Of a stretch of DNA of 29,971 nt, positions 1-29,971 are shown piece after piece. This stretch comes from Alphaproteobacteria bacterium. GTDB lineage: Bacteria > Pseudomonadota > Alphaproteobacteria > Rhodobacterales > Rhodobacteraceae. Made by a program: the position numbers and the translations under genes. Where the stretch lies: positions 1 through 29,971 of the forward strand of contig JAADIC010000155.1 in assembly GCA_013151535.1 (NCBI GenBank). The letters are read 5' to 3'. Within the stretch, counting starts at the first letter, position 1; each line of letters opens with the position of its first letter. The notes under the pieces are model-generated. The model was not told the DNA's origin. It ran no database searches and saw only the letters and a program-made list of their open reading frames with translations.

Positions 1-1086
1 CTTGGTTTTCAGAACCGGCGCACCGCCAGCGGCTCCGCCCGTCTGATGTGGGGCAAAAACACCGGCCCTTTCCGGTTTGAAATCCACTCGCGGCTGTCAT
101 TCTCGCAAGGTGATGATGTGGCGTTTTCCGCCTTCTTTCCCGTCCCATTGCCAGCCACCCTGTTTGATCTGACCACAAGCTGGCTCAGCAACACCAACAC
201 AAGTGTCACCAACACAATCGACCGCCTGTCCGTCACCTATTCCACCAATAACATGGTGCTGAAAATCGGCCGCCAAGCCATCACATGGGGCAGTGGTATG
301 GTGTTTCATCCCGGCGATATCGTCGCCCCCTTCGCCCCGAACGCGCTTGATACCGCCTATAAACCCGGGGCCGATATGATCTATGGGCAGGTGTTGTTTG
401 ACAGTGGGGCCGATATCCAGCTTATTGCCGTGCCGCGTGGCGCGGTGCTGAATGGCCCGATCCTGTTTTCCGCCAGCACCTATGCGCTGCGCGGCCAGTT
501 TCAACTGGCATCACTTGATGCCAGTCTGATGCTGGCGCGTGATCGCGGTGATTCTGTTGCCAGTGTCGGGCTAAGCGGTGCGCTTGGCGGGGCGTCGTGG
601 AATGCCGAATATGTCGGCTGGAGGCTGGCGGATGGCACGGCTTACCCGTCTTATCTGTTCAACATCAGCAATTTTTCCACGTTGGGGACGCTGAATATCT
701 CGTATTTCGGCGAATATTTTCACAACGGTTTTGGGGTTGCGGCGGCGGTTCCGCTTGATGCTTTGCCCGCCAGTCTCAGCAAGCGCATGTCAACCGGGCA
801 GGTGTTTTTGCCCGGCATGGATTTTCTGGCGCTTGGGGCGGCGCTGCAAGTGACGCCGGACCTGTCGGTCAGCCCCAGCGCATTGCTCAGCCTTGATGAT
901 CGCAGTGCGCTGGCCTCGCTTGGTGTCAACTATACGTTGGGGGACAATACCAACTTCGTGGTCAATTATTCCCAGCCCTTTGGCCCCGTCGGCAGTGAAT
1001 TTGGTGGCCGGGAAACCTCGGCTGGATCGGGCGTTTATGGTATGCCGCCGCGTTCACTGAGCCTGCAACTGGTGCATTTCTTTTGA
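1..1086 (+). CDS. Hypothetical outer-membrane beta-barrel-like protein (5'-truncated by window edge)
   Basis: Frame is open from base 1 (LGFQNRRTASGSARL-MWGK...) to TGA 1084-1086. Alternating hydrophobic beta-strand pattern, aromatic-rich, ends in ...SLSLQLVHFF (terminal Phe, BAM beta-signal-like). Family not recognised. Confidence 0.65.
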   Translation, partial: LGFQNRRTASGSARLMWGKNTGPFRFEIHSRLSFSQGDDVAFSAFFPVPLPATLFDLTTSWLSNTNTSVTNTIDRLSVTYSTNNMVLKIGRQAITWGSGMVFHPGDIVAPFAPNALDTAYKPGADMIYGQVLFDSGADIQLIAVPRGAVLNGPILFSASTYALRGQFQLASLDASLMLARDRGDSVASVGLSGALGGASWNAEYVGWRLADGTAYPSYLFNISNFSTLGTLNISYFGEYFHNGFGVAAAVPLDALPASLSKRMSTGQVFLPGMDFLALGAALQVTPDLSVSPSALLSLDDRSALASLGVNYTLGDNTNFVVNYSQPFGPVGSEFGGRETSAGSGVYGMPPRSLSLQLVHFF

Positions 1087-1157
1087 CATCATAACCGCCG
1101 CGATGGCTGTCAACGGCGCGAATTCGCTGAAAATTCACCCCATTTGCCGGCCAAATG

Positions 1158-1174
1158 TTAAGCCAATCGTTAAC
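1158..1174. promoter_or_regulatory. CtrA-like site, non-canonical spacing (TTAA-N8-TTAAC), upstream of the mprF-like gene
   Basis: TTAA GCCAATCG TTAAC. Canonical CtrA box is TTAA-N7-TTAA, so spacing is off by one. Confidence 0.25.
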
Positions 1175-1215
1175 TTTCCCCGCCACCCTGCTTTCAGGTG
1201 GGAAATGGGGAAAAT

Positions 1216-3135
1216 ATGGCAACTTCCGTGGTGATGATCCGGCGTTTTGCCGGCGGTATTTTTGTGGTGGCGGGGCGACCTTACGCCCGTAATCTGCCGG
1301 TTTTGGCGATTGGCCTGTGGTTCGCGTGGCTGCTGGTTGGCCGCCTTCAGGATTATGATCTGGTCGCGGTCCGAACCGCGCTAAACCAAATATCCGCATG
1401 GCAATGGCTGGGCGCGGGTCTGGCCACCGCGATCAGCTTTGCGGCGGTGGCGGGGTATGATGTGGTCACCTTGCGCGCGCTGGGGTTTCGGGTTTCAAGG
1501 CGTCGGGCGTTGCGCGCCGGATTTGTCGCAACCTCGTTGGCCCAGCTTGTCGGGCTTGGCCTTGCCTCGGGTGCGCTGGCGCGTTGGCGGATGCTGGATC
1601 CGGCCCGCCTGTCGCTGTGGCAGGCCTCGGTGCTGACCATTGCCGTGACCACCGGATTTCTGGCCGCCGCTGGTGTGTTCACCGCCGTTGCAGCCCTGCT
1701 TTGGTTACCAATGCCCATGCTCTGGGCGCTGATCGCGGGTGCGGTTTTGCTGGGCTTTGGGGCGATGATCGGGCTGAGTATCCTGCGCCCGCGCTGGATC
1801 ATTCTGGGCCGCCAACTGGCCTGGCCCAAGCTGAAAACAATCATGCAAATCAGTGGTTTATGCGTGATCGATATGGGTTTTGCGGCGCTGGCGTTCTGGC
1901 TGTTGTTTCCAGCGGATGTCGGGATCAGCCTGCTGACGCTGTTGCCGGTTTTCCTGCTGGCCACCGGGGTTGGTATCCTGTCCGGCGTGCCCGGCGGGGT
2001 TGGCCCGTTCGAGCTGACTTGTCTGGCGTTTTTGCCGCTCGAAGGCCAGGCACCGCTGCTGGCGGCCATATTCGGGTTCCGGCTGGTCTATTATCTTCTG
2101 CCGGGTGTTTTGGGTTTTGCCCTTTTGGCGCAGACCGAATGGCAGGGCCGTGGCCGGGATGCGCCGGATTTGTACGATGCGCCGGGTCGGCGGCGCTCTG
2201 CCAATGTTGTGGCGGGGCTGACAAATCGGGCTGCGCGGGCCGAGGCGCGGCTGATCGATACAGACGAATTTGACTGGCTTTTGCACCCGACAAGGGCGGC
2301 CTATCTGCTGGTCAGCGAGGCCGGAAACTCTTTGATTGCCCTGTCTGACCCGGTCGGTGTGCCGGCCTGCTGGGGCGATTTGATGCAAAACCTCAAGGCC
2401 GAGGCGCAGGCGCGCAATTTGACACCGGTCCTTTACAAAATCGGGGCAGGGGCGGCGCAGTGCGCCCGGGATGCCGGGCTCAAAACCTATTTGATCGGGC
2501 AGGAGGCGTGGCTTGACCCGCAAACCTTCACAACCGAGGGGCGGGCCAAACGCAGTTTGCGGCGCAAGCTGAAAGTGGTGGCGGCGCAGCGTTTGCGGAT
2601 TGAACCCTGCGACGCCGACATTCTGCCGCTGGGTCAGATGCAGGCGGTGTCGGATGAATGGGCGGCGCGCCGTGGTGGCGCGCGCGGGTTTTCCATGGGA
2701 AGGTTCCGGCAAAACAGCGCCGATCAGCACCGGTTTTATCTGGCCTGGCAGGGCGGGCGGCTGCTCGGGTTCATCGGGCTTTGGCAGACCGATCAGGAGG
2801 TCGCGCTTGATCTGATGCGCACAGCGGACGCGGCCCCTTGCGGCACCATGCACGCGCTGGTTCACGGCGCGATCAAGGATGCAGCTTTGCGCGATTGCCG
2901 GCGGTTTTCACTGGCCTCGGTGCCGTTTTCAGGGCTGGAAGCGGCGGTAAACGCCCCGGAAAGGTTTTGTCACTGGCTGTATCAAACGCAATCCGCGCGC
3001 CATGGCGGCCAAGGCCTCTACCAGTTCAAACAGTCGTTCCGCCCGAATTGGGAACCGCGCTATCTGGCCAGCACCGGTGCATTTTGCGCCGCCATTGCCG
3101 GGATCGATATATCGCGGCGGATCGTTGAGCCCTAG
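1216..3135 (+). CDS. mprF: MprF-like aminoacyl-phosphatidylglycerol synthase/flippase (multi-TM N-terminus plus DUF2156-type transferase domain)
   Basis: About 310 hydrophobic N-terminal residues with GGVGPFE motif. C-terminal LDLMR and GLYQFKQSFRPNWEPRY match the aaPG-synthase consensus. ATG 1216 follows GGGGA (alternative GTG 1198). Confidence 0.8.
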   Translation: MATSVVMIRRFAGGIFVVAGRPYARNLPVLAIGLWFAWLLVGRLQDYDLVAVRTALNQISAWQWLGAGLATAISFAAVAGYDVVTLRALGFRVSRRRALRAGFVATSLAQLVGLGLASGALARWRMLDPARLSLWQASVLTIAVTTGFLAAAGVFTAVAALLWLPMPMLWALIAGAVLLGFGAMIGLSILRPRWIILGRQLAWPKLKTIMQISGLCVIDMGFAALAFWLLFPADVGISLLTLLPVFLLATGVGILSGVPGGVGPFELTCLAFLPLEGQAPLLAAIFGFRLVYYLLPGVLGFALLAQTEWQGRGRDAPDLYDAPGRRRSANVVAGLTNRAARAEARLIDTDEFDWLLHPTRAAYLLVSEAGNSLIALSDPVGVPACWGDLMQNLKAEAQARNLTPVLYKIGAGAAQCARDAGLKTYLIGQEAWLDPQTFTTEGRAKRSLRRKLKVVAAQRLRIEPCDADILPLGQMQAVSDEWAARRGGARGFSMGRFRQNSADQHRFYLAWQGGRLLGFIGLWQTDQEVALDLMRTADAAPCGTMHALVHGAIKDAALRDCRRFSLASVPFSGLEAAVNAPERFCHWLYQTQSARHGGQGLYQFKQSFRPNWEPRYLASTGAFCAAIAGIDISRRIVEP

Positions 3136-4439
3136 CTTTCGCCAAACACCCGCGCAAAGATCGTATCCACATGCTTGGTGTGATAGGCGGTGTCGAATTT
3201 GTCCCTGATCTCGGCCTCGCTCAAGGCGGCGGTAACGTCGGTATCGGCAAGCAATTCGCTCATGAAATCCTTGCCCTGTTGCCAGACTTTCATGGCATTG
3301 CGCTGGACCAGTTTGTAAGCATCCTCGCGGCTTACACCGGCCTGGGTCAGGGCCAGAAGCACCCGCTGGCTCATCACCAGACCACGGAATTTATTCATGT
3401 TTGCCAGCATGTTATCCGGATAGATCACCAGCTTGTCGACCAGACCCGTCAAACGCGCCAGCGCGAAATCAAGGATGATGGTGGTGTCAGGGCCGATATT
3501 GCGCTCCACGGATGAATGCGAAATGTCACGCTCATGCCAAAGCGCCACATTCTCCATTGCCGGCACCACAGACATCCGCACGAGGCGCGCCAGACCTGTC
3601 AGATTTTCGCTGAGAACCGGGTTGCGTTTATGCGGCATGGCGGAGGAGCCTTTTTGGCCTTTGGAGAAAAACTCCTCGGCCTCAAGCACCTCGGTGCGCT
3701 GCATATGGCGGATTTCGGTGGCGATGTTTTCGATGCTTGACCCCACGACACCAAGGGCTGCGAAAAACGCCGCATGACGGTCGCGCGGAATGACCTGTGT
3801 GCTGATCGGTTCCGGTTCCAGCCCCAGCTTGGCGCAAACATGTTCCTCGACCTTGGGGTCAATATTGGCAAACGTGCCGACAGCACCAGAAATCGCGCCG
3901 GTGGCAATCTCGGCCCGCGCGGTTTTCAGACGGGTCAGATTTCGATCCATCTCGGCGTAAAACCGGGCGAAAGTCAGGCCCATGGTGGTTGGTTCGGCGT
4001 GAATGCCGTGCGAGCGCCCGATGCGCACGGTCATTTTATGTTCAAGGGCGCGGCGTTTGAGGGCAGCCAGCAAGGCCTCAATATCGGCGATCAGAATGTC
4101 GCTGGCGCGCACCAGTTGCACGTTGAAACAGGTGTCTAAAACGTCCGAGCTGGTCATGCCCTGATGCACGAACCGCGCCTCGTCATTGCCGATAATTTCC
4201 GCCAGATGGGTCAGGAATGCGATGACGTCATGCTTGGTCACGGCCTCGATTTCATCAATCCGGGCCACGTCAAACTCCGTATCGCGCGCCTTCCAGACGG
4301 CTTCGGCGTTTTCGCGCGGGATCACGGCCAGATCGGCCATGGCGTCACAGGCATGTGCCTCGATCTCGTACCAGATGCGAAATTTCGTGGCGGGCGACCA
4401 GATTTGAACCATCTCGGGGCGGGAATAGCGGGGGATCAT
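3132..4439 (-). CDS. purB: Adenylosuccinate lyase
   Basis: Starts MIPRYSRPEM (ATG 4439, not the ORF-track 4505). Contains TKHDVIAF, RSHGIHAEPTT and fumarase-superfamily signature GSSAMPHKRNP. Confidence 0.97.
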   Translation of the reverse strand: MIPRYSRPEMVQIWSPATKFRIWYEIEAHACDAMADLAVIPRENAEAVWKARDTEFDVARIDEIEAVTKHDVIAFLTHLAEIIGNDEARFVHQGMTSSDVLDTCFNVQLVRASDILIADIEALLAALKRRALEHKMTVRIGRSHGIHAEPTTMGLTFARFYAEMDRNLTRLKTARAEIATGAISGAVGTFANIDPKVEEHVCAKLGLEPEPISTQVIPRDRHAAFFAALGVVGSSIENIATEIRHMQRTEVLEAEEFFSKGQKGSSAMPHKRNPVLSENLTGLARLVRMSVVPAMENVALWHERDISHSSVERNIGPDTTIILDFALARLTGLVDKLVIYPDNMLANMNKFRGLVMSQRVLLALTQAGVSREDAYKLVQRNAMKVWQQGKDFMSELLADTDVTAALSEAEIRDKFDTAYHTKHVDTIFARVFGES

Positions 4440-4476
4440 GGGCTGACCTTTTCGTGGGGTGGACTGGGCTGGGTGC

Positions 4477-4505
4477 CTCTTAGACTGCCCGGCAATGGGG
4501 GACAA
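4477..4505 (-). promoter_or_regulatory. Predicted sigma70-type promoter of purB
   Basis: Minus strand TTGTCC-N17-TAAGAG, -10 element ending 37 nt upstream of the purB ATG. Confidence 0.45.
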
Positions 4506-4520
4506 GAGCGCGAGCGTCGC

Positions 4521-4580
4521 ATGGCGGACACCCCGAACATTGTTGGCGATTTTGCTGCCTTTATTGGGCTAACGGGCTAG
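4521..4580 (+). pseudogene. 19-codon micro-ORF MADTPNIVGDFAAFIGLTG*, possible truncated gene remnant running into the octamer array
   Basis: ATG 4521 divergent from purB. The stop TAG 4578-4580 is supplied by unit 2 of the repeat array. Confidence 0.25.
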
Positions 4581-4621
4581 CGGACTAGCGGGTTAATGCG
4601 CTAGCGGGCTAGCGGACTAGC
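4566..4621 (+). repeat. Degenerate 7 x 8-bp tandem array, consensus GGGCTAGC
   Basis: GGGCTAAC GGGCTAGC GGACTAGC GGGTTAAT GCGCTAGC GGGCTAGC GGACTAGC. Exact 8-bp phase, and the 16-mer GGGCTAGCGGACTAGC recurs at 32-bp spacing. Confidence 0.9.
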
Positions 4622-4727
4622 GCAGGGATGGCCTGCTCTGTGAAGTGTTGGGCACCCCCAAGGTCCCGACCGACCAAAATTCCGAGCATAATTCCGGTTT
4701 CCGGCCCCCGAAAACCGGCCATTTGTC

Positions 4728-4739
4728 GGTATATATACC
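4728..4739. promoter_or_regulatory. Perfect 12-bp palindrome GGTATATATACC upstream of bioY (candidate operator)
   Basis: Palindrome seen directly. Inner 10-mer GTATATATAC matches the alphaproteobacterial BioR box TTATMKATAA at 8/10, with both terminal bases changed. Confidence 0.4.
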
Positions 4740-4830
4740 CAATAGCGCCGGTTTTGCCCTGTTTGCACTTGCAGCATGATCCATGCTTGGGCAAAACAGG
4801 CCCAGTGAAACTGAAATCGAGGGAAAATTG

Positions 4831-5430
4831 ATGGCAATGCAGATGACAGGCACAGTTTTAAGCGAAGAAATCCTGCCAGCCGAGGGCGCGGCCCTGTGGG
4901 TAAAACGCGCGGTTCTGGTGGGTTTCGGCATTCTGGCGTTGGCGGCGTCTTCCAAAATTTCCATTCCGGTCGGCCCGGTTCCGGTGACCATGGGCACGTT
5001 CGCGGTGCTGACTATCGGTGCCGCCTATGGCGCGCGTCTGGGGCTGGTGACGATGCTGGGTTATATGCTGATCGGCATGCTGGGCTTTGACGTTTTCGCC
5101 AAGACCACGGCGGAACTGAACGGCTGGGAATATATGACAGGCTCTACCGGCGGCTATCTGCTGGGTTTTGTGCTGGCGACTTTGGTACTTGGCGCGTTGG
5201 CGCGTAAAGGCTGGGATCGCAGCCCGGTCAAAATGGCGCTGGCCATGGTTCTGGGCAATGTGCTGATCTATATCCCGGGCATCCTGTGGCTGGGTCAGCT
5301 TTACGGCTGGGACAAGCCAATTTTGGATTGGGGGCTTTATCCGTTCCTGGTGGCTGACGGGATCAAGCTGGTTCTGGCTGCGATGATCCTGCCAGCGCTT
5401 TGGGCGATTGTGGGTAAAGCGCGCGGCTAA
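4831..5430 (+). CDS. bioY: Biotin transporter S-component BioY (no bioMN adjacent)
   Basis: IPVGPVPVTMGTF, GLPVFA-like GFDVFA and GSTGGYLLGF motifs; all hydrophobic. ATG 4831 preceded by GAGGGA. Confidence 0.93.
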   Translation: MAMQMTGTVLSEEILPAEGAALWVKRAVLVGFGILALAASSKISIPVGPVPVTMGTFAVLTIGAAYGARLGLVTMLGYMLIGMLGFDVFAKTTAELNGWEYMTGSTGGYLLGFVLATLVLGALARKGWDRSPVKMALAMVLGNVLIYIPGILWLGQLYGWDKPILDWGLYPFLVADGIKLVLAAMILPALWAIVGKARG

Positions 5431-5450
5431 GGGCGCATCGCTTAATATCT

Positions 5451-5494
5451 AACAAAAAAGGGCGCGGGGTTTGATTCCCGCGCCCTTTTTGTTT
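5451..5494. terminator. Bidirectional intrinsic terminator between convergent bioY and gltA
   Basis: AACAAAAAAGGGCGCGGG-GTTTGATT-CCCGCGCCCTTTTTGTT: GC stem flanked by A- and T-tracts. Confidence 0.92.
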
Positions 5495-5509
5495 GTGTCG
5501 GCATTACGC

Positions 5510-6805
5510 TTAACGCTTTTCCACATCCACATAATCGCGGTTCGCCGCACCGGTATAAAGCTGGCGCGGGCGGCCGATTTTCTGGGTTGGGTCGGCGATC
5601 ATCTCTTTCCACTGGGCGATCCAGCCAACTGTGCGGCTGAGCGCGAAGATCGGTGTGAACATCGAGGTCGAGAACCCCATCGCATCCAGAATGATACCCG
5701 AATAGAAATCCACATTCGGGTACAGCTTTTTACTGATGAAATACTCATCCTCAAGCGCGATCCGCTCAAGCTCTTTCGCCACTTGCAGGGTTGGGTTATT
5801 TTCAATCCCCAGCAGCCCCAGAACCTCGTCGGCACTTTCCTTCATCACCTTGGCGCGCGGGTCAAAGTTTTTGTACACCCGATGGCCAAAGCCCATCAGG
5901 CGGAACGGGTCATTCTTGTCCTTGGCGCGCGCCACATATTCAGGGATGCGATCAACCGTGCCGATTTCGCGCAGCATCGACAAAGCCGCCTCGTTGGCAC
6001 CTCCATGGGCAGGGCCCCACAAGCAGGCAATGCCCGCCGCGATACAGGCAAACGGGTTGGCCCCGGAAGACCCCGCAAGCCGCACGGTCGAGGTCGAGGC
6101 GTTCTGCTCGTGATCCGCATGCAGCGTGAATATCCGGTCCATGGCGCGGCTCAGGATCGGGTTAACCTCGTATTCTTCAGCCGGAACCGCGAAACACATG
6201 CGCAGGAAATTCGCCGCATAATCCAGATCGTTGCGCGGATAGACGAACGGCTGGCCGATCGAATATTTGAAAGCCATGGCCGCGATGGTTGGCAGCTTGG
6301 CGATCATACGGATCGAGGCGATCTCGCGTTGCATCGGATCGTTGATATCGGTGCTGTCGTGGTAAAATGCCGACATCGCCCCAACCACGCCAACCATGGT
6401 CGCCATCGGGTGGGCATCGCGCCGGAAACCACGGAAAAAGTTGTGCATCTGCTCATGCACCATGGTGTGATTGGTCACCCGGCTTTCAAAATCGTCCAGC
6501 TCGTCGGCCGAGGGCAGTTCGCCATAAAGCAGCAGGTAACAGACTTCGAGGTAATGGGATTTTTCCGCCAACTGATCGATGGGATAACCGCGATACAGCA
6601 GCTCGCCCTTTTCGCCATCAATGAAGGTGATGTCCGATTGGCACGACGCGGTCGAGGTGAAGCCGGGGTCATAGGTGAATATATCGGCATCCGCATACAG
6701 CCGGCCGATGTCGACGACATCGGGGCCAAGAACGGGGGATTTCATCGGCAATTCAAATGTTTTGCCATCAAAGCTCAGCGTCGCGGTTTTCGGGCTTTCT
6801 GCCAT
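5510..6805 (-). CDS. gltA: Citrate synthase (type II)
   Basis: [62 protein letters not shown]. Start MAESPK at ATG 6805 behind GAGAGGTAGG. Confidence 0.98.
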
Positions 6806-6882
6806 GTTCCTACCTCTCAATGTTTAGTCCCGAGTCCTGGCACGTCCAAAACCCGTTCAAGCGCCCCCTATAAAGGGAACCC

Positions 6883-6904
6883 TTAAAGCATTCATTAACC
6901 TTTC
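6883..6904. promoter_or_regulatory. CtrA-like site upstream of gltA
   Basis: Minus strand reads TTAA-N7-TTTA (6898-6884), one mismatch from the CtrA box. Includes TTAACCTTTC, also present at 8356. Confidence 0.3.
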
Positions 6905-6945
6905 CCGGAGGGTGGCTGATCCGTCAGCCCCGGTTTGGCCAATCC

Positions 6946-8349
6946 TCAGACAGCCGCGTCTTCCAGCCGCGCGATTGTCTCGTCTTGTCCGATCAGGAGC
7001 ATGACATCAAACACGCTTGGCGACACTATGCGCCCGGTCAGGGCCGCGCGCAGAGGCTGGGCCACCTGACCGAGTTTGAGGGATTGCGCATTTGCAAAGT
7101 CACGCATAACCGCCTCAAGACTGTCATGTTCCCACTTAGCATCGCGCAGGCGCGGCGTCAATCGGTTCAGCATACCGCGGGATACAGAATCAAGCGTTTG
7201 TGACGCGCCGGCATTCGGCTTGAAAGGCCGTACCGACAGAATAAAGTGGGCCTTTTCAATAAGTTCCGGTAATAGCTTGGCGCGTTGTTTCAACACCGGC
7301 ATCGCGTGCTGCAACGCGGCAATTTGCCGTTGATCCAACGGGTTTTGACCGGTCGCCGCCAGAAATGCGATAATCTCGGCCACAAGGTCGGCGTCATCCG
7401 TCGCGCGGATATGCTGGCCTGACAGATTATCCAGCTTTTTGAAGTCAAACCTTGCCGGGGCCTTGCCGATCCCGGCCAGTGAAAACCATTCAATCGCCTG
7501 CTCGTCGGTGAAAAATTCGTCATTACCATGGCTCCAGCCAAGCCGCGCCAGATAATTGCGCATGGCGGCGGGCAGATAGCCCATATCGCGGTATTCCTGC
7601 ACCCCAAGTGCCCCGTGACGTTTCGACAATTTCTTGCCGTCAGGGCCGTGGATCAGCGGAATATGGGCGAAGGTCGGAACCTTCCAGCCCATGGCCAGAT
7701 AAATAAACGTCTGGCGCGCGGCGTTTGACAAGTGGTCATCGCCCCGGATCACATGCGTCACGCCCATATCGTGGTCATCCACAACCACCGCCAGCATATA
7801 GGTCGGGCTACCGTCAGCGCGCAGCAGCACCAGATCATCAAGCGTGTCCTTGCGAAACGTGACCTTGCCCTGCACCTTGTCCTTGATGGTAATTTCACCG
7901 TCTTTCGGGGCTTTCAGGCGGACAACAAAAGGAGCATCGGGGTGGCTGGCCGGATCGGCATCACGCCACGGGCTTTGGAACAGGGTGGCCGCACCGGATG
8001 CACGGGCCTTGTCGCGCGCCGCTTCAATCTCGTCCTTGCTCGAGAAACACTTATAGGCGTGACCCGTCGCCAGCATTTCATGGGCGACTTCTGCGTGGCG
8101 CTCAAGGCGCGAGGCCTGCGAGATCGCCTCGCCATCCCAATCCAGCCCCAGCCATTTAAGGCCGGTGAATATCGCTTGTGTCGCCTCGTCGGTGGAGCGC
8201 GCGCGATCCGTATCTTCGATTCGCAACACGAATTTGCCGTCATTGGCGCGGGCAAACAGCCAGTTGAACAGGGCGGTGCGCGCGCCACCAATATGCAAAT
8301 ACCCCGTGGGCGAGGGGGCAAAACGGGTGACGACAGAAGGATCGGGCAT
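6946..8349 (-). CDS. gltX: Glutamate--tRNA ligase
   Basis: [17 protein letters not shown] (HIGH), [21 protein letters not shown] (KMSKS-like). Confidence 0.98.
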
Positions 8350-8355
8350 GATTTG

Positions 8356-8372
8356 TTAACCTTTCAGCAACC
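8356..8372. promoter_or_regulatory. Degenerate CtrA-like site in the 55-bp gltX/comEC divergent promoter
   Basis: TTAA-CCTTTCA-GCAACC (one perfect half-site, N7 spacing). comEC belongs to the CtrA-dependent DNA-uptake genes in Rhodobacter capsulatus. Confidence 0.4.
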
Positions 8373-8404
8373 ATAAGCTGGCAGAGTAGCACGCTGTTTA
8401 GGCA

Positions 8405-10480
8405 ATGATCGGGGCAGAGACAAGGGTGCGCAAATTTCCCGGCATAAATGATCTGGCCGAGGCCCAGCGCGGCACGCTTCTGCTGTGGATGCCGTTCGCG
8501 CTGGCGTTGGGGATCGGGCTATATTTCGCGCTCAGGTTTGAGCCGGGGGTGGTGATCTACGGGACGCTTGTGGTTCTGATACCAGCGGGGATCTATGGCG
8601 CGCGTTTTGTGCCGTTTTCCGCAGCGGTAGTGCTGTTGGGATTGTCCATCGTGGCCACGGGTTTTGTCAATGCGGGCTTCTCAGCCCACCGCAAATCCGC
8701 GCCGGTTCTCAAATACCGCTATTATGGCCCGATTGAAGGGCGGATCATTGCGGTTGACCGCTCGGCCTCTGACAAGCCTCGGATCACGCTGGACCGGGTG
8801 CGTTTGGCAAAAGTCAGTGCATCAAGAACGCCGCGCAAGATCAGGATTTCATTGCATTATCCAAAGCAATTCATGACGCTTGAACCGGGTCGTATCGTCA
8901 TGCTGACAGCCAATCTGTCGCCGCCTTCAGGGCCGGTGGAGCCCGGTGGTTTCGATTTTCAGCGCTTCGCGTGGTTTCGCGCGCTTGGGGCAATCGGTTA
9001 CAGCCGTACGCCGGTGCTCGAGGCCGCCGCCCCCGATCAGGCCGGTTTTGCCATGGGCCTTGTGCGACTGCGCATGCGCCTTGCCACCGCGATTCGCGCC
9101 AAGATCGACGGGCAGGGCGGGGCCTTTGCCGCCGCGATCCTGCTTGGTGATCGCTCGGCCATCGCGCCTGAAATGCTGGCGCGTCTTCGCGCCTCAAATC
9201 TGGCGCATCTGCTGGCGATTTCCGGGCTGCATATGGGCCTTTTGACCGGATTCGTGTTCGCGGTGATCCGTTATGGTCTGGCGCTGGTGCCGTTTCTGGC
9301 CCTGCGCCTGCCGGTCAAGAAAATTGCCGCCATGGGCGCGTTTGTGGTGGCGGTGACCTATCTGTTTCTGTCGGGTGGAAACGTCGCCACCCAGCGCGCC
9401 TTTGTCATGGTGGCCGTAATGCTGCTGGCGATTCTGCTGGAGCGGCGCGCGTTGACCCTGCGCGCGGTGGCATTGGCGGCGGTGATCGTGCTGCTGGTGC
9501 GTCCCGAAAGCCTGATCGAGGCCGGTTTCCAGATGTCGTTCGCCGCCACCACCGCCCTTGTGGCGGTGTTCGCCTTTCTGCGCGACAGGGGGGTGTTTAT
9601 CGGCGGTGGCGGCCCGGTGAAAGGGGCTTTGCGCTGGCTGTTCGCGCTGGTCATGTCCTCGGGCGTGGCGGGGCTGGCGACCGCGCCGATTTCGGCGTTT
9701 CACTTCAACCAGATCGCCCAATATGGCTTGGCCGCGAACCTGTTGTCGGTACCGGCCATGGGCGCTGTCGTCATGCCCTCGGCGGTGGTGGCGATCCTGC
9801 TGACGCCGCTTGGGCTTGATGGCCTGGCCTGGGCGATGATGGGGGTCGGGATCGACTGGATCCTGTTTGTGGCGGGTAAAATCGCCGCCCTCAACGGGGC
9901 GGTGGTTTACATTGTCAAACCCGCGACGCTGGTTCTGGCCCTGATTGCCAGCGGTGCCCTGATGCTGGTGCTGCTGCGCGGCCCCGTGCGGTTGGTGGCC
10001 ATTGCACCGGTTTTGCTTGGCTTCTGGCTTTGGAGCGGCACCGAGCGCCCGAAATTGCTGCTCTCGGCCAATGGGCGCCTGATGGGGGTGGTAAAGGATG
10101 GCGCGCGGGTGCTGAACCGGGCCAGAGGGTCGGGTTTCGTGGCCAGCAACTGGCTTGAAAATGATGGCAAGGGGGCGACGCAGGAAATGGCGACGCTGGG
10201 GCTTGCCAAAGGCAAGACGCGGCTTGAGAGCGTTTCAATAGGGGGCCTGGAGGCCGCTTATATCTGGCAGAAAGATGTTGATCCTCAAGAGGTTGCGGCG
10301 CTTTGTTCAAGTTATGATCTGGTCATCCTGCCACAATCGAAACTGATGCAGGACGGGTGCGAAATTCTGAACAAAACCAGCCTGAAGGCCACAGGTTCAA
10401 TCGCCATAGATGTAGATAAGGCCGGATTTGTGCTAACAGGCGCGCGCCAGATGACCGGTGCGCGCCTGTGGTCGCGGTAA
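8405..10480 (+). CDS. comEC: ComEC/Rec2 DNA-uptake channel protein
   Basis: OB-fold region with PGGFDFQR, then LAHLLAISGLHMG, ATQRAFVM, GFQMSFAAT and ANLLSVP competence-domain motifs; 691 aa. Confidence 0.95.
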   Translation: MIGAETRVRKFPGINDLAEAQRGTLLLWMPFALALGIGLYFALRFEPGVVIYGTLVVLIPAGIYGARFVPFSAAVVLLGLSIVATGFVNAGFSAHRKSAPVLKYRYYGPIEGRIIAVDRSASDKPRITLDRVRLAKVSASRTPRKIRISLHYPKQFMTLEPGRIVMLTANLSPPSGPVEPGGFDFQRFAWFRALGAIGYSRTPVLEAAAPDQAGFAMGLVRLRMRLATAIRAKIDGQGGAFAAAILLGDRSAIAPEMLARLRASNLAHLLAISGLHMGLLTGFVFAVIRYGLALVPFLALRLPVKKIAAMGAFVVAVTYLFLSGGNVATQRAFVMVAVMLLAILLERRALTLRAVALAAVIVLLVRPESLIEAGFQMSFAATTALVAVFAFLRDRGVFIGGGGPVKGALRWLFALVMSSGVAGLATAPISAFHFNQIAQYGLAANLLSVPAMGAVVMPSAVVAILLTPLGLDGLAWAMMGVGIDWILFVAGKIAALNGAVVYIVKPATLVLALIASGALMLVLLRGPVRLVAIAPVLLGFWLWSGTERPKLLLSANGRLMGVVKDGARVLNRARGSGFVASNWLENDGKGATQEMATLGLAKGKTRLESVSIGGLEAAYIWQKDVDPQEVAALCSSYDLVILPQSKLMQDGCEILNKTSLKATGSIAIDVDKAGFVLTGARQMTGARLWSR

Positions 10481-10482
10481 AG

Positions 10483-11181
10483 CTAATATGTGCGGATCAA
10501 CCCCACCAGACGGCCCTGAATTTTCACCTGATCGTCACGGTAAACCCGGGTTTCATAGGCCGGATTGGCGGCCTCAAGCGCGATGGCGTTACCGCGTTTG
10601 CGCAAGCGTTTCAGGGTCGCCTCCTGATCGTCCACCAACGCCACAACGATATCGCCGTTTTGGGCATCGGGTTGCTCGCGAATGACCACCACGTCGCCAT
10701 TGTTAATGCCGGCGTCAATCATGGAATCACCTTTGACTTCAAGGGCATAGTGCAGACCCTTGGAGCGCAGCATGCCGTTGGGTACGGTGACGCTGGCGGT
10801 TTTGTGGCTGATCGCCTCGATCGGTGTACCGGCCGCAATCTGGCCCATGATCGGCACATCAAGGGCGTTGCTGCGCTCAACCGGCATGGCCTCGCGCGGG
10901 CGACCCGTGGCCGACCCCTCGATAACTTTGGGCTGAAATCCACCCCGAACCGGCACATCGGCCAGCGAATCCGGCAGTTTCACAATTTCAATCGCCCGGG
11001 CGCGATGGGCAAGACGGTGGATGAAGCCGCGTTCCTCAAGCGCTGTAATCAACCGGTGAATGCCGGATTTGGAGCGCAGATCAAGCGCGTCTTTCATTTC
11101 ATCAAATGACGGCGGCACCCCGTCGCGCTGCATGCGTTTGTGAATAAATTCCAGCAAATCCAGTTGCTTGCGGGTCAGCAT
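10483..11181 (-). CDS. lexA: SOS repressor LexA
   Basis: [10 protein letters not shown]...PPSFDEM...SKSGIHRL wHTH. Ala-Gly cleavage site IAAG, catalytic Ser (GDSM) and Lys (TLKR). Confidence 0.98.
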
Positions 11182-11226
11182 TAATGTCTCCTTCGCTCGA
11201 AACGGCGGGTTTCTCCCACCTTGTCG

Positions 11227-11243
11227 CGCGATTTGAAATCGCG
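11227..11243. promoter_or_regulatory. Perfect 17-bp palindrome CGCGATTT-G-AAATCGCG abutting the SOS boxes
   Basis: 8-bp arms with a 1-nt centre, 1 nt from the first GTTC. Binding factor unknown. Confidence 0.45.
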
Positions 11244-11244
11244 T

Positions 11245-11270
11245 GTTCGGGCTAAGTTCTATATGTGTTC
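11245..11270. promoter_or_regulatory. Two overlapping alphaproteobacterial LexA boxes
   Basis: GTTC-GGGCTAA-GTTC-TATATGT-GTTC: three perfect half-sites at N7 spacing upstream of lexA. Confidence 0.92.
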
Positions 11271-11313
11271 TTGTTTTGTGTCAATACGCAGCGCAAGCAC
11301 GCCTGCCACAACA

Positions 11314-12501
11314 TCATGTGGTGCGAATGACCTCGACCATCTCACCGGATTTGCGCGCCGGGTCATTTGGCGGGCGTACCAGCAGGGCGTTGGATTTGGC
11401 CAGCACGCTCAGCAACGCGCTGTCCTGCCTATCGGCGGGGTGGATCGTCAACTGGCCGTATTCCACCCCAAGCGAGGCGCGCATATAGTGTTCGCGCCCG
11501 CCATTTGGCCCCATATCGCTGCCAAGCCGTGCCAGTTCACGCGGCAAGGGATGATCGCCCAGCCCCAACATGACGTTAAGCGCAGGGCGCAAGAAGATAT
11601 GGCCGCAAACCATTGAAGATACAGGATTTCCCGGCAAGCCAATCATTGGCGTTTCGTCGATTTTACCTGCCATCAATGGCTTGCCGGGGCGCATGGCGAC
11701 CTTGTAAAACGCGGTCTTCAGGCCCAGATCGCTGGCGACAGATTGCACGATGTCATGATCCCCGACCGAGGCCCCGCCAATGGTCACAATCAGATCGGCC
11801 CCGCGCGCCAGTTTCAGTGCCAGCGTCAGGGATTGCGCCGTATCTTTGGCAATTGGCAGCATGCGGATTTCAGCGCCCTGGGCTTCAAGCAGCGCGGCAA
11901 GGCCGAAATTGTTCGAGGCGATGATCTGGTCCGGCCCCGGCACCTCGCCCGGCATGACAAGTTCATCCCCTGTCGCAAGCAGCGCGACCACGGGTTTGCG
12001 GCGCACGGGGACCTCACTAATATTCATCGCGGCCAACAGCGCTATATCGGCGGGGGTCAGGCGGCGCGGGGCGGAAATCCCGTCGCCTGCGCTAAAATCA
12101 TCACCGGCAGGGCGGATAAAGTGTGCGGATTCAACCTCTTGGCCAATTGTGATCACATTTTCAAGGCGCAGTACATCTTCCTGCATCACCACCCGGTCGA
12201 CACCTTCCGGCACCGGCGCACCAGTGAAAATACGCACCGCTTGTCCCGCGCCAACGCTGCCGTCAAAGCCTGACCCGGCAGCGGATTCACCAATTACGGT
12301 AAATTCAGCCCCCGGCGTGAGCGCATCATTGGCAACGCCATAGCCATCCATGGAGGAGGCAGCAAAAGGCGGCTGGTTACGTTTTGTGATCACATCCTCG
12401 GCCAAAACCCGGCCCGAGGCTTGGTGTAAGGGCACCAATTCCATCGGCAAAGGGGTAAACAGATCGGTGATTTTGTTCAGGGCTTCGGTGACAGTCAACA
12501 T
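11314..12501 (-). CDS. moeA: Molybdopterin molybdenumtransferase MoeA
   Basis: PPFAASSMDGY, VRIFTGAPVPEG, ATGDELV, GGASVGDHD, MRPGKPL, GLPGNPVS. Confidence 0.97.
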   Translation of the reverse strand: MLTVTEALNKITDLFTPLPMELVPLHQASGRVLAEDVITKRNQPPFAASSMDGYGVANDALTPGAEFTVIGESAAGSGFDGSVGAGQAVRIFTGAPVPEGVDRVVMQEDVLRLENVITIGQEVESAHFIRPAGDDFSAGDGISAPRRLTPADIALLAAMNISEVPVRRKPVVALLATGDELVMPGEVPGPDQIIASNNFGLAALLEAQGAEIRMLPIAKDTAQSLTLALKLARGADLIVTIGGASVGDHDIVQSVASDLGLKTAFYKVAMRPGKPLMAGKIDETPMIGLPGNPVSSMVCGHIFLRPALNVMLGLGDHPLPRELARLGSDMGPNGGREHYMRASLGVEYGQLTIHPADRQDSALLSVLAKSNALLVRPPNDPARKSGEMVEVIRTT

Positions 12502-12978
12502 TCACGTCGCCTCGTAACGGCCTGATTTACCGCCATCTTTCAGATCAACCTTGATGTCGGTGATCTGCATCGCACGATCCACCGCCTTGAGCATATCGTA
12601 AACCGTCAACGCGGCCACGGATACCGCTGTCAGCGCCTCCATCTCGACCCCGGTCTGGCCCGAGGTTTTGACCGCGGCTGTTATCACAACGCTGTTGCGG
12701 GCCTCATCCGTGTCCAGATCAAGTGCAACTTTAGTAATTGGCAAGGGATGGCAAAGTGGGATCAGATCGGCGGTTTTCTTGGCCGCCATGATGCCGGCAA
12801 GGCGCGCGATACCCAGAACATCGCCCTTTTTGGCGGTGCCTTGCAGGACAAGCGCCAGCGTCGCCGGCTCCATAATCACCCGGCCCGAGGCGGTGGCAAT
12901 GCGGTCGGTCACATCTTTGTCGGACACATCAACCATATGCGCCGCGCCGCTGTCATCAAAATGGGTTAATCCGGTCAT
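12502..12978 (-). CDS. moaC: Cyclic pyranopterin monophosphate synthase MoaC
   Basis: LTHFD...[47 protein letters not shown]. Confidence 0.98.
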
Positions 12979-13772
12979 TTATCGTTCCCTGTCAGAAGGT
13001 TGCGCGTGGCGCTGGCCACATCGGCCTGGCGCATCAGGCTTTCGCCAATCAGAAAGTTCCGCGCGCCATATTCGGCCAGATCGGCCAGATCGGTGGACGT
13101 AAAGATACCGCTTTCCGCTACGATCATCCGGTCATCGGGCACCCTTGCGGCCAGTTCGCGGGTGGTATCAAGCGCGACCTCAAAGGTTTTGAGGTTGCGG
13201 TTGTTGATGCCCATCAAGGGCGATTTCAGCCTGCAGGCGCGCGCAAGCTCGTCGCCATCATGGACTTCCAGCAGCACATCCATACCCCAGCCAAAGGCGG
13301 CGTTTTCAAGTTCGGCGGCCTGAGCGTCGCTGACCGAGGCCAGAATAATCAAGATGCAATCGGCCCCAAGGGCGCGGGCTTCGGCCACCTGATAGGGGTC
13401 ATAGATGAAATCTTTGCGCAGGGCGGGCAGGGCGACCGCGCCGCGCGCTGCCACCAGAAATTCATCGGCCCCTTGAAAGGAAGGGGTGTCGGTCAGAACG
13501 CTGAGGCAGGTCGCGCCGCCGATCTCATAGGCGCGCGCCAGCTCGGCCGGGTTGAAATCCGCCCGGATCAGGCCCTTGGACGGGCTGGCCTTTTTGATCT
13601 CGGCGATCAGGCCATAGCCGGATTTTGACGCCTCGACTAGGGCTGCATGAAAGCCGCGCGGGGGGTCGGCGGCGCGGGCCTCGGCTTCAACCTCGGCCAT
13701 GGGGCGCACTAGTTTACGCGCGGCGACCTCGTCCAGTTTATAGGCTTTGATCTTGTCCAGAATGTTACTCAT
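12975..13772 (-). CDS. trpC: Indole-3-glycerol phosphate synthase
   Basis: [53 protein letters not shown] overlaps at both ends. Confidence 0.98.
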
Positions 13773-14788
13773 GTCTCTACCGGTGTCAGTTTGGCGAGGG
13801 CTTCGATCTTGGCTTTTGCCGCGCCGCTGTCAATGCTTTCGCGTGCCATTTCAACACCTTGAGGCAATGTCTTCACCTTGTCAGCGACAATCAAAGCGGC
13901 GGCTGCGTTCAGCAGAACCGCATCGCGATAGGCGCTGGCCTCACCCTCTAGCAGCGCGCGGAACGCTGCACCATTTTCAGCGGGTGTGCCCCCCAGAATG
14001 TCCTTGAACGGATGCACCGGCAGGCCCGCATCCTCGGGATGGATCTCGCGATCTTCAACCGTGCCATCCTCAAGTGCTGCGATCCACGACACCCCGGCGA
14101 TCGAGATTTCATCAGTGCCGTCTGACCCATGCACCAGCCACGCCTTGTCCGAGCCAAGCGCGTGCAAAGTTTCCGCCATGGGGCGGATCACGTCGCGCGA
14201 ATAAGCGCCGGTCAACTGGCGTTTGACACCAGCCGGATTGGTTAGCGGGCCAAGAATGTTGAATATCGTGCGGGTGCCGAGTTCCTGACGCGAGGGCATC
14301 ACATGGCGCGTCGCCGGGTGGTGCATGGGGGCCATCATGAAGCCGATGCCAACCTCGTTAATCGCGCGCTCGACCACATCGGGGCCGACCATGACGTTGA
14401 TGCCCATGGCCCCCAGCGCATCGGCAGCGCCTGATTTGGAGGACAGATTGCGGTTGCCGTGTTTGGCCACGACCACGCCGCAACCGGCCACCACAAAGGC
14501 GGTGGCGGTGGAAATATTCAGCGTGCCCTTACCGTCGCCGCCGGTGCCAACGATATCCATGGCCCCCGCAGGCGCGCGCACCGCCAAGCATTTGGCGCGC
14601 ATCACGGCGGCGGCGGCGGCGTATTCGTCAACGGTTTCACCACGGGTGCGCAGGGCCATCAACAGGCCACCGATCTGGCTTGGTGTTGCGTTGCCTTCCA
14701 TGATCGCGCCAAAGGCGATTTCGGCCTCCGCACGGGTCAGAGGGCGCTCGGCGGCGGTGCCCATCAGCTCTTTCAAGGCGTCTTTCAT
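13769..14788 (-). CDS. trpD: Anthranilate phosphoribosyltransferase
   Basis: [48 protein letters not shown]. Confidence 0.98.
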
Positions 14789-15366
14789 GCGGGTTCTTTC
14801 ACATCTCTTAGGAAGTTCTTAAGCATTTTGTGGCCATGTTCGGATGCAATGCTTTCGGGATGAAACTGCACGCCGTGGATTGGCAGGCTTTTGTGGCGCA
14901 GGCCCATGATGGTGCCGTCTTCCAGCCAGGCGGTGATTTCAAGGCAGTCGGGCAGGCTGTCCCGCTCCACCACAAGCGAATGGTACCGCGTGGCGGCAAA
15001 CGGGCTGGGCAGGCCGTCAAACAGGCCTTGGCCATTGTTGTGCATGGGTGCGGTTTTGCCGTGCACGATTTCGTGGCAGCGGATGACCTTGCCACCAAAG
15101 GCCTGGCCGATGCTCTGGTGGCCAAGGCAGACGCCGATCAGCGGCAGCTTGATTTCAGCCGCCGCACGGGTCAACTCAAGGCAAATTCCGGCCTGATCCG
15201 GGTCACAGGGGCCGGGCGACAGCAAGATTGCAGACGGGTGCTGCGCCAAAACCTCGGCGCATGTCAGCTCGTCATTACGCACGACCTTTACCTCGGTGCC
15301 CAGTTCACCCAGATAGTGGACAAGGTTCCATGTAAAACTGTCGTAATTGTCGATCAGAACCAGCAT
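14785..15366 (-). CDS. trpG: Anthranilate synthase component II (glutamine amidotransferase)
   Basis: [41 protein letters not shown]. Likely start ATG 15366 (alternative 15384). Confidence 0.96.
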
Positions 15367-15453
15367 TGGCGCATGGCTTTCCATCTTATGGCCGGAGATG
15401 GGGAATAAGGGGTGAACCCGGCGCGCATTCGCGCTATAAATGCCCAGAGGCGC

Positions 15454-15481
15454 GGCGAATGGTCAAGGGCGAATGGTCAAG
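15454..15481. repeat. Perfect 14-bp tandem duplication in the trpG / deacetylase divergent promoter
   Basis: GGCGAATGGTCAAG x2. Each copy carries TTGACC on the minus strand. Confidence 0.9.
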
Positions 15482-15513
15482 GCTGTGCGGGCAGATAAAT
15501 TACGGAGGCACGC

Positions 15514-16764
15514 ATGAGTGGCGGGTTTGGCATAGGTTTTTTCAAAGGCACCCTGTTTTCGCTGATCGGGCTAAGCGCGCTGTCGCTGGCGATGCCGCTG
15601 ACCCCGGTTGACCCCGGCAAGGCTTCACAGGTTGATCTGACGACGCCGACCGGCTCGGGCTTTAACGCCGAGCGCAAGGATATCAACCCGGTGCTGCCCG
15701 ATACCGATCAAAGCGTGGTCAAGGAGGGCGTGAGCAAACCGGTTTCCGAGGCGACACCGGAAAACCCCGCGACCGACACGACCACGGCAAAGCAGCCGCA
15801 AAGCCAAAGCGGGGTGGAGCTGGGAAGCGTTGAAGCTGGTGACGCGGGCGCGGATGTGACCACGCCCAAGGGTGATGCGCCGCTGGTGAATACGCCGCCG
15901 GTTCTGGGCCTGCCGATGCCCGAGATTGACGCGCCAGTGCGCGAAATTCCAGTCAACCGGCTGCCGGTGGTTGATCCGCCCGCAACCGAGGTTGATGCGC
16001 CGCCGGCGATTGATGGTGCTGAAAGCAGCGCCGCGGATGCCCTGGACGCAAGCACGGTTGCGGCAAATACCGCCGCCAAGGGCGCGCTTTTGCGTAACAA
16101 AACGGTGTTCCAGAACCCGTCGGGCAAACCCCTGATGTCGATCATCCTGCTGGATGCCGGGGCCGAGGGGCTGAAAAAGGAGGATTTGCTGACGTTTTCC
16201 TTTCCGGTGACCTTCGCGCTTGATCCCAACGCGGCTGGCGTGACGGCTGATGCCAAGGTTTATGCGCGCAAGGGGTTCGAGGTTCTGGCCATGGCCCCAA
16301 CTGGTACCCAGGCGCTGGAGGCGGCGGAAAACGACGCCGATATCGCCGCCGCCCTATCCGGTATTTTTGCCAGGATCCCGCAAGCGGTAGGGCTGGTGGA
16401 CCAGCCCGAGGCCACCTTGCAGCAATCACCGAAACTGGCCGCGCAGGTGATCGCCAGCTTTGAAGAAACCGGCCACGGCTTGCTGACCTATGACATCGGT
16501 CTGAATTCAACCGATCAAAAGGCGCGGTCGGCTGGGATTTATGCGGATACGGTGTTTCGCGTGCTCGATAGCGAGGGCGAGAATGCAACCAAGATCAAAC
16601 GCTATCTTAACCGCGCGGTGCTTGAGGCCGGCAAAAACGGCAGCGTGATCGTGATTGGGCGAACCTATCCCGAGACAGTGACAGCCCTGTTCAGTTGGGC
16701 GCTGAGCGCAAAATCGGCAACGATTTCGCTGGCACCTGTATCGGCGGTGTTGCTGGGCGAATAG
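15514..16764 (+). CDS. Divergent polysaccharide deacetylase (YibQ-like) family protein, N-terminally membrane-anchored
   Basis: N-terminal TM, Pro/Thr/Ala-rich linker, C-terminal domain PLMSIILLD...PVTFAL...GFEVL...ADTVFRVLD...VIGRTYPET. ATG preceded by GGAGG. Position between trpG and trpE is typical of the family. Confidence 0.8.
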   Translation: MSGGFGIGFFKGTLFSLIGLSALSLAMPLTPVDPGKASQVDLTTPTGSGFNAERKDINPVLPDTDQSVVKEGVSKPVSEATPENPATDTTTAKQPQSQSGVELGSVEAGDAGADVTTPKGDAPLVNTPPVLGLPMPEIDAPVREIPVNRLPVVDPPATEVDAPPAIDGAESSAADALDASTVAANTAAKGALLRNKTVFQNPSGKPLMSIILLDAGAEGLKKEDLLTFSFPVTFALDPNAAGVTADAKVYARKGFEVLAMAPTGTQALEAAENDADIAAALSGIFARIPQAVGLVDQPEATLQQSPKLAAQVIASFEETGHGLLTYDIGLNSTDQKARSAGIYADTVFRVLDSEGENATKIKRYLNRAVLEAGKNGSVIVIGRTYPETVTALFSWALSAKSATISLAPVSAVLLGE

Positions 16765-16773
16765 GGCGTGGTG

Positions 16774-16828
16774 TGAAAAATTATTCCCGAATAATTTTCA
16801 AACGGAAGAATTTTCGATATTATTCTTC
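16774..16828. terminator. Two AT-rich inverted repeats between convergent deacetylase and trpE
   Basis: AAAATTATTC-CC-GAATAATTTT (16777-16798) and GAAGAAT-N10-ATTCTTC (16805-16828). Not a classical GC-stem terminator. Confidence 0.35.
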
Positions 16829-16848
16829 TTGGCTGAAGGGAAGGAAAT

Positions 16849-18363
16849 TCAATTCCGGTCGCTGAACTTCACAAACAGGCCTGCATCCTTGGCTGCCTGA
16901 CGTAAGGCTTTGGATTTGTTGACGGTTTCCTGAAACTCGGCCTCGGGGTCACTGTCATAGACCACGCCACCACCAGCCTGAATATAGAGTTTCTCGTCCT
17001 TGGTGACCGCCGTGCGCAGGGCGATGCAGATGTCCATATCACCATTGGCCGAGAAATAGCCGACGCCGCCGCCGTAAACCCCGCGTTTTTCGTGCTCAAG
17101 TTCGTCGATGATCTGCATGGCACGGACTTTGGGCGCGCCGGAAACCGTGCCTGCGGGCAGGCCAGCCAGCAGGGCTGACAGCGCGTCTTCGCCCTCGCGC
17201 AGCTCACCCACCACGTTGGAGACGATGTGCATCACATGCGAATAACGCTCGATCAGATATTGCTCGTTTGGGTTGACGCTGCCGATTTTGGCGACGCGGC
17301 CGACATCGTTGCGGCCGAGATCAAGCAGCATCAGATGTTCGGCGCGCTCTTTCGGGTCGGCCAGCAGATCAACCTCGTAAGCCTTGTCGGCCTCGGGCGT
17401 ATCCCCGCGCGGGCGGGTGCCTGCGATCGGGCGGATGGTGACCTCATCGCCTTGCAGGCGCACCAGAATTTCCGGGCTGGCGCCGATCACCTGAAAGCCG
17501 CCAAAGTTGAAATAGAACATATAGGGCGATGGATTGGTGCGCCTGAGTGCGCGATAAAGCGCAAACGGCGGCAGGGTGAAATCCTGCGTCCAGCGCTGCG
17601 AGGGCACCACCTGAAAGATGTCACCAGCGCGGATATAATCGCGTGCCTTTTCGACCATGGCGAAATATTCAGCCTTGGTGGTGTTGGAAACCGGTTCGGC
17701 CACGTCGGATTTATCGCCGAGATCGCGGCTTTCATTCGGCGCTTGCCGATCCAGATCACGCACCGCGTCCATCACCCGCTCAGCCGCTTGGGCGTAGGCC
17801 GCGCGGGCGGATAATCCACCCGCAGACCATGCGGGCGACACCACCGTCACCTCGCCCTTGACGCCATCGAGCACCACCACCACCGAGGGGCGCAGCATGA
17901 TCGCATCGGGCAGGCCGAGCGGATCGGGGTTGATGTTTGGCAGGTGTTCAACGAGGCGGATCATGTCATAACCGAGATAGCCGAACAGACCGGCGCAAAT
18001 CGGCGGCAGGCCATCAGGCAGATCAATATGGCTTTCAGCAATCAGCGCGCGCAGGGCGGTGAGGGGGGCGCCATCAACCGGTTGAAAGGCGTCGCCGTCA
18101 TAGCGCGCCTCGCGGTTCAGACGGCTGGTCTGGCCGTGACATTGCCAGATCAGATCGGGCTTCATGCCGATAACCGAATAGCGCCCGCGCACTTCGCCCC
18201 CGGTGACACTTTCCAGCATGAAGGCATCCTTGCGGGCCTGCGCCAGCTTCAGCATCAGGCTGACCGGCGTGTCCAGATCCGCCGCGAGCCGGGTGAACAC
18301 CACCTGATTTTGCCCGGCGTCAAAACCTTGGGCGAAATCGTCAAACGCAGGCTCGATCGCCAT
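16849..18363 (-). CDS. trpE: Anthranilate synthase component I
   Basis: DLDTPVS, MLESVTGGEVRGRYS, AGDIFQVVPSQR, NPSPYM, IAGTRPRG, EHLMLLDLGRND, YSHVMHIVS, PAGTVSGAPKVRAM. Start MAIEPAF at ATG 18363. Confidence 0.98.
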   Translation of the reverse strand: MAIEPAFDDFAQGFDAGQNQVVFTRLAADLDTPVSLMLKLAQARKDAFMLESVTGGEVRGRYSVIGMKPDLIWQCHGQTSRLNREARYDGDAFQPVDGAPLTALRALIAESHIDLPDGLPPICAGLFGYLGYDMIRLVEHLPNINPDPLGLPDAIMLRPSVVVVLDGVKGEVTVVSPAWSAGGLSARAAYAQAAERVMDAVRDLDRQAPNESRDLGDKSDVAEPVSNTTKAEYFAMVEKARDYIRAGDIFQVVPSQRWTQDFTLPPFALYRALRRTNPSPYMFYFNFGGFQVIGASPEILVRLQGDEVTIRPIAGTRPRGDTPEADKAYEVDLLADPKERAEHLMLLDLGRNDVGRVAKIGSVNPNEQYLIERYSHVMHIVSNVVGELREGEDALSALLAGLPAGTVSGAPKVRAMQIIDELEHEKRGVYGGGVGYFSANGDMDICIALRTAVTKDEKLYIQAGGGVVYDSDPEAEFQETVNKSKALRQAAKDAGLFVKFSDRN

Positions 18364-18364
18364 C

Positions 18365-20233
18365 TCAGGGGATTTGCCGGTGAACCGCATCGATCAGCGG
18401 CTGGTTGACGGTGATACCAGCCTCGTCGCGCAGGGCGGTGGTGAAAGCCTCGATCACATCATTGCCAAGCTGGGTGGAGAATTGCGCCGCCACATTGGCC
18501 AGAATGGTCTTGCTGGCTTCGGCCTTGGGATCAAACGGGGTGATTTTGGTGAGCTGGCTCAGCACCACCTGGGCGCTGTCCTCGATCACCTGAACGGCGT
18601 CAGGGTCAGCCTCAAAAACCGTGGTCACCAGATCGGCAGGGGCGTTTTCGGCCTGCTGATCGCGGCGCAAATCAACCTCGGCTTTCGCCACCAGCCCCAG
18701 ATCGGTGAAGGTTTCGCCAGCCCCCAGCCGGGCCTTATAGCTGTCTGCCAGCGCCAGCACTTGCCGACGGGTTTGCGCCGCTTTCCAATCGGTAATCACC
18801 TTATCCGTAACCTCGTCAAGCGGGATCAGGGCGGGGGGGGTGATGCTGTCCAGACGCAGGGCAAAGATACCGCCATCGCTTAGCATCAGCACTTCGGGAA
18901 AATCGCCTGTCTGGGCGGCCTCGGCCGTGGTGCGGAATGTGTCATAAGCGATGATGTCGCCCGGCTCACCGGTGTCACCCGCCACATATTTGAGGCTGGC
19001 AACATTCATGGCGGTTTCCGCCGCGATGTCTTCCAGCGATACCCCACCCGCCAGCAGATCGTCGATATTGGTCACGTCGTCCTGCACCACGCGCCGGGCC
19101 TGATCGGCCACATATTCGCGTTTCAGAACGGCTTTGGCGTCTTCAAAACTGGTGAATTGGGCCGCCAGAACCGCGTTCACACGAAACAATGCCGGCCCAA
19201 GCTCGGAGTCAACGGGGCCAACAACGCCGGGTTCACTGAGCAGAAAGACGGCCTTGCCCGCCGCATCCGAAAGATCGGCCTCTTCAACCTGTCCCATATC
19301 GACATCGGCAAGCGTCAGGCCGCGCGTGGCGACGATATCGCCGAAAATCTTGCTGCCCGAGGTGATCTGGTCAAGCGCATCCTGAGCTTCGGCCTCGGTG
19401 GCAAAAACCAAGCGATCAACGATGCGCCGGTCCGGCTTGTTGAAGCGCGTGTCCTGATCCTTATAAAGGCCCAGAAGCGTCTCGTCATCCACCTTGATCG
19501 TGTCATAAAGCATATCGGGCGTCAGCAGCACATAGGTGATGTTGCGAATTTCCGGCGCGGTGTAAGCCTCGGGAGCGGCCTTATATTGTTCGTCGATCTG
19601 GGCCGCATTCGGTTCGGGCACCGGCGCGTCCAGCAGGTTGGCATCAACCACCGCCCAGGAAAAATTGCGGGTTTCCCCGAGGTAGTTGAACAACGCCAAC
19701 CCGTAGGCGTCATCAGCATTAATGCCGCTGACTACGGCGGTTTGCAGCAGATTGCGCGCGGTGTCTTTGCGGATGCTGGCATCATAGCCAGAGGGGGTCA
19801 GGTTGGCCTGAGCCAGGGCGGATTCGTAGGCGATTTTATCAAATGAGCCAGACATGGCCTGAAAGGCCGGGGTCGCCAACAAGTTGGCCTTGACCCGTTC
19901 ATCCCCGACTGACAGGCCGATGCGGGCGTTTTCACCATCAAGGGCGGCGGTGTTCAGAACCGTGCTCATGACCTGGGCGTCAATACCAAAGGATAGCGCC
20001 TGCTCCAGCGTGATATTGGTGCCGAATTGCTGGGAAATACCGCGCAATTGCGCGCGCAGAACGGTGACATATTCATCCACCGTCACTTCCTGATCGCCCA
20101 CCGAGGCGATCGCCTGTGAGCCGCCCGAACCGACAGAGCGCACGCCAAATCCGGTCAGGGATATGACCAGCAGGCCCAGCAGGGCATAAATAACCATATT
20201 GTTCTTTTTCTTGGCGCGCAGCGGAGCGGACAT
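18365..20233 (-). CDS. ppiD: PpiD-like periplasmic chaperone / parvulin PPIase with SurA N-terminal domain
   Basis: Basic N-terminus plus one TM (LGLLVISLTGFG), IASVGDQEVT, rotamase-like GVVGPVDSELG. Start MSAPLRAKKK at ATG 20233. Confidence 0.9.
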   Translation of the reverse strand: MSAPLRAKKKNNMVIYALLGLLVISLTGFGVRSVGSGGSQAIASVGDQEVTVDEYVTVLRAQLRGISQQFGTNITLEQALSFGIDAQVMSTVLNTAALDGENARIGLSVGDERVKANLLATPAFQAMSGSFDKIAYESALAQANLTPSGYDASIRKDTARNLLQTAVVSGINADDAYGLALFNYLGETRNFSWAVVDANLLDAPVPEPNAAQIDEQYKAAPEAYTAPEIRNITYVLLTPDMLYDTIKVDDETLLGLYKDQDTRFNKPDRRIVDRLVFATEAEAQDALDQITSGSKIFGDIVATRGLTLADVDMGQVEEADLSDAAGKAVFLLSEPGVVGPVDSELGPALFRVNAVLAAQFTSFEDAKAVLKREYVADQARRVVQDDVTNIDDLLAGGVSLEDIAAETAMNVASLKYVAGDTGEPGDIIAYDTFRTTAEAAQTGDFPEVLMLSDGGIFALRLDSITPPALIPLDEVTDKVITDWKAAQTRRQVLALADSYKARLGAGETFTDLGLVAKAEVDLRRDQQAENAPADLVTTVFEADPDAVQVIEDSAQVVLSQLTKITPFDPKAEASKTILANVAAQFSTQLGNDVIEAFTTALRDEAGITVNQPLIDAVHRQIP

Positions 20234-20266
20234 GTATCGGCCTTTCGTCACTTGAATTTTGCAGGA

Positions 20267-20295
20267 GTATTAGGGCCAAGGCGCGCCCGACACAA
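20267..20295 (-). promoter_or_regulatory. Predicted promoter of ppiD-trpE
   Basis: Minus strand (C)TTGTGT-N17-TAATAC. The CTTG...CCCTAATA context is also compatible with RpoH. Confidence 0.5.
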
Positions 20296-20302
20296 GAGAG
20301 GG

Positions 20303-20330
20303 CTTGGCGGCAATCCGGCTTGTCGCCAAG
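20303..20330. terminator. 11-bp stem-loop just upstream of the ppiD promoter
   Basis: CTTGGCGGCAA-TCCGGC-TTGTCGCCAAG (one G-U pair). No clear U-tract. Confidence 0.35.
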
Positions 20331-20349
20331 AAGTGATGCTTTGTGGTCT

Positions 20350-20460
20350 TTAGAGCTAATCCAATCCAGTTGAATTCACCCATCGAGCTGAGCGCGCTTG
20401 GAAATACAAACGCTGCCTCGGGCCGATGGGTGATTACCTGAATCCAAAATGATTGCTTTC
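20350..20460. mobile_element. Degenerate palindromic MITE/REP-like element
   Basis: TTAGAGC...GCTTTC imperfect termini, perfect internal arms TCACCCATCG (20376-20385) / CGATGGGTGA (20424-20433), nested inner stem, no ORF. Resembles interspersed repeats I recall from Roseobacter-group genomes (not verified by search). Confidence 0.5.
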
Positions 20461-20545
20461 GTTCAAAATGTGGTTTTTGATGCGGCGATTAGTCTGGCGA
20501 ATGTCCAAAATAATCGTTGACTTATTCGTGTGCCTGAACTTGCTT

Positions 20546-20664
20546 CGCTAGCCCGCTAGCCCGCTAGCCCGCTAGCCCGCTAGCCCGCTAGCCCGCTAGC
20601 CCGCTAGCCCGCTAGCCCGCTAGCCCGCTACCCGCTAGCCCGCTAGCCCGCTAGCCCGCTAGCC
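20546..20664 (-). repeat. 15-copy tandem array of an 8-bp unit (CGCTAGCC on +, GGGCTAGC rotation on -)
   Basis: 14 perfect units plus one 7-bp unit (20626-20632, CGCTACC); 119 bp in total. The unit at 20657-20664 contains the TAG stop of the ICL-family gene. Confidence 0.98.
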
Positions 20665-21474
20665 CAGCATTTTATCGGTGATACTGGCGGGCAATGTTCC
20701 GGCCAGCGGACTGAAATCGCCGCAATCGAACATGGCTTGTCCGGCGTCATAAATCGCGCGGTGGGTCAGGCGGGCCAAGGCGGCCCCAAGGCTGATCCGT
20801 GCCACACCAAGGGCGGCGAACTGCGCGCGACTGGTTCTGGCGTAAGGGCCGGCGGCCAGGGCGTTGATCGGGGCCTTGATCTCGGTGCAGATGCGCCTGA
20901 GGTCGGCCATGGTTTTCGGGAGCGGCGCATAAAGGCAGTCAGCCCCGGCGGCTTCAAAGGCCTTGAGGCGCTTCATGGTTTCCTCGATGTCGTATTGACC
21001 TTGCAGGATGCCATCGGCGCGCGCCACCAGCACGAAATCACGCGGTAAGGCGCGGGCCGCATCAACCGCGGCGCGGATACGTTCAACCGCCAGATCAAAA
21101 TCATAGGCGCAGTCGGCGGGCAGGGCGGTGTCCTCGATGGAAATACCGGCCAATCCGGCCTCGGCTGCCAGCCGCACGGTTTGCGCGCAAGTTTCCGGTG
21201 CTTCGCCAAAGCCGTTTTCAAAGTCGCCCGAGACCGGCAGGTTTGTGGCTACCACCAGATCGGCAGCGTGGGCCAGCGCCTCGTCGCGGCTGAGGGTTCC
21301 CTGATCGGGGCGGCCAAGGGTGAAGGCCTGCGCGCCAGAGGAGGTGCCAATCGCCTGCGCCCCAAGTGCCGCCAGCATTTTGGCGCTGCCCTGATCCCAT
21401 GCATTGGCAAGGATGAATGGATTGCCGGGTTGGTGCAGGGCGCGAAACGCCGGGCCGGGGTCGTGTCTGGGCAT
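20659..21474 (-). CDS. Isocitrate lyase / PEP mutase family protein
   Basis: ANAWDQGSAK, GDFENGFG, GISIED, LVARADG, AGADCLYAP, RISLG. Lacks the K-x-C-G-H loop of ICL/PrpB. Confidence 0.88.
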   Translation of the reverse strand: MPRHDPGPAFRALHQPGNPFILANAWDQGSAKMLAALGAQAIGTSSGAQAFTLGRPDQGTLSRDEALAHAADLVVATNLPVSGDFENGFGEAPETCAQTVRLAAEAGLAGISIEDTALPADCAYDFDLAVERIRAAVDAARALPRDFVLVARADGILQGQYDIEETMKRLKAFEAAGADCLYAPLPKTMADLRRICTEIKAPINALAAGPYARTSRAQFAALGVARISLGAALARLTHRAIYDAGQAMFDCGDFSPLAGTLPASITDKMLG

Positions 21475-21496
21475 GGGTTTTCCTTTTCAAAACCGA

Positions 21497-21546
21497 GGGG
21501 CTGTCTGCCCCCCGCACCCCCCGAGGGTATTTGCGCCACAAGGAAG
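21497..21546. repeat. Short intergenic REP-like element (GGGGCTGTCTGCCCCCCGCACCCCCCGAGGGTATTTGCGCCACAAGGAAG)
   Basis: GGGGC-TGTCT-GCCCC hairpin, C-runs and a ...GGGTATTT...AAGGAAG tail. Resembles a repeat family I recall from Rhodobacteraceae intergenic spaces; single copy in the window. Confidence 0.5.
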
Positions 21547-21551
21547 GGTGA

Positions 21552-22724
21552 TTAGGTGATCTTACTTTGGGCAAAGGTTGCCAGCCGCTTCAAAGCGTCC
21601 ACAAATCGGCTGTCCTCAACCGTCATCGCCACCCGAATATGGCCCGCAGCGGCTTTGCCGAAACTTTCGCCGGGCATGACGGCGATCATTTCGGCCTCCA
21701 GCAGGGCCAGCGCGAAGTCTTCGCCGCTCAAACCGGTGGCGCGGATATCGAGCATCAGATACATCGCACCGGACGAGGGCACCGTATGCAGGGCGTTCAC
21801 GCCTTTGAGTGCCTCTTGCGCCAGCGCGCGACGGCGGCGGAATACTTCGCCGACGCGTTTTTCCAGCGGATCACCCTGCTCAAGCGCGAACAGGGCGGCG
21901 GCCTGAATAAAGCCCGGCACGCCGTAGGTGGTGCAGGTCGACAGATCAATCAGCTTGGTGATGACGTCTTTCGGGGCGACGATCCAGCCAACGCGGCTGC
22001 CGGTCATGGCGTGGCTTTTGGACATGGAGCCGACCACCAGCGTGCGCTCGGCCATATGCGGCTGTGCGCGCGGTGTCAGATGTTCGCCAGTCCACACTTG
22101 TGTGTCATAAACTTCGTCTGAAATCAGCCACAGGTCATTCGCGCGCACCACATCGCAGATCATTTCGATTGTTTCGCGTGAATAAACCACACCGCTTGGA
22201 TTGTTGGGCGAATTCATCAGCAGCGACCGCGCACCCTTTGCATGCGCCTCAAGCTCGGCCCGTGTCGGTTGGAAATCGTTCTCGGGGCTGGTCTGGATCG
22301 GCAAATCAATCGCCCCTGCAGCGCGCAGAGTGCCGGGATAGGTGGCATAGTAAGGGTCAAGATAAAGCGCGGTGTCACCGGGGTTCAGCACAGCGGTATG
22401 GGTGGCAAACAGCGCCGCCTGACCGCCCGGGGTGACGATAATGTTCTCGAAACTGGTCTCAACCCCCGTGCGGGTTTGCACCCGCGTCGCAATCGCCTCG
22501 CGCAGGGGCTGCATGCCGGGCACGATGGCGTAACCGGTGTTGCCGGCCATGGCGCTGTCATACATCGCGGTCAGGATTGGTTCTTCGGTTTTGATGTCAT
22601 GCTCGCCAATCGTCAGTTCGATCACGTCCTCACCCGCATCTTTCATGGCGCGGGCTTTGTAAAACACATCCCAGCCATCGCTGCCGCCTTTGGTGATATT
22701 GGTGATCCGGTTGGAAAGTTTCAT
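21552..22724 (-). CDS. PLP-dependent aminotransferase class I/II (aspartate aminotransferase-like)
   Basis: LTIGEHD, TPGGQAALF, NSPNNPSG, LISDEVY, SMSKSHAMTGSRVGW (PLP lysine), PGESFG. Start MKLSNR at ATG 22724 behind AAGGA. Confidence 0.95.
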   Translation of the reverse strand: MKLSNRITNITKGGSDGWDVFYKARAMKDAGEDVIELTIGEHDIKTEEPILTAMYDSAMAGNTGYAIVPGMQPLREAIATRVQTRTGVETSFENIIVTPGGQAALFATHTAVLNPGDTALYLDPYYATYPGTLRAAGAIDLPIQTSPENDFQPTRAELEAHAKGARSLLMNSPNNPSGVVYSRETIEMICDVVRANDLWLISDEVYDTQVWTGEHLTPRAQPHMAERTLVVGSMSKSHAMTGSRVGWIVAPKDVITKLIDLSTCTTYGVPGFIQAAALFALEQGDPLEKRVGEVFRRRRALAQEALKGVNALHTVPSSGAMYLMLDIRATGLSGEDFALALLEAEMIAVMPGESFGKAAAGHIRVAMTVEDSRFVDALKRLATFAQSKIT

Positions 22725-22793
22725 GTGCCTGTTCCTTGATGTTATCGCGCAGACGGCATCATGATTCGGGGGCCAATGGCAAGGGGGGTGGGC

Positions 22794-22822
22794 TTGCAAA
22801 TCAGCGGGGCGGGCGATAGACG
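22794..22822 (+). promoter_or_regulatory. Predicted sigma70 promoter of the cysS-cimA operon
   Basis: TTGCAA-N17-TAGACG. The expected +1 falls at about 22829, the A of the leader-peptide ATG. Confidence 0.6.
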
Positions 22823-22828
22823 GGGCGC

Positions 22829-22873
22829 ATGAGAACCTGCACCCCCATTTGTGGCACCTGCATTATCTGCTGA
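22829..22873 (+). CDS. Putative leader peptide MRTCTPICGTCIIC (14 aa), apparently leaderless
   Basis: ATG AGA ACC TGC ACC CCC ATT TGT GGC ACC TGC ATT ATC TGC TGA. 4 Cys, 3 Ile and 3 Thr directly upstream of cysS-cimA. Below the ORF-track size cut-off. Confidence 0.75.
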   Translation: MRTCTPICGTCIIC

Positions 22874-22902
22874 AAATACTCAGCGGGCCGTTCTCTTGTT
22901 TT
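22831..22902 (+). promoter_or_regulatory. Attenuator-like RNA fold overlapping the leader peptide
   Basis: 3' arm TCAGCGG-GCC-GTTCTC (22880-22895) is complementary to CTGCTGA (22867-22873, includes the stop), GGC (22853-22855) and GAGAAC (22831-22836). It is followed by TTGTTTT (22896-22902). Confidence 0.55.
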
Positions 22903-22965
22903 CAAAACCATGACACAGTGATAGGCCTCGCCCAAGGGATTTGAGGGATAAACACGCGTGGAAAT

Positions 22966-25962
22966 ATGATGACCGAGATCAAGCTGTACAACACCAAGAC
23001 CCGCAAGAAAGAGCTGTTCACGCCACTGGATGCGAACGATGTGCGCATGTATGTCTGCGGCCCGACGGTGTATGACCGCGCCCATATCGGCAACGCGCGC
23101 CCGGTGGTGGTGTTTGACGTATTGTATCGGCTGTTGCGCCATGTGTATGAGGCGGAGCACGTCACCTATGCGCGCAATTTCACCGACGTGGATGACAAGA
23201 TCAACGCCAAGGCGGCCCAAACCGGGCGGTCTATTCGCGAGATCACGGATGAGACGATTGGCTGGTTTCTGGAAGACATGGGGGCATTGGGGGCGCTAGA
23301 GCCGGATAAGGCACCACGGGCGACCGAGTTTATTGCTGAGATGGTTGATATGATTGCGGAGCTGATTACGTCCGGCCACGCTTACGAGGCTGAAGGGCAT
23401 GTGCTGTTTGATGTGACGTCTTACGAGAAATATGGCTCACTTTCGGGCCGCTCAATCGACGATATGATCGCAGGCGCGCGGGTTGAAGTTGCGCCCTACA
23501 AACGAAATCCGATGGATTTTGTCATGTGGAAGCCGAGTGTCGGCGATCAACCGGGCTGGAAAAGCCCTTGGGGTTACGGCCGCCCGGGCTGGCATATTGA
23601 ATGTTCCGCCATGACCAAAGCGATCTTTGGCGAACGGTTCGACATCCACGGCGGCGGTCTTGATCTGGCCTTTCCGCACCACGAAAACGAAAAGGCGCAG
23701 AGCTGTTGTACGACGGGTGAGGATAGCTTTGCGCAGGTGTGGATGCATAACGAGATGTTGCAGGTTGAGGGCAAGAAAATGTCCAAGAGCTTGGGCAATT
23801 TCTTTTCGGTGCGGGAGTTGTTGTATCAGGGGGTGCCGGGCGATGTTATTAGGTTTGTGTTTTTGAGTACGCATTACCGCAAGCCGATGGACTGGACGGA
23901 GAAGAAGGCGAAGGAGGCAGAGGCGACGCTGCTAGGATGGAGAGCTTTAGTGAACTCTCAAATTGAAGACGTATCAACGGATATTGAAGGGAAAGTTCCT
24001 CCACCTGAAATAATTTGTGCGCTTGCGGACAACTTAAACACTTCATTGGCATTGAAGAATGTGAACGATTTTGCAAAAAGGGCCAAAAATGGAAGCGTTG
24101 GCGAAGCACGCGCTTTGGCCGAGGCAATGGCCTTCCTTGGGTTCGATCCATCTTGGGCGGGGGCATTTAGTGAGCTGCCGAGAATCGGAGTACCCAGCAA
24201 TTGTGACCCCAATACAATCGTTATCGTTGAGGACCTTTTGACACAAAGAAACGAAGCACGCAAAAAGGGCAATTTTAAGAGAGCGGACGCTTTAAGAGAT
24301 GGCTTCGCTGCACGCGTTTGCCGGAATGTTACGATGACCAAACAACACCTCTCCCTCTTCGACACTACCTTACGCGATGGCCAACAAACCCAAGGTGTTG
24401 ACTTCACCGCAGAAGACAAGACCCGCATCGCTTTGGCGCTCGACACACTCGGCCTTGATTATGTCGAAGGCGGCTGGCCGGGGGCGAACCCGACCGACAG
24501 CGACTTTTTCGACAATGCGCCCGCCCTCAAGACTGCCACTTTCACCGCTTTTGGCATGACAAAACGCGCCGGGCGTTCGGCGGAAAACGATGATGTGCTG
24601 GCGGCTGTTTTGAACGCCAATACCCCTGCGGTATGTCTTGTTGGCAAGACGCATGACTTTCATGTCACCACGGCGCTGGGCATCAGCTTGCCGGAAAACC
24701 TCGCCAATATCGCGCAGTCTTTCGCCCATATCAGCGCCCAAAATCGTGAGCCTTTGTTTGACGCCGAGCACTTCTTTGACGGCTACAAAGCCAATCCCGA
24801 TTACGCGCTGGAATGTCTGCACGCGGCTTATGACAACCACGCCAACTGGGTGGTTCTGTGCGATACCAATGGCGGAACCCTGCCGCATGAAATCCACGAA
24901 ATCACCAAGGCGGTGATCGCCAGCGGCATTCCGGGCGAGCATCTGGGCATTCACACCCATGATGATACCGGCCACGCCATTGCCAATTCACTGGCGGCTG
25001 TGATGGCCGGGGCGCGCCAGATTCAAGGCACGCTGAACGGGCTGGGCGAGCGCTGTGGCAACGCCAATCTTATCAGCCTGATCCCGACATTGATGTTGAA
25101 AGACCCCTCCGCCAGCCAGTTTGAAATCGGCGTGACCGAAGACGGCCTGCAATCCCTGACCAAGCTCAGCCGCATGCTCGACGACATCCTGAACCGTGTG
25201 CCCAACAAAACCACGCCCTATGTCGGGGCCAGCGCATTCGCCCATAAGGCCGGGCTGCATGCCAGTGCGATTGTCAAGGATCCCAGCACTTACGAGCATG
25301 TGGAACCCGATACGGTTGGCAATGAACGCGTTATTCCGATGTCAAATCAGGCCGGTCAGAGCAACCTGCGCCGCCGTCTGGAGGATGCTGGGATTGCGGT
25401 TGAAAAAGGCGATCAGCGGTTGGCCAATATCCTGAACGAGGTCAAAGCGCGCGAGGATCGCGGCTATGCCTATGACACCGCGCAGGCCAGTTTTGAGCTG
25501 ATCGCGCGGCGTGAGCTTGGCCTGCTGCCCGAGTTTTTCGAGGTCAAGCGTTACCGCGTCACGGTGGAGCGGCGACGCAACAAGCGCAATGAGGCTGTGA
25601 CCCTGTCCGAGGCGGTGGTGGCAGTGAAAATCGCCGGTCAAAAGGTGCTTTCGGTGTCCGACAGTCTGGATCTGAATGGCAAGGATAGCGGGCCGGTGAA
25701 CGCGTTGTCCAAGGCCCTCTCGAAAGATCTGGGGCCATATCAGGCCTGTATTGACGACATGAAACTGGTCGATTTCCGGGTGCGGATCACCGGTGGTGGC
25801 ACTGCAGCGGTGACGCGTGTTATCATCGACAGCGAGGACGGGCAGGGGCGGCGCTGGTCGACCGTGGGCGTGTCCGCGAACATCGTGGATGCCTCGTTCG
25901 AGGCGCTGCTGGATGCGATTATCTGGAAGCTGATCCGCGACGATCAAAAGGTGGCCCAATGA
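22966..25962 (+). CDS. cysS: Single 998-aa ORF: cysteine--tRNA ligase (about aa 1-456) fused in frame to citramalate synthase
   Basis: [60 protein letters not shown], then [17 protein letters not shown] continuing into MTKQHL with no stop. Start 22966 or 22969. Confidence 0.9.
24334..25962 (+). CDS. cimA: Citramalate synthase moiety (542 aa, LeuA-type), retains its own in-frame ATG
   Basis: [72 protein letters not shown]-terminal regulatory domain GPVNAL...[10 protein letters not shown]. Confidence 0.93.
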
Positions 25963-26951
25963 AGTGGATCAGGAAAATTCTGAACGCAGTGGCGATTTCG
26001 CTGGTGATCTATTTCGCCATCGCTTTTGGCCTGGTCTATTCCCAAAGCCCGACCCAATTGACCGGCGAGGGCGGGCTTGATTTCAGCGCCGTGGCGGGCG
26101 TTGACACCCGCGAACCGGCGTCACTTGAGCCTTATGCAACCCGAAACGGCAGAGTTCTGACGGCGCGGCATTATCCGTCCGGGCGCAAGGATGCGCCGAT
26201 GCTGGTGCTGGTGCATGGCTCGGGCTGGCATGGCTTGCAATTTGACGCTTTGGCGCGAAAACTGTCGGCGCGCGCCGATGTGATCGTGCCCGATCTGCGC
26301 GGCCACGGGGCCAATCCGGCCCGCCGTGGTGACGTGGATTACATTGGCCAGCTCGAGGATGATCTGGCCGATCTGATTAAAGAATACCGCCGCAAGGGGC
26401 AGTATATCATTCTGGCGGGTCATTCCTCGGGCGGGGGGCTGGTGGTGCGGTTTTCGGGTGGCAAAAACCGCTATCTGATCGACGGCGCGGTGCTGCTGGC
26501 GCCGTTCCTGAAGTATAATGCGCCAACCACGCGGGAAAACTCCGGCGGCTGGGCGCAGCCGATGGTGCGGCGTATCATTGGCCTTTCGATGCTGAACAAT
26601 TTTAACATCACCGGCTGGAATGATCTGCCGGTGATCCAGTTCAACTTTCCCAATTCGGTGCTGTTTGGCCCACTGGGGGCGACCGCAACCATCTATTACA
26701 GTTACCGGATGAACACCTCGTTCGCACCGCGCCCGGACTATCTGAAAGACGTGGCCGCGCTGCCGAAATTCCTGCTGATTGCCGGGACCGAGGACGAAGC
26801 CTTTTTCGCCGAACGCTATGAGCCGGTGATGAGCGAGGCAACCGATAAGGGCCAATACCGGCTAGTCACCGGTGTGTCGCATCTGGGTATCGTGGACGCG
26901 CCAGCAACTGCGAAAGCGATGCTGGATTTCATTGATGCCATTGCGGATTAG
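25959..26951 (+). CDS. Membrane-anchored or exported alpha/beta hydrolase
   Basis: N-terminal TM, LVHGSGW oxyanion motif, PDLRGHG, nucleophile GHSSGG, GTEDE and GVSH triad candidates. ATGA overlap with the cimA stop. Confidence 0.88.
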
Positions 26952-26956
26952 ACCTC

Positions 26957-27733
26957 ATGAGCATTGATGCCTGCGCCGAAAAAGTCAGGCGAGGCGATCC
27001 CGACCGTTTTGCCACCGCCCTTATCGCCCCACCGGAAATGCGCAGCCGCCTGATGGTGCTTTACGCCTTCAACCTTGAGATCGCGCGGGCACCTTGGGTG
27101 ACCAACGAGCCGATGATCGCCGAGATGCGCCTGCAATTCTGGGCCGATGTGATAGACGAGATCGCGGACGGAAAGCCTACCCGCAGCCATGAGGTAGCCG
27201 GGCCGCTGGCTGATCTGGTGCAGGCGGCGGTTCTGCCGGTGGCGGATTTGCACGCCATGGTTCAGGCGCGACGTTTTGACATTTACCGCGAGCCGTTTCA
27301 GGACGCGGCGGCGCTTGTCACCTATACGCGCGCCAGCGCTGGCAGCCTGATGTGGCTGGCGGCCCGGGCGCTGGGCGCGGATCGGAATTGCCGCGACCTG
27401 GTTGCGGATTTTGGCGGCGCGACCGGGGTGGCCGGATTGCTGCGGGCCAATGCCGAGCTTGCACGGCGCGGGCATGTGGTTTTGCCGGATCAAACCCATC
27501 CCGCAATTGCGCAACTTGCCAATGGGGCATTGAAAAGTTTACGCCATGCCCGGCTCGACCGCCGCAGGGTGCCAAAATCGACTCTCGCAGCCCTGTTGGC
27601 AGGGTGGCAGGCTGACGGAATATTGAAGCGCGCGCGCAACTCGCCGCAAGTGGTGCTGGACGGTACGCTGGAGGCTTCGGAATTCGCCAAGCGAAGCGGG
27701 CTTGTCTGGCGTTCAGTCGTGGGCCGTTGGTGA
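26957..27733 (+). CDS. Squalene/phytoene synthase family protein (NDUFAF6-like subgroup)
   Basis: DPDRF...LYAFNLEIAR...AEMRLQFWADVIDEI. All-helical isoprenoid-synthase pattern with degenerate DDxxD motifs. Confidence 0.85.
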   Translation: MSIDACAEKVRRGDPDRFATALIAPPEMRSRLMVLYAFNLEIARAPWVTNEPMIAEMRLQFWADVIDEIADGKPTRSHEVAGPLADLVQAAVLPVADLHAMVQARRFDIYREPFQDAAALVTYTRASAGSLMWLAARALGADRNCRDLVADFGGATGVAGLLRANAELARRGHVVLPDQTHPAIAQLANGALKSLRHARLDRRRVPKSTLAALLAGWQADGILKRARNSPQVVLDGTLEASEFAKRSGLVWRSVVGRW

Positions 27734-27748
27734 AACCAGCTATCGAGG

Positions 27749-28966
27749 CTAAATCCGGTTGACCTTCTGATACCGCATCAACCAGATCAACGCGCCACCG
27801 GCCAGCGCCAGAAACGGCACCATCGCGTAATTCACCGAGTTCCAGCCATCGGTCACATTACCGCCCGAACAGTTCATCAACAAGCCCGATGACAGGGACG
27901 CGACGGTCACCATGCCAAACACGATCATATCATTGATGCCCTGAATGCGGCCCCGCTCCTCGATTGTATGGGCCGAGGACAGCAGCGTGGACGCGCCAAT
28001 AAAGCCGAAATTCCAGCCGATGCCCAGCAGTATGAGGGCGACATAGAAATTCATCAACTGCACCCCGGCAAGCGCCACCAGCCCGGCCCCGGCCAGAATA
28101 ACCAGCCCGATAGTCATGATTTTCAGCACGCCAAAGCGCAGGATCAGATGGCCGGTAAAGAACGATGGTACATACATCGCCAGCACATGGCCCATCACCA
28201 CATTGGCGGCCTGACTTTGCGCGTAACCAAAGCCGACGACAGCCAAAGGGGTCGAGGTCATGACCAGATTCATCAGCGCGTAAGACACCATCGCGGCCAC
28301 GATCGCCACGATGATAATTGGCGATTTCAGCATCTCCATCCGGCTGCGGCCATGAACCGTGCCGGCCACAGGTTTGGGCGGGGTCGGGATGTCGAGGAAC
28401 AGAAACAGGATTGCGCCAAAGACATTGAGGCCGATCACTGCCAGATAGGTGCCCAGAAACGGCACCGATGCCGCATCCGATGTCAGGGTCGAAAGCTGCG
28501 GGCCGATCACGGCTGAGGCCAAACCGCCCGCCATGACGTAAGACATCGCCTTGGGGCGAAACGCCTCGCTTGCGGTGTCAATGGCGGCAAAGCGGTAAAA
28601 GCCGTGCGCCGACATATAAATGCCGGTGAAATATGAGCCGAGCAGGAACAGCGGAAACGACGATACCGACAGTGCATAAGCCGCGATGGCGGCCCCAATG
28701 GCGCCGCTGGTCACGCCGCAAAAGAAACCGGCCTTGCGCCCGAACCTCTGCATCAGGGCCGACATCCACGGTGCCGTGGTCATGGAGCCGAACACGATCA
28801 TGGAAATCGGTAATGTGGCCCAGCAGACATTGCTGGCCAAAGATTGCCCGGCCAACCCGCCAAGCACAAAGATCATCGGCATCTGCGCCCCGATCAGGGC
28901 CTGGGCCAGAACCAGTACTTTGACATTGCGAATGGCGCGCGTGTTTGGGTGTGCGATATCAGTCAT
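27749..28966 (-). CDS. MFS transporter
   Basis: About 12 hydrophobic segments, motif-A-like MQRFGRKAGF and ILRFGVLK, YRFAAID. Start MTDIAHP at ATG 28966. Confidence 0.92.
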   Translation of the reverse strand: MTDIAHPNTRAIRNVKVLVLAQALIGAQMPMIFVLGGLAGQSLASNVCWATLPISMIVFGSMTTAPWMSALMQRFGRKAGFFCGVTSGAIGAAIAAYALSVSSFPLFLLGSYFTGIYMSAHGFYRFAAIDTASEAFRPKAMSYVMAGGLASAVIGPQLSTLTSDAASVPFLGTYLAVIGLNVFGAILFLFLDIPTPPKPVAGTVHGRSRMEMLKSPIIIVAIVAAMVSYALMNLVMTSTPLAVVGFGYAQSQAANVVMGHVLAMYVPSFFTGHLILRFGVLKIMTIGLVILAGAGLVALAGVQLMNFYVALILLGIGWNFGFIGASTLLSSAHTIEERGRIQGINDMIVFGMVTVASLSSGLLMNCSGGNVTDGWNSVNYAMVPFLALAGGALIWLMRYQKVNRI

Positions 28967-29034
28967 AGAACATGACCTATCTCGGCAAATCACCGCTGCC
29001 AAGGGCTAATTGACAGGGTCAATCAATATGCGCG

Positions 29035-29971
29035 CTAGACCCGGTCGATCACATGCGCGAACGAGCCGGACACGCGGCCGTTGACAAGGCCCATATCGGG
29101 CAGGGGGTCGCCCTCGGCGTTTTGGGCTTTGAACAGGGGCGCGCCCTTGCTTTGGATCGTGCTGGCATAGTGAAACTCATGCGCCGTCAATTCACCGGAA
29201 AACGGGCCGCCCAATGGGCTGAGATGGCGGTATCCGAGGTGCAGCCTGCGTTTGGCAAAACTGGTTTCAAGCGCCAGCAACCCGGCCATGGCGTGCCTTT
29301 TGCCATCGGCGTCAATCAGGCCGTCGCCCAACACCATATAACCACCGCATTCGCCATAGATCGCGGCGGTTTTCGCCGTGTGGCGAAGCCCGTTCAGAAA
29401 ATGCGCATTTGCTGCCAGACGACCGGCATGCAGCTCGGGATACCCACCCGGCAGGAACACCAGATCGCAATCCGGCGGGGCCTGATCGTCGAGGGGCGAG
29501 AAAAAGCTGATCTCGGCCCCGGCTTTGCGCCAATCCGCCAGCAGATGCGGATAGGCAAAAGCAAAGGCCGCATCCCGCGCGATTGAAATGCGCTGGGCGG
29601 GGGGCGTGAAAGCAGGCGTGCTGACGGGCGCGGGCAGGGGGGCTGCCAGCGCCAGCAGCCGATCCAGATCAAGACAATCGCTCACGATATCCGCCACCCG
29701 CTCCAGATATTCCTCAAGATCGGGCCGCTCGCTGGCCTGCACCAGCCCCAGATGGCGCGACGGATGTTCCAGCCCGCTTTGGCGGCGCACCGCCCCCAAA
29801 ACCGGCAGGCCCGAGCCCGCAAGCGCGCCTGTCAGCATTGCTTCGTGGCGCGCCGATCCGGTGTTATTGAAAATCACCCCGACCACGCCCACGTCATTGC
29901 GGTGATTGGCGAACCCCTCAACCACCGCCGCCACCGATTGCGATTGTTTGGCGGTGTCAAGGATCAGAACC
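29035..29971 (-). CDS. cobB: Cobyrinate a,c-diamide synthase (5'-truncated by window edge)
   Basis: Frame open from the edge (VLILDTAKQSQSVAAVVEGF). GVIFNNTGSARH, SRHLGLV, AFAFAYPH, FLPGGYPELHA, YGECGGYMVLG, HEFHYA, GSFAHVI. Confidence 0.95.
   Translation of the reverse strand, partial: VLILDTAKQSQSVAAVVEGFANHRNDVGVVGVIFNNTGSARHEAMLTGALAGSGLPVLGAVRRQSGLEHPSRHLGLVQASERPDLEEYLERVADIVSDCLDLDRLLALAAPLPAPVSTPAFTPPAQRISIARDAAFAFAYPHLLADWRKAGAEISFFSPLDDQAPPDCDLVFLPGGYPELHAGRLAANAHFLNGLRHTAKTAAIYGECGGYMVLGDGLIDADGKRHAMAGLLALETSFAKRRLHLGYRHLSPLGGPFSGELTAHEFHYASTIQSKGAPLFKAQNAEGDPLPDMGLVNGRVSGSFAHVIDRV

Follow-up and report, generated by a model that had tools for sequence, protein, structure and literature searches.

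The 15-unit octamer array that ends a gene in the window (the whole 29,971-nt stretch of DNA analysed here, contig C217 of the source genome) is probably one copy of a clade-restricted, hypervariable family of intergenic octamer microsatellites that is dispersed through the genome and mainly selfish or neutral, its part in supplying a stop codon being accidental; we put the probability of this reading at roughly 0.55. The source genome, G000, is a short-read MAG of 2.98 Mb in 375 contigs, with 57.6% G+C and 84% completeness; the names of its closest protein homologues point to Rhodobacteraceae/Paracoccaceae. The features of the window on which the account is built are collected in Table 1.

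Table 1 Features of the window that bear on the octamer arrays
Feature	Position	Strand	Basis
Degenerate array, 7 units, 32-nt higher-order repeat, opposite orientation to the array at 20546	4566..4622	+	TRF, unit parse
Degenerate array plus ~100 nt of unrelated DNA, in place of a 117-codon gene	4521..4690		Comparison with L125:16467-16820
Relic of the ancestral stop TAA	20350..20352	-	Aligned to the stop of the syntenic relative
MITE-like repeat, ~110-120 nt, TIRs TAGAGCAAATCC...GGTTTCGCTCTA, part of the ~310-bp insertion	20352..20463		At least 28 genome copies
Array tail: TTGACT (-35-like, 20517-20522), 22 nt, then TCGCTAGCC	20464..20545	+	Locus-specific DNA
Octamer array, 15 units (14 x GGGCTAGC and one GGGTAGC)	20546..20665	-	TRF and minus-strand parse
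Terminal codon GGC (Gly) and TAG stop (20659-20661), both gained from the first repeat unit	20659..20664	-	Relatives end ...Met-Leu-X-stop; syntenic relative GAC TAA
PEP_mutase / isocitrate-lyase-family gene, 271 aa	20659..21474	-	Pfam PF13714, E 3e-71

An octamer array at the end of a PEP-mutase-family gene

Read on the minus strand, the array consists of four perfect GGGCTAGC units, one GGGTAGC and ten further perfect GGGCTAGC units, a head-to-tail series of a single short unit (TRF period 8, 15.1 copies, 98% matches, score 233). An earlier, sequence-only reading of this DNA had described the same 15 units, with limits one base away from ours that reflect unit rotation only, and had argued that they place a TAG stop in all six frames. 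Both points hold: each frame contains four to six stops, and the one defective unit lacks just the C before TAG, so that its stop survives as that reading had said. The scarcity of CTAG elsewhere in the window is likewise real, with 19 of the 27 occurrences falling within two arrays (20546-20665 and 4566-4622). The whole array is predicted to fold, as RNA, into a single hairpin on either strand (-83 and -72 kcal/mol), and the gene strand, which has the form (G3N5)n, would by its sequence pattern qualify as a G-quadruplex motif (at least four G3 runs, 1-7 nt apart). Consensus scans of 20200-20750 returned no promoter and no intrinsic terminator; the hairpin is present there without a U tract.

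The PEP-mutase-family open reading frame ends ...ATG CTG GGC TAG, with both GGC and TAG inside the first unit. For comparison we used a JGI metagenome contig (L124/L125) that is syntenic with the window over ~30 kb at ~81% nucleotide identity. Its PEP-mutase gene (87% amino acid identity) ends ...ATG CTG GAC TAA, and a SurA/PpiD-like gene starts 115 nt further on. The two sequences align cleanly on both sides of 309-310 nt that are extra in G000 between CTGG and CTAAAG, and the TAA of the relative aligns with a TAA retained in G000, 310 nt downstream of the new stop. PEP-mutase-family genes in other species of the genus likewise end one codon past Met-Leu, and since these and the syntenic relative agree, the longer G000 state is derived. 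The alignment shows that the array arrived inside a ~310-bp insertion, one codon before the old TAA stop of the gene. This insertion comprises the array, a ~80-nt tail containing TTGACT and an unrelated ~110-nt MITE; the tail is missing from the syntenic relative and has no second copy anywhere in G000. Neither a TIR nor a target-site duplication is found at the array insertion junctions in this alignment.

With a CTAG palindrome and a period that is not a multiple of three, the first unit closed the reading frame immediately. The length of the protein is unchanged, its C terminus reading ...Leu-Gly in place of ...Leu-Asp. The array had been thought to grow from a TAG stop; the ancestral stop was TAA, and the TAG itself was brought in by the incoming array DNA. 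The companion idea that the repeat targets TAG stops fares no better, because only one of the 21 long arrays in the genome supplies a stop, with two more lying 7-12 nt after one. The array-supplied stop is an accident of the insertion and not the purpose of the element.

A dispersed intergenic repeat family in the source genome

The octamer is by far the commonest tandem repeat of G000, accounting for 36 TRF rows and 2.7 kb in total, with other units reaching at most 12 rows. There are 21 arrays with at least four units (4 to ~27) and ~15 short, palindromic or degenerate ones, and all 27 arrays scored for context are intergenic, so that the same short unit recurs in tandem at many separate intergenic loci, in the manner of STRR and TAACTGA-type repeats. 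The sequence-only reading had favoured a dispersed repeat family and had called local slippage alone an incomplete explanation, and the 36 rows, the 21 arrays and their common boundary motifs bear it out on both; its reservation that the two arrays of the window might be the only ones in the genome falls away with at least 21. Copy numbers are minimum estimates, since G000 is a short-read MAG in which three arrays contain scaffold gaps (N) and four lie at contig ends.

Across the family the unit is GG[G/A/T]CTA[G/T]C, which in G000 is almost purely GGGCTAGC. When long arrays are read as GGGCTAGC, the left boundary is (TTT)CCGCCAyTGC followed by GCTAGCGG, where GCCAyTGC is itself an in-phase degenerate unit that is doubled on contig C21. 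The right boundary consists of GCTAGCGA, AGCC, ~19 nt, TGTCAA and an AAATT-rich stretch; on the opposite strand this reads as an A/T-rich stretch, TTGACA, 22-25 nt and then TCGCTAGCC. A short palindromic form of the motif, CACTGCGCTAGC-GG-GCTAGCGCAGTG, occurs on contig C221.

Orientation relative to the upstream gene is unbiased among the 21 arrays (12 on the same strand, 9 on the opposite one). The 17 arrays with both neighbours known comprise seven in convergent, six in tandem and four in divergent spacers, an enrichment of convergent spacers over the 17% found among intergenic regions (7/17, p ~0.02). Other repeat families lie within 300 nt of 5 of 19 arrays.

The arrays hold 276 of the 1329 CTAG sites in the genome, and outside them CTAG has an observed-to-expected ratio of 0.73 under a maximal-order Markov model. 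GCTAGC shows no depletion outside arrays (ratio 1.09). We therefore rejected restriction avoidance of GCTAGC, and the earlier suggestion of a methylase or restriction system finds no support in this ratio. An Rfam search at the gathering threshold, covering the window and ten array loci, returned one tRNA only.

Gain, loss and replacement of arrays among relatives

The second array in the window had been reported at 4566 as the same octamer in the opposite orientation. It is real and its orientation is as described, but it is the same octamer only in part, being degenerate (75% matches) and built from GGGCTAAC, GGGCTAGC, GGACTAGC, GGGTTAAT and GCGCTAGC units. In the syntenic relative a 117-codon gene without a Pfam family lies between bioY and purB; this gene is missing from G000, where a 19-codon stump closed by the degenerate array is seen. 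The suggestion that arrays are filler DNA at deletion sites thus gains anecdotal support at this locus.

At the C141 locus, three relatives (94-95% amino acid and 82-85% nucleotide identity) have spacers of 35-61 nt between convergent genes, against 212 nt in G000, where the array begins 7 nt past a stop codon and is followed by ~125 nt of new DNA with TTGACA. At C349, the spacer of a 94%-identical relative measures 138 nt and contains no array. The arrays at 20546 in the window, C141 and C349 are thus present in G000, while a close relative has none at the corresponding position. In the nearest known relative, arrays are absent at all four loci compared, and a single GCTAGC site occurs in the ~55 kb examined. 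Non-homologous new DNA accompanies the array at each of the four loci that can be compared with close relatives. On the best-supported account, arrays are gained and lost between close species. For a second assembly of the G000 species, a metagenome scan with array plus boundary gave 0 matches, a four-unit metagenome scan gave 12 matches, none from the G000 organism, and an exact-protein look-up found nothing on record.

Exact-unit searches returned nothing outside G000. They covered 60 relatives with a 32-mer, 300 genera of the family with a 14-mer and, with one mismatch allowed, 18 species of the same genus with a 14-mer. With a degenerate pattern (CTAKCGGN x3), arrays came to light in one further species of the genus (G002, ~70-77% identical to G000 at the nucleotide level) and in none of the remaining 17; the family is therefore not confined to the G000 species. 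The G002 units are GGACTAGC and GGACTATC, and each of the three G002 loci coincides in position with a G000 array (C21, C43 and C349). At C43 the arrays of both species start at the same nucleotide past a conserved TTTCCRCCAsT flank. The GG/CC orientation is opposite in the two species at C43 and C349 and the same at C21. At C349 both species have TTGAC[A/T], 27 nt and then the first CTA[G/T], with unrelated spacers. The octamer family is older than the G000 species.

Five metagenome assemblies of the G002 species carry two alleles of its C349 array within identical flanks, with 1+3 units in four of them and 4+2 units in the fifth, and the G002 assembly itself is split into both alleles at that array. 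Array length and composition change rapidly within the G002 species. In the GGACTATC unit only one strand carries a stop, the palindrome is weaker and the G run is G2 instead of G3, so that six-frame stops, the hairpin and the G-quadruplex motif are not conserved across the family.

A TTGACA hexamer at a fixed distance from the arrays

Measured from the last unit, an exact TTGACA occurs at 30-33 nt in 7 of 19 arrays, compared with 0.6% of random intergenic windows (p = 1e-11); with up to one mismatch the count is 11 of 19 against a background of 9.5% (p = 2e-7). The hexamer follows an A/T-rich stretch. The 22 nt that separate it from the array have a mean pairwise identity of 31%, compared with a background of 25 +/- 1%, and no -10 hexamer is evident. 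A native promoter-like arrangement of CTTGACA, 17 nt and CAACCGTT lies just before an ATG on C263 (L068) and in its orthologues L142-L144, in four species of the genus, which suggests that native promoters of the genus have a strong -35 element and no TATAAT-like -10 element. The tail was also considered as an extension of the neighbouring MITE and rejected as such, the tail-MITE distances being unequal at the two loci that have both.

Other repeats and candidate mobilising enzymes

The MITE that shares the insertion in the window has a body of ~110-120 nt with an internal imperfect palindrome. Its copies, 75-87% identical, lie on contigs C78, C37, C186, C135, C15 and C188 and elsewhere besides the window; the nearest relative has no copy in its 30 kb of synteny, and the MITE adjoins an octamer array at two loci. 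A composite repeat of ~330 nt, termed class B, occurs in six copies, at C218:3667-3975 and on C26, C216, C93, C303 and C160 (loci L053-L057). It has inverted GCCAGCCCCC/GGGGGCTGGC arms, a conserved block of ~170 nt and an interior of degenerate octamers with a 24-nt period (GGGCTAAT, GGGCTAGC, GGACTAGC) in a variable 7-17 units; its last 50 nt, a GGCATTTCTGCAGAAATGCC hairpin, form a separate module with at least 12 copies that is also present in two other species of the genus. The array at 4566 resembles the class-B repeat in its units, and the class-B repeat has no match in Rfam. Copies of the MITE and of the class-B repeat in G000 are 75-93% identical among themselves, unlike the array tails. 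A second octamer family, of GGTCTATC/CCGGTAGA type with 16-32-nt higher-order periods, lies at C10:9756-9838, C55:224-316, C237:81-160 and C50 ~880-940; it adjoins GGGCTAGC-type units on C237 and C50 and is one base from the GGACTATC unit of G002.

No dedicated mobilising enzyme for the octamer arrays was found in G000. A reverse transcriptase, transposase or RAYT co-occurring with the arrays had been proposed as a check, and each kind of gene is present in another setting. The RAYT-like gene (C35 ~3370-4000, L114:1282-1914, 210 aa) scores 22 bits against Y1_Tnp, below the 23-bit Pfam cut-off, and lies between GTAGGATGCGTG...CACGCATCCTAC palindromes of a separate REP family, not between octamers; with different REPs of its own, it was rejected as the mobiliser. 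The sole reverse transcriptase of the genome is an RT-Cas1 fusion (C5 ~3411-5717, L115:349-2655, 768 aa, RVT_1 and Cas_Cas1), which implies a CRISPR system able to acquire spacers from RNA. An IS110-family transposase (C216:392-1463, L054), split into 208-aa and 101-aa open reading frames, sits exactly at the CTGAACAAT end of a class-B repeat. In five IS110 homologues the IS end lies ~15 nt past the stop codon (ACAGTTGCT), so the adjoining class-B repeat is an insertion target and not part of the IS, and this element too was rejected as the mobiliser. The IS110 family is known to target repeated palindromic sequences, and the C216 insertion fits this habit.

Occurrence elsewhere and resemblance to known repeats

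A three-unit scan of 185,579 species genomes found 40 stretches in ~25 genomes of unrelated phyla. Multi-locus octamer families, often with inverted pairs, occur in an Acidobacterium MAG (12 stretches) and in two Acidimicrobiia MAGs; some arrays of other MAGs lie on megabase contigs of up to 2.6 Mb, and JGI metagenomes place the octamer in further lineages, including contigs of 41-43% G+C. The boundaries of the G000 family are not shared by the arrays of other phyla, one Acidimicrobiia flank being loosely similar (GCGAAG...TGTCAA), so common descent with them is not indicated. A full-text search with the doubled unit found no publication on this octamer family, and single 8-mers returned primer noise only.

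Several known systems share some of these properties. Mazel et al. are said to have described, in 1990, STRR heptamer arrays of heterocystous cyanobacteria, which are likewise lineage-specific, dispersed intergenic tandem arrays of one short unit and of unknown function, but differ in unit length, sequence and phylum; to our knowledge, neither a promoter-like flank nor a palindromic core has been described for STRR. REP/BIME elements (REPINs) with their RAYTs are also small, hairpin-capable intergenic repeats enriched between convergent genes, and short palindromic forms exist here too, whereas the main octamer copies are long unidirectional tandem arrays and the RAYT-like gene is flanked by the GTAGGATGCGTG REP. 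Some MITEs, such as the Correia elements of Neisseria, carry outward promoters and fold into hairpins. Like the octamer elements, these are non-coding, are present or absent between relatives, have a -35-like box and are able to alter gene ends; for the octamer elements, unlike them, no TIR or target duplication was found, their non-array part is not conserved and their body is a tandem array.

MetJ metboxes and TrpR CTAG half-sites are tandem sites in an 8-bp register beside a TTGACA promoter, with two to five units and a known repressor. The 8-bp register, the palindromic core (CTAG in TrpR) and the position just downstream of a TTGACA -35 element recall the octamer arrays, which differ in reaching at least 19 units, in being variable, in often not preceding a gene and in having no TrpR-family gene. 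As in VNTRs and contingency loci, copy number varies among samples of one species (4 versus 6 units in G002); ordinary VNTRs, in contrast, are single loci with private units, and the octamer is common to over 20 loci, which change together from one species to another. Closest among described analogues, alongside STRR, are the TAACTGA heptamer direct repeats found between genes in marine Beggiatoaceae, Cyanobacteria and Bacteroidetes (MacGregor 2015, PMC4679880). These combine a short stop-containing unit, a period that is not a multiple of three and tandem copies at many intergenic sites with a patchy phylogeny, no evident transfer mechanism and an unproven function, all as in the octamer family; they are distinguished by a heptamer unit, 2-6 copies per set, a usual position a few nucleotides ahead of start codons and a proposed post-transcriptional regulator (PMC4679880). 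The octamer family has 4-27 copies, no start-codon preference, a palindromic core and TTGACA at a fixed distance.

Discussion

The arrays are probably passengers, mainly selfish or neutral, for which there is room between genes. The changes in copy number seen in G002 are those that slipped-strand mispairing would produce; the self-complementary GCTAGC core may promote both slippage and inversion in place, and new copies probably arise through a trans-acting or recombinational process. Enrichment in convergent spacers and nearby repeat families are both common where selfish repeats are tolerated. No homology can be recognised among the tails, which sits uneasily with recent copy-and-paste from a single master element. 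A fixed TTGACA distance, with one unit at 21 loci of G000 and another in G002, looks like constraint or inter-locus homogenisation, and the spacing and the uniformity of the unit fit a functional element read in trans better than junk. Together with the re-use of sites in two species, when the nearest relative has none, these features resist a purely selfish reading, and we regard regulation through a reader as a minority view that deserves a place beside it.

What such regulation would entail can be stated precisely. Each array would be a cis-regulatory element placed just after a promoter-like module made up of an A/T-rich stretch, TTGACA and a spacer of 16-19 nt, and a DNA- or RNA-binding factor acting in trans would read it at 8-bp intervals. 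The specificity of this factor would co-evolve with the unit, hence one unit at all loci of a genome. We consider this unlikely, though well short of negligible. It accounts for the hexamer at 30-33 nt (7/19 exact, p = 1e-11; 11/19 with up to one mismatch, p = 2e-7), for the A/T-rich stretch ahead of it, for TTGAC[A/T]-27 nt-CTA[G/T] at the co-located G002 array despite differing spacers and for a unit that is uniform within a genome and differs between species (GGGCTAGC versus GGACTAGC/GGACTATC), and the 8-bp register beside TTGACA would have an analogue in the MetJ and TrpR operators. It does not sit well with the missing -10 hexamer and the empty consensus promoter scan, nor with the 12 of 21 arrays whose putative promoter would direct transcription into a gene from its 3' end. 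No TrpR-family protein occurs in 19 genomes of the genus (PF01371 is without a match in G000 or G002) and no candidate reader was identified, and a copy number that varies within a species, with a nearest relative lacking arrays at 4/4 loci, marks the arrays as dispensable. A more specific form is equally doubtful. In it, arrays are always anchored ~24-27 nt after TTGACA whatever the spacer, and their uniformity over more than 20 loci is maintained either by a trans-acting reader that co-evolves with them or by directed conversion between loci; arrays so anchored may be related to the multi-locus GGGCTAGC-type arrays of Acidobacteriota and Acidimicrobiia MAGs.

The remaining explanations each capture a part of the data. 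New DNA beside the array at all four comparable loci, tails that share almost no sequence and the replacement of a 117-codon gene at 4566 are what would be seen if arrays were made or captured, along with pieces of unrelated DNA, where the chromosome breaks or at the junctions of deletions. Random filler would not be expected to have conserved left and right boundary motifs, a fixed TTGACA distance or co-location in two species, and we know of no bacterial mechanism that adds templated octamers at breaks, so repair filler appears improbable as a general account. A shade less probable again is a selected six-frame stop wall or read-through insulator that ends translation, and perhaps transcription by way of the hairpin, in both directions. 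Four to six stops in every frame, a hairpin predicted to be stable on both strands, the convergent spacers (7/17, p ~0.02) and the open reading frame that the window array does terminate all speak for it; yet one array in 21 supplies a stop, four lie between divergent starts with no gene end to insulate, the GGACTATC arrays of G002 stop one strand only and form a much weaker palindrome, there is no U-tract terminator, and one or two units would suffice where arrays reach at least 19. An assembly or binning artefact is naturally suspected in a short-read MAG of 375 contigs with three gapped arrays and four at contig ends, but most long arrays lie inside contigs without a gap and with unique flanks on both sides, the flanks have orthologues in the genus, independent assemblies of the G002 species carry co-located arrays and similar arrays occur in contigs of up to 2.6 Mb in other MAGs, all of which makes an artefact very improbable indeed.

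Three features are not explained together by current models of bacterial repeats, namely a genome-wide unit that differs between species, orientation flips in place and a fixed distance to a -35-like hexamer. If promoter-anchored reading is true, the arrays would represent a regulatory or chromosome-organising system not described before, or else a new kind of mobile repeat whose docking site is the promoter open complex. Should a reader protein or an insertion mechanism targeted to promoters lie behind them, the octamer arrays of several phyla would become easier to approach. In practical terms, short-read assemblies break at the arrays, which could be used as strain markers. The family documents young, fast-moving non-coding DNA in marine Rhodobacteraceae, and the window illustrates how a gene whose own stop codon is displaced by an incoming repeat can yet stay intact, as the repeat closes every frame.

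Follow-up and report, generated by a model that had tools for sequence, protein, structure and literature searches.

The short open reading frame (ORF) ahead of cysS-cimA in the window, which is the whole 29,971-nucleotide stretch of DNA that we analysed, is a real and strongly conserved element, kept far beyond chance. It is a member of uORFC-8-2, a motif found upstream of cysS in Rhodobacterales, and we give a probability of about 0.7 to the reading that it forms a ribosome-mediated attenuator of the uORFC-8-2 type at the 5' end of the cysS-cimA transcript. A fuller version of this reading, in which one leaderless peptide would report the charging of both tRNA-Cys and tRNA-Ile through a junction that sequesters its own AUG, atop a constitutive downstream promoter, has in our view an even chance of being right. 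The features on which these readings are built are collected in Table 1.

Table 1. Features of the leader region and its surroundings, with positions in the window
Feature	Position	Strand	Basis and remarks
Class I/II aminotransferase gene	21552..22724	-	divergent, upstream of the leader
-35-like hexamer TTGCAA of P-up	22794..22799	+	sequence; relatives keep CTTG(A/G/C)C
-10-like hexamer TAGACG of P-up	22817..22822	+	17-nt spacer from the -35; relatives keep (G)CTA
Leader ORF MRTCTPICGTCIIC	22829..22873	+	14 codons plus TGA (22871-22873), ATG at 22829; predicted leaderless
P1, 5' strand GAGAAC (codons 1-3)	22831..22836	+	minimum free energy (MFE) fold, covariation
P2, weak variable hairpin in the Cys/Ile codon run	22838..22862	+	MFE and per-sequence folds
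P3 hairpin	22866..22887	+	22866-22873 pairs with 22880-22887; MFE fold, terminator scan
P1, 3' strand GTTCTC	22890..22895	+	MFE fold, covariation
U-rich tract TTGTTTTC after P1	22896..22903	+	sequence
-35-like TTTTCA of P-down	22899..22904	+	overlaps the U tract; constant spacing to the TGnTA box
Box TGATAGGCC(T)CGC	22919..22931	+	extended -10-like TGnTA plus GCCCGC; nearly invariant in relatives
CysRS part of the 998-codon ORF	22966..24333	+	PF01406; TIGR00435
Citramalate synthase (CimA) part	24334..25962	+	TIGR00977; HMGL-like, HCS_D2, LeuA_dimer

The leader ORF and its putative promoters

The composition and placement that the initial annotation gave for the leader both hold: ten of the 13 codons after Met specify Cys (four), Ile (three) or Thr (three), and 92 nucleotides (22874-22965) separate its stop from the cysS ATG at 22966. 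The ORF is also conserved, which the same annotation had named as the thing to look for. We sampled 110 cysS loci, 30 from relatives of the window's genome and 80 from named Rhodobacterales (the closest being Amylibacter and other Rhodobacteraceae). In 88 of them a homologous ORF that begins with ATG and spans 11-18 codons occupies the same position. These ORFs represent 82 distinct sequences, 47 of which share the 14-codon length. They come in seven different lengths that always differ by multiples of three, with an invariant ATG and a stop that is always in frame. Their Cys codons vary synonymously (221 TGC and 44 TGT), as do their Ile codons (202 ATT, 112 ATC and 5 ATA), and the unpaired part of the codon run shows a three-base periodicity. 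The composition of the peptide is kept among relatives, whereas its sequence and the spacing of its Cys residues are not. Most distinct homologues carry tandem Cys codons, at about codons 8-11 of a 13-14-codon ORF, with at most two or three of them adjacent. Taken across these homologues, the pattern makes it very probable that a translated, Cys-sensing leader peptide lies ahead of cysS.

Some lineages, such as the Roseovarius-like ones, have lost the ORF, and a sister family within the order has a variant of the leader with fewer Cys codons, for example MRATVNIIGKRITCR. We considered a CxxC metal-binding peptide and rejected it because the Cys spacing varies among relatives. A genome-wide scan for short composition-biased ORFs that could serve as controls yielded nothing but spurious out-of-frame ORFs within genes.

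The promoter proposed for this ORF, TTGCAA-N17-TAGACG, is present at the positions first given for it, and the A of the ATG at 22829 is the seventh base past the -10 hexamer. P-up was not among the predictions of a generic promoter scan, because its -10 hexamer lacks the final T. When the 82 relatives were anchored on the ATG of the uORF and compared without gaps, CTTG(A/G/C)C was kept at -37..-31 and (G)CTA at -14..-11; 70% of the sequences have C at -1 and all have A at +1. A Shine-Dalgarno sequence before the ATG is absent from these relatives, which have no room for one. In the sister family, the locus of one relative reads TATAAT-N6-ATG. A search of public sequencing runs turned up no RNA run containing the locus, and a single run of unstated type with 13% of the sampled words. 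Since the -35 and -10 elements stand at fixed distances from the ATG, the +1 is placed on the A of the AUG and the mRNA is predicted to be leaderless. Transcription starting on the AUG of the uORF is thus a likely arrangement, and the comparison across about 80 species agrees with the initial proposal that a leaderless leader peptide probably precedes cysS-cimA.

A second promoter, P-down, probably lies between the leader and cysS, as judged from the conservation of its putative elements. It would be constitutive and start transcription about 30 nucleotides before cysS. The spacing between TTTCCA/TTTTCA and TGnTA is 17-18 nucleotides in all Rhodobacterales loci, including those devoid of the uORF. 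In the window the downstream box is degenerate by one extra T relative to its general form, TGnTA(A/G)G(C/T)CCGC. Its GCCCGC is the exact complement of the GCGGGC in the 3' arm of P3, and it may act as part of a promoter, as an RNA pairing partner, or as both. The TGnTA..CCGC box was rejected as a general promoter type, as it occurs 17 times genome-wide against about 44 in shuffles.

Predicted RNA structure and proposed attenuation

The segment 22829-22903 has an MFE of -20.3 kcal/mol (z -2.55), and three of 200 shuffles fold as well. The initial annotation had described a contiguous 16-nucleotide arm, 22880-22895, that pairs back onto the start, the middle and the stop of the ORF. This arm consists of the 3' strands of P3 and P1, and its pairing with the stop region (P3, 22866-22873) and with the start (P1, 22831-22836) stands; pairing with the middle of the ORF is absent from the MFE structure, in which two C between P3 and P1 stay unpaired. 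P3 is the sole terminator-like site that a terminator scan found on this strand, and its 5' arm runs from the end of codon 13 through the last Cys codon to the TGA stop. As this arm corresponds to codons -2 and -1 plus the stop, the two codons are ACC/ATC/CCC and TGC/CGC. P2 consists mostly of UGCA palindromes whose register is not conserved. The Cys/Ile codon run therefore lies inside a predicted terminator-like structure, as is expected of ribosome-mediated attenuation.

Per-sequence folds recover P1 in 78 and P3 in 71 of 80 relatives. P1 often takes in the AUG itself, paired with the strand directly after P3, and its sequence differs by lineage while complementarity is kept (GAGAAC/GUUCUC, GACC/GGUC, AUGAACAC/GUGUUCAU). 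In an alignment-free comparison, the P1 duplex has an energy of -7.84 kcal/mol with its own partner against -5.1 kcal/mol with swapped partners, and none of 2000 permutations was as good. A gap-free alignment of 16 sequences gives a similar picture: 74% of its cells pair, against 42-54% after sliding of the partners, and three P1 pairs show changes in both strands. Within P3, variation lies in the loop-proximal pairs, the outer five being nearly invariant. MAFFT and RNAalifold applied to the whole leader returned no consensus structure, because loop lengths and the register of P1 vary, and a search of 22000-23600 with cmscan against Rfam 15 gave no family match even at E <= 10.

The U-rich tract reported after the 16-nucleotide arm is indeed there. 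Among 80 relatives, the nine nucleotides after the last pair hold a mean of 4.7 U and their longest U run is usually of 3-4, and the leader's tract falls short of the T7 tract in the terminator of the same genome's ilvI leader. Judged by its composition, the tract is weak for an intrinsic terminator, and we give output by intrinsic termination at 22896-22903 even odds; the output may instead involve Rho or a post-transcriptional switch. The per-sequence folds of the 80 relatives revealed no conserved antiterminator helix upstream of the U tract, and the 3' arm of P3 has only one competing partner, which lies downstream of that tract.

The mechanism that we propose draws direct support from the conservation of the ORF, its in-frame evolution, the covariation of P1, the codon composition and the gene linkage, and the transcription start, translation, stalling, termination and Ile sensing are what we infer. 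Transcription from P-up would start on the AUG of the 14-codon ORF, and a pioneer 70S ribosome would load the free 5' AUG during RNA synthesis. If this ribosome reaches the UGA and leaves, the junction of P1 and P3 would fold with the U-rich tract behind it, which would end or silence the transcript and bury the AUG. If charged tRNA-Cys is scarce, the ribosome would stall in the codon run (codons 5-14) and cover the 5' strand of P1 (when stalled at codons 5-8) or that of P3 (when stalled at later codons); with the junction blocked, RNA polymerase would read on into cysS-cimA. Scarcity of charged tRNA-Ile would lead to the same read-through, matching the citramalate route of CimA to isoleucine, and P-down would constitutively supply a basal level of the essential cysS. 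Given that no antiterminator helix was found, the model needs the ribosome itself to occlude P1 or P3 directly, and it assumes that RNA polymerase pauses. The pairing of a predicted leaderless start into the terminator junction suggests a design of one ribosome and one decision.

Isoleucine codons and the cysS-cimA pair

Isoleucine is the most frequent residue of the 82 leaders (31%), followed by Cys (26%) and Thr (13%), for genome backgrounds of 5.8%, 1.1% and 4.9%, respectively. Counted back from the stop, codon positions -4 to -9 hold hardly anything but Cys and Ile, in an order that interchanges between lineages, and the joint share of the two residues stays at about 80% over positions -3 to -9. 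Residues one step away from Ile hardly occur (Val 0.7%, Leu 2.3%, Phe 0.4% and Met 0.3% of leader codons). This pattern fits selection for Ile codons as such; it does not fit hydrophobicity, A/U content or one RNA sequence as the selected trait. The near fixation of ATT at position -3 (72 of 82) suggests that there is also some constraint at the nucleotide level. The ilvI leader of the same genome, MKILVVISGKRMAR followed by a hairpin and the T7 tract, provides a control: it mixes Ile, Leu and Val codons, whereas the cysS leader uses only Ile among the three, which fits an Ile-specific enzyme. On these codon statistics, dual sensing of Cys and Ile is plausible, and we lean slightly towards Ile being sensed by the leader as well. 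The case for threonine, which had been proposed as a third sensed residue, did not survive the comparison. Its codons sit in P1 (codon 3) and P3 (codon -2), where other sequences have Pro, Ile, Asn or Arg codons in their stead with the pairing intact, and Thr is therefore not counted as sensed.

The genes downstream match both residues. The CysRS part scores 449 bits against TIGR00435 (cut-off 340) over profile positions 1-449 of 466, and lacks the C-terminal tail that relatives have; the CimA part scores 583.5 bits against the TIGR00977 equivalog (cut-off 450). A single 998-codon ORF (22966-25962) joins the two in this assembly, and they are separate genes in relatives. All 79 uORF-bearing loci with enough downstream sequence have cimA after cysS. 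The stop of cysS overlaps the ATG of cimA (ATGA) in about 22 loci and the rest have spacers of 40-600 nucleotides, with a terminator-like hairpin in only three of the 48 longer ones. The idea that the Ile/Thr content of the leader would track its linkage to cimA thus had nothing to discriminate, as this linkage is universal among leader-bearing loci. Ile counts do not differ between overlapping and spaced cysS-cimA pairs either (4.1 and 3.9), a point against Ile sensing.

In a class-wide sample, cysS lies directly upstream of cimA in 14 of 30 alphaproteobacterial families. We found no Cys/Ile uORF ahead of the pair in any of these 14, nor an Ile-rich leader upstream of 16 stand-alone cimA genes from other families of the class; both results weigh against Ile sensing. 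By this distribution, the gene pair is older than the leader. Roseobacter denitrificans makes about 80% of its isoleucine via citramalate (PMC2749216). In the window's genome, which is 84% complete, a search for threonine dehydratase found paralogues, none of them above the equivalog cut-offs.

Alternative readings and known leaders

The attenuator might sense cysteine only, a possible though doubtful reading in which cimA is a mere passenger of an old operon and the Ile codons are kept for other reasons: to space the Cys codons, to maintain a weak A/U-rich RNA between P1 and P3, to provide UGCA palindromes for P2, or for the nascent peptide. The model of uORFC-8-2, as set out in its section of PMC8632094, needs Cys alone. 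The nearly fixed ATT at -3 and the Cys-Ile junctions, which create the palindromes of P2, point the same way, and so do the far greater age of cysS-cimA, found in 14 of 30 families, those 14 all lacking the uORF, and the 16 stand-alone cimA genes devoid of an Ile leader. Yet if codons were kept for their A/U content or hydrophobicity, Asn, Lys, Phe, Tyr, Leu and Val would serve as well, and these hardly occur; Ile and Cys also exchange positions freely at -3 to -9 while their joint share holds. Cys leaders in mycobacteria, in the parts of the preprint drawn on here, are polycysteine tracts (10.1101/834739). The ilvI leader of the same genome indicates that cognate codons, not default Ile, fill leaders. 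We know of no Ile codons in the mycobacterial Cys leaders, and count this too against sensing of Cys alone. Alternatively, the leader could act mainly post-transcriptionally, which we hold to be unlikely. GCGGGC would then switch between the end of the uORF and the GCCCGC about 40 nucleotides downstream, and a stalled ribosome would re-wire the 5' UTR, changing cysS translation or mRNA stability. The two motifs hardly vary and are exact complements, their pairing occurs in several full-length MFE folds, and GTCCGC accompanies GCGGAC in three of the four sequences that have the latter, but these four are close kin. The box is moreover kept at its fixed promoter-like spacing even in relatives without the uORF, and its conservation is therefore independent of the leader. 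The weakness of the U tract would agree with such a switch, as would the sister family, in which the Shine-Dalgarno region has its complement in the strand that follows the hairpin, and the mycobacterial precedent of a sequestered ribosome-binding site (10.1101/834739, in the parts drawn on here). In Rhodobacteraceae, on the other hand, the box lies 27-63 nucleotides from the cysS start and leaves the Shine-Dalgarno sequence uncovered.

Two further readings would uncouple the element from cysS-cimA or from translation. P-up, the uORF and the hairpins could form a separate short unit encoding a small RNA or protein, closed by the terminator-like structure, with cysS-cimA transcribed from P-down only and no read-through. 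All relatives, including the uORF-less ones, do have a -35/extended -10 pair resembling P-down. We nevertheless find this reading improbable: the element is found only upstream of cysS, both in the uORFC-8-2 section of PMC8632094 and in our 110 loci, its codons match both downstream genes, the terminator is weak, and what is kept of the peptide is its composition, at the expense of sequence and Cys spacing. That the ORF is untranslated, its frame being incidental to a structured non-coding RNA or a protein-binding site, is hardly credible. The conservation of P1 and P3 and the lack of a Shine-Dalgarno sequence before the ATG could be read in this way; against it stand the invariant ATG and the in-frame stop over seven ORF lengths, the synonymous changes at Cys and Ile codons, the three-base periodicity of the unpaired run, and the lack of a matching Rfam family even at E <= 10. 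The uORFC-8-2-type attenuator is the reading that we prefer.

The initial annotation knew of no described Cys-sensing leader for cysS in alphaproteobacteria, but uORFC-8-2 was published in 2021 as a predicted Cys-tRNA-sensing attenuator with 145 examples (Brewer et al. 2021, RNA Biol 18:2417, PMC8632094). According to the section that describes it, the motif is found only upstream of cysS in Rhodobacterales. Its conserved uORF starts with AUG and contains conserved Cys codons, mostly UGC and sometimes UGU; these codons lie within stems, there is an occasional three-stem junction and a 3' U run, and the proposed mechanism is ribosome-mediated attenuation on tRNA-Cys charging (PMC8632094). The window shares these traits: Cys codons lie in P2 and P3, and P1 is followed by TTGTTTTC, although the U run is modest family-wide. 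Two details differ from that section. It gives the third stem as rare and without covariation, and we find P1 in 78 of 80 relatives with matched partners; it places the tandem Cys at positions 14-15, and we find them at about codons 8-11. The uORFC-8-2 section and the Figure 5 legend of PMC8632094 mention neither Ile codons, cimA, a leaderless start nor a downstream promoter. The motif is a bioinformatic prediction and is absent from Rfam 15. Full-text literature searches (on cysS leaders or uORFs, and on citramalate synthase with cysS) returned no paper tying cimA or isoleucine to the leader.

The Cys-sensing core of this leader was thus already published as a prediction, to which the locus adds a member, and the isoleucine half would be new. 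The dual Cys/Ile input and the leaderless design with a paired AUG are proposed refinements that the comparison of relatives supports well. Attenuators are normally thought to sense the amino acids of their own pathway. If the dual reading is true, this picture would have to make room for a leader that combines the signals of two unrelated amino acids in the control of two unrelated genes. Such a leader would also help explain the adjacency of cysS and cimA in 14 of the 30 alphaproteobacterial families sampled, and would show how the abundant marine Roseobacter group regulates its main route to isoleucine.

The predicted leaderless start recalls the leaderless polycysteine sORFs of mycobacteria, in which stalling under Cys limitation raises expression of the downstream operon by a mechanism shown to free a ribosome-binding site from sequestration (Canestrari et al. 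2020, bioRxiv 10.1101/834739, in the parts drawn on here). The phyla are unrelated and the likeness, that of short ORFs with Cys codons, is one of analogy only. The mycobacterial tracts described there are uninterrupted and lie at cysteine metabolic loci, whereas here Cys is interleaved with Ile ahead of cysS-cimA, in a terminator-like structure. Also unlike the mycobacterial Cys leaders, the Rhodobacteraceae folds showed no conserved helix over the cysS Shine-Dalgarno sequence. As the leader family is large and its members are short and easily recoded, it would be convenient for work on leaderless attenuation outside actinobacteria.

Classical attenuators offer closer parallels for the codon content than for the structure. 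Attenuation at pheST by pheM and at the thr and ilv operons is established knowledge. The ThrL and ilv leaders of E. coli hold codons for more than one amino acid, and shortage of either relieves termination. They resemble the cysS leader in that one peptide carries codons of several amino acids, but they sense amino acids of the regulated pathway only, whereas here two unrelated downstream genes would match the inputs. They also have a Shine-Dalgarno sequence and alternative 1:2/2:3/3:4 helices, where we predict a leaderless start and found no antiterminator helix. The pheST leader of E. coli is comparable in that an aminoacyl-tRNA synthetase operon is placed under a leader peptide rich in the cognate codon; it differs by its single amino acid input, leadered mRNA and classical alternative-hairpin design. 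An alphaproteobacterial ilvIH leader was reportedly predicted by Vitreschak and colleagues in 2004, and the ilvI leader of the window's genome is likewise a leader-peptide attenuator, albeit one with a Shine-Dalgarno sequence, mixed Ile/Leu/Val codons and a canonical strong terminator. The mutually exclusive 2:3 antiterminator helix of trp/thr/his-type attenuators has no counterpart upstream of the U tract here, but the cysS leader shares with them the enrichment in regulatory codons (Cys 26%, Ile 31%).

A probable second cysS promoter and the distribution of the leader

Downstream of the leader uORF, the short Cys/Ile-rich ORF upstream of cysS and cimA, lies a box that is preceded by TTTCCA and has changed very little across the Rhodobacterales loci compared (see table). 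Judging by sequence, TTTCCA and the box probably provide cysS with a second promoter, and the -35 element of this promoter overlaps the U tract of the leader. The GCCCGC of the box is also complementary to the 3' arm of P3, the hairpin that covers the end of the uORF. Relatives devoid of the uORF retain the box: both the uORF and the hairpins were lost in Roseovarius-like lineages and in one Marinosulfonomonas assembly (L048, L052, L058, L059, L061, L062, L069, L082 and L096). One of these loci, L069, is the sole Rhodobacterales locus among those compared that lacks cimA within 2.5 kb downstream.

Loci of the sister family of the order (L023, L027, L029, L030, L155 and L156) have a variant leader that ends in R-I-T-C-R, with just one or two Cys and without a clear U tract. 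Here the strand 3' of the hairpin could pair with the cysS Shine-Dalgarno region, to which it is complementary, and this points to a leader that acts on translation, with a possibly different logic.

Features discussed in this part, with positions and descriptions
Feature	Location	Strand	Description
Box TGnTA(A/G)G(C/T)CCGC + TTTCCA	window 22899-22931		nearly invariant, fixed spacing, equivalent position in L002-L110
CysRS-citramalate synthase ORF	window 22966-25962		single in-frame ORF, 998 codons
ATGA	window 24334-24337		out of frame
Fused protein P0001	Rhodobacteraceae metagenome assembly		867 aa, 63% identity
Fused protein P0002	Rhodobacteraceae metagenome assembly		790 aa, 57% identity
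Leader peptide MKILVVISGKRMAR	G000 (the window's own genome), contig C78, about 4388-4432	minus	upstream of ilvI

Pairing and fusion of cysS and cimA

The association of the two genes extends beyond this order, with cimA directly downstream of cysS in 14 of the 30 alphaproteobacterial families sampled (L111-L154) and frequent overlaps between the cysS stop and the cimA start. The pairing is old and antedates the leader. In the window, the two enzymes are encoded together, the CysRS part is devoid of the C-terminal tail found in relatives, and the ATGA that usually forms their stop/start overlap is out of frame. This fusion may be genuine, and not an assembly artefact, because two further fused proteins exist (P0001 and P0002), although all three examples come from MAG-type data.

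Other upstream elements

In other alphaproteobacterial families (L141-L154), the element (A/G)TGGACC-N(10-12)-ATCTG(C/T)TACC is conserved upstream of cysS and looks like a promoter of this gene. In some families it is contained in the 3'-terminal part of the preceding gene, which we take to be GltX-like from the appearance of its C-terminal peptide, and in others it lies in the intergenic region after a putative nadE-like gene.

The genome of the window also encodes a leader peptide of the classical type upstream of ilvI, the gene for the acetolactate synthase large subunit. It is preceded by a Shine-Dalgarno sequence and followed by a CCCCC/GGGGG hairpin and a T7 tract.

Follow-up and report, generated by a model that had tools for sequence, protein, structure and literature searches.

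The fused gene and its operon

The window, the whole stretch of DNA that was analysed (29,971 nt, contig JAADIC010000155.1), belongs to a metagenome-assembled genome (MAG) of the Rhodobacteraceae. Its positions 22966..25962 (+) form a single uninterrupted frame of 998 codons, in which no stop codon stands between a cysteinyl-tRNA synthetase (CysRS) part and a citramalate synthase (CimA) part. The in-frame fusion of the two enzymes claimed in the original prediction is thus present in the sequence. Along the 998-aa protein, CysRS residues 1 to ~446 are followed by a linker of ~11 residues and then by the full citramalate synthase. Pfam places tRNA-synt_1e (PF01406) at residues 18–318, and HMGL-like, HCS_D2 and LeuA_dimer within 462–985. 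Translation of cysS probably begins at the second ATG (22969). The resulting 997-aa form is the one on record; an exact-protein look-up matched it on this contig only and returned no match for the 998-aa form. The CysRS part is flanked by an aminotransferase gene and by cimA, neither half is frameshifted, and the catalytic motifs are intact. The features of the locus are as follows.

22829..22873 (+): leader ORF of 14 codons, rich in Cys and Ile (MRTCTPICGTCIIC, then a stop codon), with a counterpart in relatives
22884..22904 (+): GC stem and U-tract past the leader ORF, terminator-like, motif conserved in relatives
22966..23913 (+): catalytic part of CysRS, residues 1–316, from PF01406 and alignment with E. 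coli CysRS
23914..24300 (+): C-terminal helical module of CysRS, residues 317 to ~445, from residue mapping to E. coli CysRS
24298..24313 (+): deletion joint, with the breakpoint resolvable to this stretch and no finer
24301..24333 (+): linker, ~11 residues, derived from the former cimA 5' untranslated region
24334..25962 (+): complete CimA, residues 457–998 and stop codon, from TIGR00977 and identity to P0282

The Cys/Ile leader proposed ahead of the operon is supported by conservation of its peptide. Of 14 relatives, 10 have a similar ORF of 13–15 codons 75–100 nt ahead of cysS, and so do L116 and L119, the closest metagenomic relatives. A terminator scan reported a terminator-like site at 22866–22887, followed by a T-rich tail. 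Between the two halves of the fused gene, scanning found neither a promoter nor a terminator, and no special RNA structure is present at the joint (z = +1.0).

The pairing of cysS and cimA is conserved throughout the family and extends to other families of the class, and within the family the two genes are often translationally coupled. The fusion had been proposed to stem from a pair coupled by an ATGA overlap. Such overlaps are common in other genera of the family, whereas members of this genus carry a spacer of 115–364 nt with a dispersed palindromic repeat instead; three of them hold 17, 5 and 5 copies. This spacer was also considered as a riboswitch or leader of cimA, an idea that was rejected on the lack of any Rfam match beyond noise (gathering or E <= 1) and the multi-copy nature of the element in genomes of the genus.

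The CimA part, which begins at the cimA ATG at 24334, passes the equivalog model TIGR00977 with 583.5 bits (cut-off 450; profile 2–523 of 526), and all LeuA models score below their own cut-offs on it. It contains the motifs DTTLRDG (466–472) and HTH (663–665) and the domains HMGL-like (462–709), HCS_D2 (753–832) and LeuA_dimer (regulatory, 839–985), and is 93% identical to the free-standing CimA P0282. Judging from the equivalog model, it would use pyruvate and acetyl-CoA and feed isoleucine synthesis. In Roseobacter denitrificans, citramalate carries 80% of the isoleucine flux (PMC2749216). An ilvA gene was found in the genome, and an ilvA-type route may back up CimA.

The CysRS half

The CysRS part passes the equivalog model TIGR00435 with 449.4 bits (cut-off 340) and matches PF01406 with E = 9e-115. 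The signature motifs HIGN (40–43) and KMSKS (271–275) are present, and the zinc ligands C31, C213, H238 and E242 align with C28, C209, H234 and E238 of the E. coli enzyme. Residues 1–316 are ~95% identical to the CysRS of L116. The C-terminal module, by comparison, is hypervariable, with a GC3 of 0.45 against 0.71 in the catalytic part. At the DNA level it aligns with no relative, its protein identity is at most 36% to the fetched loci and ~30% to L116 and L119, and a homologue search with residues 325–449 returned nothing at E <= 1e-5. That this low-GC segment is a recent "foreign" import specific to the window was rejected, since low GC3 and hypervariability also occur in 11 of 13 relatives.

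What is missing is the final element of the protein, as originally claimed. The alignment with E. coli CysRS ends at residue 441 of 461, and TIGR00435 is matched at 1–449 of 466, with profile positions 450–466 unmatched. PF23493 (CysS_C) reaches 18.4 bits, below its cut-off of 23, and covers only profile positions 8–35 of 51; in a relative, it covers 8–47 with 30.7 bits. The structure predicted for an intact relative has the hairpin as strands E448–453 and E456–461, which are missing from the prediction for the fused protein. [quoted passage not shown] In relatives, the lost tail comprises ~30 residues, with the beta-hairpin and a terminal ...DFDPxKLEALK. Because it is kept in all ~66 CysRS of relatives examined and its leading glycine is invariant in a 30-sequence alignment, the tail appears constrained, which argues that losing it would be costly.

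The original prediction also placed an anticodon contact in the lost hairpin. However, four residues at the anticodon interface of E. coli CysRS, R427, W432, D436 and R439 (PMC13449415), map to the retained helix, where they align with R432, F437, D441 and R444. The two remaining C-terminal helices were predicted with a pLDDT of 53–69, against 89–95 in the intact relative, a gap for which the thin alignment of the hypervariable part may account. Compared with E. coli CysRS (PDB 1LI5, 1U0B), the fused protein matches the catalytic core, the HIGH and KMSKS motifs, the zinc ligands and the helix that bears the four interface residues, but it has no equivalent of residues 442–461, the final beta-hairpin, and runs on into another enzyme.

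Origin of the fusion

Separate cysS and cimA genes are found in 17 of 17 genomic relatives, in L116 and L119, whose CimA is 93% identical, and in 49 more metagenomic loci. In all of these, CysRS extends at least 33 residues past the last helix. From cysS codon ~317 to the cimA start, the window is 190–210 nt shorter than every relative, which bears out the proposed origin by a deletion that no single-base change would cure. The segment that cannot be aligned spans 435 nt here, whereas L116 has 639 nt and L119 has 627 nt. Absent from the window are the tail, the stop codon and the repeat-bearing spacer. The operons of L116 (JGI Ga0675951_005838) and L119 share the neighbouring genes and a nearly identical leader peptide with the window; they differ from it in a CysRS of 474 or 458 aa with full tail and stop codon, and in a spacer of 145–187 nt with the palindromic repeat.

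Comparison with relatives shows that CysRS homology stops at ...RDG(FA), and the contig of a relative ~91% identical over the joint stretch aligns from 24302 onward only. The linker region contains a weak Shine-Dalgarno sequence (GGAA), with an anti-SD pairing energy of -3.5 kcal/mol, compared with a range of -0.4 to -9.5 kcal/mol among relatives. AF2 gives its residues 447–457 a pLDDT below 50.

On balance, these observations favour a real but sporadic and recent deletion allele of the conserved cysS–cimA operon at a rearrangement-prone junction. The ~0.2 kb that was lost comprises the last ~30 cysS codons, which encode the beta-hairpin and a short helix at the end, together with the stop codon and the repeat-bearing spacer. 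The CysRS frame therefore continues through what used to be the cimA leader, for ~11 codons, and enters cimA, which is intact. Imprecise recombination or a repeat-associated deletion is the likely cause, because the joint marks the right edge of the hypervariable cysS 3' cassette and is adjoined by the repeat-bearing spacer. This junction is unstable elsewhere too, as seen from the joint of P0122, the repeat–gene joins of contigs L117 and L118 (all described below) and the several repeat copies in members of the genus. A transcript from the promoter of the Cys/Ile leader would then give a CysRS(delta-tail)-CimA polypeptide of ~110 kDa, and some free CimA may arise by weak internal initiation at 24334. 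Most likely, the fusion is a rare allele seen in one MAG, and nothing points to a selected or conserved bifunctional enzyme.

Reliability of the junction

The best-surviving alternative, less likely but plausible, is that the population's genome differs from the fused frame, which would then be artefactual or a minority variant: a rare deletion path that the assembler kept because the wild-type path crosses a dispersed repeat, a chimeric join, or a one-base error hiding an ATGA-coupled pair. The MAG is fragmented into 375 contigs at 84% completeness and has no contigs below 3 kb, and a wild-type allele could therefore have been left out; the contig with the fusion is its longest. The spacer repeat breaks or mis-joins contigs of relatives, as in L117 and L118, where half of the repeat is joined to an unrelated gene and the contigs end or switch inside the repeat. 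Since a repeat-free allele assembles more easily than the wild type, a minority variant may have been favoured. The tail is universal elsewhere, and a search for junction words among indexed runs, which do not include the source run, listed no run, so the junction was seen in no independent one. A read search under the same limit matched one run (share 0.09), which holds a relative ~91–95% identical whose contig diverges upstream of 24302. Finally, the +1 frame terminates, as originally described, exactly at an ATGA overlap with the cimA ATG, an arrangement common in the family.

Several points speak against such an artefact. A repeat collapse would not delete ~90 nt of unique cysS sequence, and the two breakpoints have no evident long word in common. 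The contig is not indel-ridden, as it is densely filled with long ORFs, and its other genes are intact. A one-base error would merely turn a fused pair into a coupled one, with the tail still missing. Should the fusion nevertheless be an artefact, it would serve as a warning that, where a spacer bears a repeat, a rare deletion allele can become the path that assembles best in a MAG.

Rarity and a second fusion

The architecture had been predicted to be very unusual. It is indeed rare, but it is not unique, as a second, independent fusion occurs on 42 contigs. Of the best 150 matches among 1.84 billion cluster representatives, none is a CysRS–CimA fusion, and none turned up in 80 metagenomic loci, in 24 relatives or in 150 listed family genomes. 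Among 5.8 billion proteins, the fused architecture appears in two other clusters only, one of which is a frameshift artefact. The architecture is thus not kept across species, as a conserved bifunctional CysRS–CimA family would require. Three further candidates were discarded. P0003 (790 aa) proved not to be a third fusion, as its long-read contig carries cimA and EamA as split genes, with the CysRS tail read out of frame. In L078 and L095, the long stop-free frames that precede cimA are GC-rich cysS read out of frame, and the 884-aa open frame of G240 is a stop-free N-terminal extension of a gene with a normal tail, a stop codon and a separate cimA.

The second fusion, P0122, is a 1034-aa CysRS–CimA protein from another Rhodobacteraceae lineage, found on 42 JGI contigs with 2% protein divergence; its NCBI entry, MBC7154977.1, is partial and annotated as citramalate synthase. 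It unites the same two genes in the same order, with the joint ~15 nt ahead of the cimA ATG, where the variable cysS cassette has its right edge. In contrast to the window, P0122 keeps a complete CysRS, including the hairpin and ...KLEALR, and has lost only the stop codon and spacer, which leaves the linker QGSPV; it also carries a strong internal Shine-Dalgarno sequence (-7.6 kcal/mol). With 63% identity to the protein of the window, it represents an independent event, and a close relative of its lineage (L015, GCA_050433985.1) has separate genes. That a fusion of separate origin, with its CysRS complete, occurs on 42 contigs implies that the architecture is viable. With this better-supported case, cysS–cimA stands out as a tightly linked Rhodobacterales pair (adjacent, often overlapping, under one Cys/Ile leader), and the two fusions flag its junction as a rearrangement hot spot.

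A bolder reading takes the tail-less fusion to be a working enzyme and the sole CysRS of a living bacterium, and the two fusions to reflect a real physical or regulatory partnership of CysRS and CimA. The common Cys/Ile attenuator and the frequent translational coupling already give a hint of such a partnership, but this reading is rather improbable. If true, the universally conserved C-terminal hairpin would be dispensable once CysRS is tethered to dimeric CimA, and the partnership would link Cys-tRNA charging to the citramalate route to isoleucine.

Still less probable is the idea that the fusion is adaptive and bifunctional, a "Rosetta stone" that reveals a physical or functional partnership of CysRS and CimA; tethering to dimeric CimA would then replace the role of the tail and fix a 1:1 stoichiometry under the Cys/Ile attenuator. 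The conserved and often coupled gene pairing under one leader would fit this idea, as would the persistence of P0122 across its diverged contigs. Opposed to it are the failure to find the fusion in the searches above, the unfused closest relatives and the whole tail of the other fusion. Moreover, the AF2 linker is disordered, and nothing takes the place of the hairpin.

Function of the truncated synthetase

A search of the genome for another cysS, as originally suggested, found none in this MAG, which is 83.7% complete. The genome has one cysS, as do 24 of 26 relatives, and nearly all of ~400 (394) family genomes give a single match. That the CysRS part is dead, with an intact second cysS in the unassembled ~16% of the genome and the ORF being a CimA with a long N-terminal appendage, would agree with the incomplete assembly and make the loss of a universally conserved tail cost-free, but is very improbable given the near-universal single copy and a catalytic part that shows no decay, has all of its motifs intact and is ~95% identical to that of L116.

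With the sporadic deletion allele as the preferred reading, the fused enzyme would probably still charge tRNA-Cys, at reduced efficiency or specificity, because the catalytic core and the four-residue helix are intact and a second cysS is not expected. CysRS engineered without its anticodon-binding domain retains partial activity in vivo (PMC5389517), and in minihelices, U73 is by itself enough for cysteine identity (PMC9976931). A natural case is CysRS* of Desulfobacterales, which has a reduced C-terminal tRNA-binding part and shows that such enzymes can function given a suitable tRNA; it is a second copy in which the anticodon-binding domain is missing altogether and the CP1 motif is altered, and its substrate is a special tRNA-Cys(UCA) (PMC5389517). 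Unlike CysRS*, the gene of the window is the sole copy found, has lost the hairpin alone and occurs with an ordinary tRNA-Cys(GCA). It is therefore not a second copy without the whole domain beside selB*/selC*, but a single one with its helical part kept. If the allele is real and the sole cysS, it would be a natural experiment on an essential enzyme, showing how much of the anticodon-binding domain can go and whether a synthetase tolerates welding to a metabolic enzyme.

Covalent fusion of a synthetase to another domain is also known from Mycoplasma penetrans MetRS with its N-terminal ancillary domains (PMC13215547). In other aminoacyl-tRNA synthetase fusions, the architecture is fixed in a lineage and the synthetase is whole (PMC13215547), whereas the fusion in the window is sporadic, its synthetase is truncated, and its partner is an enzyme of amino-acid biosynthesis.

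The fused reading frame

The fusion is a single uninterrupted frame of 998 codons, with the ATG of cimA in the stretch that joins CysRS to CimA:

22966–25962, plus strand: CysRS–CimA fusion
residues 18–318: class I CysRS catalytic domain (Pfam)
residues 462–985: HMGL-like, HCS_D2 and LeuA_dimer domains (Pfam)
24334: ATG of cimA

The N-terminal half scores 449 bits against the cysS equivalog TIGR00435 (cut-off, 340 bits), over profile positions 1–449 of 466 only, and the C-terminal half scores 583.5 bits (cut-off, 450 bits) against TIGR00977, the citramalate synthase equivalog, over its full length. The alignment with E. coli CysRS (1LI5) reaches residue 441 of 461. Of the CysS_C domain (PF23493), positions 8–35 of 51 alone were matched, with a score below the cut-off; in a relative of the same genus, positions 8–47 were matched. 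Both the in-frame fusion and the loss of the CysRS C-terminal tail, as originally predicted, are therefore present in the sequence.

Gene order and the CysRS tail in relatives

Sixteen relatives from the genus and family, as well as L015, an unfused relative of a second fusion lineage, carry cysS directly 5' of cimA as a separate gene, and the pairing recurs in further families of the same order and class. After the helix ...AD.LR....A, the CysRS of each relative has about 30 more residues (AGVxVxxxxxGxxxxLxxDFDPxKLEALK), and at least 33 residues follow it in all 49 further metagenomic cysS ends adjoining cimA. In the AF2 model of L116, the closest intact relative (mean pLDDT 89.5), the tail forms a beta-hairpin (448–453, 456–461) and a short helix, with a pLDDT of 84–92. 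The leading glycine of the hairpin is invariant in 30 CysRS.

The cysS–cimA spacer ranges from an ATGA overlap, found in three genera, up to 364 nt; many metagenomic loci lie at −1 to −8, and the window's genus has 115–364 nt. At the junctions of three loci (L025, L028 and L031), the last CysRS residues ...KLEAL(K/R) are coded by CTGGAGGC, which, where the genes overlap by ATGA, is also a GGAGG Shine–Dalgarno sequence about 10 nt 5' of the cimA ATG; this dual coding may be a partial cause of the conservation of these residues. The CimA of L028 (genome G021) has its apparent start at the overlap and carries a Gly/Pro-rich N-terminal extension of about 30 residues.

Size and place of the deletion

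The closest metagenomic relatives, L116 and L119, share their neighbouring genes with the window and have an almost identical leader peptide. Their CysRS (474 and 458 aa) retains the complete tail and ends at a stop codon, beyond which lie spacers of 145 and 187 nt. CimA is 93% identical to that of the window, CysRS residues 1–316 are about 95% identical, and the DNA of both flanks is 81–84% identical. Between the flanks, 435 nt of the window (23913–24347) stand opposite segments of 639 nt (L116) and 627 nt (L119), and no similarity was detectable; the window is thus 190–205 nt shorter. Codon counts against two further relatives, L016 and L017, give 193–211 nt. The proposal that a deletion created the fusion was right in outline. 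In the one public run found, a contig of a relative about 91% identical in this part of the sequence aligns to the window only from 24302 onward, which places the joint at about 24298–24313. The linker, of about 11 codons, is read from the former 5' leader of cimA.

The reading that these data favour, somewhat better than evenly, is a real, recent and sporadic deletion allele producing a tail-less CysRS–CimA polypeptide whose CysRS activity is lowered yet still sufficient. A possible but distinctly less probable account is an artefact, or a minority variant that was favoured in assembly because it lacks the assembly-breaking repeat. By exact protein search, the 997-aa form (translated from the second ATG) occurs solely on the window contig; its 90% cluster also includes free-standing CimA proteins of 540–542 aa, with L116 and L119 among their contigs. 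The names of the nearest proteins point to Rhodobacteraceae/Paracoccaceae. The window contig, which the window covers in full, is the longest of 375 in the MAG (median 6.5 kb, none below 3 kb; completeness 83.7%, contamination 3%), its long ORFs are densely packed, and no signs of indel errors were seen on it.

Other fusions

Among the best 150 phmmer matches in 1.84 billion cluster representatives there was no fusion, the top match being a 542-aa CimA. Only two clusters besides that of the window, among 5.8 billion proteins, contain both domain sets. One, P0003, was rejected as an artefact because its long-read contig has several split genes and the CysRS tail is read out of frame. The other, P0122 (1034 aa), is a real fusion; it is indexed on 42 contigs, the longest of 253 kb, and its joint recurs in a 98%-identical variant from an NCBI MAG. 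Unlike the window protein, P0122 retains a complete CysRS including ...KLEALR, followed by QGSPV and CimA. In its close relative L015, the genes are separated by 212 nt. Fusions were absent from 80 metagenomic loci, 24 relatives and 150 listed family genomes. The window protein belongs with synthetase gene fusions, a known kind, and lies outside any conserved fusion family.

Two CysRS proteins of 892–919 aa (P0041, P0092) additionally contain the catalytic domain of GluRS (PF00749), and at locus L112 gltX lies immediately 5' of cysS–cimA; these proteins may be gltX–cysS fusions or read-through calls.

Can the fused CysRS work?

All catalytic signatures of CysRS are kept. So is the helix in which R432, F437, D441 and R444 of the window align with R427, W432, D436 and R439 of E. 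coli CysRS, residues targeted as the anticodon interface in a 2026 engineering study (PMC13449415). The hairpin and the terminal ...KLEALK are lost. The major identity elements of tRNA-Cys are the anticodon and U73, minihelices needing U73 alone (PMC9976931), and an engineered CysRS without its anticodon-binding domain had partial activity in vivo (PMC5389517). A tRNA-Cys(GCA) is found in the genome.

In the AF2 model of the fusion, the CysRS catalytic domain and the CimA barrel are confident, residues 447–457 are a disordered linker, and no element takes the place of the hairpin. The two leftover C-terminal helices have a pLDDT of 53–69, versus 89–95 in the intact relative, a comparison weakened by the thin alignment of the variable part. 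Scans of the region between the halves gave no promoter, no terminator and no RNA structure of note, and the Shine–Dalgarno sequence of the window cimA is weak (−3.5 kcal/mol). Citramalate carried 80% of the isoleucine flux in Roseobacter denitrificans (PMC2749216); the genome also encodes an ilvA-type threonine dehydratase, so CimA is not the sole isoleucine route. That the two halves form an adaptive bifunctional enzyme is improbable, and, like the next reading, less likely than a deletion allele or an artefact.

More doubtful still is a dead CysRS copy backed by an unseen second cysS, which the original prediction had considered: the genome has one cysS match, the lost tail is encoded on none of its contigs, and a second gene in the missing 16% is unlikely because 24 of 26 relatives have exactly one cysS and, in a draw of one family genome per genus, 394 of 401 have a match, nearly all a single one.

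Instability of the junction

The cysS–cimA junction is made unstable by a spacer repeat and a hypervariable cysS 3' module. The repeat is a GC-rich palindrome of about 90 nt (GGTCAGCGCCCGGCC...GGTCGGGCGCTGACC) in the spacer of the genus:

L003 (genome G018), 1380–1470: palindrome copy
L116, 2888–2972: palindrome copy
L016–L027, spacers: palindrome copies

It is dispersed in three members of the genus (17 copies in G018, five each in G005 and G010), shows compensatory changes among copies, and has no Rfam family; the assembled genome of the window has no full copy. In two JGI samples (L117, 1–232; L118, 1–237), the right half of the repeat, 5' of cimA, adjoins not cysS but an unrelated gene whose product ends ...AILRKTQDV*. 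Either this rearrangement is real or the repeat has caused a misassembly.

From about codon 317 (window 23913–24333; also L014–L031, L116 and L119), cysS ends in a hypervariable cassette. Relatives are 76–98% identical in the catalytic parts and 30–38% in the C-terminal modules, even where the flanks reach 98% identity; between L014 and L015, flanks of 97.5–98% identity enclose 514 and 707 unalignable nt. Such divergent modules between nearly identical flanks imply recombinational exchange among very divergent alleles. GC3 is low in the module of the window and of 11 of 13 relatives, and a word search with window residues 325–449 found no homologue at E ≤ 1e-5. The joints of both natural fusions lie at the right edge of the cassette; the most economical origin of the fusion would be an exchange that was imprecise, or a deletion associated with the repeat.

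The Cys/Ile leader

The fusion is possibly of less interest than the biology around it, which includes the conserved leader, a translational coupling often seen between cysS and cimA, and a C-terminal CysRS module that resembles a cassette. The scan for leader ORFs found no Cys/Ile-rich one 5' of cysS in L014 and L015, which represent the 1034-aa fusion lineage and its unfused relative. Such an ORF of 13–15 codons is conserved 5' of cysS–cimA in the window, in L116 and L119, and in 10 of 14 relatives. It is followed by a conserved terminator-like motif, GCGGGCCGTTCTCT..TTGTTTTC (ORF and motif span 22829–22904 in the window), and neither has an Rfam family. Together they have the look of a dual Cys/Ile attenuator governing an operon that pairs a Cys synthetase with an Ile-pathway enzyme.
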